This document shows, in pieces, positions 1 to 64,000 of a DNA stretch of 64,000 nucleotides. The DNA lies in NCBI GenBank assembly GCA_964514585.1, contig CAZETU010000002.1, positions 32,001 to 96,000 of the forward strand, written 5' to 3'. Source of the DNA: Candidatus Woesearchaeota archaeon (GTDB taxonomy: Archaea > Nanobdellota > Nanobdellia > Pacearchaeales > GW2011-AR1). Position 1 is the first letter of the stretch. Each line of letters begins with the position of its first letter. The notes beneath the pieces are model-generated. The model was not told the DNA's origin and ran no database searches. It was given only the letters and a program-made list of their open reading frames with translations. The position numbers and the translations under genes were made by a program.

Positions 1-492
1 ATTACTGCCGATGATCCTGATGACGTTATTTACGGGGACTTGCTGATTGGTGACGATGAATATTCTTTTACTAATGGGGTGATGGTTTTTAATTATACAT
101 TTGATGTAGCTGGTAATATTCAAATTATTGCAAATTCTGTTAATTCAAGAAGAGTTAGGCAGAGGGATATTTCTAATGTTATGATTATTGATACTATGAA
201 AAATGATGTTTATGTTGCTGCTTGTATTACTAAGCCGGAAGATTTTTTTAATTTTGGAACTGGTAGTGTTAGATTTGAGGCAGGTGCTACTCATGGGATT
301 AATTTTAGTTTGCCGAGTAATTATGAGATGATACCTAAGAAGGATTTAAATTTTTACTGGACTTTCAGCGACGGTAGAGTCAATCATAATGTGGATGGTG
401 CTAATTCTTTGTCTTATAGTTTTTTCAGCAATTACACTTCTGCTGGGGATAATTGGGCTATCCTGGATGTTGATATCAAGGGTTACTTGTAG
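1..492 (+). CDS. Partial (5'-truncated) surface protein, PKD-like C-terminal region
   Basis: Frame is open from base 1 into ORF 40..492; beta-rich acidic sequence with a FYWTFSDG PKD-like motif. Confidence 0.5.
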   Translation: MTADDPDDVIYGDLLIGDDEYSFTNGVMVFNYTFDVAGNIQIIANSVNSRRVRQRDISNVMIIDTMKNDVYVAACITKPEDFFNFGTGSVRFEAGATHGINFSLPSNYEMIPKKDLNFYWTFSDGRVNHNVDGANSLSYSFFSNYTSAGDNWAILDVDIKGYL

Positions 493-539
493 GTTTTTTG
501 ATAAATAAAGTTTATAAACTTGGAAATCATTGTTTTGTT

Positions 540-797
540 ATGAGGTGGACGATTTTAGTGTTGGGCTTATTTCTCGTTAGTATGGTTAGTGCTCAATCTG
601 AGACTCGAGTTGATTTTATTGTTGGAGAAGACGATGGTAGTGTTGAGTCATATGTTTCTAGTTTTGGGTTTTGGGATTTGTATTGGAGTTATGTTCTAGT
701 TTTGGCTGTTGCTTTGGTTGCAGTTGTTGCTATAGTTAAGCTTAAGAAAAAAACGACGAAGAGAAGCAAAAAGATTTCTAAAAAGAAAAAGAGATAG
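540..797 (+). CDS. Small membrane protein: signal peptide, TM helix, Lys-rich tail
   Basis: ATG at 540 (MRWTILVLGL...SAQ); hydrophobic helix followed by KLKKKTTKRSKKISKKKKR. Confidence 0.6.
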   Translation: MRWTILVLGLFLVSMVSAQSETRVDFIVGEDDGSVESYVSSFGFWDLYWSYVLVLAVALVAVVAIVKLKKKTTKRSKKISKKKKR

Positions 798-831
798 TAT
801 TATTTATAAAGTATTGATGCTAATTTATTTT

Positions 832-3483
832 ATGAAAAGAGAGGGGGTATTTTTTGTTTTAATTTTTGTTTTAATGTCATATGTTTCTGCTTCTATTGAT
901 GTTAATAATTATAGTTTGAAAGGGACTTATGCTCCTGGAGACGTTATTTCTGGGACTATTAATTTATCAGTTTTGGATGAATCTTTTGTTTCTTTAATAA
1001 CTTCTAGCATTGGTGATGAGATTCCTTTAAGCGATTTTTTGAGTTTGAATGGTGCATTTTATAGATGTTCTCCTCCTGACTGTGCTAATAATTATGATTA
1101 TTCTGGAGAAGAGTCTACTAAGAGTTCTAATATTGATTCTGAAACGGTTTATGTTGGTTTTGTTTTGACTGGAGAGAGTGTTGCGATAACCGGTCTTGGT
1201 TTTGATATTGCTAGTGATTTTGGGATGGATACTAGGTTACCAATAGCAATCGATTTTTTTGAAGGATTTAATTGGAAGTTTGAGGAATTTTCAGAAGAGT
1301 TTTCTTCTATGAAATGGGGGTGTTATGACCCTTTTAGTCCGACTTTGGGACCGCTTATTAGGACGTCAACTTATTGTGAGATGATTTATCTTCCTGATAC
1401 TAATTCTGTAAGAGCGGGGGCTCATGTTGAGAGAAGCGATACTTTAGATTTGAGAATGGTTATCTATCCCGAAATTGGCGGGGCTTTATTGGGGAGTTGT
1501 GTTTTTAATCCGAATGCTCAAGATAGTTGTGATATAAGTGCGGACTATGATGATATTTTTACTGAAGGATATTATCAGGTTTGTATCGAGGCTCCTGAGC
1601 CTACGAATTATAGATTATATGAAGAGGCCTCTGGTGAAGTTTGTGGCTTTGCGTTTTCTTTAGGTCCTGAGAGCAGTAAAAAGGATTTTTCTATATTTGC
1701 GCAAACAGCTAAGTATGCTGCGGCGAATTCTTTTAGTTCAGAGGATATTGATTTAACTAGTGCTGTAGCTGCGGCTGATATGCTTATTGAAGATAGATAT
1801 AATAGGGATTGTAGTGAAGGTTGTGTTTTGCCAATGGCGATTTCAGGTATTGAACAGAATGTTATCATTTCGAATATTGACTTGGATTATTTAAGGAGGG
1901 CGGAGGATCATCTGGAAGATAATGTTTATGATTTATCTGTTGTTCCTGCTCTTGTGAGTTTTAATGAGGTTCTGGATTTAGAGTTTCTTAATTTTAGTGT
2001 TGTTGAGGATGGTGATTATTCTGTTTATCTTGATGGTATAAAACTTTTCGAAGAGAATATCAGTATTTTCCCTTATCCTATTATTGATTCTCTTGTTCCG
2101 ATAAATCCCCCTGCAGGTATACCGGTTTCTTTTCATGTATCTGTTGACTTCGAGGGGAGTAAGCAGTTAAAGTATAAGTGGGATTTTGGTGATGGTGTTA
2201 CAGAGGAAACTGTCAAGCCTTCGGCTGTTCATAAGTACAACGAAATTAATGATTATGATTTGAGTGTTGAGGTTGTTTATGATAGTAATTATTCTACGAA
2301 GAAAACTTTTCCCATTACTACTATTAGTCCTGCGGAAGCGATTAATGTTTCTCTTTCTCAGAAGAATGAATCTTTGAATAAGGTTTTGAATAAGGTTAAT
2401 CTTTTTCCTTTATGGTATAGAACTGCTTTAAAGAATACTATAAAACTCCCTTTTTATGTTAGTGAGATGACTAGGTTGGCCGAAGAAAGAAGTGAGGCGA
2501 CGAGTGATGAAGATTTTTTTAAGATTGCTTCTGAAGTTTATAACTTAAATATTCCAACAGATGTGATGTCTGATGATTTTTCTAGTCCCGGTCTTTTGAC
2601 AACGTCTGATGAAATTGAGCCGGAAGTTATTGCGGATGTTGGTGGAAGTGTTAGTGGGGAGTTGAATGATTATAGGGATCCTATTTATTCTTGGCAATCA
2701 AGAAATATTGAGGCTGCTTATTCAAGTAGTGAGTTTTCTATTACTCGTTGGGATGGGGAAATTGAGAGTGTTTTTACGATTTATGATTTTAATGTTATGT
2801 CTTATGGCCCTCTTGAGAGTTATTTTGTAATTGATAAGCCTCTTAGTAGTCTGACTTTTGATGGTAGTACTGGTGTTATAACTTCTGGTAGTTCAACTGT
2901 TATTTCTTTAGACGGCGAGAGTCAGAAATCCTTTAGATTTTATTATGAAGGGACAGAAGAATCTTCTTTTTTTGTTAGTCCTGTTTTGAGTTCGCTTGTT
3001 ATTGAGGATAATATTGATACGAGTTGTAACTATAATGGTTTTTGTGAAAAGGATACTGGTGAGGATTATAAGGTTTGTAGGAGTGACTGTAAGCCTACGG
3101 GTAAAATTATTGTTTATATTATTTTGGCGATTTTGTTTGTGTTAGTTGTTTATACTATTTTGCAGATTTGGTATAAGAGGCATTATGAGAGTTATTTGTT
3201 TAAGGATAGAAGACAGTTGTATAATATTTTGATGTATGTGACGAATGCGAGGGTACGGGGAATGAAAGATGGTCAGATTGCGGCTGATTTGAGGAAGCAG
3301 GGCTGGTCTAGGGAGAGGATTGTTTATGTTATTAAGAAATCTCACGGGAAAAGAACTGGTATGTTTGAGATTATTCCGATTGAGTTGGTTGCCGCTTTTT
3401 TTAGAGAGAGAAAGGCTAGAAAGAATATTGCCACTCAGCCTCAACAACAAACGGGAGGAAACATTAATAAATCTGGATATTGA
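832..3483 (+). CDS. Large membrane-anchored surface protein with PKD domain
   Basis: Signal peptide; YKWDFGDG..HKY PKD motif; Cys-rich CNYNGFCE..C...DC module; C-terminal TM helix and short cytoplasmic domain. Confidence 0.75.
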   Translation: MKREGVFFVLIFVLMSYVSASIDVNNYSLKGTYAPGDVISGTINLSVLDESFVSLITSSIGDEIPLSDFLSLNGAFYRCSPPDCANNYDYSGEESTKSSNIDSETVYVGFVLTGESVAITGLGFDIASDFGMDTRLPIAIDFFEGFNWKFEEFSEEFSSMKWGCYDPFSPTLGPLIRTSTYCEMIYLPDTNSVRAGAHVERSDTLDLRMVIYPEIGGALLGSCVFNPNAQDSCDISADYDDIFTEGYYQVCIEAPEPTNYRLYEEASGEVCGFAFSLGPESSKKDFSIFAQTAKYAAANSFSSEDIDLTSAVAAADMLIEDRYNRDCSEGCVLPMAISGIEQNVIISNIDLDYLRRAEDHLEDNVYDLSVVPALVSFNEVLDLEFLNFSVVEDGDYSVYLDGIKLFEENISIFPYPIIDSLVPINPPAGIPVSFHVSVDFEGSKQLKYKWDFGDGVTEETVKPSAVHKYNEINDYDLSVEVVYDSNYSTKKTFPITTISPAEAINVSLSQKNESLNKVLNKVNLFPLWYRTALKNTIKLPFYVSEMTRLAEERSEATSDEDFFKIASEVYNLNIPTDVMSDDFSSPGLLTTSDEIEPEVIADVGGSVSGELNDYRDPIYSWQSRNIEAAYSSSEFSITRWDGEIESVFTIYDFNVMSYGPLESYFVIDKPLSSLTFDGSTGVITSGSSTVISLDGESQKSFRFYYEGTEESSFFVSPVLSSLVIEDNIDTSCNYNGFCEKDTGEDYKVCRSDCKPTGKIIVYIILAILFVLVVYTILQIWYKRHYESYLFKDRRQLYNILMYVTNARVRGMKDGQIAADLRKQGWSRERIVYVIKKSHGKRTGMFEIIPIELVAAFFRERKARKNIATQPQQQTGGNINKSGY

Positions 3484-3495
3484 TTTTTTGTTAGG

Positions 3496-4137
3496 ATGAT
3501 AAAGATAATTAGAAATTTTGCGCGTAGAATTTTTTCTGGTGTTTTCAAAAAAAAAGGGGAGATAAAACTTGGTTTTTATGGTTCTCCAAATGCGGGAAAA
3601 ACTAGCTTGGCTAATAGAATTTGTCAGGATTGGTTGGGGGAGGATTTGGGTTCTGTTTCGAGGATGCCTCATGAAACTAGGGAGATTCAGATTAAAGAAA
3701 AGGTTATTCTCGAGAGAGATGGGAAGAAGATTGAGTTTAAGTTGATTGATACTCCCGGGATTGCGACGAAGATTGATTTTGAGGATTTTATGAAATTTGG
3801 TTTGAAGAAGAAGGAAGCGCAAGATCGAGCAAAGCAGGCGACGCAGGGAATTATTGAATCGATAAAATGGTTGGATGATATGGACGCTGTTATTGTTTTG
3901 ATTGATGCTACGATGAATCCTTATTCTCAGGTTAATATTACGATCATTGGAAATTTGGTAGCGAGGAAGATTCCTGTTTTGGTTGTTGCAAATAAGATAG
4001 ATTTAAAAAAATCAGATATTAAGAAAGTACAGGGGGCATTCCCTGAGTATGAGGTTGTTGGAATCTCTGCTAAAAACGGTGATAATATTGAAGAGTTCTA
4101 TGAAGAACTTTTCAAACTAGTGAAGAAAGTAAAGTAA
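3496..4137 (+). CDS. oapA: Small Era/Ras-like GTPase (OapA/ArvA family)
   Basis: G1 GSPNAGKT, G3 DTPG, G4 NKID, G5 SAK; followed by DUF2073-like and Zn-ribbon genes. Confidence 0.85.
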   Translation: MIKIIRNFARRIFSGVFKKKGEIKLGFYGSPNAGKTSLANRICQDWLGEDLGSVSRMPHETREIQIKEKVILERDGKKIEFKLIDTPGIATKIDFEDFMKFGLKKKEAQDRAKQATQGIIESIKWLDDMDAVIVLIDATMNPYSQVNITIIGNLVARKIPVLVVANKIDLKKSDIKKVQGAFPEYEVVGISAKNGDNIEEFYEELFKLVKKVK

Positions 4138-4138
4138 T

Positions 4139-4564
4139 ATGGTTATGAAAAAAAAGAGTGTGAAGAAGAAGGGCAAGAAGTCTGGAAAGGATTTGACTAT
4201 TCATTTTATGCCTTATTCTGAGATTGCAAAAGAGGATGCGATTGGTAGGATAAAGAAGATAATGGGTTTTGTTTTGGATAGTAAGATTGTGATTTTGCAG
4301 GGAAAGCTTAGACCTGATGAAGAGGCTAGGCTGATTGAGAATTCTATGACTTTGATTGGGAATATTGAGGGGTTTCAAGGAATTGAGATTGCTGGGTTGT
4401 CTGGAGATAATGAGCATCGAGGAATGTTTGAAAGGGTGAGACGGAATATTGCGAAGATTTTGATTGGGGAGCAGGATGCTATTACTATTATTGGGCCGGC
4501 TTCGGTTGTTAAAGAAATGACGAAGGATCCGAGGAAAATCGAATTGATGTTGCAGAGGAAGTAA
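4139..4564 (+). CDS. oapB: DUF2073 family protein (OapB/ArvB)
   Basis: RIKKIM..V..KIVILQGKLRPDEEARLIE..M, ITIIGPA; position directly after the GTPase. Confidence 0.75.
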   Translation: MVMKKKSVKKKGKKSGKDLTIHFMPYSEIAKEDAIGRIKKIMGFVLDSKIVILQGKLRPDEEARLIENSMTLIGNIEGFQGIEIAGLSGDNEHRGMFERVRRNIAKILIGEQDAITIIGPASVVKEMTKDPRKIELMLQRK

Positions 4565-4595
4565 GATTTATTAAGTTTTTATTGTTAGAGTTTTT

Positions 4596-5876
4596 ATGAA
4601 TAAGAGAGGGATATCTGCGATTGTTGCCGTGGTATTGCTTATTTTAATTGTTGTTATAGCGATAGGAGTTCTTTGGTTTTTTATTCTTCCCTTGTTATCT
4701 TTTGATTTTGATTTTGCGAAAATAAGTTTGCTTACAGGTGAGGGGTTTACTTCATACGATTCTATCCATCATGTTTCTTCGATTCAGGTGAAGCGCGGAA
4801 TTGATGAAACTGATTTATCTGGGTTAGAGTTTGTTTTTTCTCTTAATGGAAGTTCTTATACCTATCGTACTTTTTTGACTCCTAATTCTAATATTAAGAA
4901 AGTTTATTATTTTAATTTTTGTAAAGATAATATATTTGGTTTGCCCGAGAGAGTTAGTGTCGCTCCCGTTTATAAAAAAGGGAGGATGGAAAAATTGGGT
5001 AGTATTGTAAGCAGTGATGATATTCCTTTTGGTGATTTTAATCTTGATGGTTTGAATTATTTGGATTCTTTTTCTAATGTTTTGAAAAGTTCCGATTCGC
5101 CCGAAATTAATTTTCCCTCAAAGGAGAATGTTGTTTCTTATTGGAATTTTGAAAACGGAGGGGAGGATCTTTTCGGTGTTAATAATGGTAGGGTTTATGG
5201 GACTGGAGACCTTTCGTTTGAATCTGGTGCGATTGGAAGTTGTAAGTCTGTTGATTTTGGAAGTGGAGGGTTTGTTGTTTCTAATGATTCGATTGATAAT
5301 GGGATGGGGCAAGGAGCGGGCACTGTTTCTGTTTGGTTTAGAAGAGATGGCTATAGTGCTGCTCCTAATAATAGAAATTATATTTTTGCTATGTTTAATT
5401 GGTCGTGTTGGTGGGATGATCCTTCATGTCCTTCTGGAAGTGATAATGTGATTAACAGAGCTTATATTTATTTTAATGATAATAATGATGGACTTGGATG
5501 TGTTGTGGGGGGTGGTTGGAATGATGATTTAGCTTCAGTCCCTTTGAATGAATGGCATATGGTCACTTTAAGCTGGGGAGCAACTTCTGGAGATTTGTTG
5601 GATGGTTCTTATTCTTGTTATCTTGATGGTGCTAAGTTGGGCGATTATGTATATACTGATTTTACTACGCCTAATATTATTAGGTGGGGATCTTGGGCAG
5701 ATGTTCGTGGGGTTGATTCTTCTGGAAAAACTCTTGCAGATAATCCTGCTAATTTTCCCTTGCTTTTTCGGGAATATTTTAATGGAAGAATTGATGAAGG
5801 GGTGATGTTCGATAAGAAATTGACTGATGGAGAAGTTCTTGATTTGTTTTTAGTTTATAACGAAACCGCGAATTGA
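4596..5876 (+). CDS. Class III signal-peptide (pilin-like) protein with C-terminal LamG/ConA-like domain
   Basis: MNKRG|ISAIVAVVLLILI; SYWNFE, WHMVTLSW, FNGRIDE..MFDKKLT LamG motifs. Confidence 0.8.
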   Translation: MNKRGISAIVAVVLLILIVVIAIGVLWFFILPLLSFDFDFAKISLLTGEGFTSYDSIHHVSSIQVKRGIDETDLSGLEFVFSLNGSSYTYRTFLTPNSNIKKVYYFNFCKDNIFGLPERVSVAPVYKKGRMEKLGSIVSSDDIPFGDFNLDGLNYLDSFSNVLKSSDSPEINFPSKENVVSYWNFENGGEDLFGVNNGRVYGTGDLSFESGAIGSCKSVDFGSGGFVVSNDSIDNGMGQGAGTVSVWFRRDGYSAAPNNRNYIFAMFNWSCWWDDPSCPSGSDNVINRAYIYFNDNNDGLGCVVGGGWNDDLASVPLNEWHMVTLSWGATSGDLLDGSYSCYLDGAKLGDYVYTDFTTPNIIRWGSWADVRGVDSSGKTLADNPANFPLLFREYFNGRIDEGVMFDKKLTDGEVLDLFLVYNETAN

Positions 5877-5933
5877 ATTTAAACGCGTTTTTATTAAGCA
5901 AACCTTTATTAATTTTGAGATTTATGTTATAAT

Positions 5934-6302
5934 ATGCCACATCAATGCGTACACTGTTCGAAGATAATCGAGGTCGGGAGTAAGGAGATACTAGAGGGCT
6001 GTGGGAGCTGCGGTGGTAAGTTTTTTTTCTATATTCGTGATGAGCAGGCTGAAAGGATGAAAGAGTCTCAGGCGGTTCCTATCCCGGAGTTTGATACTGT
6101 TGATAAGAAGAAGGTTGAAGAGGATGTTAGGAGTATTTTGAAGATTGAGGATGAGTCGAAACCGGTGATTTTGGATTTGGAGAGTGTTCGGGTTTTGCAG
6201 CCTGGGAAGTTTGAGATTGATATTGTTTCTTTGATAAATCGGAAGCCGATTGTGTTTAAGTTGGAAGAAGGCAAGTATTTGATTGATATTGAAAGTATGT
6301 AG
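5934..6302 (+). CDS. oapC: Zn-ribbon protein DUF2072 (OapC/ArvC)
   Basis: MPHQCVHC..ILEGCGSCGGKFF; ESVRVLQPGKFEIDI; GKYLID. Confidence 0.85.
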   Translation: MPHQCVHCSKIIEVGSKEILEGCGSCGGKFFFYIRDEQAERMKESQAVPIPEFDTVDKKKVEEDVRSILKIEDESKPVILDLESVRVLQPGKFEIDIVSLINRKPIVFKLEEGKYLIDIESM

Positions 6303-6343
6303 TTTATTCTAATTATCTTTAAATAAAGAATTGGTTTTTTGTT

Positions 6344-6982
6344 TTGATGAGTGGCAAGAGAGGCAGTTTTGATTGGGTTCCTTCTTGGGAACAAGGAGTT
6401 AGGAAAGATGAAAGAAAATTTATGACTCCTGATCAGGCAAGAAAGGCCTATGGAGGGGGTGATAATAATGAAGGGCAATGCTCTTATGTTGATGGAAGAG
6501 ATTCTTTGGAGAGGTCTTTAGGTGATGTTCCCAAGAGAGGTGTTATCGGTGAGAACGATACTCAAAAGATATATAAGATTGCGAGCGCTAATTTGGCTGA
6601 GCGAAGGGAGCAAGGCCTTAAGTGTATTAGTTGGAGGCAAGTTGTAAGTAAGGTTCGTAGTGTGTTGCCTCATTTAGAGAGAGCTCCTCTTTCTGGAATC
6701 AAAAATGCTTATCTTAGTATGAGGTCAGATACTGAAAGATGCGGGGGAAGAGATGGTCGGAAAGAGACTTATTTTACGCCTGAGATGCTTGATTGTTTGT
6801 ATGAAATAGGAACTAAGCATGTTGATCCCGAAAGCTCGAAGGGGAGAGTAAAGTATAGACATTGGGGTGCAATTCGTGCAGAATTTATAAAAAAGTACTT
6901 TTTGGCTGCTCAGGCTAGCATGACAACCTTGAGATCTACTTTTCGTAGAGAACAAGGTAAACGGGAAAAGAAGGGTTTGTAA
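6344..6982 (+). CDS. Hypothetical protein
   Basis: 212-aa ORF filling the gap between neighbours, preceded by a TATA-like box; no recognisable motif. Confidence 0.55.
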   Translation: MMSGKRGSFDWVPSWEQGVRKDERKFMTPDQARKAYGGGDNNEGQCSYVDGRDSLERSLGDVPKRGVIGENDTQKIYKIASANLAERREQGLKCISWRQVVSKVRSVLPHLERAPLSGIKNAYLSMRSDTERCGGRDGRKETYFTPEMLDCLYEIGTKHVDPESSKGRVKYRHWGAIRAEFIKKYFLAAQASMTTLRSTFRREQGKREKKGL

Positions 6983-7015
6983 AGTTTAATAAAGTTATTT
7001 TGTGTTTGTTTTTTC

Positions 7016-8137
7016 ATGAAGAAGGGGATATCGGCGATTGTTGCGACTGTGTTGATAATTTTGATAACTGTTTCTGCGGTGACGATTCTTTGGACGGCGG
7101 TTATCCCGATTGTTAGAGATAGTTTGGAATTTCGGGATTTGGATGCTCGGGTTGAGGTTGCGATGAGTGAGGGTTATACTGCTTATGATGCTTCTAGGGA
7201 AGTTGCGATGGTTCAGGTTAGGAGGTATGCTGATGAGGTTGAGATGAATCGAGTTAAGATTTCTTTTGGTATTGAAGGGAATACTTATTCTAATAATGTT
7301 GTTGCGCCTGAAGCTGGGAACACTAAAGTTTATTCTTTTGATTTGTCGGATTATGGTGTTCCCGATTCTGTTAGTGTTGCTCCGATTTTTGTTTCTTCTA
7401 GTGGGAGTGAGAAGGAGGGAGTTGTGACTTCTGAGGTTTCTTTGACTAGCGGAACAATTAATGATGTTCTTGGTGTTGCTTATGGCGTGGAGGGTGATTC
7501 TGATTTAGGTATTCCTGAGGATGGGTTGATTTCTTCTTGGAGTTTTAGTGGAGATGCTACTGATGGAGTTGGAAGTAATGATTGTACTGTTTATGGGGAT
7601 GGAAACGAATTGGTCGATGGAGTTTTGGTTTTGGATGGTTTTGATGATTATGGGGATTGTGGAAATGCTGTAGATTTGACTTTGCCTGTGGAGCAGACGA
7701 TAAGTGCGTGGATTAGTGTTGAGGGACATCCTTCTGCGTGGGCTCGTTTTGTTGGTAAGGGGGCGATTAATATTAGGAATTATGGATTATGGTTGGCTGC
7801 AGATGGAGATATTTTATATCAGCTTTATGCGGGGGCGTCTTATTCTAATTTTTATAATAATGTTGGAGTGGGGGATGCTATGAATTTCCCGGTTGGCTTA
7901 GGTTGGCATCATGTTGTGGGTGTTTACAGTGGGACGAATGGGAAGGTATATATTGATGGAGTTGAAGCTCATTCAAGTGATGATTCTGTTGTTGGACATA
8001 CTTCCAATGAACCTCTTCTTTTGGGTGGTGGAATTCATGAGTTTTTTCATGGTTCAATGGATAATGTTATGGTTTACAACAGAGTGTTATCTGCGGATGA
8101 GGTTTTGAGTATTTATGAAGCGCAATTGAAAGGTTAA
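7016..8137 (+). CDS. Second class III signal-peptide pilin-like protein with LamG domain
   Basis: MKKG|ISAIVATVLIILI; SSWSFSG, WHHVVGVY, FHGSMDNVMVYNRVLS; paralog of 4596..5876. Confidence 0.8.
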   Translation: MKKGISAIVATVLIILITVSAVTILWTAVIPIVRDSLEFRDLDARVEVAMSEGYTAYDASREVAMVQVRRYADEVEMNRVKISFGIEGNTYSNNVVAPEAGNTKVYSFDLSDYGVPDSVSVAPIFVSSSGSEKEGVVTSEVSLTSGTINDVLGVAYGVEGDSDLGIPEDGLISSWSFSGDATDGVGSNDCTVYGDGNELVDGVLVLDGFDDYGDCGNAVDLTLPVEQTISAWISVEGHPSAWARFVGKGAINIRNYGLWLAADGDILYQLYAGASYSNFYNNVGVGDAMNFPVGLGWHHVVGVYSGTNGKVYIDGVEAHSSDDSVVGHTSNEPLLLGGGIHEFFHGSMDNVMVYNRVLSADEVLSIYEAQLKG

Positions 8138-8162
8138 TAAAGTTATTTTATTTTGTGTGATT

Positions 8163-9377
8163 ATGTCTATGAAGAATGTTTTGGCGAATGAGTTGGAGTT
8201 GATTTCCGTTTCGCGGGATGAGGTTTTGGCTTTGGAGAAAGTTGCTCGGGATTTTATTTCTTCTTTGAAGAAGAGGGGTCTTGAGGCTCATGTTGGAGGC
8301 AGTTTGGCGAAGGGGACGCTTGTTAAGAAGGATGTCCAGGACATTGATATTTTTGTTGTTTTTGATTATAGCGAGGATATTTTGAAGTTGGGTGGTGTTT
8401 TGAAAAAGGTTAAGTTGCCTGGGAAATTGAAGAATGTGCATGGGTCGCGGGATTATTTTCAGGTTGATTGTGGGAGTGTTGTTTTGGAGATTATTCCTGT
8501 TGTGAAGAATAAGGATCCGGAGTTGGCGGAGAATGTGACGGATGTTTCGCTTTCGCATGTAAAATATATTAAGAGTGCGACTCGTAAGAATCCTGGAATT
8601 AATGATGAGATAAAGTTGGCGAAGGCGTTTGCTCGAGCTCAGAAGTGTTATGGGGCTGAGAGTTATATTAAGGGGTTTAGTGGTTATTCGTTGGAGGTTT
8701 TGGTTATTCATTATGGGGGATTTGTGAAATTTTTGAAGGGGGTTGGTAAACATAAGGTTGTTGATCCTTTGAAATATTTTCGGGGCGAGAGGGAAGTTTT
8801 GAGTGAGATTAATTCGTCGAAGCTGAATAGTCCGATTGTTTTGGTTGATCCGACTTACAAGTATAGGAATGTTTGTGCGGGTTTGGGGGATGAGACTTTT
8901 GAGAAATTTTTGAAAGTTGCTAAGGCGTTTTTAAAGAATCCGTCTTTGGAGTTTTTTATAATGAAGGATGTTGATATTAGAGGGTTGAAGAATATGAAGG
9001 GAAGATTTGTTGAGGTTGATTTGAAGACTGATCGGCAGGAAGGGGATATTGCTGGGACAAAGATGAGGAAATTTTTTGATTTTTTTGTTAGTGAGTTGGA
9101 GAGGAAGGGACAAAAGGTTTTGAGGAATGAATTTGATTATTCTGGTAAAGGTCAGAAGGCCAAGGGTTATTTGGTTGTCGAGGAGAAAAGTGAGATTGAT
9201 GTTCGGGGGCCGTTGGTTGGGTTGGATGATGCTTTTAAGAATTTTAAGAAATATAAGAAGGGAGTTTTTAAGAAAAAAGGATATTGGTGGTTTAAGGAGA
9301 AAATTTCGGTTGAGAAGGTTTTTGATTTGGTTGAGAAGGTTGAGAAGGAAATGGGTGCTGGTGGGAAATTAGTTTAA
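8163..9377 (+). CDS. cca: Archaeal (class I) CCA-adding tRNA nucleotidyltransferase
   Basis: GGSLAKGT..DIDIF; YGAESYIKGFSGYSLEVL; LVDPT..RNV. Confidence 0.9.
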   Translation: MSMKNVLANELELISVSRDEVLALEKVARDFISSLKKRGLEAHVGGSLAKGTLVKKDVQDIDIFVVFDYSEDILKLGGVLKKVKLPGKLKNVHGSRDYFQVDCGSVVLEIIPVVKNKDPELAENVTDVSLSHVKYIKSATRKNPGINDEIKLAKAFARAQKCYGAESYIKGFSGYSLEVLVIHYGGFVKFLKGVGKHKVVDPLKYFRGEREVLSEINSSKLNSPIVLVDPTYKYRNVCAGLGDETFEKFLKVAKAFLKNPSLEFFIMKDVDIRGLKNMKGRFVEVDLKTDRQEGDIAGTKMRKFFDFFVSELERKGQKVLRNEFDYSGKGQKAKGYLVVEEKSEIDVRGPLVGLDDAFKNFKKYKKGVFKKKGYWWFKEKISVEKVFDLVEKVEKEMGAGGKLV

Positions 9378-9673
9378 TCTATTTTTTCTAGACCTTTTTG
9401 TAATTCCAGATCTTCTCTTTTTAACTCCAGCTTCTTTCTTGTTAATTCTACATATATTTCTGTTGGTAGTCCATCAATTGCTAAATATGCTCTTCCATTT
9501 GGGGTTTGAATGTAGGTATCATTCGGGTCTGTTGCGTTTGGGTCACCGATAATATTTTGTACTTGGGGTTTATATTTTGCAGTAGAATGTTGTTCGTGAA
9601 TTGCAACGCCACTGAGTGTTATTCCTATTCCTAATAGAAGCCCAGTAAAGCTAGAAATTTCGTTCCTTACCAT
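9374..9673 (-). CDS. Hypothetical membrane-anchored protein
   Basis: N-terminal hydrophobic helix; directly downstream of the TrmB gene. Confidence 0.55.
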   Translation of the reverse strand: MVRNEISSFTGLLLGIGITLSGVAIHEQHSTAKYKPQVQNIIGDPNATDPNDTYIQTPNGRAYLAIDGLPTEIYVELTRKKLELKREDLELQKGLEKID

Positions 9674-9674
9674 T

Positions 9675-10457
9675 TTAATCTTTCCAGGCGATGTCGAACA
9701 TGTATGCGAGGGATGTTGTGAAGAATGGTGAGTTGATCCATACTCCGTAATCGAAATCCTCGTGGACGTTCGTTGGCTTGATTGTGAAAATGAGTTCTGT
9801 TTTGTCGGCGATGACGAATCTTGCGTGGATAGGACGTGATTTTATTTCTGCTCCGAATTTTTTTGAAAGTTTTCTTGCTTCGTCTTCACCGTCGGCAATC
9901 ATTACTTTAACATCTACTTTTCTTTTCTTTAATTTTACGAAGGCGTCTTTGAACATTTTTTGTTTTGATAAAAGTTCGTAGGATGAAGATGTTAAGTGAA
10001 TTGTCTTTTCCGCGTTTTCCATGACGTTTCGCATTTGGAGATAAAGGTTTGATCGGCCCTTGATAGAAGTTGAAAGTTCGTGGTTTTTGATTGGTTCGAC
10101 GCCGGTTTTGTGGAGTTGTTCTAGTTCTTTGTATTCGGTTGTGTCTTTTAGATTTGATAATGTTTTGATTTTTTCTTCTGCAGAAGTTGTGGTGTTATTC
10201 TTTAATTTTTCGATTACGATTTCTGGCTTTACAGCGATGTATTTTACTGGCTTTCCTAATTTTTGGATTACGAAGCCTCTCTTTTCTAGAGATTCTAATA
10301 CGTCGTAAGTTCTTGATCTTGGGACGCCTGATATTTCTGCGATTTCTCCGGCTGAGCTAATACCTTTGCTAAGTAGGGCGAGCCATACTTTAGTCTCATA
10401 GATATTAAGGTCGAAATACCCTTTCAATTTTCTGATTAATTCTGGTTTTGCTATCAT
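9675..10457 (-). CDS. TrmB family transcriptional regulator
   Basis: LNIYETKVWLALL..AGEIAEISGVPRSRTYDVLESLEKRGF; C-terminal PLD-like sensor domain. Confidence 0.9.
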   Translation of the reverse strand: MIAKPELIRKLKGYFDLNIYETKVWLALLSKGISSAGEIAEISGVPRSRTYDVLESLEKRGFVIQKLGKPVKYIAVKPEIVIEKLKNNTTTSAEEKIKTLSNLKDTTEYKELEQLHKTGVEPIKNHELSTSIKGRSNLYLQMRNVMENAEKTIHLTSSSYELLSKQKMFKDAFVKLKKRKVDVKVMIADGEDEARKLSKKFGAEIKSRPIHARFVIADKTELIFTIKPTNVHEDFDYGVWINSPFFTTSLAYMFDIAWKD

Positions 10458-10567
10458 TTTAGTACTACTTTAGAATAAAAACTTCTTTTATAAACTTTTC
10501 TATTATGTTGTCTTTTAGAAGGAGTTACAATAGGCAGTTTTAAATATTGTTGTTTTATTGTTTTGTT

Positions 10568-11044
10568 ATGAAATTTGAGTATATTTTGGTATACCTGATT
10601 GGTTTTCTTAGTTGCACGTTTTTATTTTATGGGTTTGCTTATTCTGGCACGGAAGTTCCTTTTGCTACTGGGCTTGTTAGTTTTAATGGCGAGGCGCCTT
10701 CGGACTGGATTAGCGAGGACGATATTATTTTATTTGAAGATATGATTATTCTGAATATTGATAATGCTAGTATTTCGAGTTATGCGCCGACTGGGAGTAT
10801 GAAGCCGGTTTTAGATAAGGGTGCTAATGGGATTCGTGTTGTTCCTTCAAGTGAGGATGAAGTCGAGATTGGTGATATTGTTAGTTTTAGATTTAGTGGG
10901 AAATTGGTTATTCATCGTGTTGTTGAGAAGGGAGTTGATGAGGAGGGAGTTTATTTTGTGACGCAAGGGGATAACAATGTTTTGAGTGACGGTAAGATTC
11001 GGTTTGAGGATATCAAGTACGTTACTGTTGGTATACTTTATTAA
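10568..11044 (+). CDS. S26/Sec11-like signal peptidase I homolog
   Basis: TGSMKP, GDIV, IHRV, TQGDNN motifs. Confidence 0.75.
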   Translation: MKFEYILVYLIGFLSCTFLFYGFAYSGTEVPFATGLVSFNGEAPSDWISEDDIILFEDMIILNIDNASISSYAPTGSMKPVLDKGANGIRVVPSSEDEVEIGDIVSFRFSGKLVIHRVVEKGVDEEGVYFVTQGDNNVLSDGKIRFEDIKYVTVGILY

Positions 11045-12003
11045 ATTCTTAAAATTAATTTTGCGAGTATCATTCCTAAGAAAATTCCTGTTGAGATGTA
11101 TGGCATTGCTGGATATGCTTTTCCTTTTTTTGTTACTGTGAATAAGAAGATTAGTCCTGCTAATGCTCCGAATGTTACAAATAGTGCTGGGATTAATCCA
11201 AATGCTCTCATGAAAACTCCTGCCGTTATTATTGGGAAAATTACGTCGCCTCCTCCAAGGATTGCTAGATTGACTTTGAATTTTTGTTTCTTTATTTTGC
11301 TTGGAATTTTTTTGTTCTTGTATTTCGTTTTAATCTTTTGTATCTTATCTTTTACTTTTTTTGATGTTGATGGGATTAGAAATCCGCCGAATACTTTTAT
11401 TTCTTCCATTTGAAATTTTGCCATTTGTTGCATGATGCCGGATTTCCAGACTGCCCACATGTCGTAGAGCGAGATTAGGATTAGTAATATGATTGCTGAT
11501 AGTGGGGTTAAAATTGGGACGAAGACGGCCGCGATTCCTGGGTAGATTAGAAGTTCAGTTCCGTTGTGGACTATGACGTTTGGTCTGAATATTTTTAGGA
11601 GGGAAAGTGGAATTGCAATTACTAGTGCGATTATCGAAGCGTTTAGTATTGTTGTGTATCCTAGGATTGCGTTTATTGAGATTCCTAGAGCTAGGGCTAC
11701 GACGAAGAAAAACCATAGTCGGATTACGAGCTTCCATTTGTATTTCATTAGAAGGAAAATTACTGCGAAGGCTAGTACGAATGCGAAGATTATTGATAGG
11801 AAATTTGGAGTTGGTTCGTTTTGTGGTGTTTGGAGCCCGAATGGTAATCCGCCGTCTGTTATGATTGTTTCGATTTCTCCTGTTTGTGGGTTGATTATTG
11901 TTGTTTCTTGTGGGGTGTAGGCGTTAACTACGAAGAGTCCGATGAACTGTGTTATGAGGAACATTCCTATTAGAATTAGTGTGATAGATACTTTGTGTTT
12001 CAT
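11041..12003 (-). CDS. Presenilin-like intramembrane aspartyl protease
   Basis: Multi-TM; YD motif (SLYDMWAV), GxGD (LGGGD), PAL-like PAMP. Confidence 0.85.
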   Translation of the reverse strand: MKHKVSITLILIGMFLITQFIGLFVVNAYTPQETTIINPQTGEIETIITDGGLPFGLQTPQNEPTPNFLSIIFAFVLAFAVIFLLMKYKWKLVIRLWFFFVVALALGISINAILGYTTILNASIIALVIAIPLSLLKIFRPNVIVHNGTELLIYPGIAAVFVPILTPLSAIILLILISLYDMWAVWKSGIMQQMAKFQMEEIKVFGGFLIPSTSKKVKDKIQKIKTKYKNKKIPSKIKKQKFKVNLAILGGGDVIFPIITAGVFMRAFGLIPALFVTFGALAGLIFLFTVTKKGKAYPAMPYISTGIFLGMILAKLILRI

Positions 12004-12083
12004 CCTCTTGTTGTGTTAGGCTTTGTCGGTATATAAATGTTCTTCGTGGAAAAATTTATTAATTGTCGATTATTGATAGTTTT

Positions 12084-12509
12084 ATGAAAGCTTTACTTTT
12101 TCATGCTGAGGAGTATGGGGTTAATTTTCATAGTCTTTCGAATAGGCCTAAGGGAATTTTTCATGAGAAGGTTGATGGGAAAGAGAAGCAGTTTTGTAAG
12201 GATTGCGTTGTGGCGTTTGTGACGGTTGAGAAAGGGGATAATTTTGATAGGACTTCTACGGGTGTGGCTAAAGAGATTAAGAAGATGTGTGATGAGGTTC
12301 GACATGAGAGCGCTGTTATTGTTCCGTTCGCGCATTTGTCGAATAAGCTTTGTGAGCCGAAGAGGGGTTTTGAGATTTTGGAAGAGATTGAGAAGAAATT
12401 AAAGAAAATGAAAGTTGATGTTTTGAGGACGCATTTTGGTTCGAATAAATCTTTGCATTTGGATATTTATGGGCACGCTGGGAATGCTAGGTATCGGGAA
12501 TTTTATTGA
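12084..12509 (+). CDS. Free-standing archaeal threonyl-tRNA synthetase editing domain
   Basis: MKALLFH, VEKGD, IVPFAHLS, FG...L.I.GH motifs. Confidence 0.8.
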   Translation: MKALLFHAEEYGVNFHSLSNRPKGIFHEKVDGKEKQFCKDCVVAFVTVEKGDNFDRTSTGVAKEIKKMCDEVRHESAVIVPFAHLSNKLCEPKRGFEILEEIEKKLKKMKVDVLRTHFGSNKSLHLDIYGHAGNARYREFY

Positions 12510-13036
12510 TGGGGTTTGATCTTGAGAAACATAATGCTTTGACTAAGGATGATAAGTCGCATGAGCAAAAATGGGATGAGAAGATTAAGGGGCTTTGTGA
12601 TAAGATAAATTCTAGTGAAGATTATTTTACGACGTCGTCTTGTTCGGGTCGGGTTACTGTGGTTCGGGCTTCAGTTGAGAAGGTTAAAGATGCTTTTGTG
12701 TTTAAGTCGCATGACAAGGCTTGTGTTTCGGACGTTGAGGGGATTTTAGATGATGGACTTTATTTTCGTCAGGAGCCTTGTGCTTTGCATGTTGCTTGTC
12801 GAACTTTGGAAGATGCTCAGAAATTTTTGAATCTGGCTCGGAATTTGGGATGGAAGAAGTCTGGGATTATTTCGTCTGGGAAACGGTTTGTTATTGAGTT
12901 GTTTTCGACTGAGATGATTGTTGTGCCGTTGATGAAAAATATGGATAGAGAATTTTTGGAGTTGGTTGTTAGGGATGCTAATTTGAAATTGGAAAGGACT
13001 TGGGGGAAGATTTTGAGGTTGGAGGAGGAGGCTTGA
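12509..13036 (+). CDS. tyw3: tRNA wyosine methyltransferase Tyw3/Taw3
   Basis: KINSSEDYFTTSSCSGRV; LHVACRTLEDA; GWKKSGI. Confidence 0.85.
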   Translation: MGFDLEKHNALTKDDKSHEQKWDEKIKGLCDKINSSEDYFTTSSCSGRVTVVRASVEKVKDAFVFKSHDKACVSDVEGILDDGLYFRQEPCALHVACRTLEDAQKFLNLARNLGWKKSGIISSGKRFVIELFSTEMIVVPLMKNMDREFLELVVRDANLKLERTWGKILRLEEEA

Positions 13037-13095
13037 TTATGGTTGACTTAGATCATTTAAGGAATTTTTAAATAATATATTTACTTTTACTTTTT

Positions 13096-13434
13096 ATGAT
13101 GTTTGATAATAATGATGTGCCAGAAATTCGTGAGGTGCGGATTAAGCAATCGCAGGGACTTTTGAGTTATTTGTCTGAGGAGTTTGGTGATGGGATTGAT
13201 AGAGTTGCGGAAAGAACTGGTGTTGGGCATGATACTTTGAATAGTGTTGATAAAGGGCTGGGGCCTTTGGCAATAGGACAAATGAAAGATATCGCTGAAG
13301 CCTATGGTTTTAGTTTTAGTGAATTATTGGCACTTTCTTTTGATCATGATTTTCCTGATGCGGATAGAAATGATCCTATCTATAAGGGTCTTATGGGGGT
13401 TTTGTTTCATCCGGTGCACTATGGTTGTGATTAA
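13096..13434 (+). CDS. Accessory protein with possible XRE-type HTH
   Basis: IDRVAERTGVGHDTLNSVDKG..IAEAYGFSFSELL resembles an XRE HTH. Confidence 0.45.
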   Translation: MMFDNNDVPEIREVRIKQSQGLLSYLSEEFGDGIDRVAERTGVGHDTLNSVDKGLGPLAIGQMKDIAEAYGFSFSELLALSFDHDFPDADRNDPIYKGLMGVLFHPVHYGCD

Positions 13435-13435
13435 G

Positions 13436-13480
13436 TTTATCTCAACCTAATTGTTTCTAGGTTTTTTGGGACGATTGTCT
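13436..13480 (-). pseudogene. 45-bp copy of the aCPSF1 3' end
   Basis: 42/45 identical to 14176-14220; the three differences are synonymous (TIVPKNLETIRLR*). Confidence 0.9.
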
Positions 13481-13485
13481 GAGAG

Positions 13486-13531
13486 GCTAATTTGAAATTG
13501 GAGAGGATTCGGAGGAAGGTTTTGAGGTTGG
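13486..13531 (+). pseudogene. 46-bp copy of the tyw3 3' region
   Basis: 41/46 identical to 12977-13022; all differences are transitions. Confidence 0.85.
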
Positions 13532-13651
13532 GGAGTCGATTTAGAGAAAGATTGGAAGTTTGAGTTTTGGATGCTACTGTTGTTTTATTAAAGTAACTTA
13601 ATAGTGGTAACTAATCGAAAAGTTTATAAATAGATATTTGTATTTTATATT

Positions 13652-14122
13652 ATGACAAATCAAAGTAAAGTTAATGATCCAAGGATGTGGATGAAATGGA
13701 AAAATTCTGGGGCGGTTGGGACTATCGAAGATGCAATTTTAACAGTGATGCAAAGAGACAGGGTGCAAAGATTTGAACGTGTTAATGAGCGTGAAAACTC
13801 AGATATGCATTCTTCTGACTATGTTCATTATGTTTTTCAAATTGAAAGTGTTCCAGGGGTTGGGCGAGTAGTTTTTAGACAAGGTGGTACAGCAGCGACT
13901 TATTCTTCAGAAGAAGGACCATATTGTGAAAAATTTACTTCTGCAGATGCAAATGTTGCCGGAATTGCAATCCCAAAAACACGAAAAGTAAATTATGATG
14001 GAAATGGGTTTATTCCTATTTCATTGTTTGATGAAAGAAAAGATGCGGGGTTGATTGAAAAAGTGCAAGCATTTCTAAAAAAAGAAAAAGGTGTTACTGG
14101 AACGATTGCGTTTCAGACTTAA
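13652..14122 (+). CDS. Orphan accessory protein with NQSKxNDPRxWxKW leader
   Basis: 156-aa ORF with its own BRE/TATA (atcgaaaagtttataaa); N-terminus shared with 48058..48393. Confidence 0.7.
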   Translation: MTNQSKVNDPRMWMKWKNSGAVGTIEDAILTVMQRDRVQRFERVNERENSDMHSSDYVHYVFQIESVPGVGRVVFRQGGTAATYSSEEGPYCEKFTSADANVAGIAIPKTRKVNYDGNGFIPISLFDERKDAGLIEKVQAFLKKEKGVTGTIAFQT

Positions 14123-14176
14123 TGATTTGATATTTGAATCGGGAACACCAATGGACTATATGTAATAAATGCTGAT

Positions 14177-16066
14177 TTACCTTAACCTGATTGTTTCTAG
14201 GTTTTTTGGGACGATTGTCTCGATTCTTTGGGATTTGTAGATGCTTGAGGCTAAGTCTAGGGCTCGGGATTGTTCGCCGTGGTTTATGATTACTTTTCGT
14301 GGTTTTGGGTTGATGTGACTGATGAATGCCATTAGTTCGTTTCGTGAGGAATGGCCTGAGAATCCGTCGATTGAAAGGAATTGCATTTTGATTGGGACTG
14401 TTTCATCTTTACCGTTTACGTTGAATGTTGCTTCTTTTATTCCTTGTTGGAGTTGTCGGCCTAGTCCTCCTGGTGGTTGGTAACATGATAGACATAGTCC
14501 GTTGTTTGCGTTTGGGGCGAATTCTCTTAGGTATTCGACTGAAGCTCCGCCGACAAGCATACCTGATGTTGCTAGGATTATGCAGGGGCCGCCTTCGATT
14601 ATTTGTTTTCGTTCGTGAGGTGAGCCGACTTGTGTAAAGATTTCTGATGTGAATGGATTTTTGTCTGCGAATATTGAGGATCTTAGGGAGTTTGATAGGA
14701 AATCGGGGTATGCAGTGTGGACTGCGTTGATATGCCAAATCATCCCGTCTATGTAGATTGGAACTTTTGGGACTTTTCCATTTCGCATTGCGTCTTCAAG
14801 AAGTAGCATTTTTTCTTGGGCGTGACCTGTTCCTAATTCTGGAAGTAGAACTTTTCCGCCTTCGCCTATTATTTTATTTACGAAGTCGAGTAATTCTTGT
14901 TCTGATTCTTTTCGTGGTGGGTAGTTGTTGTCTTTGCCGCCGTATGTTGATTCCATTTGTAGAGTTTCTAGTCTTGGGAAGTATGTTGTTGCGCCTTCAA
15001 GGGATCTTGATTTGCCGAATTTGATGTCGCCTGAGTAGATGTAGTTGTGGAGACCGTTTCCGATGTTGAAGTGAATCATTGCTGAGCCTAGAGTGTGACC
15101 TGCGTTGTATAGCGTGATTCTGATGTCTGGGGTGATGTCGGTTACTTCGGTGTAGTTTAGGGTGATTGAGTGTTTGACCATGTTTCGGACGTCTGAGGAT
15201 TTGAAGAGTGGGGCTGCTGCTTGTTTGTATGCGACGCCGATGAAGTCTAGTGCCATTAGTGCTGAGATGTCTCGTGTTGGGGCTGTCATGTATACTGGGC
15301 CTTTGTACCCCATTTTGTATAGGTATGGGATTAGTCCTGAATGGTCTAAGTGGGCGTGGGATAATATTACGGCGTCTAGAGTTGAGATGTCTAATTCTGG
15401 GGCTTCTAGGTATGGGTATTTGTCTTTGCCTTGACTTGAGACGTCTACCCCACAATCGATTAGGACTTTTGAAATTGGAGTTTGCAATAAGAAACAACTA
15501 CGACCGACTTGTCTGCCGCCACCTAGGGCCGTGATTCTGACCCATTCTTCGATTTTGTCTGGGTTCCATTCTTTGTAGATTTTTTCGCCGATGTTGTTTA
15601 AGAATTTTTTTCGGTATGAGTTGTCTTGGTATAGAACTTCTCGGATTTTGTCTGTGATTTTGGATTTTATTGCTGGGGAACGTTGGACTTGTGGGGTCCA
15701 CATTGTTGCCGTTTTGATTTCTCTTAGAAGCGAGCCGGCTTTTCCGATTGCTAGGCCTGGTCTTTTTGCCTCTATGATTACTGTGCTTCTTTGTGGGTCG
15801 AAAATTATTTGTGTTAGTTCTGCTTCAGATGGAACTATTTCTTGGATTTTTCTCTCGGTTTCTTCCTGTGGCATTAGGAGGGATTTGTCTGATCTTAGTT
15901 CGATTCGTTTTTTGATTATGTTTACGACTTCTTTTATTGCTGAATCGCCGTTTTTGAAGAATGCTGTATCTGAAGTGTAGACTACAATGTTTGCGCCTTC
16001 GAAGATTGTCGAGCTGACGACACCTCGCGGTAGCTGGTCTTCAATTGTTTTTAAGATATCTGCCAT
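14177..16066 (-). CDS. aCPSF1 beta-CASP ribonuclease (KH + MBL)
   Basis: N-terminal KH domains; LGGGRQVGRSC; SHAHLDH; MESTYGG; FSGHS. Confidence 0.95.
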   Translation of the reverse strand: MADILKTIEDQLPRGVVSSTIFEGANIVVYTSDTAFFKNGDSAIKEVVNIIKKRIELRSDKSLLMPQEETERKIQEIVPSEAELTQIIFDPQRSTVIIEAKRPGLAIGKAGSLLREIKTATMWTPQVQRSPAIKSKITDKIREVLYQDNSYRKKFLNNIGEKIYKEWNPDKIEEWVRITALGGGRQVGRSCFLLQTPISKVLIDCGVDVSSQGKDKYPYLEAPELDISTLDAVILSHAHLDHSGLIPYLYKMGYKGPVYMTAPTRDISALMALDFIGVAYKQAAAPLFKSSDVRNMVKHSITLNYTEVTDITPDIRITLYNAGHTLGSAMIHFNIGNGLHNYIYSGDIKFGKSRSLEGATTYFPRLETLQMESTYGGKDNNYPPRKESEQELLDFVNKIIGEGGKVLLPELGTGHAQEKMLLLEDAMRNGKVPKVPIYIDGMIWHINAVHTAYPDFLSNSLRSSIFADKNPFTSEIFTQVGSPHERKQIIEGGPCIILATSGMLVGGASVEYLREFAPNANNGLCLSCYQPPGGLGRQLQQGIKEATFNVNGKDETVPIKMQFLSIDGFSGHSSRNELMAFISHINPKPRKVIINHGEQSRALDLASSIYKSQRIETIVPKNLETIRLR

Positions 16067-16078
16067 TTTAATTAGTGT

Positions 16079-16723
16079 TTAATCAAGTTTCCAAATTTTT
16101 TGCTCTATTTTTTCTACTTTTTCTGGGGTTATTGTCCATATTTCATATCCAATACCTGATGCTGGGTCTCTTCCGGATGAGCCGATTATACATTTTCTTG
16201 CTAGTTCTATTCCTTCTTTTAGTGAGATGTCTTTTTTGTATTCTGTGTCTAAAATTGCGTTTACGTGCATCATTCCCGATCCGTCAATTTTGTAGTCTTC
16301 TATTTTTTTTAATATCCCATCTGCTGTGACTTGGTAGAATAGGGCTTTATTGTTTTCTCTTCCTGCAATTAGAAATCCAATTGCTATTCCTGATTGAAGT
16401 GATTGTAGGGCCATTGCTGAGAATAAACTTGCTATTTCTCTTATTGTACTTTTTTGTTTGTCTCGCATTTCTTTAATTTTTATTTGAGCTTTTGCTGTTT
16501 GAATTGCTCTAAGTGCGAATGTTGCTGTTCCAGCTATTGTTAGAATTATGTTTTCATTAAATTCTTTTATTTTTTCCATTTCTCCTGCAATATAATGAAC
16601 TCCACCTCCTTGATCTGCGAAAGTTCCTTTTTTATCTGCTGCTAGAACTATTCCTTCTTTCGTTACAATACCGAGCGTTGTAGTGCCGGTTTTTAGCATA
16701 TGTTTTTTCGAATCTGCGTCCAT
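16079..16723 (-). CDS. psmB: Proteasome beta subunit
   Basis: Propeptide then G|TTTLG..GIVLAADKK; GSG; RDPASG. Confidence 0.9.
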   Translation of the reverse strand: MDADSKKHMLKTGTTTLGIVTKEGIVLAADKKGTFADQGGGVHYIAGEMEKIKEFNENIILTIAGTATFALRAIQTAKAQIKIKEMRDKQKSTIREIASLFSAMALQSLQSGIAIGFLIAGRENNKALFYQVTADGILKKIEDYKIDGSGMMHVNAILDTEYKKDISLKEGIELARKCIIGSSGRDPASGIGYEIWTITPEKVEKIEQKIWKLD

Positions 16724-16843
16724 TTTAGAATCAAGAGAATATCTCTAGAATTTATAATAATAGTTGTTTTGGTTTATTTAAAAGGTTTTTGGTTGGGGTC
16801 TTAGCTTGTAAACTCTTATAAATGGGCTTTTCGTGAGGATTTC

Positions 16844-17248
16844 ATGGATAATTATGAGGCGTTATTGGATGAGGCGTATGAGACCGTTCAGCCTGTTACT
16901 GAGTGCGAGAGGTTTGAGGTGTTGAGAGTTAAGGGGCATCACGAGGGAATTCGGACGATTATTTCGAATTTTTCGCAGGTTGCGTTGTGTCTTAGACGGA
17001 ATCCTGAGCATTTGATTAAGTTTTTGAGTAAGGAGTTGGCGAGTTCTGCTGAGATGAAGGGAGATAGGTTGGTTTTGTCGCGGAAGCTTACGAGTAAGGA
17101 TATTAATGAAAAAATTGCGAAGTATGTTTGTCGGTTTGTGCTTTGTCCTAAGTGTAAGAAACCGGATACTGAGTTGTGTGATGAGGGGCAGAAGTTGTTT
17201 TTGAAGTGTCTTGCTTGTGGAGAAAAACATGAGGTACACAAGATTTAA
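16844..17248 (+). CDS. eif2b: Translation initiation factor aIF-2 beta
   Basis: YEALLDEAY, LRRNPEHLIKFL.KEL, CPKCKKPDT, CLACG. Confidence 0.95.
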   Translation: MDNYEALLDEAYETVQPVTECERFEVLRVKGHHEGIRTIISNFSQVALCLRRNPEHLIKFLSKELASSAEMKGDRLVLSRKLTSKDINEKIAKYVCRFVLCPKCKKPDTELCDEGQKLFLKCLACGEKHEVHKI

Positions 17249-17275
17249 ACAAATTAAATAATACAGGAGGAAAAA

Positions 17276-17491
17276 ATGGCGGTAACGGGATATTGTATGA
17301 AATGCGGTAAAGAGAACAAAGAGAACGGTAAGAATAAACCTATGACTGAAGCTAAGATGACTATGACTAGTCGAGGCGGATTCATGGCTAAAGGTAAGTG
17401 TGGTGTTTGTGGCTCTGGTATGTGCGCAATTATGTCAAAGGTCAATGCTGAGAAGGCAATGGCTGATGGTGATGCTGAAAAAGCATTTTAG
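17276..17491 (+). CDS. Small Zn-ribbon protein (DUF5679-like)
   Basis: YCMKC...AKGKCGVCGSGMC; strong SD (aggagg). Confidence 0.7.
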   Translation: MAVTGYCMKCGKENKENGKNKPMTEAKMTMTSRGGFMAKGKCGVCGSGMCAIMSKVNAEKAMADGDAEKAF

Positions 17492-17508
17492 TTGATTTTA
17501 TTTTAACG

Positions 17509-17534
17509 ATTCCCTCGCAAATTTGTGAGGGAAT
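17509..17534. terminator. Hairpin downstream of the Zn-ribbon gene
   Basis: attccctcgcaa-at-ttgtgagggaat inverted repeat with one G.U pair. Confidence 0.5.
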
Positions 17535-17570
17535 TTAATATTTTTTAGAATTTTAAAAAAAATGGAAGGA

Positions 17571-17636
17571 TAACGACCGAGGCCGTTAACCAACCGTGCT
17601 TGACCGAAGTCAAACGGTATTCAACCGAAGTTGAAT
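17571..17636 (-). other. Three tandem hairpins with UUCG/CUCG tetraloops (candidate structured RNA or REP-like element)
   Basis: Minus strand: ATTCAAC-TTCG-GTTGAAT, ACCGT.TTGAC-TTCG-GTCAA.GC.ACGGT, TAACGGC-CTCG-GTCGTTA. Confidence 0.6.
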
Positions 17637-17721
17637 GATTATTTTTGGATGTTTTGGTATTTAAGGCTTTCCGAGAGGGGATTTTTGTCTATAATTTTAT
17701 AAAGGTATTTTTTGTAATTTT

Positions 17722-18036
17722 TTGATGGGAGAGGAGAAAGTTTTGGTGAATGTTCATGAGTCTTATCGTTGGGTTGTTGGGGTTTGTGATGAGGATATTT
17801 ATGGTCGGAAGTTGAAGGATGGGAAGCGACAGTTGGATTTGACGGGGCCTTTTTTTAAGGGGAAGGCTATGAGTTTTGATGAGGCTCGGGATGAGATTGT
17901 ACGGTGTGCTCGTGAGGATGCGACGTTTAATTTTGCTGGGAAGAATTCTGTTCGGATTGCTAGGGAAGTTGGGGCGGTTAAGGACGAGGGGATTGTGGAG
18001 ATAGAGGGTGTTCCTTTTGCGTTGGCTCTTTTATAG
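17722..18036 (+). CDS. DUF424 family protein
   Basis: VVGVCDEDIYG, FFKG, ATFNFAGKNSV, IEGVPFA. Confidence 0.8.
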   Translation: MMGEEKVLVNVHESYRWVVGVCDEDIYGRKLKDGKRQLDLTGPFFKGKAMSFDEARDEIVRCAREDATFNFAGKNSVRIAREVGAVKDEGIVEIEGVPFALALL

Positions 18037-18071
18037 AATAGTTTTATATAGGGAATTATTTTCTTTTAGTT

Positions 18072-18428
18072 ATGGCTTTTAATAAATTTAAAGATAAATC
18101 GAAGAAGAATAAGGCGAAGGTTTATGTGCCTGGGCAAGAGGGGCCGGTTAGGGTTAAGTTGCCGCAGGGTCGTGAGGTGATTGGAATTATTGCTCAGAGA
18201 TGTGGCGGGAGTCGGATGCAGGTTTCTTGTATGGATGGGAAGACGCGGAATTGTAGAGTTCCTGGTAGGAAGAGACGAGGGCTTTGGCTTCGAGAGGGTG
18301 ATGCTATAATTATTGAGCCTTGGGAATTTGACGACGATAAGGGTGATGTTTTGTTTAAGTATACTGATAATCAGGTTCGGAAGTTGAAGGAGATGGGGAA
18401 GTTAAGTACGGATGAATCGGAATTTTGA
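18072..18428 (+). CDS. eif1a: Translation initiation factor aIF-1A
   Basis: CGGSRMQVSCMDGKTRNCRVPG..R..LWLREGD.IIIEPWEF..KGD. Confidence 0.95.
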   Translation: MAFNKFKDKSKKNKAKVYVPGQEGPVRVKLPQGREVIGIIAQRCGGSRMQVSCMDGKTRNCRVPGRKRRGLWLREGDAIIIEPWEFDDDKGDVLFKYTDNQVRKLKEMGKLSTDESEF

Positions 18429-18525
18429 TTTCTAGCGACAACTTCTTGGTAAAAAATTTCTCATGTGCGTTTGCACACATCGAAATTTTTTACGCTGCGA
18501 ATTTGCCTGCTAGAAATCAAAATTC
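18420..18525. mobile_element. 106-bp nested palindrome (MITE/REP-like)
   Basis: Perfect 17-bp terminal IR (gaattttgatttctagc / gctagaaatcaaaattc), inner perfect 12-bp IR (gtaaaaaatttc / gaaattttttac), central 5-bp hairpin. Confidence 0.65.
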
Positions 18526-18569
18526 GGCTTGAGGGTTAGGATTATAAAGTTATTTTTGTTTGTTATGTT

Positions 18570-18689
18570 ATGAGAAATGTATTAGTTCAAAATATTCGAA
18601 AGATTAAGAAGGCTGTGCCTGCGATTGAGAATAAGGTTAAGGTTGGTTTTTTGAAGGACGGGGTTAGTAATTTAGAAAGAAGTCGTTGA
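18570..18689 (+). pseudogene. Truncated duplicate of the KH gene 5' end with its promoter
   Basis: 18570-18668 matches 19436-19540 except two synonymous changes and an in-frame 6-bp deletion; attataaa lies 29 bp upstream of both ATGs. Confidence 0.9.
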
Positions 18690-18717
18690 TTTAGTAATAG
18701 GAATAGGTTTGTTATCT

Positions 18718-19329
18718 TTAATATTCAAGATAGTCCATCACTTTTTTCTGGTCTGTTTTGCCCTTGGAGATTATGGTTGGGTTATCAGTTCTTAGTTTTA
18801 TGTCCCGGGCCAATGTCATTTTTACACGATGACCTGGTGCCGAGTCAAAAATTATTCCTTCACGAGTGGATTTTAAATCAATTTTATATGCCCCAGCATT
18901 TAAAATATATAATTCGTAATTTGCTATTTCTCTTCTTTTTGTGCCTACTTGTATTATATCATCTCCAGCATGTACTGATAGTTTATCATTGTGATGGTAT
19001 GCTATATGCATCCTCGGCCACCCTGTTGTAATTACTACGGTGTTTTTCCCATTTCCTCTAAAAAGGTCAACTTCAACGTCTCCTTTTATTCCAGAGCTAG
19101 AATTTCTTATCATTCTTGGAAGTCGACTTTCTGCTTTTTCAAATTGTCTTTCACTTCCAGCATGTATTGCTTCTTTTTGATATTTTGTACATGCTAGACA
19201 AGCTTCAATAAGATGTTGTCTTTCAAAAGGATAGGGTTCATTTCTTTCGACTATTTTGATTATTGGGTGATTTCCAATAGCACGATACAAGTCTTCAAGG
19301 GGTTCGAATATTCTTAGTGGATTAATCAT
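18718..19329 (-). CDS. Orphan accessory protein
   Basis: 203-aa ORF between the two KH 5' copies, with BRE/TATA upstream. Confidence 0.65.
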   Translation of the reverse strand: MINPLRIFEPLEDLYRAIGNHPIIKIVERNEPYPFERQHLIEACLACTKYQKEAIHAGSERQFEKAESRLPRMIRNSSSGIKGDVEVDLFRGNGKNTVVITTGWPRMHIAYHHNDKLSVHAGDDIIQVGTKRREIANYELYILNAGAYKIDLKSTREGIIFDSAPGHRVKMTLARDIKLRTDNPTIISKGKTDQKKVMDYLEY

Positions 19330-19435
19330 TAATTATTCTTGGGTAGTTTATTTATAAAGTTTTCTATTTGTTATTATTTAAAAGTTACAAAATGTTTTTA
19401 ATTAAAATTATAAACTTGTTTTGTTATATTTTATT

Positions 19436-19966
19436 ATGAGAAATGTATTAGTTCAAAATATTAGAAAGATTAAGAAGGCTGTGCCTGCGATTGAGAATAA
19501 GGTTAAGGTTAAGGTTGGTTTTTTGAAGGATGGGGTTAGTGTTAAGGGGAGTGAGTTGAATGAGTATTTGGTTGAGCAGGTTTTGCGGGCGGTTGATTTT
19601 GGGTTTTATGTTGATGATGCGTTGTTGTTGACGGATGATGGTTTTGTTTTGGAGTTTATTGAGGTTAAGGAGCATACTCATCGGAAGAATTTGAAGGATG
19701 TTCGGGCTAGACTTATTGGGACGAGTGGGAAGGCTAGGAAGACGATTGAGAATTTGACGGGGTCGGTGATCGTGATTCATGATAATACCGTGGGGGTTAT
19801 AGTTGACAGTATTCATTTGGACGCGGTTGTTCAGGCTATTGAGAGTTTGATTCAGGGGGCGAAGCATGGGAATGTTTTTGCTTATTTGGAGAAACAGAAT
19901 GTTTCTAGAAGGAAATTTGACGAGGATGATTTGGGTTTGAAAGAAGGGGTTGTGAAGAACAGTTAG
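19436..19966 (+). CDS. KH-domain RNA-binding protein (Dim2/Pno1-like)
   Basis: RAVDFGF; RARLIGTSGKARKTIENLTG; G.KHGNVFAYLEK. Confidence 0.85.
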   Translation: MRNVLVQNIRKIKKAVPAIENKVKVKVGFLKDGVSVKGSELNEYLVEQVLRAVDFGFYVDDALLLTDDGFVLEFIEVKEHTHRKNLKDVRARLIGTSGKARKTIENLTGSVIVIHDNTVGVIVDSIHLDAVVQAIESLIQGAKHGNVFAYLEKQNVSRRKFDEDDLGLKEGVVKNS

Positions 19967-20119
19967 GTAAAGCGTACGGTTGTTCCTTTGCTTCGGAGAA
20001 GCTCAGTCGAAATTTTTCAAATTTCTAAAAGTTCATAAGGAATTTTCAAATCATGTTGTCGAAGATTCTTAATGTTTTAATCGTTATCTTTAAATATGCC
20101 TATTTGAATAATTGAATAT

Positions 20120-20192
20120 GCTTCGGTAGCTCAGCAGGTAGAGCGCACGGCTGTTAACCGTGTTGTCGGAGGTTCGAGTCCTCCCCGAAGCG
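20120..20192 (+). tRNA. tRNA-Asn (GTT), CCA not encoded
   Basis: Acceptor GCTTCGG/CCGAAGC; anticodon arm CACGG-CTGTTAA-CCGTG; T arm GGAGG-TTCGAGT-CCTCC. Confidence 0.97.
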
Positions 20193-20437
20193 TTTTTGGT
20201 TAGTAGGTTATATTTATGTTTTTTGAGTTAATTGTTTTTGTATTTTTGAAAGTAATTTTTTTAGATTTTTCTTTTTTTCTAATATTTTTTAGGATTTTTG
20301 CTTAAAATGATGTTGTTATTGTTAAATTAAACGTTAGATTTATAAATAAACCAATAAATTATTATAGTATAAGTGTTTGTAATTAGAAACATTTAAGAAC
20401 AAGAATTTGAGATAATTGAATTTTTTGAATTGAGAAA

Positions 20438-21373
20438 ATGGGAAGCAAAAAAAATAAAATCGAATTTAGGATAGATTCCGAAGATCCTTGTATTGTAAGC
20501 ATATTGACCTTTGATAGATTGGAACTTACAAAAAAGGCGGTTGACTCTGTTTTGAAAAATAGCGTGGAGAATATTAGAATTGTTTTTCTTGACAATGGAT
20601 CTATAGATGGAACGATTGATTATTTGGATGAGTTAAAACTTAACTATCCTCAATGTGTCTATGTTTTAAAGAGTAATAAAAATTTGGGTGTTGCGGGAGG
20701 AAGAAATAAAATTTTCGAGTATGTGGTTTCTAATTATGGAGATAGATTTAAGTGGGTTTTAAATCTTGATAATGATTGTATTGTTCATCCTGGTTATGAT
20801 GAGGCTTTGACAAATTGTATTAATGAGACGGGGGCTTGGGCAGTTTGTCCTCGGTTAATTCAACCAAATGGTAATATTTTTCATGATGCTCGTAGTGGCT
20901 TTTTGATTAACTTGAATGAAATGAAGTTGAAATTAGAGTCAGGTGAAAGTATAGGTATAGCTCATGATAATCCTCAGTTTTCTAAAAGAATTGAAACGGA
21001 TGTTCTTTTAGGAACGAGTGCTAAGACTCCTTTGTTTTTGAAGAAGGTTGGTTTTTATGATGAGGGTCATAAGATTGGTTGGGAGGATTTTAGTATTGCC
21101 CTGAAGGCTTTCGGGTTGAATGAAAATAGTTTTTCTGAATGGAAGAATCAAAATAGACATAAGGGAAAAGATTGGGCGCCCCTGAGAGAATTGGCAAATG
21201 GAGATAGGAATCGCGATGTGATAGTAATATACGAGCCTGGTTGTATAATTACTCATGATCATCCAATTACGAAGAAAGATAGTGAATATGAAAAAGTGAG
21301 GTGGGATTCTAAAGTGATAAACGAAAGCACAAAACATTTTGAGAAGGTTTGGGGAGTTCAGCCTATACTTTAG
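20438..21373 (+). CDS. Glycosyltransferase family 2
   Basis: ILTFDR, FLDNGSIDGT, NLGVAGGRN, LNLDND, ED motif. Confidence 0.85.
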   Translation: MGSKKNKIEFRIDSEDPCIVSILTFDRLELTKKAVDSVLKNSVENIRIVFLDNGSIDGTIDYLDELKLNYPQCVYVLKSNKNLGVAGGRNKIFEYVVSNYGDRFKWVLNLDNDCIVHPGYDEALTNCINETGAWAVCPRLIQPNGNIFHDARSGFLINLNEMKLKLESGESIGIAHDNPQFSKRIETDVLLGTSAKTPLFLKKVGFYDEGHKIGWEDFSIALKAFGLNENSFSEWKNQNRHKGKDWAPLRELANGDRNRDVIVIYEPGCIITHDHPITKKDSEYEKVRWDSKVINESTKHFEKVWGVQPIL

Positions 21374-21389
21374 TCTGAGATTGTTATAA

Positions 21390-22361
21390 ATGGATCGAAA
21401 ATTCGACGATGGCTTGAGGGTTCTTGCTTATGGAGATGTTTCTAAGTTGGAAGCTACTATGAATGGTCATTTTTTTAATCAGTTGAGGCTTGCTGCCGAT
21501 GAAATGACTGGGATTCCGAGCACTATGGATGAGTTGAATAAACATGTTTGCGATGGAAATTTTACTCATGTATTGGTTCCTGACGAATGGTTTTATAAAT
21601 TAGATGGGACATTGGAGGGATGTGATGTTCCTGTTGTGGAATTTTTGGGGGACCATTGGATTCCTTGGGCTGTGAATAAGAAAAAAAAATATATGAGAGA
21701 TAATGATATTCAGCATGCTATAGTTCTTTCTAACAGATTTCAAAAACCTTATAATGGAATGACTAATATGCATTGTGTTTCATATGGGTATGATTCCTCG
21801 GTTTTTTGTGATGCCGGAAAAGAAAGAGATATAGATGTTTTAATTCATGGTTCTTTGGGGGGAGATACTCATAAAGGGGTTTATCCAGTTAGGAATTGGT
21901 TGGCGGAGGTTTTGCCAGAAATTGGTGAGCGAGAAGGTATTAGGGTTGAGAGATGGAGTCATCCTGGCTACTGGCCAAAAGGAGAAAGTCCAAAAGGTGG
22001 TTTTACTGGGCTGTATGCTGAGGTGTTAAATCGATCTAAAATAGCTATTGGTGGGTCTAGTCACTGGAGACTTCCATTGAAAAAATTTTATGAGGTTCCT
22101 GCTTGTGGTGCAATTTTGTTAAGTGATTTACCTTTGGAAGGGGGGGCTTTTTTTGATGGGAGAATAATTGAAGTTAATCCTGATAGAATTAGAACGCCTA
22201 GTTATGAGGATAAGATTAGAGAGAGGATTGTTGGTGTTCTAGCTAATTACGAGGCAGCAAAAGAGAGGCTTCAGCCCTTTAGATCTGACCAGGATCGTTT
22301 TGATAAGAGTTATGAGGGAAGGGCATTGGAGATAAGAGCAGTTCTTTCTGGGATTGAATAA
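21390..22361 (+). CDS. GT-B glycosyltransferase-like protein (CgeB/GT1-like)
   Basis: YGYDSSVF...RDIDVLIHGS; YAEVLNRSKIAI; KFYEVPACGAILLSD. Confidence 0.7.
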   Translation: MDRKFDDGLRVLAYGDVSKLEATMNGHFFNQLRLAADEMTGIPSTMDELNKHVCDGNFTHVLVPDEWFYKLDGTLEGCDVPVVEFLGDHWIPWAVNKKKKYMRDNDIQHAIVLSNRFQKPYNGMTNMHCVSYGYDSSVFCDAGKERDIDVLIHGSLGGDTHKGVYPVRNWLAEVLPEIGEREGIRVERWSHPGYWPKGESPKGGFTGLYAEVLNRSKIAIGGSSHWRLPLKKFYEVPACGAILLSDLPLEGGAFFDGRIIEVNPDRIRTPSYEDKIRERIVGVLANYEAAKERLQPFRSDQDRFDKSYEGRALEIRAVLSGIE

Positions 22362-22410
22362 ACAAAAGTAATCCCAATAATCTTAAATAGTTATTTCTCT
22401 ATTTTATTTT

Positions 22411-22977
22411 ATGAAGTTGAGGGATGCGATTGAGTCGAGGGCGAGTGTGCGGAAGTTTCATCATAAGAAACCTGATTGGCGGAAAGTGATTCGGGCTATT
22501 GATGCGGCGCGGTTTGCTCCTAGTGCTGGGAATCAATTTGTGATGCGTTTTATTATGGTTAGTGATGAGAAAAAAATTAAAGAGATTGCGGAGGCGACTC
22601 AGCAACCTTTTGTCGGGACTGCACAGTTTATTGTCGTTGCTGTTTCAGACGATTCTAAATTAGTTAGAAGCTATGGGGATGCTGGTGTTAGGTATGCTGC
22701 GCAACAGGCTGGTGCGGCGATTCAGAATTTTTTGTTGGCTCTGGTTGATGAGAAGCTTGTGACGACATGGATTGGGCATTTTTATGAAGAGCAGGTTCAG
22801 AGAACTTTGGATATTCCTGAGAATTTAAAGATTGAGGCGGTTTTTCCGATTGGACGTGAGACTAAAATTGCGACACATGAGAAGATGAAGATGAAATTGG
22901 AGCAAGTTCTTTATTTTGATAAGTGGGGCAATAAGTTGATGACGCCTAGGAAGAAAATTTCTCGTGAAGTGATTTAG
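22411..22977 (+). CDS. Nitroreductase family protein
   Basis: IESRASVRKF, AARFAPSAGN, A.IQNFLLA..L.TTWIG. Confidence 0.9.
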   Translation: MKLRDAIESRASVRKFHHKKPDWRKVIRAIDAARFAPSAGNQFVMRFIMVSDEKKIKEIAEATQQPFVGTAQFIVVAVSDDSKLVRSYGDAGVRYAAQQAGAAIQNFLLALVDEKLVTTWIGHFYEEQVQRTLDIPENLKIEAVFPIGRETKIATHEKMKMKLEQVLYFDKWGNKLMTPRKKISREVI

Positions 22978-23016
22978 TATACAAATTTTTTTAAGTTAAG
23001 TTTTTGTTGGGATTTT

Positions 23017-23283
23017 ATGGGAGAAAAGGAATATGTTAGTGGTAGGGGGGTCCATTATGTGGTTGATATAGAGAGATGTAATGGTTGTGGTCTTTGTGTG
23101 GCTTATTGCCCAAGGACTAATACAGATGAGAAGGCGATCGTGATGACGAAAATACCTAATACAAATAGAAGAGGGTATATTCATATTGATGTAAAAGATA
23201 TAGAGAGATGTAGTGCTTGTGGGATTTGTGCTTTGTTTTGTGGGGATGGTGCAATTAGGGAAATAACTCTTGATGAGGATTAA
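23017..23283 (+). CDS. 2x[4Fe-4S] ferredoxin
   Basis: CNGCGLCVAYCP and CSACGICALFC motifs. Confidence 0.85.
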   Translation: MGEKEYVSGRGVHYVVDIERCNGCGLCVAYCPRTNTDEKAIVMTKIPNTNRRGYIHIDVKDIERCSACGICALFCGDGAIREITLDED

Positions 23284-23289
23284 TTTAAT

Positions 23290-23634
23290 TTAATCGGCTT
23301 TAGAATCTTTTTCTATTCCTCCCATTTTTTCTATTCCTTCACCTGTTTTTGTTGCAAATGTTTCTAAGCCTTTTTCTATTGGATATATCGCAGCCCTTCC
23401 TATGATTATGGCTGTTCCTACAAGGGCATAGCTTGCCATTTCTCTGAATGTTGTTCTATCTGGAGCTCTGAGATTATCACATGTTCTTAAATATGCTCTC
23501 TTTGCCAGCTTCGTCAAACCACATCCCATTAAGTAGAACTCAGATGCTATATCAAGAAAATCTGGGATAAGCCCTTTGCTTGGTTCAAACTCCTCATCAA
23601 ATTCTTGGGGGCATCTTTTGTAAGGGGTGTCCAT
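23290..23634 (-). CDS. Hypothetical protein
   Basis: 114-aa ORF downstream of ftsZ; no motif recognised. Confidence 0.5.
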   Translation of the reverse strand: MDTPYKRCPQEFDEEFEPSKGLIPDFLDIASEFYLMGCGLTKLAKRAYLRTCDNLRAPDRTTFREMASYALVGTAIIIGRAAIYPIEKGLETFATKTGEGIEKMGGIEKDSKAD

Positions 23635-23683
23635 GTTTTATTTTACTAGAATTAGTATAAAAAGATTGTTGTGATAAATTTGA

Positions 23684-23703
23684 CTCTGCCCCGAAGGGCA
23701 GAG
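23684..23703 (-). terminator. GC hairpin with c(UUCG)g loop downstream of ftsZ
   Basis: Minus strand CTCTGCCC-TTCG-GGGCAGAG, preceded by a T-tract. Confidence 0.55.
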
Positions 23704-23732
23704 CGAATTGAATAAAAAAATAAATCGTTGGT

Positions 23733-24815
23733 TTAGCTTAAGTCGTCTAGGCCGAGTTCATTAGTCGAAATAGTGTCTTCTTTATCGAATCTACTATTTG
23801 AGTTTTTTCCTAAGATGTATGGTGATTTAACGCCTGTCATAATTGTAATAACTCTGACACGTCCTTGGAATTCTTTGTTAACTCGTGCTCCGATGATAAC
23901 TTGAGCTTCTGGGCTTAAGTTTTCGGTTACGAGTCGTCCGATGGAATCGAACTCTTCAAGCTTTAAATCTGGGCCGCATGTGATGTGAACTAGTGCACCT
24001 GTTGCACCTCTGTAATCTACGTCTAGTAATGGATGTGTTAGTGCTTGTTGCACTGCTGCGTCTACTCTAGCGTTAGAATTGTCCTCACCAATACCAATAA
24101 CCGCGACGTCACCGTTCTTCATGATCGAAGAAACGTCTGCATAGTCTAGGTTGATTAGGGAAGGTAGTGTAATTGTTTCTACGATTCCTTTAATCATTGT
24201 GGATACAAGTTCATTTGCTACTGCGAATGCTTGTTCCATTGGTAGTTGGCCTGCGATGTCAACTAATCGGTTGTTGTCTAGCACGATTACCGTGTCGACA
24301 GTTTCCCGAAGTTCTTGAAGACCGAACTCTGCCTTATCGATTCTTGCTTTTTCTGCCTCAAAGGGCATTGTAACTACCGCGATTACTACCGCGCCTGCTT
24401 CCTTAGCTAATTGAGCAACTACTGGTATTGATCCGGTTCCGGATCCTCCTCCCATTCCCGCTAGAACGAAAACCATATCTGAATTCGAAACAGCCTTCTT
24501 CAAGTCAGTAAGGGATTCCTTAGCAGCCTCTCGTCCTTTCTTAGGGTAACCACCGCATCCAAGACCTCTTGTTAATTCCTTACCGATAAGGATTTTTTCG
24601 TCAGTCTTTGTAATGGATAAGTGTAGTGCGTCGGTGTTGATACCGTAAATTGTCGCACCGTTGATACCTTTGTTGAAAAGCCAGGTAGCCATGTTACATC
24701 CGCATCCGCCACAGCCGAAAACTTTAATGTTAGCTTTTCCAGCTCTTAAGTCATCAAAATTAATACTGTTTGCTTCTGCAGTTTCTATTGCTTCTTTTGC
24801 AAAATCTAATGGCAT
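23733..24815 (-). CDS. ftsZ: Cell division protein FtsZ (FtsZ2-like)
   Basis: KVFGCGGCGCN, NTD, GMGGGSGTG, LINLDYADV. Confidence 0.95.
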   Translation of the reverse strand: MPLDFAKEAIETAEANSINFDDLRAGKANIKVFGCGGCGCNMATWLFNKGINGATIYGINTDALHLSITKTDEKILIGKELTRGLGCGGYPKKGREAAKESLTDLKKAVSNSDMVFVLAGMGGGSGTGSIPVVAQLAKEAGAVVIAVVTMPFEAEKARIDKAEFGLQELRETVDTVIVLDNNRLVDIAGQLPMEQAFAVANELVSTMIKGIVETITLPSLINLDYADVSSIMKNGDVAVIGIGEDNSNARVDAAVQQALTHPLLDVDYRGATGALVHITCGPDLKLEEFDSIGRLVTENLSPEAQVIIGARVNKEFQGRVRVITIMTGVKSPYILGKNSNSRFDKEDTISTNELGLDDLS

Positions 24816-24919
24816 TTTCTTTTTTTGTCAAACCTCCTTTCAAGTTTCATGGTAAAATGAAGAGTGTTTTTGTTTAAAAGAATATGTATAGTTGGAAGAA
24901 TGCGATGGTGTTGGAATGT

Positions 24920-26140
24920 TTAGGCTGCCGCTCTAATTTGATTGCCAGGTTCTTCTAGTTTGTTTAATACGTATTCTAAATTAGTTATATAGTATCCACC
25001 TTTGTCATCTGCTACGCCCATGATTATCATTAGTTCTCTTTCTAAACCTTTTTCGGGTCTTCTTTTTGCATTTTCTGGAAGGACTAAATCGTTTCCGAAG
25101 CAAATTGATTTTTTCCATTTTTTCCCCGAGGGGTCAGTCTCGATTAATACATCGTTTTCGAAGGGTTCTAGGAATGGATATTTCATACAGCTTGCCATGT
25201 TTCCAGTTCTTGGGTCGTATTCTGCAACGGTTGTTCTGTAAACTAACTCATTTACGTCTGTATTTTTTGTATCTTCAACACCATGAATAACGTTAATCCA
25301 TCTTTGTCTTCCTTTTCTATCAATAACCATTTTTGGGGCAGCTCCTTGTCCTATTCTGTAGTTTGCCCATTCGTCGAGATCTGAGGGGTTAAGGACTGTG
25401 TGTTTATCTATCTGCGGGAACCATTCTCTCCAAGTTTGTGGTTTTTGGAGATCTGATATCTTCCCTACTGAAATTCTTTGGATGCTGTTTCCAAGTCTTA
25501 GGTATTCTAGTGGAGTTGCCATTTGAATCATGTGAACTATTGAGGTGTCTTTGTTATATGGGAATATTGTACCTGTTTCTCCAATGTCGTTTCTTCTTCT
25601 TTTTGTATCCTCAAATTCTTTTTCTAAAACTTCTACATAGGGAGAACCTTTTGGAACTAATCTTATTGCTTCTTCTAGGGGGATATTTGGTCCGGTTGTT
25701 CCTACTCTTTCCCATTTGCCATTTTTATTTAATCTTATTCCGAAGGAGACTGCGTTGAATCCATTATAACCTATACATGAAATATATGGATCCTCTTCAA
25801 TTATTGATATTCTTGGGTCTTCTCTTGCTATTCTATCATATTCTTTTCTGTCATCCCTGGGTAAAACTCTGTGTCCATTGACTTCTATATCTGAACTTTC
25901 TTGCCCTTCTCTTATTTCTCTTACTCTGTAGGCTAAGAGTGGGGCATTTTCATGTTCAGCATAGGTCATATTCAGAACTCCTATTTCTTTTCCGTTTCCG
26001 TTTGGTTGTAGAAAAATTGCCCTTTTGTCTGTTGTATGTCTTCCGTTTGGCGAGAAGTATATTCTTGGGTCGTATACTCTTGTGACTAAACTAGAAATTC
26101 TTGATCGACTATCGGGTGGTTCATCACCTTCGTCTTCCAT
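24920..26140 (-). CDS. GH130-like (five-bladed beta-propeller) glycosidase/phosphorylase
   Basis: EDPRI, YNKD, IGQGAAP, W..VIHGV, FLEP, ICFGND, IIMGVAD resemble GH130/DUF377 motifs. Confidence 0.6.
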   Translation of the reverse strand: MEDEGDEPPDSRSRISSLVTRVYDPRIYFSPNGRHTTDKRAIFLQPNGNGKEIGVLNMTYAEHENAPLLAYRVREIREGQESSDIEVNGHRVLPRDDRKEYDRIAREDPRISIIEEDPYISCIGYNGFNAVSFGIRLNKNGKWERVGTTGPNIPLEEAIRLVPKGSPYVEVLEKEFEDTKRRRNDIGETGTIFPYNKDTSIVHMIQMATPLEYLRLGNSIQRISVGKISDLQKPQTWREWFPQIDKHTVLNPSDLDEWANYRIGQGAAPKMVIDRKGRQRWINVIHGVEDTKNTDVNELVYRTTVAEYDPRTGNMASCMKYPFLEPFENDVLIETDPSGKKWKKSICFGNDLVLPENAKRRPEKGLERELMIIMGVADDKGGYYITNLEYVLNKLEEPGNQIRAAA

Positions 26141-26204
26141 GAGTTTAGGTTGGTGTGTTTTGTCTTATAAGTGTTGTCGTCGTAGAATTATTAGGGCAAG
26201 ATTT

Positions 26205-27206
26205 TTAAAGGGAGTTTCGGACGTTTTCTTTGAATTTTTCTATGTCTTTTGCTAGAATCATTGCGCCTGCTGCGTTTGTGTGACCACCCGCATTTCCTTC
26301 TTCTAGTTCTTTTACTCCGGCTTTTAGGGTGTCTGCCATGTTTATTTTTCCACCCGAACATCTTCCTGAGAATGAAATATACTTGCCTTTATTTTTAGGT
26401 GAAGCGAAGATATATGCTCCTTTATCTTTTTGGCTTATTATTCCTGATACTGGAACTTTGACTGAAAAGCTTGGTTCGAAATAGTAGTAATTTATGTCGC
26501 CTAGTTTTTCCTTTTTTGTTTCGTATTCTTCTACGAATTTTTGAACTTCGTCTTCGACTGGTTCTGAGTATTGTTTTAGTTTTTTTATTTCTTCGATTGA
26601 ATGTATTTGTTGGAGGATTTCGAAAGCTTTGTTTAGGTCTTTGTCGAAGTAGACTATGAAGTTGGTTATTATGCTTGTTGCGTTTTGTTTGAATTCGTCT
26701 AGGGTCATGTCGATTTGTTTTAGGTGGGCGTCGATGAAGTCTTGGTTTTCTGGGTAGAGGTGGCCTGCGTCTGTTATTGTTCCTATTAGGGCGAGCCATG
26801 GTTTTAGACTTGTAAGCTCTCCTGCGGTTCGACTTGATGGGAGGTAGCCTTGGTCTACTGTGATTAGTTCTAGAATTTCTTCTGGTATTGGGGTATCTCT
26901 TGGGTGATGGTCGGCGTAGAGAACTTGTTTGTCTCTTATTAGTTCTAGGTCTTCTGCAATTAGTCCTGGGGCGATGTCTGTTATTATTATTTTGTTGAAT
27001 TTTTCTAGGGAGTAGTCTTTTAGGGATGATTTTCGGATTGAATATGTGAATTGTTCTACTATTGCTTTTTTATCTTTACACCAGTCGTAGTATATGATCC
27101 CTGCGCAAAATCCGTCTCCGTCATCGTGGTGGATGATTGCGACTTTGTCTTCGCTAGTTATATTGTCTAGGAATTCTTTTGTTTCTTGAAATGTTATTTG
27201 TGGCAT
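26205..27206 (-). CDS. DHH/DHHA1 family phosphoesterase
   Basis: HHDDGDG, TDIAP, DHH, GTITD, GGHTNAAG. Confidence 0.85.
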   Translation of the reverse strand: MPQITFQETKEFLDNITSEDKVAIIHHDDGDGFCAGIIYYDWCKDKKAIVEQFTYSIRKSSLKDYSLEKFNKIIITDIAPGLIAEDLELIRDKQVLYADHHPRDTPIPEEILELITVDQGYLPSSRTAGELTSLKPWLALIGTITDAGHLYPENQDFIDAHLKQIDMTLDEFKQNATSIITNFIVYFDKDLNKAFEILQQIHSIEEIKKLKQYSEPVEDEVQKFVEEYETKKEKLGDINYYYFEPSFSVKVPVSGIISQKDKGAYIFASPKNKGKYISFSGRCSGGKINMADTLKAGVKELEEGNAGGHTNAAGAMILAKDIEKFKENVRNSL

Positions 27207-27256
27207 GATAGATAAAATTTAGGTGGCTTTTTATAGTATTTGTTATTTGTTAATTA

Positions 27257-27871
27257 ATGAGGTTGAAGAGTTTTGAGAGGGTGTTAAGGTTAATTTTGGC
27301 TTTGTTCTTTTTGTTGTCTGGGATTTTGGCTTTTGTTCTTGGGAATTGGTTTACGTTGTTTGTTTCGGCGATTTCGTTGTCTTTGGTGGTTTTTTCTGTG
27401 AAGTTTTCTGATAGGAAGGGGATTGAATTTTCTTCTCTTATTTCTTTGGTGTTTTTATTTTTTATTTTTGCGAGTCTTTTTTTGGGGGAGATAAGGTTTT
27501 TTTATCAGAGGTTTTGGTGGTGGGATTTGATGTTGCATACGGTTGCTGGGTTTAATATGGGGTTGATTGGGTTTTCTTTGTCGTATTATATGAATAGGGG
27601 CAGTAAACATATGGAGCTTAGTCCTTATTTTATTGCACTTTTCGGGTTTTGTTTTGCGATGACGCTTGGAGTTTTCTGGGAATTTTTTGAGTTTTCGATG
27701 GATTATTTTTTCGGGACTAGTATGTTGAAATCGGGGTTGGTTGATACGATAACGGATTTGATTGTGACTTCGGTTGGGGCTTTTGTCGTTTCTACTTTGG
27801 GGTTTTTGGGGTTGAAGCATTATTATGAGAGGGCTGCTGGTTTTTTTAATAATTTAATTTTTAGAATTTGA
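27257..27871 (+). CDS. Integral membrane protein, DUF2238/YjdF-like
   Basis: WWDLMLH, GVFWEFFEF, DTITDL. Confidence 0.7.
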   Translation: MRLKSFERVLRLILALFFLLSGILAFVLGNWFTLFVSAISLSLVVFSVKFSDRKGIEFSSLISLVFLFFIFASLFLGEIRFFYQRFWWWDLMLHTVAGFNMGLIGFSLSYYMNRGSKHMELSPYFIALFGFCFAMTLGVFWEFFEFSMDYFFGTSMLKSGLVDTITDLIVTSVGAFVVSTLGFLGLKHYYERAAGFFNNLIFRI

Positions 27872-27946
27872 GGTTGGGGTTGTGAGTAATTGATTAGGGA
27901 GAGGAGTCGTGAGTAATTTTATAAAGAATGTTGGTATGTTATATTT

Positions 27947-28612
27947 ATGGTTGGGAAGAAGATGGTGATTGTTGTTGGCATTGCTGTATTTTTATTCTTG
28001 GTTTTATTCTTGGTTGATTTTGAGGTGGTTGAAAAAGGGGATGGTTCTCCTACCGTTGAGGAATTGGAAGTTAGTTTGCCTAGAGGGGCAGATTATAGTT
28101 ATGAGGTTGAATTTAATGAAATGGAAAAAATTACTGTGGAATGTGAAAAGTGTGATAAGAAGAATGAGTGTTTTTTTATTTGTGCAAATGAATGTTATGA
28201 TAAAAACATGTTTTTATCTGGAGTCTTGCCATTACTTGTTCCTGAGCTAGACAATGAAGGAGAGTGTCCGTGTTTATGTAGACCTCTTGTGCATATTAAT
28301 GAATTAAGATTTGTTAAAGCTATTGGGAATAAAGATGTAACAGAGTGTGAAAAAATAGATATTGAGATAGCTGATTTGGGAAAAGATAATTGTTATTTAA
28401 GCTTTGCAAATACTTTTCTAAATGAATCGATATGTAGTAAAATTACAAATGCTTCTTTAGTGAATGCATGTTATGTCTATCTTTCTGTTTTGAAAAAAGA
28501 TGTAGGTCTTTGTGAAAATATTATTGAAGATGGGACTTTAAGATGGAATCAAACTAGTTGCGAAGATGTCTTAAAAAGTGGCAGAGAGTTTAGTTTCGCC
28601 ATTCCAAAGTAG
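27947..28612 (+). CDS. Membrane-anchored Cys-rich surface protein
   Basis: N-terminal TM; repeated C..I....K..CY...A modules. Confidence 0.65.
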   Translation: MVGKKMVIVVGIAVFLFLVLFLVDFEVVEKGDGSPTVEELEVSLPRGADYSYEVEFNEMEKITVECEKCDKKNECFFICANECYDKNMFLSGVLPLLVPELDNEGECPCLCRPLVHINELRFVKAIGNKDVTECEKIDIEIADLGKDNCYLSFANTFLNESICSKITNASLVNACYVYLSVLKKDVGLCENIIEDGTLRWNQTSCEDVLKSGREFSFAIPK

Positions 28613-38397: not shown

Positions 38398-38790
38398 TTA
38401 ATTTAGGTTGATTTCTCCGTTTTGTTTTTGAATTATGTTTGTTCCTTTTTTTAGAATTCCTGTGGCATTTGCTGTGCTTAGGGCTATTGCGTGTTTTTGA
38501 TCTGTTGTGTTGGCGTATACTACTCTTTCGAATAAGTAGATTCCATATTCGTCGTTGATTATTTTATCTGGGATTTCAAATTCTCTGTAGTATCCATCTT
38601 GTGATTGTGCTGCTAAATTTATTTCTTCTTTGACGTTTTTTACGACATCTTTAATGATTATGTTTTTTTTCTCGTATGTTTTGTCTGCCATTTTTGATTG
38701 GATGGCTCCGATGAAAAGGATGAAGAAGAAAGCTATGAAGCTAATTACTATCATTAGTTCGACGGCGGATTGTGCTTTTTTATTTTGCAT
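38398..38790 (-). CDS. Minor pilin-like protein
   Basis: KKA|QSAVELMIVI class III signal. Confidence 0.8.
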   Translation of the reverse strand: MQNKKAQSAVELMIVISFIAFFFILFIGAIQSKMADKTYEKKNIIIKDVVKNVKEEINLAAQSQDGYYREFEIPDKIINDEYGIYLFERVVYANTTDQKHAIALSTANATGILKKGTNIIQKQNGEINLN

Positions 38791-38791
38791 T

Positions 38792-39205
38792 TTAGGAGTT
38801 TATTGACACAGAAGTGTTTTCTGCTTCTAGAACTATTTCTCTTAGTCCTGAAACGGATGATATAGTTCCCGTTATTGGAACGTTGCTTGGGAAGTCTACT
38901 TTGTTTGGGCCGGAGGACGTTTCAAATGATACGTAAATTGTGTTGTTTATTATTTCGATTAGGGTGATTCGTTCTGGGATGTTTGTTACGATTGTTATTT
39001 TTGATGGTTCGCCGGAGTAGAAAACCGATTCTGCGGATGATACGATTTTGTTTGCCATGCCGTCTACTTGTCTTGATGATATCATGTCTCTAAGGGAGTT
39101 GCTGTGGTAGAAAGCTACGGCTAATGTGCCTATCAAAATGAATGTCAGAAAACCAACGATCATCAGATATTCCATGCCTATCTGCGCCTTCTTTTTTTGT
39201 TCCAT
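38792..39205 (-). CDS. Minor pilin-like protein
   Basis: KKKA|QIGMEYLMIVG class III signal. Confidence 0.85.
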   Translation of the reverse strand: MEQKKKAQIGMEYLMIVGFLTFILIGTLAVAFYHSNSLRDMISSRQVDGMANKIVSSAESVFYSGEPSKITIVTNIPERITLIEIINNTIYVSFETSSGPNKVDFPSNVPITGTISSVSGLREIVLEAENTSVSINS

Positions 39206-39267
39206 TTACCTTCGGAAGCTTTATAAAATCCTCTACTTTATGTTCAATGTTGTATTTAAACATTTTT

Positions 39268-39831
39268 ATGAGGATGGAAAAAAGAGGGATGGCGTGTTTA
39301 GGAAAGGTTCTTTTAGTGCTCCTTTTCTTTGTTTTGATGAACGTAGGTTTCTGGTCGTATTCGAGTTATAAGAATGGTGGGGAGTTTTCTTCTTCTGGAG
39401 GTCTTACTGGGATGTCGATAACAGATAGTGTAAAGGCTACTTTTGTTGGACTTAGTTTGACGCAGAAGATTGTTTTCTTTATTCAATTGTTTGTAGTACT
39501 TTTAATTATATTTTTTCTTGTTGCTCGTGAGATTGGTAAAAGGAGAAGGAATGATGAGATTAGTCGGAGTAGTGTTGTTGCTGGATCTAAGGGGAAAGGT
39601 ACAGATTTAGATTCGCTTTATGCTGCTTTGAAACAGAAGAAGAAGATTCATTTGTCTTCGATTTCAAGGGGTTTTAAGGTTAGTCGGGATACGGCGATGG
39701 AGTGGTGTAAGATTTTGGAATCTTCTAATCTTGCTTCGATTGAATATCCGGCGTTGGGAGAGTCTTACATAAGAATAATAGAGGAGGAGAATAAAGAAAA
39801 AGAGAATGGAAAAGAAAAAGTCAAGAAGTGA
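39268..39831 (+). CDS. Two-TM membrane protein with possible C-terminal winged helix
   Basis: Two hydrophobic helices; TDLDSLY..LK..KKI.LSSISRGFKVSRDTAMEW..ILE. Confidence 0.65.
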   Translation: MRMEKRGMACLGKVLLVLLFFVLMNVGFWSYSSYKNGGEFSSSGGLTGMSITDSVKATFVGLSLTQKIVFFIQLFVVLLIIFFLVAREIGKRRRNDEISRSSVVAGSKGKGTDLDSLYAALKQKKKIHLSSISRGFKVSRDTAMEWCKILESSNLASIEYPALGESYIRIIEEENKEKENGKEKVKK

Positions 39832-41506
39832 TAAAAAGGTGCACCATGCACCTCATAGCAAGAAGTCCCATCATACATCCCATGCTAATAAATCTCCTCA
39901 TGTAAATCATAGTAAGAAACATGTATCTCATAGTAAGAAGTTTCATCATGCTAAGGCGAAGGTTGTTTCTAAGGAAGAAGATGTTCATAAGAAGGTGAAG
40001 CTTGAACCGATTAAGCCAGGACATAAAAAAATTATCGAATCTTATGATCTTGTTGCGGATGGGGCGAAGGTTAAGGTTAATATTGTTCAGGAAGATTTGG
40101 GAATTGTTTATAATCTTGTGATTCCCGAGGTCAGTCCTGTTACTGCGGCTTTGTTGGCCGATTTGAGAAATCAATTGGTTTTGGTGACGACGGTTAGTAT
40201 GAAAGAGATACTTGATCCTTCGGCTTTTGATGAAGTTAAGAAGAGATTTATTGATGAAGCTGAAAAAATTTTGGATGAGAAGTTGCCTAATACTGATCAG
40301 GCTACTAAGGATTTTTTGATTGGGAAATTGATTCAGGAAATGTTGGGACTTGGAGAGATTGAGTTTATGGTTAATGATCCGAATTTGGAAGAGATTGTTA
40401 TTTTGTCGGCGAAGGAATCGATTCGGGTTTATCATAAGAAGTATCGTTGGGTTAAGTCGAATATTATTTTGAAGAGGGAGGATAAGATTGTTAATTATTC
40501 TAAGAGTGTGGCTCGTCGGGTTGGTCGTGAGATTACTGTTCTTAGTCCTTTGCTTGATGCACATCTTGTTACTGGGGACAGGGTTAATTCGGTTCTTTAT
40601 CCGATTAGTACTAATGGGAATACTATTACTATTAGGAAGTTTGCGAGGGATCCTTATACGATAGTCGATTTGATAAAGAATAAGACTTGTGATTTGACGA
40701 TTGCGTGTTTGTTGTGGTTGGCGATTGAGTATGAAATGAATGTTTTGATTTCTGGCGGGACGGCTTCGGGAAAGACAGTTTTGTTGAATGCATGTATGCC
40801 TTTTATTCCGCCAAATAATAGAATTGTTTCGGTTGAAGATACGAGAGAGTTGATGTTGCCTGAGTTTTTGTATTGGACCCCGCTTGTTACTCGGTCTGCG
40901 AATCCTGAAGGGAAGGGAGAGGTTTCGATGCTTGATTTATTGGTTAATTCTCTGAGAATGAGACCTGATAGAATTGTTATGGGTGAGATGAGGCGGCAGC
41001 AAGAGGCGATGGTTTTGTTTGAGGCTATGCATACTGGGCATAGTGTTTATGCTACGCTGCATGCGGATTCAGCTACGGAGACTATTTCTAGAATTACTCA
41101 TCCCCCTTTAAATATTCCGCCAAATCTTTTGAGCGCTGTTAATTTGAATGTTGTTATGTTTAGAGATAGAAGGAAGGGAATTAGGAGAGTTTTGCAGGTT
41201 GCCGAGTTTGATGTTGGGAATGATAAGGCTTCTGCTAATATTCTTTATAGATGGATTCCCGAGGGTGATAAGATGATTCAGCATAGTGAGAGTAGTAAAT
41301 TTTTTGAGGATATAACTAGGACTACAGGAATGTCTAATAAGGAGATTCAGGAGAACTTGAGCGAAAAGAGTAAAATTTTGTCTTGGATGATTGCTAATGA
41401 TGTTCGTGATTTGCAGAGTATGGGTAAGGTTATGAATGCGTATTATTCTAATAAATCTTTTTTGCTTGATGCAATTAAAAAGAATAATAAAGGGTTTTTG
41501 AAATGA
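39806..41506 (+). CDS. Type IV pilus assembly ATPase (VirB11/TadA/ArlI family) with His-rich N-terminus
   Basis: ISGGTASGKT, VEDTREL, LRMRPDRIVMGEMR, TGH, TLHA. Confidence 0.95.
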   Translation: MEKKKSRSDKKVHHAPHSKKSHHTSHANKSPHVNHSKKHVSHSKKFHHAKAKVVSKEEDVHKKVKLEPIKPGHKKIIESYDLVADGAKVKVNIVQEDLGIVYNLVIPEVSPVTAALLADLRNQLVLVTTVSMKEILDPSAFDEVKKRFIDEAEKILDEKLPNTDQATKDFLIGKLIQEMLGLGEIEFMVNDPNLEEIVILSAKESIRVYHKKYRWVKSNIILKREDKIVNYSKSVARRVGREITVLSPLLDAHLVTGDRVNSVLYPISTNGNTITIRKFARDPYTIVDLIKNKTCDLTIACLLWLAIEYEMNVLISGGTASGKTVLLNACMPFIPPNNRIVSVEDTRELMLPEFLYWTPLVTRSANPEGKGEVSMLDLLVNSLRMRPDRIVMGEMRRQQEAMVLFEAMHTGHSVYATLHADSATETISRITHPPLNIPPNLLSAVNLNVVMFRDRRKGIRRVLQVAEFDVGNDKASANILYRWIPEGDKMIQHSESSKFFEDITRTTGMSNKEIQENLSEKSKILSWMIANDVRDLQSMGKVMNAYYSNKSFLLDAIKKNNKGFLK

Positions 41507-42381
41507 AATTTAAAATTCCGTTCGCTGGTTCGAATATTTCGAGGTTGAGAAAAGTTTCTAGACCGTATTCAAAAAGGATTAAGTCCAAGAAGGATAGTTT
41601 GGATAAATATTTGAAAGATTCTGGGGCGCCGATAAGTAGAGAGGAATATATCGGGGTTATGAGAAGAAGTTTTTTGACGATGTTTTTTATTTCTCTTTTT
41701 TTGATGCTTTCTTTATTGCTGCTTTTCAATAAAATTGAATGGTTTCTTTTCGCTATTGGTTTTTTGTTTTTGTTTTCTTGTATTATTTATATGAATCAGA
41801 TGACTTATCCTAAGATTTATTTTTTGAAGAGGCAAAGAGATATTGAGAGGAATTTGATTCCTGCTCTTGAGGATATGTTGATTCAGTTGAATTCTGGTAT
41901 ACCACTTTTTAGTATCCTTGTGAATATTTCTGATTCTGGTTATGGGGAATTGAGTGGCGAGTTTATGAAGGCTGTGCAGAAGATTAATGCGGGCGAATCT
42001 GAGGTGAATGTTTTGGAGGAATTGAGTGCGAAAAATCCGTCGAATTATTTTAAGAGGGCGCTTTGGCAGATTAGTAATGGTATGAGAGCGGGGAGCGATA
42101 TGGCTGTTGTTATTGGGGATAATATTCATGCTTTGAATGAGGAGCAGATGATTCAGATTCAGCAGTATGGGAATAAGTTGAATCCTATGATTATGTTTTA
42201 TATGCTTGTGTCGGTTATTGTCCCTTCGCTGTCCGTGACTTTTTTGACGATTCTTTCTTCGATGATTAGTCTTCCTGGGAATACCACTATTATGATTTTT
42301 ATGGGGTTGTTTATTTTTGTTGTTCTGGTTCAAATAATGTTTCTTGGTATAATTAAATCTAAGAGGCCGACGTTGTTATAA
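41503..42381 (+). CDS. Type IV pilus platform protein (TadB/TadC, T2SSF-like)
   Basis: L.DMLIQLNSGIPL, YGELSGEF, LWQISNGMRAG. Confidence 0.85.
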   Translation: MKFKIPFAGSNISRLRKVSRPYSKRIKSKKDSLDKYLKDSGAPISREEYIGVMRRSFLTMFFISLFLMLSLLLLFNKIEWFLFAIGFLFLFSCIIYMNQMTYPKIYFLKRQRDIERNLIPALEDMLIQLNSGIPLFSILVNISDSGYGELSGEFMKAVQKINAGESEVNVLEELSAKNPSNYFKRALWQISNGMRAGSDMAVVIGDNIHALNEEQMIQIQQYGNKLNPMIMFYMLVSVIVPSLSVTFLTILSSMISLPGNTTIMIFMGLFIFVVLVQIMFLGIIKSKRPTLL

Positions 42382-43937
42382 TGGTAGATTTGATTGGCGA
42401 GGAAGAATTTACTAAGGCCATTAATGGTGTTAAGGAAAAGTCTGAGCCTAAGATTGAGAAGAAAGTTGAGAAGCCGAAGAGAGTAGAGAAGTCTAAGGTT
42501 GTGAAACCAAAGAGGTCTGAGAGAAGGGCAGTTAAAAAATTAGAGAAGAAAATTAAGAAGGCTAGGAAAGCTGAAAAAAAGGTTATGAGAAAACTTGAAA
42601 AAAAATTGAAGAAATCTGTTGTTAAGTCGAAGTCTAAGATTGCATCTAAGGTTGAGCCTAAACTTGAGAAGAAGGTTGAGCCAAAGCCTGAAAAAAAGAT
42701 AGAGGCTGGAGTTGTTCCTATTATTATTCCAAAGCTAGATAAAAAAATTGTTTCTGGGGTCGTGTCTGAAGTTAAGCCTAAGTTTAGTTTGGGGATTAGT
42801 AAAATGATTGCTAAGCGGTCTGAGAAGAAGGAACAGAAAAAAATTGAAAAGAAATTTAAGAAGGCCGAGAAGAAACTCAATAAGGAACTTTCTGTTAAGT
42901 CTAAGGTTAAGAATAAGCCTGTTGTTAAGGTGGGGCCTAAGGTTGCGGCTAAGGTTGAGAAAACCTTTGCTAAAGTTGATAAGAAAACTGTTTCTGAAGC
43001 TGCGGTTCCTGTTGCGAGGAATATTCGTCGTACTTCTCATGAGAAAGAGGCTGGCAGAAATAAATTGATGATTGGTGTTGGTGTTATTACTGGTGCCGTT
43101 TTTGGTGCTGGTTTTCTTTTGTTGAAGAAAAGTGTTATCTTCTCGATTTCGGTTTTTTTCTTGGTGGCTGTTTTGTTTATGGTTTCTATTCGTGTTAATA
43201 AATCATTAAAGAAAACTGCTGAGGTGAATAAAATGGAAAAGGTATTTCCTGATTTTTTACAATTGGTTTCGGGTAATCTGAGGGCGGGCATAACTATTGA
43301 TAAGGCTATTTTGCTTAGTGCTAGGAAAGAGTTTGAGCCGCTTGATGCTGAGATAATGAGAATTGGTAAAGATATCACGACGGGACGGAGTATGGAAAAA
43401 TCCTTGGCGGATATGTCGGCTAGGATAGATTCTGAAAAAATTAAGAAGACGATTACTTTGATTACTTCTGGTTTGCGGGCTGGTGGGAATTTGGCGATTT
43501 TGCTTGAGAGGACGGCTTCAAATATGAGAGAGCGGTCTTTTGTTGAGAAGAGGGCAGCCTCTAATGTTTTGATGTATGAGATTTTTATTTTTGTTGCTGT
43601 TGCAATTGGGGCTCCGGCGCTGTTTGCTCTTTCGACTATTTTGGTTCAAGCAATGACTGGGATGATGGCCTCGACTCCTGCGATGGATGCGAGTGTTGCG
43701 AATCTGAATGTTCCCTTTTCGTTTTCGGGGATTAGTATTTCGATGAATTTTATTGTCTATTATTCTATGGCTTTTATGATTACAATTGGGGCTTTGTCTT
43801 CCTTGATTATTGGTTTGGTTAGCAAGGGAGATGAGAAGGCGGGTTTAAAATATTTAATTCCTATAGTTATTTCGGGTCTTGTGATATTTTGGACGATTAG
43901 GTATTTCTTGGCTGATTTTGTATCGGGGTTATTTTAA
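42381..43937 (+). CDS. Second platform protein (TadC-like) with ~220-aa Lys-rich N-terminal extension
   Basis: FPDFLQLVSGNLRAGIT, RAGGNLA.LLE; KVEPK-type low-complexity region. Confidence 0.85.
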   Translation: MVDLIGEEEFTKAINGVKEKSEPKIEKKVEKPKRVEKSKVVKPKRSERRAVKKLEKKIKKARKAEKKVMRKLEKKLKKSVVKSKSKIASKVEPKLEKKVEPKPEKKIEAGVVPIIIPKLDKKIVSGVVSEVKPKFSLGISKMIAKRSEKKEQKKIEKKFKKAEKKLNKELSVKSKVKNKPVVKVGPKVAAKVEKTFAKVDKKTVSEAAVPVARNIRRTSHEKEAGRNKLMIGVGVITGAVFGAGFLLLKKSVIFSISVFFLVAVLFMVSIRVNKSLKKTAEVNKMEKVFPDFLQLVSGNLRAGITIDKAILLSARKEFEPLDAEIMRIGKDITTGRSMEKSLADMSARIDSEKIKKTITLITSGLRAGGNLAILLERTASNMRERSFVEKRAASNVLMYEIFIFVAVAIGAPALFALSTILVQAMTGMMASTPAMDASVANLNVPFSFSGISISMNFIVYYSMAFMITIGALSSLIIGLVSKGDEKAGLKYLIPIVISGLVIFWTIRYFLADFVSGLF

Positions 43938-43938
43938 A

Positions 43939-44862
43939 ATGAAAAATAAAAGAGGGGTGTTTTTTACGGTGGTTGTAATTTTTATTCTGACTTTGTTTTT
44001 TATGTCGTATACTATTTATGATGTTGTTGTGGACCGAAGTGCTGTGAATAGGCGTGTTGAAACTTTGAATAATTTTGTTTCGTCGGTTGAGCATGATATC
44101 CCTCGTTATTTATACGTTGCTGGGTTTAGGTCCATTTTTCTTGTACATGAGGAAATTGTTGCTTCTAATAATTATATTGGGAGTGTTAATGATTCTTTTC
44201 AGGAGTTGTTTTATAATGGGAGCTTGGGCGGGGCTACAAAAACTTTAATGAATGGTGCGAAGTTTGACGATATGAAGGATGCGTTTGAGACGTCTAGTTT
44301 GAAGATAAATGCGAATGTTGATTTTTCTTCTCCTGCGATTTCTGTTGATCAGGTTGATCCTTGGAATATTCGCGTTAAGTTGAGTATTGGCGTGAAGATT
44401 GAGGATGTTGGAGGGTTGGTTCGATGGGATAGGAATATGTCGACTTATGCTCTTATTCCGATTGAGGGTTTTGAGGATCCGTTGTATTTGATTGAGACTG
44501 GGCAGGTTACGAATTCTTTTTATGAAACTCCGTATACTGATTTTGTTTTGGGTGCTGATACTAGTAATTTTAGTTTGCATATTCAGAATTCTTATTATTA
44601 TGCTTCGGACTCGGCTCCGAGTTTTTTGAAGCGGTTTGAGGGAGACAATAGTCCTGATTCTAATGGTATAGAGTCTTTTGTTTATTTGCCGAAGCTGACG
44701 GCGCAGGGTCTTTCAGCTCAGGATAAGTCTGTTATCGATTATATTTATTTTTCGAGTGACGATCCTTTAGATTATGGGATTTCTGGTATGCCTTCTTGGT
44801 TTAATATTGATAATGAGTCGGCGCACTTGGAAGATTATGGTGTTGACGGTTTAATTGTTTAG
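43939..44862 (+). CDS. Pilin-like protein with class III-like signal
   Basis: KNKRG|VFFTVVVIF; located at the end of the pilus operon. Confidence 0.7.
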   Translation: MKNKRGVFFTVVVIFILTLFFMSYTIYDVVVDRSAVNRRVETLNNFVSSVEHDIPRYLYVAGFRSIFLVHEEIVASNNYIGSVNDSFQELFYNGSLGGATKTLMNGAKFDDMKDAFETSSLKINANVDFSSPAISVDQVDPWNIRVKLSIGVKIEDVGGLVRWDRNMSTYALIPIEGFEDPLYLIETGQVTNSFYETPYTDFVLGADTSNFSLHIQNSYYYASDSAPSFLKRFEGDNSPDSNGIESFVYLPKLTAQGLSAQDKSVIDYIYFSSDDPLDYGISGMPSWFNIDNESAHLEDYGVDGLIV

Positions 44863-44896
44863 TTAATTTTTTATACTCGGTTTGTTTGTTTGTTTA

Positions 44897-45283
44897 ATGA
44901 GGAGAGATTGGATTATTATTGCTTTGATGGTTTTTTTTGCGTTGGCTGTAATTGCGCTTATCGTTGGTGAGTTTTTTGAAGGAGAGGAGCCGGTTGCGAA
45001 TTCTGGTTCTGATAGTGTTGGGAGTTCTGTAGAGGTTCCTGTTGATGTAAATGATAATGAGTCTTCTTTTGATAATGTTGCTAGTGTTGGTGGTGGAACT
45101 GGCGGCGGTGATTCTGGTGGTGGAGCTGGTAGTAGTGTTCCTGTGGTTTATGGAGATTCTATTCCTGATATAGCTGCTAATCCTTGTGGTTATTATTTCG
45201 AAGGTTATGGAATTTGTGATGGGACTTGTCCTGATGGGGAGTGTACTCAAGATGGTGGAAGTTGTTATTGTAAGAAGAGTTAA
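44897..45283 (+). CDS. Membrane-anchored protein with Gly/Ser linker and Cys-rich tip
   Basis: TM helix, GGGTGGGDSGGG linker, CG..ICDGTCPDGEC..CYC. Confidence 0.65.
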   Translation: MRRDWIIIALMVFFALAVIALIVGEFFEGEEPVANSGSDSVGSSVEVPVDVNDNESSFDNVASVGGGTGGGDSGGGAGSSVPVVYGDSIPDIAANPCGYYFEGYGICDGTCPDGECTQDGGSCYCKKS

Positions 45284-45313
45284 TTTTATAATGTTTGGGG
45301 ATTTGTTTTAGTT

Positions 45314-45691
45314 ATGGATGTATCACGCACAGGTGTACCCTCTTTAGGAGATTCTGAAAATTTCGATACTAAACGGGCATGTGTGTTTTGTAAGATTGTG
45401 AAAGGTGAGATTCCTTGTGAGAAAGTTTTGGAGCGGGATAATTTTATTGTGATAAAGGATGTTAACCCTAAAGTTGAGGGGCATTTGTTGGTTATTCCGA
45501 ATGAGCATTATAAGAATTTTTTAGACTTACCTTCTGAGTTGTATGAGGATTTATTGAAGACTGTTAAGGATGTTTTGAATGAGAAAGGGATTGAGGATTT
45601 TAATTTAGCTGTCGTGGGAGAATTAGTTCCCCATTTTCACTTGCATGTCTTGCCTAGGCGCGAGGGAGACGGGTTCAGTTTGAATTGCTGA
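45314..45691 (+). CDS. HIT family protein with a 20-aa N-terminal insertion
   Basis: CVFCKIV, GHLLVIP, HFHLHV. Confidence 0.9.
   Translation: MDVSRTGVPSLGDSENFDTKRACVFCKIVKGEIPCEKVLERDNFIVIKDVNPKVEGHLLVIPNEHYKNFLDLPSELYEDLLKTVKDVLNEKGIEDFNLAVVGELVPHFHLHVLPRREGDGFSLNC
45324..45379 (+). repeat. Intragenic ~60-bp element, copy 1
   Basis: 47/57 aligned positions identical to 57680-57736. Confidence 0.85.
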
Positions 45692-45934
45692 GGTTTCTTT
45701 CTTGTGTGTTATTTTATTTATTGTGAAGTTGATTGTGGCTCCGATTAGTGCGACGATTAGCAGATTGATGACCATTGTAAGGACGGGGATGGTTGTACCG
45801 ACGATTTTTATTGCGAGAGTTGTTGGGAATATAAAGATTTGCCAGATTGGGTAAATTGGATATTGCATTAGGAGGGCGACGCAGAAAAGGTAAAGGCATG
45901 CTGAGATTAACCACCACTTTAGTTTGATTTGCAT
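45623..45934 (-). CDS. Small membrane protein
   Basis: Hydrophobic ORF starting 31 bp after the aspS stop; 3' end overlaps HIT. Confidence 0.45.
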   Translation of the reverse strand: MQIKLKWWLISACLYLFCVALLMQYPIYPIWQIFIFPTTLAIKIVGTTIPVLTMVINLLIVALIGATINFTINKITHKKETSAIQTEPVSLAPRQDMQVKMGN

Positions 45935-45964
45935 GAAAGATATAGGAATTTGTTATTTAAGAAA

Positions 45965-47353
45965 TTATTCTTTTTTCTTTTCTTTTGGAAGATCTAGTCC
46001 GATGTGTACGTCTTTCAATTGTTGTTTTGAAAGTGAACTTGGTGCATCGAGCATTAGGTCTTTTGCTTCTTTGTTTTTAGGGAATGCGATTGTTTCTCTG
46101 ATTGATTCTGCTCCGAGTACGATTTGGACAAGTCGGTCTAGACCCCATGCGATTCCGCCGTGAGGAGGTGCTCCGAATTTTAGGGCGTCAAGTAGGAAGC
46201 CGAATTTTTCTCTTTGTTCTTCTGGGTTGATTCCTAAAACTTCGAAAACTTTTGCTTGGATTTCTTCTTCGTGGATTCTGATTGAACCGCCACCGATTTC
46301 AGTTCCGTTTAAGACGATGTCGTATGCGATTGATTTTGCTGTCTCTGGGTCTTTGTTGAACGATTCCATTTCTGGATGTGTGAATGGGTGGTGTGTTGCA
46401 ATCATTTTTCCTTTTCCTTCGGATTTATCGAATGCAGGGAAATCTACAACCCAGCAGAATGCAAATTCTTTTGGATCGTCTTTATTTTTTCTTAAGTCTG
46501 GTCGGTCGATTCCGTATTTTTTCATTGACTCATCGTAGGAGATTCTTTGGAATGGGGTTTGTATGTCGACGTTTAAGATTTCTTTCCAGATTTTTTTTAG
46601 TAATTTTTCTGTTATTGCGATTATGTCGTCTTGTGTTACGAATGACATTTCTAGGTCTAGTTGTGTGAATTCTGGTTGTCGGTCTGACCTAAGGTCTTCA
46701 TCTCTCATACATTTTGCAATTTGAAAATATTTTTCGAAACCTGCGACCATTAAGAGTTGTTTGAATAATTGTGGGGATTGTGGAAGTGCGAAGAATTTTC
46801 CTGGTTGAGTTCTTGAGGGGACGACATAATCTCGTGCTCCTTCTGGAGTTGATTTTGCTAGAATTGGAGTTTCAAATTCGCTGAAACCTTCTTCGTGAAG
46901 AGTGTCTCTGATTACTTTGATAATTTTACTTCTTATGATTAGGTTCTTTTGCATTTCTGGTCTTCGTAGGTCAAGGTATCTGTATTTTAATCTGATTTCT
47001 TCGTTTGTATCTTGGTTATCTAAGTCGAAAGGCAGAGCTGGGCATTTGTTGTAAACTTCTAGTTCTTCGATTTTTATTTCTACGCCGCCCGCTGGAGAAT
47101 TTTTGTTTTCTGTTCCTTTGGGTCGTTCGTTTACTTGCCCTTTGACTCTTATACAAGATTCTTTAGTTAGGGATTTTGCTGTTTCGAAATTTTTTTCGTT
47201 TTTTGCTGTGACAACTGTTTGGACTGTTCCAGTTATATCTCGGATTTCTAAGAATGTGATTTTCCCATGTTCTCTGATTGTGTCGATCCATCCTGCTATC
47301 TCTACGTTTTTTCCGATTTTTTCTGGCAGGTTTTTGATCATTATTCTTTGCAT
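45965..47353 (-). CDS. aspS: Bacterial-type aspartyl-tRNA synthetase lacking the GAD domain, probably non-discriminating
   Basis: TPEGARDY, ALPQSPQLFKQLLM, RDEDLRSDRQPEFTQLD, HHPFT, GAPPHGG; only 462 aa; REHG motif. Confidence 0.92.
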   Translation of the reverse strand: MQRIMIKNLPEKIGKNVEIAGWIDTIREHGKITFLEIRDITGTVQTVVTAKNEKNFETAKSLTKESCIRVKGQVNERPKGTENKNSPAGGVEIKIEELEVYNKCPALPFDLDNQDTNEEIRLKYRYLDLRRPEMQKNLIIRSKIIKVIRDTLHEEGFSEFETPILAKSTPEGARDYVVPSRTQPGKFFALPQSPQLFKQLLMVAGFEKYFQIAKCMRDEDLRSDRQPEFTQLDLEMSFVTQDDIIAITEKLLKKIWKEILNVDIQTPFQRISYDESMKKYGIDRPDLRKNKDDPKEFAFCWVVDFPAFDKSEGKGKMIATHHPFTHPEMESFNKDPETAKSIAYDIVLNGTEIGGGSIRIHEEEIQAKVFEVLGINPEEQREKFGFLLDALKFGAPPHGGIAWGLDRLVQIVLGAESIRETIAFPKNKEAKDLMLDAPSSLSKQQLKDVHIGLDLPKEKKKE

Positions 47354-47429
47354 ATTATTTTAGAGTTTGGAGGGTTTATAAAATTGTTGGGGAGGTAATG
47401 TTTTTATAGTGAGTTTGATTTGGTTGTTT

Positions 47430-47669
47430 ATGGATGTTGAAAATTTGGAGAATGCGATTAATGATGCTACGCAAGAGTCTGTGCCTGAAGCTAATAAAGA
47501 AGCTGAGGTTCCTCAAATGTCTGCTGAAGAAGAGGTTGGTTTTCACAAGGGGGCCTTGAATACTTTGTCGGCGGAGAGGAATGAGTTGGTTAAAATGGTT
47601 GGGAATGTTGAAGCGATAATGCAGGCGCATATTAAGAGGTTGAAGGAATTGGGGGTTGATTTGAAATGA
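47430..47669 (+). CDS. Small hypothetical coiled-coil protein
   Basis: FHKGALNTLSAERNEL..MV..VE..MQAH..RL.ELG. Confidence 0.65.
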   Translation: MDVENLENAINDATQESVPEANKEAEVPQMSAEEEVGFHKGALNTLSAERNELVKMVGNVEAIMQAHIKRLKELGVDLK

Positions 47670-47827
47670 AGAGTAAAAAAAATATGTTTTGGGTGGCCGG
47701 GATTAGTGGGGCTATTGGTGGTGCCTTTGGTGCGGCTTCTGGATCTAACAGTTGGATTGTTGTTATGTGTGTTTCTGCTGTTATAGCTTTGTTTGTTGCG
47801 TGGGCAGCTAGCGGAGTTTTGAAGTAG
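47666..47827 (+). CDS. 53-aa Gly/Ala-rich hydrophobic peptide (not in the ORF track)
   Basis: ATGA overlap with the upstream stop; MKSKKNMFWVAGISGAIGGAFGAASGSNSWIVVMCVSAVIALFVAWAASGVLK. Confidence 0.55.
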   Translation: MKSKKNMFWVAGISGAIGGAFGAASGSNSWIVVMCVSAVIALFVAWAASGVLK

Positions 47828-48057
47828 GGTTGAACGTTGTGATTTAACGAAGTCGTTGAATGTGATTTGGGAAAAATGCGAGCCGAGCATTTTCCCGTTA
47901 AATTCCTGTTATGTTTCCCTACGACTGAAAGGAGGAGAACGCAGTGTGGCAAAATTCAAAGAATTTTGGGTTCGGAATTTGGGTGTTACCTGTATTAACT
48001 TCATAGTAGCAAAAGTATCGAAAGATTTATAAAGATTAAAGAAATTCTAAATGCAAT

Positions 48058-48393
48058 ATGGTAAATCAAAGTAAAGAGAATGATCCAAGATTTTGGAGAA
48101 AATGGAGAGCATCTGGTGCTGTATCTAGTGGGAATGAACATTTAGACAAGTGTTTAGCCAGTGCTGCTAGATTTGAATTAGAAGGAAAAGTTGCTGAAGC
48201 AGGAATTATGCGAGTAGTAGCAAGGAATGATTATTCAAATTGGGTATCTATTCCTAAACCTCCATTGGGCGAAGTTGTACGTTTACATCAAGCGTATGAG
48301 GGAACGGATAAATGTTTATATTGCGATAAGCCAATAAATAAATGGATTCCAGTGGAAAAGTGTCTCCCAAGATATAATAAAAAAGTTGTTTAG
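48058..48393 (+). CDS. Orphan accessory protein with NQSKxNDPRxWxKW leader and C-terminal CxxC
   Basis: 16/22 N-terminal residues identical to 13652..14122; CLYC near the C-terminus. Confidence 0.7.
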   Translation: MVNQSKENDPRFWRKWRASGAVSSGNEHLDKCLASAARFELEGKVAEAGIMRVVARNDYSNWVSIPKPPLGEVVRLHQAYEGTDKCLYCDKPINKWIPVEKCLPRYNKKVV

Positions 48394-48481
48394 GGCAATT
48401 TGATTTTTTTAGGTGAAGTGTGAGGCGAGGCTCTTTTCTTGCTTCTAATAATTAAAATTTTGTTTCTACTAACATGAATTT

Positions 48482-49870
48482 TTACATCAATTCTTTCAAA
48501 ATATCGGCGACTTCTTTGCCTGAAACTTGTCCTTTGAATTTGCCCATGATTAAACCCATGTATGCTCCTTGAGATAAGCCTGGTTTTTCTTTGATAATTT
48601 TCTCGGCTTCGGATTTTAGGTCAATGTCTGATTTCTCCATTGCTTCTTCTAATGATTTTCCTTGAGCGATTTTTTGCATTATTGTTTTAACATCGTTTGG
48701 TGCGATTTTTTTATTTTCAACATGTTCTAGAATTTCTTCTAGTTTGTCTGTGTCTATTTTATTTTCTGTCTGAAATAGGGTTAGCATTTTTGCGACGAGG
48801 TTGGGGTGGTTGTGTTCGTGTATTAGGGTTTTGAAATCTTCGGTTCTTTTTTGTTTTAGGATTAGTTTCATTAGTTCTTCGTTGAGGCCGAATTCTTTTA
48901 GATAGCTTTTATGTTCGGATGCTAGTTTTGGCAGGTTCTTTTTTATTTCGTTGGTTAGATCTCTTGAGATTTTTAGAAGTGGGACGTCGGTTTCTGGGTA
49001 CATTCTTGCGGCTCCTGGCATTGGTCTTAGGAATTCTGATGTGCCTTCGGGTAATGCGTTTCTTACTTCTTGTTGGCATGATTTTTCTTTGACGCAATTT
49101 TTTTGTCTTTCTATTTCTATGTCAATTGTTTTGATCATCATTTTTGGGTCTTGGAAGCCCTTGATTTCTACTCTTTCGCTTCCTTTGATTGATATGTTTA
49201 CGTCTTGCCTGATTGTTCCGATTCCTCTTTTTACATTACAGGCTCTTAGGATTTCTCCGATTTTTAATGCAGCTTCTTTGATTTCTTCTGGGGTGTGCAT
49301 GTGTGGGCCAGTTGCGATTTCTACTAGTGGGATACCTAGCCTATCTAGTTTGTAGGTTTTTGAATTTTCATCTTCGGATACTGGTCTTGCTGAGTCTTCT
49401 TCTAGCATTACGGCGTCGATTGATATTTTTCCTGCTGAGGTTTCTATGTATCCGTCGTGGGCAATCATTACTGTTCTTTGGAAGCCTGATGTGTTTGATC
49501 CGTTGACGACAGTTTTTCGCATGATTTGGGCGACTGGGAAAATTTTGCAGTTAAGTAAGAATGATATTTGTAAAGCTATTTTTAGGGCGTCTTGATTGAT
49601 TTCGTGAGGAGGTTCTTCATCTAGTTCGACAAGGCAGTTTGTGTCGTAGACTTGGTATGTGAAGTTTTTGTTCTGTTCTGCTTCGTGTTTCGCTGCGATG
49701 TCTACTATACCTGTTTCGCCTACTACTGGGTTTAGGGTCCTTTTAATTATATATTGCGGTTCGTCGCTTCGGAGAATTGAGGGGCAATTGCAGAAAAGTT
49801 TATTTGTATTTAGTTGTTGGTGAATTTCTAGTCCTGCTTTTAGCCCGAGTTTTTTGTAGTCGTGTTCCAT
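48482..49870 (-). CDS. gatE: Glu-tRNA(Gln) amidotransferase subunit E
   Basis: GLEIHQQL..KLFCNCP, DGSN-like NGSNTSGFQRT, LDRLGIPLVEIAT, RGIGTIRQDVN, RMYPETD. Confidence 0.95.
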   Translation of the reverse strand: MEHDYKKLGLKAGLEIHQQLNTNKLFCNCPSILRSDEPQYIIKRTLNPVVGETGIVDIAAKHEAEQNKNFTYQVYDTNCLVELDEEPPHEINQDALKIALQISFLLNCKIFPVAQIMRKTVVNGSNTSGFQRTVMIAHDGYIETSAGKISIDAVMLEEDSARPVSEDENSKTYKLDRLGIPLVEIATGPHMHTPEEIKEAALKIGEILRACNVKRGIGTIRQDVNISIKGSERVEIKGFQDPKMMIKTIDIEIERQKNCVKEKSCQQEVRNALPEGTSEFLRPMPGAARMYPETDVPLLKISRDLTNEIKKNLPKLASEHKSYLKEFGLNEELMKLILKQKRTEDFKTLIHEHNHPNLVAKMLTLFQTENKIDTDKLEEILEHVENKKIAPNDVKTIMQKIAQGKSLEEAMEKSDIDLKSEAEKIIKEKPGLSQGAYMGLIMGKFKGQVSGKEVADILKELM

Positions 49871-49940
49871 GTCCTGAAAAAGTGTGATAAGGTTTAAATA
49901 AGTTGTTTTCTTGTTTTGATTAATTAAATTGAGGTAGAAT

Positions 49941-50210
49941 ATGGAATTAAAGAAGATAAATTACGGATTTGCTATGTATTTTGGTGTCTTTGCTCTAGTC
50001 ATGTATTTGATTTTGGGTATTCTTCAACTTATCCTTGTAAGGCAAATGCCTGAGTATCAAGCGTTGGTTGGAAATGTTGGCGCTTTGCAGTTGCTGGTTT
50101 ATGCTCCTATAATTGGTGGTTTTGTAGCATATTTGTTTATGCTATTGGCGATTTTTGTTTACAACAAGGTTGCTGTTAAGTTTCCAATTAGTTGGACAGT
50201 TAAAAAATAA
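49941..50210 (+). CDS. Small membrane protein
   Basis: Two hydrophobic helices; SD upstream. Confidence 0.6.
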   Translation: MELKKINYGFAMYFGVFALVMYLILGILQLILVRQMPEYQALVGNVGALQLLVYAPIIGGFVAYLFMLLAIFVYNKVAVKFPISWTVKK

Positions 50211-50250
50211 TTTTATTCTACTCCTATTTATTTTTCTAGGGGTTTTTGTT

Positions 50251-50526
50251 TTAATCTTGTAGTTCGAACTCATCGATAAAGTTAATTATCGTTTTATATT
50301 TTTCTAGAAACTTGTAGCCTTTTTCTGTTAGGGAAATAAGTTTGTCTTTTTTGTGAATTTTTTCTTCAATAAATTGTTTTCTCATTAGGTCATTGAAATA
50401 TTCTTTGAATCTTGATGAGGAGATGTTTGATTTTCTTAATAGGGGGGTTGGTTTGATTGAGTTGTGATTTGTTTTAACTATTTCTAAGATATCTTTTATT
50501 ATTTCGAGTTTTGCTCTTTTTGCCAT
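50251..50526 (-). CDS. Winged-helix transcriptional regulator
   Basis: KRAKLEIIKDIL..PTPLLRKSNISSSRFKEY...L...LTEKG. Confidence 0.8.
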   Translation of the reverse strand: MAKRAKLEIIKDILEIVKTNHNSIKPTPLLRKSNISSSRFKEYFNDLMRKQFIEEKIHKKDKLISLTEKGYKFLEKYKTIINFIDEFELQD

Positions 50527-50527
50527 T

Positions 50528-51250
50528 TTAGTTTGAACCTGTTTTTTTTAGGACTTTGTAGAGAATGGCGAGGAAGACTCCGGATGAGGCTAGGTAGATG
50601 AATAATTGGACGGATTGGAAGAAATTTGGGATTAGGATGTCAAGGATGTTTATTGTCCAGAAGATGAAGAGTAGGATGTAGATTATGTGGAGGGAGTTTT
50701 TCTTGTGGGATTGTTTTCTGGATATGTAATATGTTAGGGTTACGAAAAATAGAAGTATAAGATTTATTGCGAGGTAGATTAAAGGGGTTCTTAGTATCAC
50801 CGTTGCTGAGGCCATGATTAATGCGAGTGCGTGGAAGTTGTAGATAGTTTTGCTTTTCCATTTTTTCCACATGACGCTGTAGAGTAGGTAGAAGATTGCC
50901 ATTGCGCTGAAATACATGAATATGAATATTGTTATTGTTCCGAAGACTGCACCGAGGGCTCTTGGGGAAATGTCGGATATTATTTTGATGTCAAAGGAGG
51001 TTATTATGAATTTAATGAATGATCTGGAGAAGTATGCGAAGGCGAAGAATAGGAATGCTAGTCTGAAATATTTGATGCCTTTGTGGGAGCTTAGTTCGTA
51101 GAGTTCTTTTGTGCCGAAGTATATCATTAGACTGCAGGCGATTATTATGAATGAGTAGAGAATTTCTGCTCCGAAGCCAGGGACTGCTAATTTTCCCAGA
51201 CCTTTTCCCAGACCTCCCTGAATTGCTCGTCCTGCTAAGTGCATTGCCAT
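50528..51250 (-). CDS. Polytopic (~7 TM) membrane protein
   Basis: About seven hydrophobic segments; stop 1 bp before the wHTH start. Confidence 0.7.
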   Translation of the reverse strand: MAMHLAGRAIQGGLGKGLGKLAVPGFGAEILYSFIIIACSLMIYFGTKELYELSSHKGIKYFRLAFLFFAFAYFSRSFIKFIITSFDIKIISDISPRALGAVFGTITIFIFMYFSAMAIFYLLYSVMWKKWKSKTIYNFHALALIMASATVILRTPLIYLAINLILLFFVTLTYYISRKQSHKKNSLHIIYILLFIFWTINILDILIPNFFQSVQLFIYLASSGVFLAILYKVLKKTGSN

Positions 51251-51294
51251 TTTCTTTTATAGTAATCATAATATTTAAGGTTATATAATAGGAG

Positions 51295-51321
51295 TGGATT
51301 TTAGGTCCATCTTTTTTATAA
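51295..51321 (+). promoter_or_regulatory. TGGA-N7-TCCA palindrome upstream of TATA box
   Basis: tggattttaggtcca; TATA starts 8 nt after the palindrome. Confidence 0.6.
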
Positions 51322-51369
51322 GCGATTTTTTACTGGATTTGTTATGGTATTGAAAGGAGGATTATTAAT

Positions 51370-51810
51370 ATGAAAAGAAAATATACATTAGTTGCTGCTT
51401 TGGCAATGGTTGCTCTTCTTGGAGTTGGTATGGTTAGTGCTTTTGGTTCTGGTAATGGTTTTATGTCTGGCTTGACGGATGATGAAAGGGCTGAGATGCA
51501 GGATCAGAAAGAAGCTATTCGTGCTGCTGTTGAGAACGAAGAATATGCTGAATGGAAATCTTTGATGGAGGACAGGATTGCTGAAATGTCTGAGAGTTTG
51601 AATGAAGAGAATTTCAATGAGCTTGTTGCTAGACATCAGGAGAGAGCTGAATTTCGAGAAGCTATGGAAGAAGCTAGAGAGGCTGGCGATTTTTCTAGGA
51701 TGCAAGAACTTAAGGAAGAGTTTGGAGTTGAGAGAAATGGTTTTGGCGGAATGAAGGGTCAAGGTTCTGGAAGAATGCAAGGTCAGGGTCAAGGTTCTTG
51801 TCTCGAATAA
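51370..51810 (+). CDS. Secreted helical hypothetical protein
   Basis: Signal peptide (VSA|FG); Glu/Arg-rich helices; Gly/Gln tail. Confidence 0.7.
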   Translation: MKRKYTLVAALAMVALLGVGMVSAFGSGNGFMSGLTDDERAEMQDQKEAIRAAVENEEYAEWKSLMEDRIAEMSESLNEENFNELVARHQERAEFREAMEEAREAGDFSRMQELKEEFGVERNGFGGMKGQGSGRMQGQGQGSCLE

Positions 51811-51841
51811 ATTTAGTTAATTATTTTTTTTGTTTTCGTTG

Positions 51842-51868
51842 TGGACGTTGGATCCATTTTTTTTATAA
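51842..51868 (+). promoter_or_regulatory. Second TGGA-N7-TCCA palindrome upstream of TATA box
   Basis: tggacgttggatcca; same 8-nt spacing to TATA. Confidence 0.6.
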
Positions 51869-51975
51869 AGGAAAATTGCGATTGTTAGTTATGAAAAATA
51901 CAAATTGCATTGTTAACAATATTGACTCACAAATGCTTAAATCATTTTTAGAGTTAGTAGGAGGTAAGAGGTAAG

Positions 51976-52245
51976 ATGGATAAAAAGTCCATATTATTGT
52001 TAATTGTTCTTTTTTTGTTAGTTGGTGCGCTTTGTTATTTCGTGTTTTTTAATTCTAATGATTCTGGGCAGGATATTCAGAAGTCGGGGGACAGGATTGA
52101 TTCTGTTGAGAAAAGACCTGATGTTGTTCAGGAATCGGATGAATCGGTTTTGCCCGAGGGTAAGGATCTTAAGATTAAGTGCAGGGAAGATCCGAGTTTG
52201 GAAGGATGTGCTGAGTTGATTGCAGAGATGGAGGCACGGAGATAA
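51976..52245 (+). CDS. Small membrane-anchored protein
   Basis: N-terminal TM helix; strong SD. Confidence 0.6.
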   Translation: MDKKSILLLIVLFLLVGALCYFVFFNSNDSGQDIQKSGDRIDSVEKRPDVVQESDESVLPEGKDLKIKCREDPSLEGCAELIAEMEARR

Positions 52246-52246
52246 G

Positions 52247-53008
52247 ATGAAACAATTGATAGAGATTGAGGATGTTTGGAAGAAGTATGATATGGGGAAG
52301 GCCGAGCCGTTGGTTGTTTTAAGAAATATTGATTTGGAAATTTATGAAGGAGAATTTGTCGCAATCACGGGCCCCTCAGGTTCAGGTAAATCTACTATGA
52401 TGAACATAGTCGGTGCCCTAGATATCCCAAGCTGGGGGACCGTGAGCCTTGGAGGCAAAGATATTTCTAAAATGTCTGAGTCTGAGTTGGCTTCCTTGAG
52501 AGGAAAGACAATTGGTTTTATTTTTCAGCAATTTAATTTGTTGCCTACTTTGTCTGCTTTGAAAAATGTTATGTTGCCGATGGAGATGATTGATATGGAT
52601 CCTGAAAAATCTAAGAAGAGGGCGGTTCATTTGTTGGATGCTTTGGGTCTTGGGGATAGAATGTATCATAAACCGAATGAACTTTCTGGCGGGCAACAAC
52701 AACGGGTTGCTATTGCTCGAAGTCTTTCTAATGATGCTCCGATTGTTTTGGCTGATGAACCGACTGGAAATTTAGATAGTAAGACTGGTAGTTTTGTGAT
52801 GGATTTTTTACATAAGCTTTGCAAGAAAGAAGGTAAGACGATAATTTTGATTACGCATGATTTGAATTTGGTGAAGTATGCTGATAGGGTTGTTCATATT
52901 AAAGATGGGGAAGTTGAAAAGATAGTTAAAAGAACAAAAATGAAAGGACGCTCGGAGAGCATTCAATCATCTTTGTTAAGAACAAAAATGAAAGGGGGTA
53001 GTAAATAA
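52247..53008 (+). CDS. ABC transporter ATP-binding protein (LolD/MacB family)
   Basis: GPSGSGKST, LSGGQQQRVAIAR, ADEPTGNLD, ITHD. Confidence 0.95.
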   Translation: MKQLIEIEDVWKKYDMGKAEPLVVLRNIDLEIYEGEFVAITGPSGSGKSTMMNIVGALDIPSWGTVSLGGKDISKMSESELASLRGKTIGFIFQQFNLLPTLSALKNVMLPMEMIDMDPEKSKKRAVHLLDALGLGDRMYHKPNELSGGQQQRVAIARSLSNDAPIVLADEPTGNLDSKTGSFVMDFLHKLCKKEGKTIILITHDLNLVKYADRVVHIKDGEVEKIVKRTKMKGRSESIQSSLLRTKMKGGSK

Positions 53009-53980
53009 ATGAGAAAAGAAAATTTTTATTTGGTGTTTTTTGTATTTCTACTTATGAGTGTTGGCTTTGTCTCGGCGGATGTTTCTTACTATGAGGAAGA
53101 TAATACGGCTTTAGGTAGTATTGGTTCGACTGCTTTTTATTTGACGAAGTTGAGGTATGAATCTTATCCGGTTAGTCCTGGAGATTATTTTACTATTTGG
53201 ATTCAGGTTGAGAAGAATAGTGGTGTAGAGAAAGATGTTACTTTTGAGCTTATTGAAGAATATCCCTTTTTCCTTGATTCAAATGAGGAGGCTGTTAGGA
53301 CTTTTAATAATATAGGTGCTGAGGCGATTGTCTTGGAGTACAAGGTTAGGGTCGATGAATCTGCGGTTAGTGGTGTGAATACTCTTAAGTTTAGGCAGAC
53401 TTCTGAATTGGGTAGTTCTATTATTCATGAGTTTGATATTTCGATAGAGGATGTTCAGACGGCTTTTGATGCGGTTGTTCAGGATAATGTTGACGGTGAG
53501 GTTTCTATTGCTTTGGCTAATATTGGTCAGAATGATGCGAATGCGGCTATTGTTAAGATTCCGGAGCAAGATGGCATTAGGATTGTTGGAACGAGTGGCC
53601 AGATGATAGGTAATCTTGAGCAAGGGGATTATACTGTTGTTGGGTTTGTCCTTTCGGGGACTGCTTCTGTTTTGGAAATGCAAATTGATTACACCGATTC
53701 TATTGGGATAAGAAGGTCTGAGTTGATTGAGATTCCTTTTGACGCGAGCTTTACTCCTTCGGGTGAGGCTTCTGAAGGTACGGTAGCTAGAGGAGGTCTT
53801 TCAAAGAATGGTTCTTCGCAAGTCGAGTCTACTTCTTATGTCACGTGGATAGTTTGGATTTTTGTTATTGCCGTATTGGTTTTTGTCGGTTACAAGTATG
53901 TTAAAAAGAAAAAAAATTCGAAGGGGATTTCTTCACTTACTCCTGAGTGGATGAAGAAAGAAAAGGGCGCTAAAAAATAG
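53009..53980 (+). CDS. COG1361-like S-layer-domain protein
   Basis: YPVSPGD, YKVRVDE.A..G, IGNLEQGDYT; C-terminal TM; typical context within such ABC operons. Confidence 0.75.
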   Translation: MRKENFYLVFFVFLLMSVGFVSADVSYYEEDNTALGSIGSTAFYLTKLRYESYPVSPGDYFTIWIQVEKNSGVEKDVTFELIEEYPFFLDSNEEAVRTFNNIGAEAIVLEYKVRVDESAVSGVNTLKFRQTSELGSSIIHEFDISIEDVQTAFDAVVQDNVDGEVSIALANIGQNDANAAIVKIPEQDGIRIVGTSGQMIGNLEQGDYTVVGFVLSGTASVLEMQIDYTDSIGIRRSELIEIPFDASFTPSGEASEGTVARGGLSKNGSSQVESTSYVTWIVWIFVIAVLVFVGYKYVKKKKNSKGISSLTPEWMKKEKGAKK

Positions 53981-54001
53981 GGCCCTCCCTTTTTTATAAT
54001 C

Positions 54002-55267
54002 ATGAGATTCGCAAAAAAGTTTGAGTTGGCATGGAACATGCTGATACACAGTAAGCTTAGAAGTTGGCTTACGATAATTGGAATTATAATTGGAATTGCG
54101 GCGGTTGTGGCTATCGTTTCGATTAGTAATGGGGCGCAGGCTTCGATGGCGGCAAGTATGAATTCTTTTGGGGCTGATCAGATAAGCGTGACTCCGGGGT
54201 ATAGTCAGGCTTCTAGTAATAAAATGATGATGCGTCCTGGTGGGGGTGATACTTCTTCTTCGGCGACGGGAGAAGAAGATGATCCCGAGTTAACGAATAA
54301 AGACATTCTTACAATTGAGAATGTTGATAATGTGAAACTTGTTGCGTCGCAGGTTTCTTCCAAGGAGGAGGTTGTTTATTCTTCTAAGAAGGCTGACATA
54401 AATATTGTCGGATTGAATTATGAGGACTGGGATACTATTGTTGATTCTGAAATTGAGGAGGGTCGGGCTTTGAGCGCTTCTGATGTTTATTCTGCTGTTA
54501 TTGGTGGGCGTACTGCTAGTGGTACTTTTGATGATATGCAGTTGAATAGGCAGATTACTATTAATGGTAAGACTTTTAGGATTGTTGGGATTTTGGACGA
54601 GGAGGATGGGAGTATTTACATTCCGATTGATTCTGTCGAGGGTGTTTTGGAAGATAAGGAGGATGGGGTCTATGATGTTTTGACGGTTGTTACGGAGGAT
54701 TCTGATTTGGTTGAAAATACGACTGCTGATATTGAGGAGAAGTTGATGATGTCTCGGGGGATATTGAACGCTGAGGACAGGGATTTTACTGTTTCAAATA
54801 TGATTTCGATGCAGGAGACGATTTCTGCGACGCTGGATACTTTGGCTTTGTTTTTGGGGGCGATTGCTGCGATTTCTCTTCTTGTCGGTGGGATTGGGAT
54901 TGCTAACACGATGTTTACTTCTGTTTTGGAGAAGACGAAAGAGATTGGGATTATGAAAGCGATTGGTGCGAAGAATGGGGATATTTTGACGATATTCTTG
55001 ATTAACTCTGGGCTGATTGGTCTTGTCGGTGGGATTGGTGGAGTTGTTGTGGGGAGTGTTGCTAGTTTTATGATTGGTGGTGCTGGTGGGATAACTGGCG
55101 GTTCTGGGTCTCGTGGGATGGGTTCGATGTTTAGTTCGACTTTGATTACTTGGGAACTTTTGATTTTTGCCTTGGTGTTTTCTGTGATAATTGGAATGAT
55201 TGCTGGTGTGATTCCTGCTTATAGAGCTTCGAGGTTACGGCCCGTTGATGCTCTTAGGTACGAATAA
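54002..55267 (+). CDS. ABC transporter permease (MacB/FtsX family)
   Basis: RSWLTIIGIIIG, IAAISLLVGGIGIANTM..SV.E.TKEIG..KAIGA, PA.RAS.L.PVDALRYE. Confidence 0.95.
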   Translation: MRFAKKFELAWNMLIHSKLRSWLTIIGIIIGIAAVVAIVSISNGAQASMAASMNSFGADQISVTPGYSQASSNKMMMRPGGGDTSSSATGEEDDPELTNKDILTIENVDNVKLVASQVSSKEEVVYSSKKADINIVGLNYEDWDTIVDSEIEEGRALSASDVYSAVIGGRTASGTFDDMQLNRQITINGKTFRIVGILDEEDGSIYIPIDSVEGVLEDKEDGVYDVLTVVTEDSDLVENTTADIEEKLMMSRGILNAEDRDFTVSNMISMQETISATLDTLALFLGAIAAISLLVGGIGIANTMFTSVLEKTKEIGIMKAIGAKNGDILTIFLINSGLIGLVGGIGGVVVGSVASFMIGGAGGITGGSGSRGMGSMFSSTLITWELLIFALVFSVIIGMIAGVIPAYRASRLRPVDALRYE

Positions 55268-56527
55268 TTATTTTAGGTTTGAACTAAATTCATTAGAAAT
55301 GTTTTCTAGCATTTTTTCTTTGGGGTTCCATTTTTTATGTCCTAGAATCCAGCCTAATTTTACGAATGCTGTTTCTGGTAGCATGTCACTCAAGAAAATG
55401 ATTCCTGTTTTTTGTAAGTCTCTGCCTGCTGAGTATATGTTTGGGTTTAATCGGCCGTAAATTGTTTGGGGGGTTGCGCAGACTGTTATTCCGTTGTCGA
55501 CTAGCTTTTTTATTTTTGGGAGCCAATTGAATTTTGCGTCAGTTGCTGGGACTTGTCCGATTCCTGTTACTTCTAGAATTATTCCTTTGTATCCTTGTTG
55601 TTCGTAGAATTCTAAGATTGAGGGGTCGGCTCCTGGGTATACTTGGATTAGTGCGACTTTGTCTGAGTATATTGTATCTAGTTTTGTTTTGTTGGAGTTT
55701 TTTGCATTGAAAGTTTTTAAGATTTCTATTTTTTCTTTTGTTATTTCTGCTAAAGGTTCTGAATTAATTATTTTGAAGGCGTCTCTTTTTGATGTGTGCA
55801 TTTTTCTGACTTTTGTTCCTGGCATTGCTAGGCAAATTTCATCGTCTGAGTTTTTGTGTCCGATAAGGGCTACTTCTGCAATGTCTGAGGTTGCGTATCT
55901 TGCTGCACATATTAAGTTTAGGGCTGCGTCGGTTGAACCTCGGTCGATTGATCTTTGGGAGTATGTTAGGGCGACGGGCTTGTTTAGGTCTTTTAGGAAG
56001 AACGATAATGCGCTGCTTGTGTAGTGTAAGAAGTCGGTTCCGTGAGTTATGATTATGCCATCGATTTTGTCGTCGTTGAGTAAGGGTTCGCAAGTTTCGG
56101 CTATTTTTTTCCAGTCTAAGAAAGACATATTTTCTGACCATTTCATGAATGGTTTTTTTATTTTTACAATGTTGGCTATTTCTTTTATTTCTGGAGCGAT
56201 TGTTAAAATTTCTTCGGCGTCTGTTGAAATTACTCCGCCTGTTTTTGAGTCTAGTCTTGAAGAGATTGTTCCGCCTGTTATTATCATTGCGATGTTTTTT
56301 AATTTTGGATTATTCTTTTGTGAGGTTTTTTCTTTTTCTTGAGATGTTGCTTTTATTATTATTTTGGCGTCAATAATTTCTCGTTCTCGGATTCCTATGT
56401 TATAGCCTGATTTTAGTTTTAGGAGAATTACTTCTGGGTCGTGGGATTCTAGGGCGTGGCCGTGCCAGGTTTTTTCTTTTGTTTGGAGGGAAACTTCGTC
56501 GCCTGGGTTGAAATGTTTTTCTTTCAT
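55268..56527 (-). CDS. gatD: Glu-tRNA(Gln) amidotransferase subunit D
   Basis: LKLKSGYNIG, TGGTISSR, HGTD, SQRSIDRGSTD. Confidence 0.95.
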   Translation of the reverse strand: MKEKHFNPGDEVSLQTKEKTWHGHALESHDPEVILLKLKSGYNIGIREREIIDAKIIIKATSQEKEKTSQKNNPKLKNIAMIITGGTISSRLDSKTGGVISTDAEEILTIAPEIKEIANIVKIKKPFMKWSENMSFLDWKKIAETCEPLLNDDKIDGIIITHGTDFLHYTSSALSFFLKDLNKPVALTYSQRSIDRGSTDAALNLICAARYATSDIAEVALIGHKNSDDEICLAMPGTKVRKMHTSKRDAFKIINSEPLAEITKEKIEILKTFNAKNSNKTKLDTIYSDKVALIQVYPGADPSILEFYEQQGYKGIILEVTGIGQVPATDAKFNWLPKIKKLVDNGITVCATPQTIYGRLNPNIYSAGRDLQKTGIIFLSDMLPETAFVKLGWILGHKKWNPKEKMLENISNEFSSNLK

Positions 56528-56733
56528 AGCTGGTTTATTTTATCCTCCCAATTTTGTAGTGTTAATCTTTTCATATTTTTATCGTGGAGAGTTTCTCCGG
56601 ATATTAGTTTTAGTAGGAGATATGGTGTTGCACATTGTTCGCATTTTGTGTTGCCGCCAAAGTTGCAACCGCCTTTTTCTTTCCAGAGCTTGGTGCAAAA
56701 TTTTAGTTCTTTGATTAGTGTTTCTTTGTTCAT
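56524..56733 (-). CDS. Small Cys-containing hypothetical protein
   Basis: Four Cys (C..W....GC.FG...CEQCA); ATGA overlaps on both sides. Confidence 0.6.
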   Translation of the reverse strand: MNKETLIKELKFCTKLWKEKGGCNFGGNTKCEQCATPYLLLKLISGETLHDKNMKRLTLQNWEDKINQL

Positions 56734-57248
56734 GATTTTTTAATACTATTGATTTTATATTTTTCTATTAGGATTTTTGTGTTTTTATTAATATCTATGT
56801 AGATTGTTGAAATTCCAATAATTATCCAGCCTAATTTTTCTATTAATTTGATTGCCGTTTTTATTTGAGTTCCTGTTTCTACCCATTCATCGACAAGTAA
56901 AATTTTATCCCCCCTTTTTATTGAATCTTTTTTTATTTCAAATCCCTTCTTCTTCTTGGTGTAGTCTGTGAAATCTCCTGAAAGTAATTTTTCTTTTTTG
57001 AGGGGGAGTTTTCCTTTTTTTCTTATTAAGACAAGTGGTTTTTTTGTTTTTCTTGCGATTGCTGTTCCTAAGATGAATCCCAAAGAATCTATGGCAATTA
57101 TCTTGTCTATCTGATTTTTTTTAAAGGGTTTTAGTAAGTCTTTTATTAGATTATTGAATACTTTAGGGTTTTCAAATATTGGAGTAATATCGCATCTTTT
57201 TATTATATCTTTTGTGATTATATTTTTTTTATAGTAGTTCCATTCCAT
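56730..57248 (-). CDS. apt: Adenine phosphoribosyltransferase-like PRTase
   Basis: IDSLGFILG, LIRKKGKLP, ILLVDEWVETG. Confidence 0.8.
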   Translation of the reverse strand: MEWNYYKKNIITKDIIKRCDITPIFENPKVFNNLIKDLLKPFKKNQIDKIIAIDSLGFILGTAIARKTKKPLVLIRKKGKLPLKKEKLLSGDFTDYTKKKKGFEIKKDSIKRGDKILLVDEWVETGTQIKTAIKLIEKLGWIIIGISTIYIDINKNTKILIEKYKINSIKKS

Positions 57249-57327
57249 GTTAGGATTAGCTTAGTAATATATAAAAAGGTTTGGAGGGCATTTGCAGAGC
57301 TATGTTGTGTTGAATAATTTTTTAGAA

Positions 57328-57585
57328 TTACTTTTTTTTCTTGTTTGCTTTTTCGGCGGCCTTTGCAATCCAGATTGTTGCGATTACTGCAATTATTGTG
57401 ACAATTATTGCGTAAACCCATGGTCCTCCGCCTGAGAGTTTGCAGAGTGCTCCTGCGTTTTCTGCTCCGCAAGGTCCGACAAATAGTGCTCTAATCGCGT
57501 CGTTCCAGGCTAGAGCTGCGACGAGTCCGAAAGCTGCAATCATTAAAGCTGAAACTTTTTCAATTACGTTAGATTTCATTTTCAC
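57328..57585 (-). CDS. DUF5654-like two-TM protein
   Basis: AAFGLVAALAWNDAI..WVYAIIVT. Confidence 0.75.
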   Translation of the reverse strand: MKMKSNVIEKVSALMIAAFGLVAALAWNDAIRALFVGPCGAENAGALCKLSGGGPWVYAIIVTIIAVIATIWIAKAAEKANKKKK

Positions 57586-57672
57586 CTCCTTATTATTAAG
57601 ATGCGTTTAGAATATTTAAGTTTTTGGAAGAGTCTTCAATAACTTTTTATATGTGATTTTCTAGGATTGATT

Positions 57673-59115
57673 ATGGCAACACGCAAGGGTGTACTCTCTT
57701 TAGGAGATTCTTCGAATCTCGATGTTGAAACGGGCAAAGCGTTTCCGGTGAAGATAGGGTTGGAGATTCATGGTTATTTGGATACTCGGGAGAAGCTGTT
57801 TTGTATGTGTCGGACTGATAGCTTGGAGAGTGATGTGAATTCTAATGTTTGTCCGATTTGTACTGGTCAGCCTGGGAGTAAGCCTATGGCGGCGAATGAG
57901 GCGGCTGTTGATAAGTTGATTGAGATTGCTCTTGTTCTTGGGTCTAAGATTAATTTTAAGGAATGGGTTTGGCAGAGGAAGCATTATAATTGGGCGGATA
58001 ATCCTAAGGGGTATCAGACGACGATTTCGGGGGCGCATGCTTCGCCTTGTGCTGTTGGAGGAAAGTTTAAGGGGATAAATATTACTGAGGCACATTTGGA
58101 AGAGGATCCGGCGCAGTGGAATCCGGCGACGGGGAAGATTGATTATAATAGGTCGGGGTTGCCGTTGATTGAGATTGTGACGGAGCCTGAGTTTTCTAAT
58201 TCGGAGCAGGTTGTTGAGTGGTTGAAGGCTTTGGTTTTGAGCCTTAGTTATATTAAGGCTACTAGGAAGAATGCGGGGATAAAGGTTGATGTGAATGTTT
58301 CGACTTATGGGGAGAGGGTTGAGATGAAGAATTTGAATTCCTTAGAGAAGATTCGGAAGGCGATAGAGTACGAGATTGTTCGGCAGATTGAGGCGCATGA
58401 TGCTGGGGAGGTTCAGAAGAGGGATACTTTGGCGTTTGATGAGAAGTTGGGGAAGACGATAAAGATGAGGAGTAAGGAAGGGGCGGCTGATTATCGGTTT
58501 ATTAGTGATCCTGATTTGCCGGTGATTCGGATTGATAAGAAAAGGGTTAATGAGATTAAGGCTCGGCTTCCTGAGATGCCTGATGTTAAGTTGGATAGGT
58601 TGTTGAAGAAATATAATGTTGATAAGAAGGATGCGGATGTTTTGACGAAGAATTTGGAACTTGTGGAATTTTTTGAGGAATTGGTTAATAATGGAGTGGA
58701 CGTTAAGACTGGTCTTCCTTGGGTGACGGTTGAGTTGTTGCGGGTTTTGAATTATAATAAGAAGACTTTGGAGGATGCGGATGTTGAGATACAGCCGGTT
58801 CATTTGGCGGAGTTGATTAAGGCGGTTGTTGAGGGGAAGATTACGAAGTTGAAGGGGAAGCAGGTGATGAATGATTTTGTGCCGAAGAGTTTTTCCTTAA
58901 GTGAACATAAGGATGAGATTTCTAGTATTGATGAATCGGCTGTTGAGAATTTGTGTCAGCAGGTTATTGATGAGAATGCGCATGTTGTTGATGAGTATCG
59001 AGGTGGGAAGGATGCGAGTTTAAATTTTTTGATTGGGCAGGTTATGAGGTTGAGTGAACGAAGGGCGGATTTTCGAACTGCGGGGGATTGTTTGAAGAGG
59101 TTGATTAATGGTTGA
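57673..59115 (+). CDS. gatB: Asp/Glu-tRNA amidotransferase subunit B with N-terminal insertion
   Basis: KIGLEIH, KLFC, CPICTGQPG, IDYNRSGLPLIEIVTEP, RVEMKNLNS, DYRF. Confidence 0.95.
   Translation: MATRKGVLSLGDSSNLDVETGKAFPVKIGLEIHGYLDTREKLFCMCRTDSLESDVNSNVCPICTGQPGSKPMAANEAAVDKLIEIALVLGSKINFKEWVWQRKHYNWADNPKGYQTTISGAHASPCAVGGKFKGINITEAHLEEDPAQWNPATGKIDYNRSGLPLIEIVTEPEFSNSEQVVEWLKALVLSLSYIKATRKNAGIKVDVNVSTYGERVEMKNLNSLEKIRKAIEYEIVRQIEAHDAGEVQKRDTLAFDEKLGKTIKMRSKEGAADYRFISDPDLPVIRIDKKRVNEIKARLPEMPDVKLDRLLKKYNVDKKDADVLTKNLELVEFFEELVNNGVDVKTGLPWVTVELLRVLNYNKKTLEDADVEIQPVHLAELIKAVVEGKITKLKGKQVMNDFVPKSFSLSEHKDEISSIDESAVENLCQQVIDENAHVVDEYRGGKDASLNFLIGQVMRLSERRADFRTAGDCLKRLING
57680..57736 (+). repeat. 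Intragenic ~60-bp element, copy 2
   Basis: Matches 45324-45379; contains the hairpin gagattc-ttc-gaatctc. Confidence 0.85.
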
Positions 59116-59797
59116 TTCAAAATATAAAAGATTTACTAGTCGTATCGAGGAGTTAATAAAAGAATACACAGAAGAGATTTTCCCAAAGAAGATAAAGGCT
59201 AATTGGGGATATTCTTATCCGGATAGTGAACAAGCTAATGTTCAAGCATGGCTTATGAAGTCTGAGAATATCTTGCTTTTGATTTTCGGTGATGGAAGTA
59301 TACAGCTTAATCGTTTTAGAAGCCTTAGAGATAACAAAAAAGATTTTGATTTGTGTGAAAGGACTCATCAAATTAAGGGAATCCTGGAAGCTTGTTTGGA
59401 TGATTTGAAGAATGGTTTTCTAACTTCTCAAGAGTTTATTATTGCGAATGAAGTGTTTGATTCTGTTTTGGAGCAGGCAGAATTTTTTGTATTTAAGCAG
59501 AAGGATAAAGATGTTGCTGCAATTCTTCTTAGAATAGTGCTGGAAGATTCATTAAAACGGATTTCAAAGTCTGAAAATATTGAAATAGAACTTGATGGAA
59601 AAAATAGAAAGGTTTCTGCGTTAAATGATGATTTGAAGAAGACAGAATATTATAACAAAACTACGTGGAGACAAATTCAAGCATGGTTAGACATAGGCAA
59701 TGCCGCTGCTCATGGAGAATTTGATAAATATTCTATTGAAGACGTAGATGGATTCTATAAATGGTTGATGGATTTCATTTCGAGATATTTCAATTAG
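59108..59797 (+). CDS. DUF4145/HEPN-like protein
   Basis: AAILLRIVLED.LK...LNDDL..W..IGNAAAHG. Confidence 0.6.
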   Translation: MVDSKYKRFTSRIEELIKEYTEEIFPKKIKANWGYSYPDSEQANVQAWLMKSENILLLIFGDGSIQLNRFRSLRDNKKDFDLCERTHQIKGILEACLDDLKNGFLTSQEFIIANEVFDSVLEQAEFFVFKQKDKDVAAILLRIVLEDSLKRISKSENIEIELDGKNRKVSALNDDLKKTEYYNKTTWRQIQAWLDIGNAAAHGEFDKYSIEDVDGFYKWLMDFISRYFN

Positions 59798-59836
59798 AGA
59801 CTTTAGCTCTAAGATTAATTTGGTAAATAATTTTTT

Positions 59837-60064
59837 CTATTTTGCTGAGGATTTTGTTTCTTTCAGCCCTAGTGTTTCTCTTGGGCTTTCTGCCCCGTAT
59901 GTATCTTTCATTTCTTTAAATGGTTTAGAATATGCTCTCATAAAAGTATGTAATGCTGCAATGCCCAAGAGGATTCCAAATAAAGTTGAAAGAATTATAA
60001 TTAAATCTAAGGAATAATCTAGATTGGATCCAGGGTTGCAATACTGAGTAAGTATTATGAACAT
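59837..60064 (-). CDS. Small membrane protein
   Basis: Single hydrophobic helix. Confidence 0.45.
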   Translation of the reverse strand: MFIILTQYCNPGSNLDYSLDLIIILSTLFGILLGIAALHTFMRAYSKPFKEMKDTYGAESPRETLGLKETKSSAK

Positions 60065-60166
60065 GAAGGAAAAGAGAAAGAAGAAAAGAGATTAAAAATA
60101 AATTTCTTGACTTTAAGGTTTAGATATTATTTTATATTTGAAAGAGTAGGTTTTTCAGAGCTTTTC

Positions 60167-60805
60167 TTATCTTATCTTTGAAAATTTTTTCAAAAAGGGT
60201 TTAATTATTCCTTTACCCCCTTCAAAGAGTCCCCATGTAATTGTGACCCAAGAGAAGGCTCCAGCTCCAAAAATTATTAATGGTCGATATTCCCAGGATC
60301 CTAAAAAAGAATTAATTAATTCATAAATGGGTCCAATAAGAAAATTTACAATGAAAATAGATAGAATAAATATGTCTAAATCTATCCAGAAATTTCTTTC
60401 AAATTTTTCAATATAGGTAAATAATTTGATTCCAATTAGGGCTCCTATAAAAATAGATCCAATGCCAAATAAAAAATTTATAGAGTTTTGATATTCGTTG
60501 ATATATATACTCCTTGTAACTAAAAAAAGAATTACTAGGATGCCTATCACTCCCAAAAGAAACATTGCCGCCATAATAGAAAGCTGTTCTTTTTCTTTTG
60601 CGATCATTTCTGAAATTAAAAGAAATGATATCCCGCAAATTATTAGAGATAAATATCCTGCATATGTAGAGTTTATTTTATTAATGTGACTGTAGGAAAT
60701 TGAGAATGCTGTTAAAAATATTCCTAAAAGTATTAGCGGACGTTCATTTCTTTCAAGGAATTCTTCTAAATGAATTCTTTTTAATGGATTTTGATCTCTA
60801 TACAT
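60167..60805 (-). CDS. Polytopic membrane protein
   Basis: About six hydrophobic segments. Confidence 0.65.
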   Translation of the reverse strand: MYRDQNPLKRIHLEEFLERNERPLILLGIFLTAFSISYSHINKINSTYAGYLSLIICGISFLLISEMIAKEKEQLSIMAAMFLLGVIGILVILFLVTRSIYINEYQNSINFLFGIGSIFIGALIGIKLFTYIEKFERNFWIDLDIFILSIFIVNFLIGPIYELINSFLGSWEYRPLIIFGAGAFSWVTITWGLFEGGKGIIKPFLKKFSKIR

Positions 60806-60907
60806 AGCGTTTTATGTTTGTTTAACTACAAAAACTTTTCTTTTTAATTTTTCAAGTTACACGAGCCGAAGGCGATAACATTGATGAGTGTGGTGTGAAG
60901 AAGTAGC

Positions 60908-60937
60908 GATACTTTGCGGGACTGGGGGTGGACGGGA
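60908..60937 (+). repeat. G-rich intergenic repeat, copy 1
   Basis: gatactttgcgggactgggggtggacggga. Confidence 0.9.
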
Positions 60938-61038
60938 TGATGGACGCGGTTGGTTGCTCAAGTTGCATAAGATGCTCTCACGGGTTACACAAGCTGGAGG
61001 AATGGTTTTAAATAATGTTGATACTTTGATTAATTAAG

Positions 61039-61680
61039 ATGGTGTGGAGTTTTTTTGGAGTGATTGGCGAGAGACAGACGTATTTGAATATGATTTATTT
61101 GTTGATATCGTTTCCTTTAGGGATTGCTTATTTTGTTTTTCTTGTGACAGGGATTTCTCTTGGGCTTGGGTTGGTTATTACTTTGATTGGGATTCCTATT
61201 TTGGTTTTGATGACGTTTCTTTGGTATTGGGTTGGGATTTTTGAGAGAGAGTTGAGTTCTCGTATTTTGGGGATTGATATTAGCCCGGTGAAGAATAAGG
61301 CACTTAAACAGAAGGCTTTTTTGAAGAAGGTTACGACGCATTTGAGTCAGCCGATTACTTGGAAGAGTTTGGCGTATTTGTTTATTAAGTTTCCCTTGGG
61401 GATTTTGTCTTTTGTTGCTTTGGTTACTCTTCTTTCGGTTTCATTGAGCTTGGCTGTCTTCCCAATAGTTTATTATTCTCTTCGGGATGTTTCGGGGATT
61501 AGCTTTATGACTATCAATGGCGTTTCTTATATTCCTCAAACTTGGCAGATTTTTCTTGTTGCGATTGTAGGAATCTTTTTGTTGTTTGTATCGATGCATC
61601 TTCTTAATGGGTTGGCTTATGTTTCGGGATTGTTTGCGAAGATTCTTCTTGGTGAGACAGAGAAGAGAAGGAAGAAATAA
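61039..61680 (+). CDS. Stand-alone 'Sensor'-like membrane domain protein
   Basis: YLLISFPLGI.YFV.LVTG..LG.GL..T.IG.PIL..W.FER; TWKSLAYL.IKFPLG; no kinase domain attached. Confidence 0.75.
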   Translation: MVWSFFGVIGERQTYLNMIYLLISFPLGIAYFVFLVTGISLGLGLVITLIGIPILVLMTFLWYWVGIFERELSSRILGIDISPVKNKALKQKAFLKKVTTHLSQPITWKSLAYLFIKFPLGILSFVALVTLLSVSLSLAVFPIVYYSLRDVSGISFMTINGVSYIPQTWQIFLVAIVGIFLLFVSMHLLNGLAYVSGLFAKILLGETEKRRKK

Positions 61681-61704
61681 TTTTTAGTTATACTAGGGGA
61701 GTGG

Positions 61705-61729
61705 TACTTTGCGGGACTGGGGGACGGGA
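61705..61729 (+). repeat. G-rich intergenic repeat, copy 2
   Basis: tactttgcgggactgggggacggga. Confidence 0.9.
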
Positions 61730-61807
61730 ATACGTTTGGGGAAAAGTTTTTAAGAGTGTTAAGTGTTGAGTTGTTAATCCCAGGGAAAGAGTTCTGATAA
61801 AATTAAG

Positions 61808-62269
61808 ATGGCAAAGTTTGACATTGAACCGTGGCCTTCCACCTATAAAATGAATGAAGGAGTTGAGCCTAGTAAACTTGTTTCTGATGTTGAAGGGCGA
61901 GATGTTGGGGCTTTTAGGACTTCTATTCCTGCATGTACTATTGAGCCGCCGCAGATTCATTTGATATCTCCGAGAGATGGGGCGCCGTTTCAGGAATTGT
62001 TAACTGGATTTGATAGGAGTCTTTGTGTCGCTTATTATAATCCTGGAACTGGGGGCTATAGTGTTGAGAAATATTCTAAAGATGAAGATGTTGTTATACC
62101 AGCATTCAAGATACATTGGCTTATGAATTTTCATAATAGGCGTTTAAATTTTACTTGTGAGTATGCTCCGCATCCATGGGATGGAGATGTTGATGAGCCG
62201 GAGTTTAGAAATCTAACTACTCTTTTGCAGTTTGTGGATGAGAATAGCTTGAGAGATAAGTTAATTTAA
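61808..62269 (+). CDS. Hypothetical protein
   Basis: 153-aa ORF; no motif recognised. Confidence 0.6.
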   Translation: MAKFDIEPWPSTYKMNEGVEPSKLVSDVEGRDVGAFRTSIPACTIEPPQIHLISPRDGAPFQELLTGFDRSLCVAYYNPGTGGYSVEKYSKDEDVVIPAFKIHWLMNFHNRRLNFTCEYAPHPWDGDVDEPEFRNLTTLLQFVDENSLRDKLI

Positions 62270-62300
62270 TTTAGTTGCATATGTTACATCGAACAGTATT

Positions 62301-62327
62301 GATACTTTGCGGGGGTGGGGGACGGGA
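62301..62327 (+). repeat. G-rich intergenic repeat, copy 3
   Basis: gatactttgcgggggtgggggacggga. Confidence 0.9.
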
Positions 62328-62413
62328 AGGCTTAATAGAAATTTTTATTAGGGCAGTTTTGTTGTGGTTTTTATGGTTAAGGAATTGGATGAGGTTGTCG
62401 GAGAGGTTGGTTG

Positions 62414-62932
62414 ATGGTAACTGATACAATTATTTGGAAGGGTGATGAGGTTGAGAATGCTTGGGTTGAGACTTCTTCTTATAATTCTTTGGAGCCGGTG
62501 TGTCAGGTTTCTGGGTTTTGTTTTAATGATGAGGGAAAGGTTTTGTTGTTGAAGGAATCGGGACGGGATTTTTGGATGTTGCCTGGGGGTACTCCTGAGA
62601 AGGGTGAGAGTTTTGAAGAGGCGTTGGTTAGGGAGTTGGATGAAGAGGCGTCTTGTATTATTGGTGAGCCTGTTTTGATTGGTGCGGTTAAAGTTTGTTA
62701 TCCGAATAATCCTGATGAGAAGCAGGGTGAGAATTTTTTCCAGTTGAGATTTGTTGCGGAGGTGAATAAGGTTAATGAGCTGACTGAGGATCCTGATCGG
62801 GGGACGAAGCATGAGAGGATTTTTGTTTCGCCTGAGGATTTTGTTAAGTATGTGAGTTGGAAGAAGACTGGTGAAGTTATGATAAAGGTTGCTGGTGAGG
62901 TTTTGAAGAGGTTGGGTGGAGAGAGAGAATGA
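62414..62932 (+). CDS. NUDIX hydrolase
   Basis: Intact Nudix box GGTPEKGESFEEALVRELDEEA. Confidence 0.9.
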   Translation: MVTDTIIWKGDEVENAWVETSSYNSLEPVCQVSGFCFNDEGKVLLLKESGRDFWMLPGGTPEKGESFEEALVRELDEEASCIIGEPVLIGAVKVCYPNNPDEKQGENFFQLRFVAEVNKVNELTEDPDRGTKHERIFVSPEDFVKYVSWKKTGEVMIKVAGEVLKRLGGERE

Positions 62933-62966
62933 TGAAATATTCTTGTTTTAAATGTGATAAAAATAA

Positions 62967-63344
62967 TTAAGCGTTTAATTGACTTGCTACAGTAGGACAT
63001 TGTTTTTCCATTTCTGAAATTATAAGTTCTTTGAATTCTGCATTGTCTTTATATTTTGTCTCTAGAGTTTTGTATCCTGCATCATCGTAGCCGTATTTGT
63101 CCATGACTGACACTGTTTTTTTCATTGTTGCTTCAATATCTCCTGCTGAGTTCGCGCTCATTAATTCACATGTTAGTTCTGCTTGGAATTTTGCAAATTT
63201 TTCTTCTTCGCTTGATGCGCTTGAGGATGAAGATGTCGAGCTTGAAGATGAAGAGTTGTCGTTGTCTCCTCCAGAAAATGCGAAAATTAGTGCGATAATA
63301 ACTACTATTCCTACTCCAATTCCTATCATCATTTTTTTGTCCAT
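62967..63344 (-). CDS. Membrane-anchored protein with Ser-rich linker
   Basis: N-terminal TM, poly-Ser stretch, small helical domain with two Cys. Confidence 0.65.
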   Translation of the reverse strand: MDKKMMIGIGVGIVVIIALIFAFSGGDNDNSSSSSSTSSSSSASSEEEKFAKFQAELTCELMSANSAGDIEATMKKTVSVMDKYGYDDAGYKTLETKYKDNAEFKELIISEMEKQCPTVASQLNA

Positions 63345-63436
63345 TGATTAATTAGTGGGATTTTCTTTAAAAGGTTTGTGTTTATTAGATTTAAGGGAAG
63401 GGGAAATTTTTTATAATTGTTTGTGATTTTTATTAG

Positions 63437-63535
63437 ATGGGAAAAAAGAAACTTTCTACTAAGAAGAAGGATGATTTTGTTATTCCGAGGAAGGCGATAA
63501 CTTTGATAAGTGTGGTGTTGGGGGTGAATGTGTAA
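63437..63535 (+). pseudogene. Truncated alternative copy of the 63570 peptide gene
   Basis: 63460-63498 matches 63575-63613 at 38/39; stops after 32 aa. Confidence 0.6.
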
Positions 63536-63569
63536 AAAAGTTTAAATAATTGGTTTTAGTTTGTTATTT

Positions 63570-63740
63570 ATGGTTAAGAAGAAGGATAATTTTGTTATTC
63601 CGAGGAAGGCGATGTTGGGGGTTGCTCCTGCGATTGCGATTTCTGCGATTTTGATTTCGAGGCATGGGCCTGGGGAGTTGTTGTTGTTTTGGGTTGGAGT
63701 GAGTGTTGGAATATTTATTATGAAGGGTTGGAAGAAGTAG
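63570..63740 (+). CDS. 56-aa two-TM peptide (not in the ORF track)
   Basis: MVKKKDNFVIPRKAMLGVAPAIAISAILISRHGPGELLLFWVGVSVGIFIMKGWKK. Confidence 0.55.
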   Translation: MVKKKDNFVIPRKAMLGVAPAIAISAILISRHGPGELLLFWVGVSVGIFIMKGWKK

Positions 63741-63788
63741 GGGTTTTTGGATAGTAATTTTTAAAAAGAGTATTTTCTGATGAGTGGA

Positions 63789-64000
63789 ATGAAAGTTGAA
63801 AATATTTTGATTTTGGGGGTGTTGCCTCACGACGATAGTAGAAGGGCTCTTTATGGTGCGATGACGGAGGTTTGTTGTAGGTATGCGGGTAGTGTTAGTT
63901 CGCCGCTTGATTTTGTTGGGTTTGGGAGTAATAGGCGAGAGAGGTATAAGCATGTTTCGGGTTTGGTTGATAAGACTAGTTTTGTTGTTGCTGATCATAC
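63789..64000 (+). CDS. Partial ORF, possibly nucleoside 2-deoxyribosyltransferase-like fold
   Basis: MKVENILILGVLP..VSSPLDF..RY..VSGLVDKTSFVVADH; runs off the window end. Confidence 0.4.
   Translation, partial: MKVENILILGVLPHDDSRRALYGAMTEVCCRYAGSVSSPLDFVGFGSNRRERYKHVSGLVDKTSFVVADH

Follow-up and report, generated by a model that had tools for sequence, protein, structure and literature searches.

A short hairpin-bearing DNA element read in frame within unrelated genes of a DPANN archaeon

The DNA analyzed here (64,000 nucleotides in full, hereafter the window) corresponds to C2:32001-96000 of the source genome, an archaeal assembly of 1.04 Mb in 18 contigs that was searched as a whole. Two genes in the window, one encoding a HIT-family protein and the other GatB, each carry a copy of a short element directly 3' of the start codon (Table 1). 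This repeat had originally been described as a unit of ~60 bp at the N-termini of these two proteins; the element was confirmed, Pfam corroborated the identity of both hosts, and the size was revised to a best fit of 57 nt. Alignment of 45324-45379 with 57680-57736 reproduced the reported identity of 47 of 57 positions, with one gap, and the exact 16-mer common to both copies is CTCTTTAGGAGATTCT. Both copies use one and the same reading frame (SRTGVPSLGDSENFD and TRKGVLSLGDSSNLD) and retain the stem of the central hairpin, and excision of 45320-45379 does yield MDCVFCKIVKG, which agrees with the start of HIT orthologues. When a 24-nt core pattern was searched with up to three mismatches, the only matches in the window were the two copies, and none were obtained in 100 shuffles. 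Other direct repeats in the window (18536-18644 with 19402-19510, and 12953-13022 with 13462-13531; 70-109 nt, 80-90% identity) are unrelated to the element.

Table 1. Element copies in the window with their host genes and associated features, and the host of a third copy. Locations are window positions unless a locus and contig are named.
Feature	Location	Strand	Description
TATA-like box, HIT	45284..45291	+	~26 nt 5' of the ATG; putative leaderless-type promoter
HIT-family gene, host of copy 1	45314..45691	+	Pfam HIT, E 3e-17, residues 30-117
Element copy 1	45323..45379	+	57 nt, 19 codons; after codon 3 of the HIT gene; R1 73 bits, E 1.5e-19
5' hairpin (H1), copy 1	45324..45335	+	CAC / GTG arms flanking GCACAG; from folding, with compensatory changes in the equivalent helix of the family
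Central hairpin, copy 1	45348..45364	+	GAGATT, loop CTGAA, AATTTC; a single G-T wobble
TATA-like box, GatB	57644..57652	+	~25 nt 5' of the ATG; putative promoter
GatB gene, host of copy 2	57673..59115	+	Pfam GatB_N, E 6e-72, from residue 26; also GatB_Yqey
Element copy 2	57679..57735	+	57 nt, 19 codons; after codon 2 of GatB; R1 81 bits
5' hairpin (H1), copy 2	57679..57692	+	ACAC / GTGT
Central hairpin, copy 2	57704..57720	+	GAGATTC, loop TTC, GAATCTC
DnaE-type polymerase gene, host of copy 3	L031:852-4061 = G000 C1:87851-91060	-	PHP, NTPase, finger and HHH domains; element within the HHH_6 region

Translation of the element can be judged in the HIT gene. Cys23, which lies 3' of the element, is conserved without exception in 22 orthologues, and the stretch between 45314 and its codon is free of in-frame ATG, GTG and TTG. 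The sole in-frame start 5' of this residue is thus the ATG ahead of the element, which means that translation has to run through the element. Initiation 3' of the element, named in the original prediction as the observation that would count against it, is therefore contradicted for HIT; for GatB, judged from sequence alone, it may occur at an in-frame GTG (Val26), and the spacing of the TATA-like box favors the upstream ATG. Orthologues without the element show the same ATG-to-box spacing in both genes, and those of GatB carry ATATAAAAAG at this position, so that the putative promoters of HIT and GatB fit leaderless transcripts. In the AlphaFold model of the HIT protein, the core has pLDDT values of 93-98 and the element-encoded residues 1-20 have values of 56-63, which fits a predicted disordered tail. 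The same protein is missing five residues of the NNGxxAGQ loop kept by 21 of 21 aligned orthologues, and the Q of AGQ is replaced by E; its function may be relaxed or altered.

A genome-wide BLAST search, as had been proposed, recovered a third copy on contig C1, located in frame at about residue 833 of the 1070-residue DnaE-type polymerase. Covariance models were prepared for the GGAGATTC subfamily, to which the window copies belong (R1), and for the main subfamily (R2). The latter identified a fourth copy in the source genome, from another subfamily, close to the C-terminus of an ABC ATPase. The host of the third copy is a bacterial-type DNA polymerase III alpha encoded in an archaeal genome. 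Within the genus, R2 (E<=1e-3) detected ~90 copies in 25 of 49 genomes, with 0-14 copies per genome and about half of the genomes having none. Hosts confirmed with Pfam are HIT, GatB, DnaE, ABC ATPase, Kae1 (two sites), ABCE1 (two sites), both the alpha and beta subunits of PheRS, ArgRS, RtcB, UvrD-type helicases, HerA, SNF2 and a GTPase.

Orthologues were also aligned for empty sites, and most of those of GatB and all of those examined for HIT proved to be without the insert. For HIT this applies to 21 of 21 aligned orthologues, which begin M-[DE]-[DE]-C-[IV]-F-C-K-I. Sixteen GatB orthologues from the same genus begin M-x-(E)-K-A-F-P-[VI]-K-I-G-L-E without an insert, and the source genome (57 nt) and G018 (60 nt) carry one at the same site; the GatB gene of L018 (G022:C10) was left unscored, having a run of ~100 N exactly across the insertion site. 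Most of the genus is likewise without the element at ProRS. At the GatB site of G011 (L010, G011:C18), a 39-nt short form is present with MVAPNGLSLKEGN ahead of KAFP, suggesting gain or loss of the central hairpin in situ. One further HIT copy, in G043, lies in a gene that is 39-40% identical to the window HIT gene and is its best match in that genome, and the 3' end of this copy is likewise 1 nt shorter; judging from these sequences, the two copies are likely one shared old insertion. The original prediction of an in-frame, peptide-donating repeat in a DPANN archaeon, comparable to Rickettsia palindromic elements (RPEs), thus gained support from further copies (four in the genome, ~90 in the genus), from empty orthologous sites and from internal in-frame copies in essential genes. 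The shared 5' regulatory RNA that had been offered beside it is a poor fit with copies lying deep within the genes for DnaE, Kae1, ABCE1 and aminoacyl-tRNA synthetases.

The consensus of the family is R-CACGTAATAGTG-T-A-CCC-TCTAAA-[hairpin]-TTCATC-GGG-CAAG, an element of 57-71 nt in which a 5' hairpin (ACAC..GTGT) is followed by a closing helix of invariant sequence (CCC...GGG) around a central hairpin. The single-stranded segments TCTAAA and TTCATC are conserved; the sequence of the central hairpin is free, and its pairing is always kept. When this structure was scored on 23 copies, 92.6% of cells were paired and two-sided changes were found in 9 of 14 pairs, a number as high being reached in none of 500 shuffles. 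The covariation involves all seven pairs of the central hairpin and two of the four pairs of the 5' hairpin, with no change in the CCC/GGG helix. GAATCTC is read in two frames across copies, giving DSSNLDVETGK in one and DSDESPSKTGK in the other, and the conservation, to judge from the aligned copies, is at the level of the nucleotides and not of the peptide. The peptide tag suggested earlier is consequently a poor fit, because the 3' half of the element occurs in two different frames while its DNA is conserved. Comparison of orthologous copies with their flanks gave a mixed result: the PheRS alpha copies of G041 and G043 are 100% identical outside the hairpins, against 63-69% in their flanks, and in a 219-aa protein conservation is lower in the element than in the flanks. 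GatB, for which flank identities looked underestimated, was left out of this comparison. In six loci, no Rfam 15 family matched the element at E<=5. A tRNA fragment, a C/D or H/ACA guide and a K-turn were rejected by eye, the defining boxes or G-A pairs being missing, and solo central-hairpin modules were rejected as well, as the weak partial R1 matches look like chance AT-rich hairpins.

The length of the element varies with its context. In nearly all copies within genes, the ACCC and GGGC anchors are separated by a distance of 0 mod 3; in-gene copies have total lengths of 62, 65, 68 or 71 nt and share the open frame (T/A)-R-x-(S/G)-V-P-S ... S-S-G-K. In intergenic and ProRS-type copies the spacing is 1 or 2 mod 3, and intergenic (G047) and gene-start copies have other lengths and contain stop codons. 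In at least five genomes the element lies just 5' of the ProRS coding sequence, and there its 3' end (CATCGGGCAAG -> CATGGGCAAG) provides the ATG of the native MGKK start.

Among 151 genomes drawn from the order, full-length copies were found in this genus only. Five sister genera contain a form of 41-50 nt without the central hairpin, consisting of the hairpins GCACC..GGTGT and CCCTC..GAGGG, and this form too is located in frame in the genes for LeuRS, a ribosomal stalk protein and other proteins. In 45 genomes from other families, the search gave no copies. Since the short form of the sister genera has no central hairpin, the long form looks, at the sequence level, as if a hairpin had been nested into the second loop of that short form.

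The orientation of the element is tied to both the host gene and the composition of the DNA strand. Of 58 unique copies, 43 lie in sense orientation in a host ORF of protein-like composition, and no credible antisense host was found among the 58. Strand asymmetry is extreme: GC skew is ~0.3-0.4 across entire contigs, at ~+/-0.3-0.37 in the source genome, with T exceeding A on the G-rich strand, and holds across genes on the opposite strand, so that the coding-strand skew of AspRS (window 45965-47353) is -0.12 and that of GatD (55268-56527) is -0.22. Roughly 33% of genes are on the C-rich strand, both in the source genome and on the 394-kb contig C3 of G041. When the G-rich strand was defined by GC skew, 56 of 58 loci were assigned to it, including nine of nine copies on the 394-kb contig of G041; 42 of 43 host genes are encoded on this strand (coding-strand GC skew > 0.17, median 0.47). 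The bias has a binomial P of ~2e-6, or 2e-4 for 30 independent sites, with host strands called from 3-kb loci by a skew threshold and some copies shared by descent. Such skew is usually read as a sign that it is the G+T-rich strand that becomes exposed as lagging-strand template. The single-strand 'peel and paste' transposition of IS200/IS605 elements targets the lagging-strand template (PMC5027513, PMC6006769), and the combination of sense orientation with the G-rich strand suggests insertion into a single strand at the replication fork. Under strand-specific insertion, the missing antisense copies in genes on the C-rich strand would need additional selection, and such selection against antisense copies is only partly explained. 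Two of the three antisense frames of the element contain stops; the third is open and encodes a more hydrophobic peptide.

No transposase linked to the element was found. The Y1 transposase domain (PF01797) was detected in ten of the 49 genomes, eight of which carry the element; 17 genomes with the element gave no match, among them G041 (12 copies) and the copy-rich G055 and G050; these assemblies are 69-92% complete. An origin from resident IS200-type elements was rejected, as their ends are unlike those of the element, and so was a reverse transcriptase as the mobilizer, PF00078 being present in three of five copy-rich genomes and not found in G041 and G047. In the source genome itself, two copies of an IS200-type Y1 transposase (C5:31193-31552 and C5:59638-59997) each contain one in-frame TGA and may be pseudogenes or carry a recoded stop. 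The flanks of 58 copies contain neither a target motif nor a general target-site duplication. The base 5' of CACG is a purine only, and positions further upstream are variable; some start-codon copies have an ATG-containing direct repeat (ATGAAA in L110, ATGGGCA at the ProRS gene of G009). Tandem dimers at L086 (G050:C12), L174 (G050:C9) and L079:2400-2532 (G047:C15) share the junction TCATCG-GTC-GCACG, and each repeats its own local hairpin sequence. This junction may reflect the true ends of the element or a circle junction. Two intergenic copies of G047 (L079:1419-1602 and L109:1432-1616) are identical over 68 nt and lie within a 190-bp repeat of 82% identity, which has a conserved 3' extension, CCGAGTGT..GAGCGA..AGCGGG, and may be a composite element. 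Apart from this repeat around two G047 copies, no longer element with the same ends was found.

Taken together, these data are best explained by a small, selfish, non-autonomous mobile DNA element that inserts strand-specifically into single-stranded DNA at the replication fork and is translated with its host as a loop or tail, a reading to which we assign a probability of roughly 0.7. Insertion would probably take place in the lagging-strand template, with the hairpins and their conserved flanks serving as recognition signals as in IS200/IS605 'peel and paste'. Once inserted, the element would be transcribed and translated with its host to give a disordered, hydrophilic segment of 19-23 residues, as a loop or an N-terminal tail, and selection would leave only those insertions that yield an open-frame peptide. 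A broader scenario can be put forward only tentatively. The elements might form a lineage of hairpin mini-transposons of DPANN archaea that enters the lagging-strand template in single-stranded form, by means of an enzyme other than a recognizable transposase, possibly a host replication or repair protein. This lineage might remodel essential proteins with loops (aminoacyl-tRNA synthetases, DnaE, Kae1, ABCE1 and RtcB) and rebuild gene starts by donating an ATG, and its long form might have arisen when a second hairpin was nested into a 40-nt two-hairpin ancestor.

Several features of the element could also be accounted for by a cis-acting RNA motif that benefits the host, such as a protein-binding or pausing hairpin or a signal for mRNA stability or localization, with the peptide as a by-product. 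The hairpins covary, TCTAAA/TTCATC and the loop of H1 are strongly conserved, the two PheRS alpha copies are far more similar in their non-hairpin parts than in their flanks, and only the sense orientation is seen. We nonetheless regard this as unlikely, given the patchy occurrence of the element (about half of the genus without it, and host-gene orthologues mostly empty), its variable copy number, its random-looking positions in unrelated genes, the intergenic location of some copies and the missing Rfam match. Moreover, restriction to the G-rich strand is predicted by DNA-strand-specific insertion and not by a role at the RNA level alone. Archaeal mRNA introns and mobile tRNA introns exist, and a small, structured, sense-only sequence within essential genes could in principle be removed as a bulge-helix-bulge intron by the tRNA splicing endonuclease or skipped by a translational bypass ('hop'). 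Folds and the constraint on frame and length led us to reject both, and removal or skipping is accordingly rated as very improbable: in-gene copies are open and multiples of three and intergenic ones are not, although a spliced or bypassed sequence needs neither property; the boundaries, ~60 nt apart, are not brought into a bulge-helix-bulge by any helix, and the flanks consist of unrelated host sequence; and there is neither a stop codon nor a matched pair of take-off and landing codons.

The remaining alternatives concern the peptide. For the window copies, the element could be a 5' leader, translation beginning downstream and no peptide being donated. GatB lends itself to this, as the GTG of Val26 lies four codons past the element, Pfam GatB_N begins exactly there and distant GatB orthologues begin M-x-K-I-G-L-E, and in ProRS the element does lie upstream of the working ATG, which its 3' end supplies. 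This is improbable in view of the HIT gene, which offers no in-frame start between the element and the invariant Cys23, of TATA-like boxes placed 25-26 nt ahead of the upstream ATGs as in empty orthologues, and of GatB copies of 57 and 60 nt that are both in frame in two species. The peptide could also itself be the selected unit, spread between genes by recombination and serving, for example, as a short linear motif in modification, docking or turnover, and the 5' half indeed encodes a recurrent (T/A)R-x-(S/G)-V-P-S-K in almost all in-gene copies. We give this little credence, as the frame of the 3' half differs across copies, the hairpin-encoded residues vary freely, conservation extends to synonymous positions and untranslated intergenic copies, and the orientation is tied to a DNA strand.

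If the element is mobile DNA, even the most reduced archaeal genomes would tolerate, and keep receiving, selfish DNA within essential genes of translation and replication. Such in-gene elements could be a source of innovation in protein loops, and they can mislead gene callers and alignments. The strand bias offers a testable mechanistic lead in organisms that combine extreme GC skew with a replication hardly studied so far. The presence or absence of a copy is a precise marker of the history of strains and species in an uncultured group, and the covariance models R1 and R2 can be used to annotate the copies. Should the mini-transposon scenario hold, essential proteins would be systematically remodeled by added loops and gene starts rebuilt by a donated ATG. 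The size and limits of the family, its covarying structure, its short and long modular forms, the donation of a start codon to ProRS and the tie to the G-rich strand are new here.

Full-text literature searches returned no description of such in-frame elements in archaea, and the closest comparisons are with systems known from elsewhere. Like elements derived from IS200/IS605 that are associated with palindromes, and like REP/RAYT systems, the element has hairpins flanked by conserved bases instead of terminal inverted repeats, no target-site duplication and an orientation fixed to one DNA strand, here that of the GC skew (PMC5027513, PMC6006769, PMC3733652). It differs from the IS200/IS605 type in having no conserved 5' target tetra- or pentanucleotide and in ends unlike those of IS200-type copies in the same genus, and from REPs, which are extragenic, in being mainly within genes. 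With classical prokaryotic MITEs it shares short length, non-autonomy, multiple copies and variable copy number (PMC10969869). Unlike these, it is without terminal inverted repeats, as RCACG... and ...GGGCAAG are not reverse complements and its inverted repeats are internal; consistent target-site duplications are missing as well, as is a parent insertion sequence whose ends match. Archaeal bulge-helix-bulge introns are set apart by a boundary-joining helix of 4 bp with 3-nt bulges, which appears neither in the folds nor in the consensus structure. Yeast mitochondria have tiny hairpins, the mobile bypass elements ('byps') and GC clusters, that likewise invade coding sequences solely in sense orientation. 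The ribosome skips byps, for which neither an open frame nor a length divisible by three is required, whereas the element stays open and in frame.

The strongest resemblance is to RPEs, bacterial elements of ~100-150 bp (Ogata et al. 2000, summarized in PMC10969869). RPEs and the element have in common that they are palindromic repeats that have inserted in frame into housekeeping genes unrelated to one another, that they encode a conserved and tolerated peptide, that they have no transposase of their own and that they are patchy among related genomes (PMC10969869). The element is smaller, at 57-71 nt (41-50 nt in sister genera), with two or three hairpins in a modular design; it is strictly sense, uses a single frame, is confined to the G-rich DNA strand and in some copies donates the start codon. 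Its host is archaeal, the genome having TATA-box promoters, Kae1, ABCE1, RtcB and GatD. The element therefore behaves like an RPE and is not a member of that group, from which its size and host set it apart.
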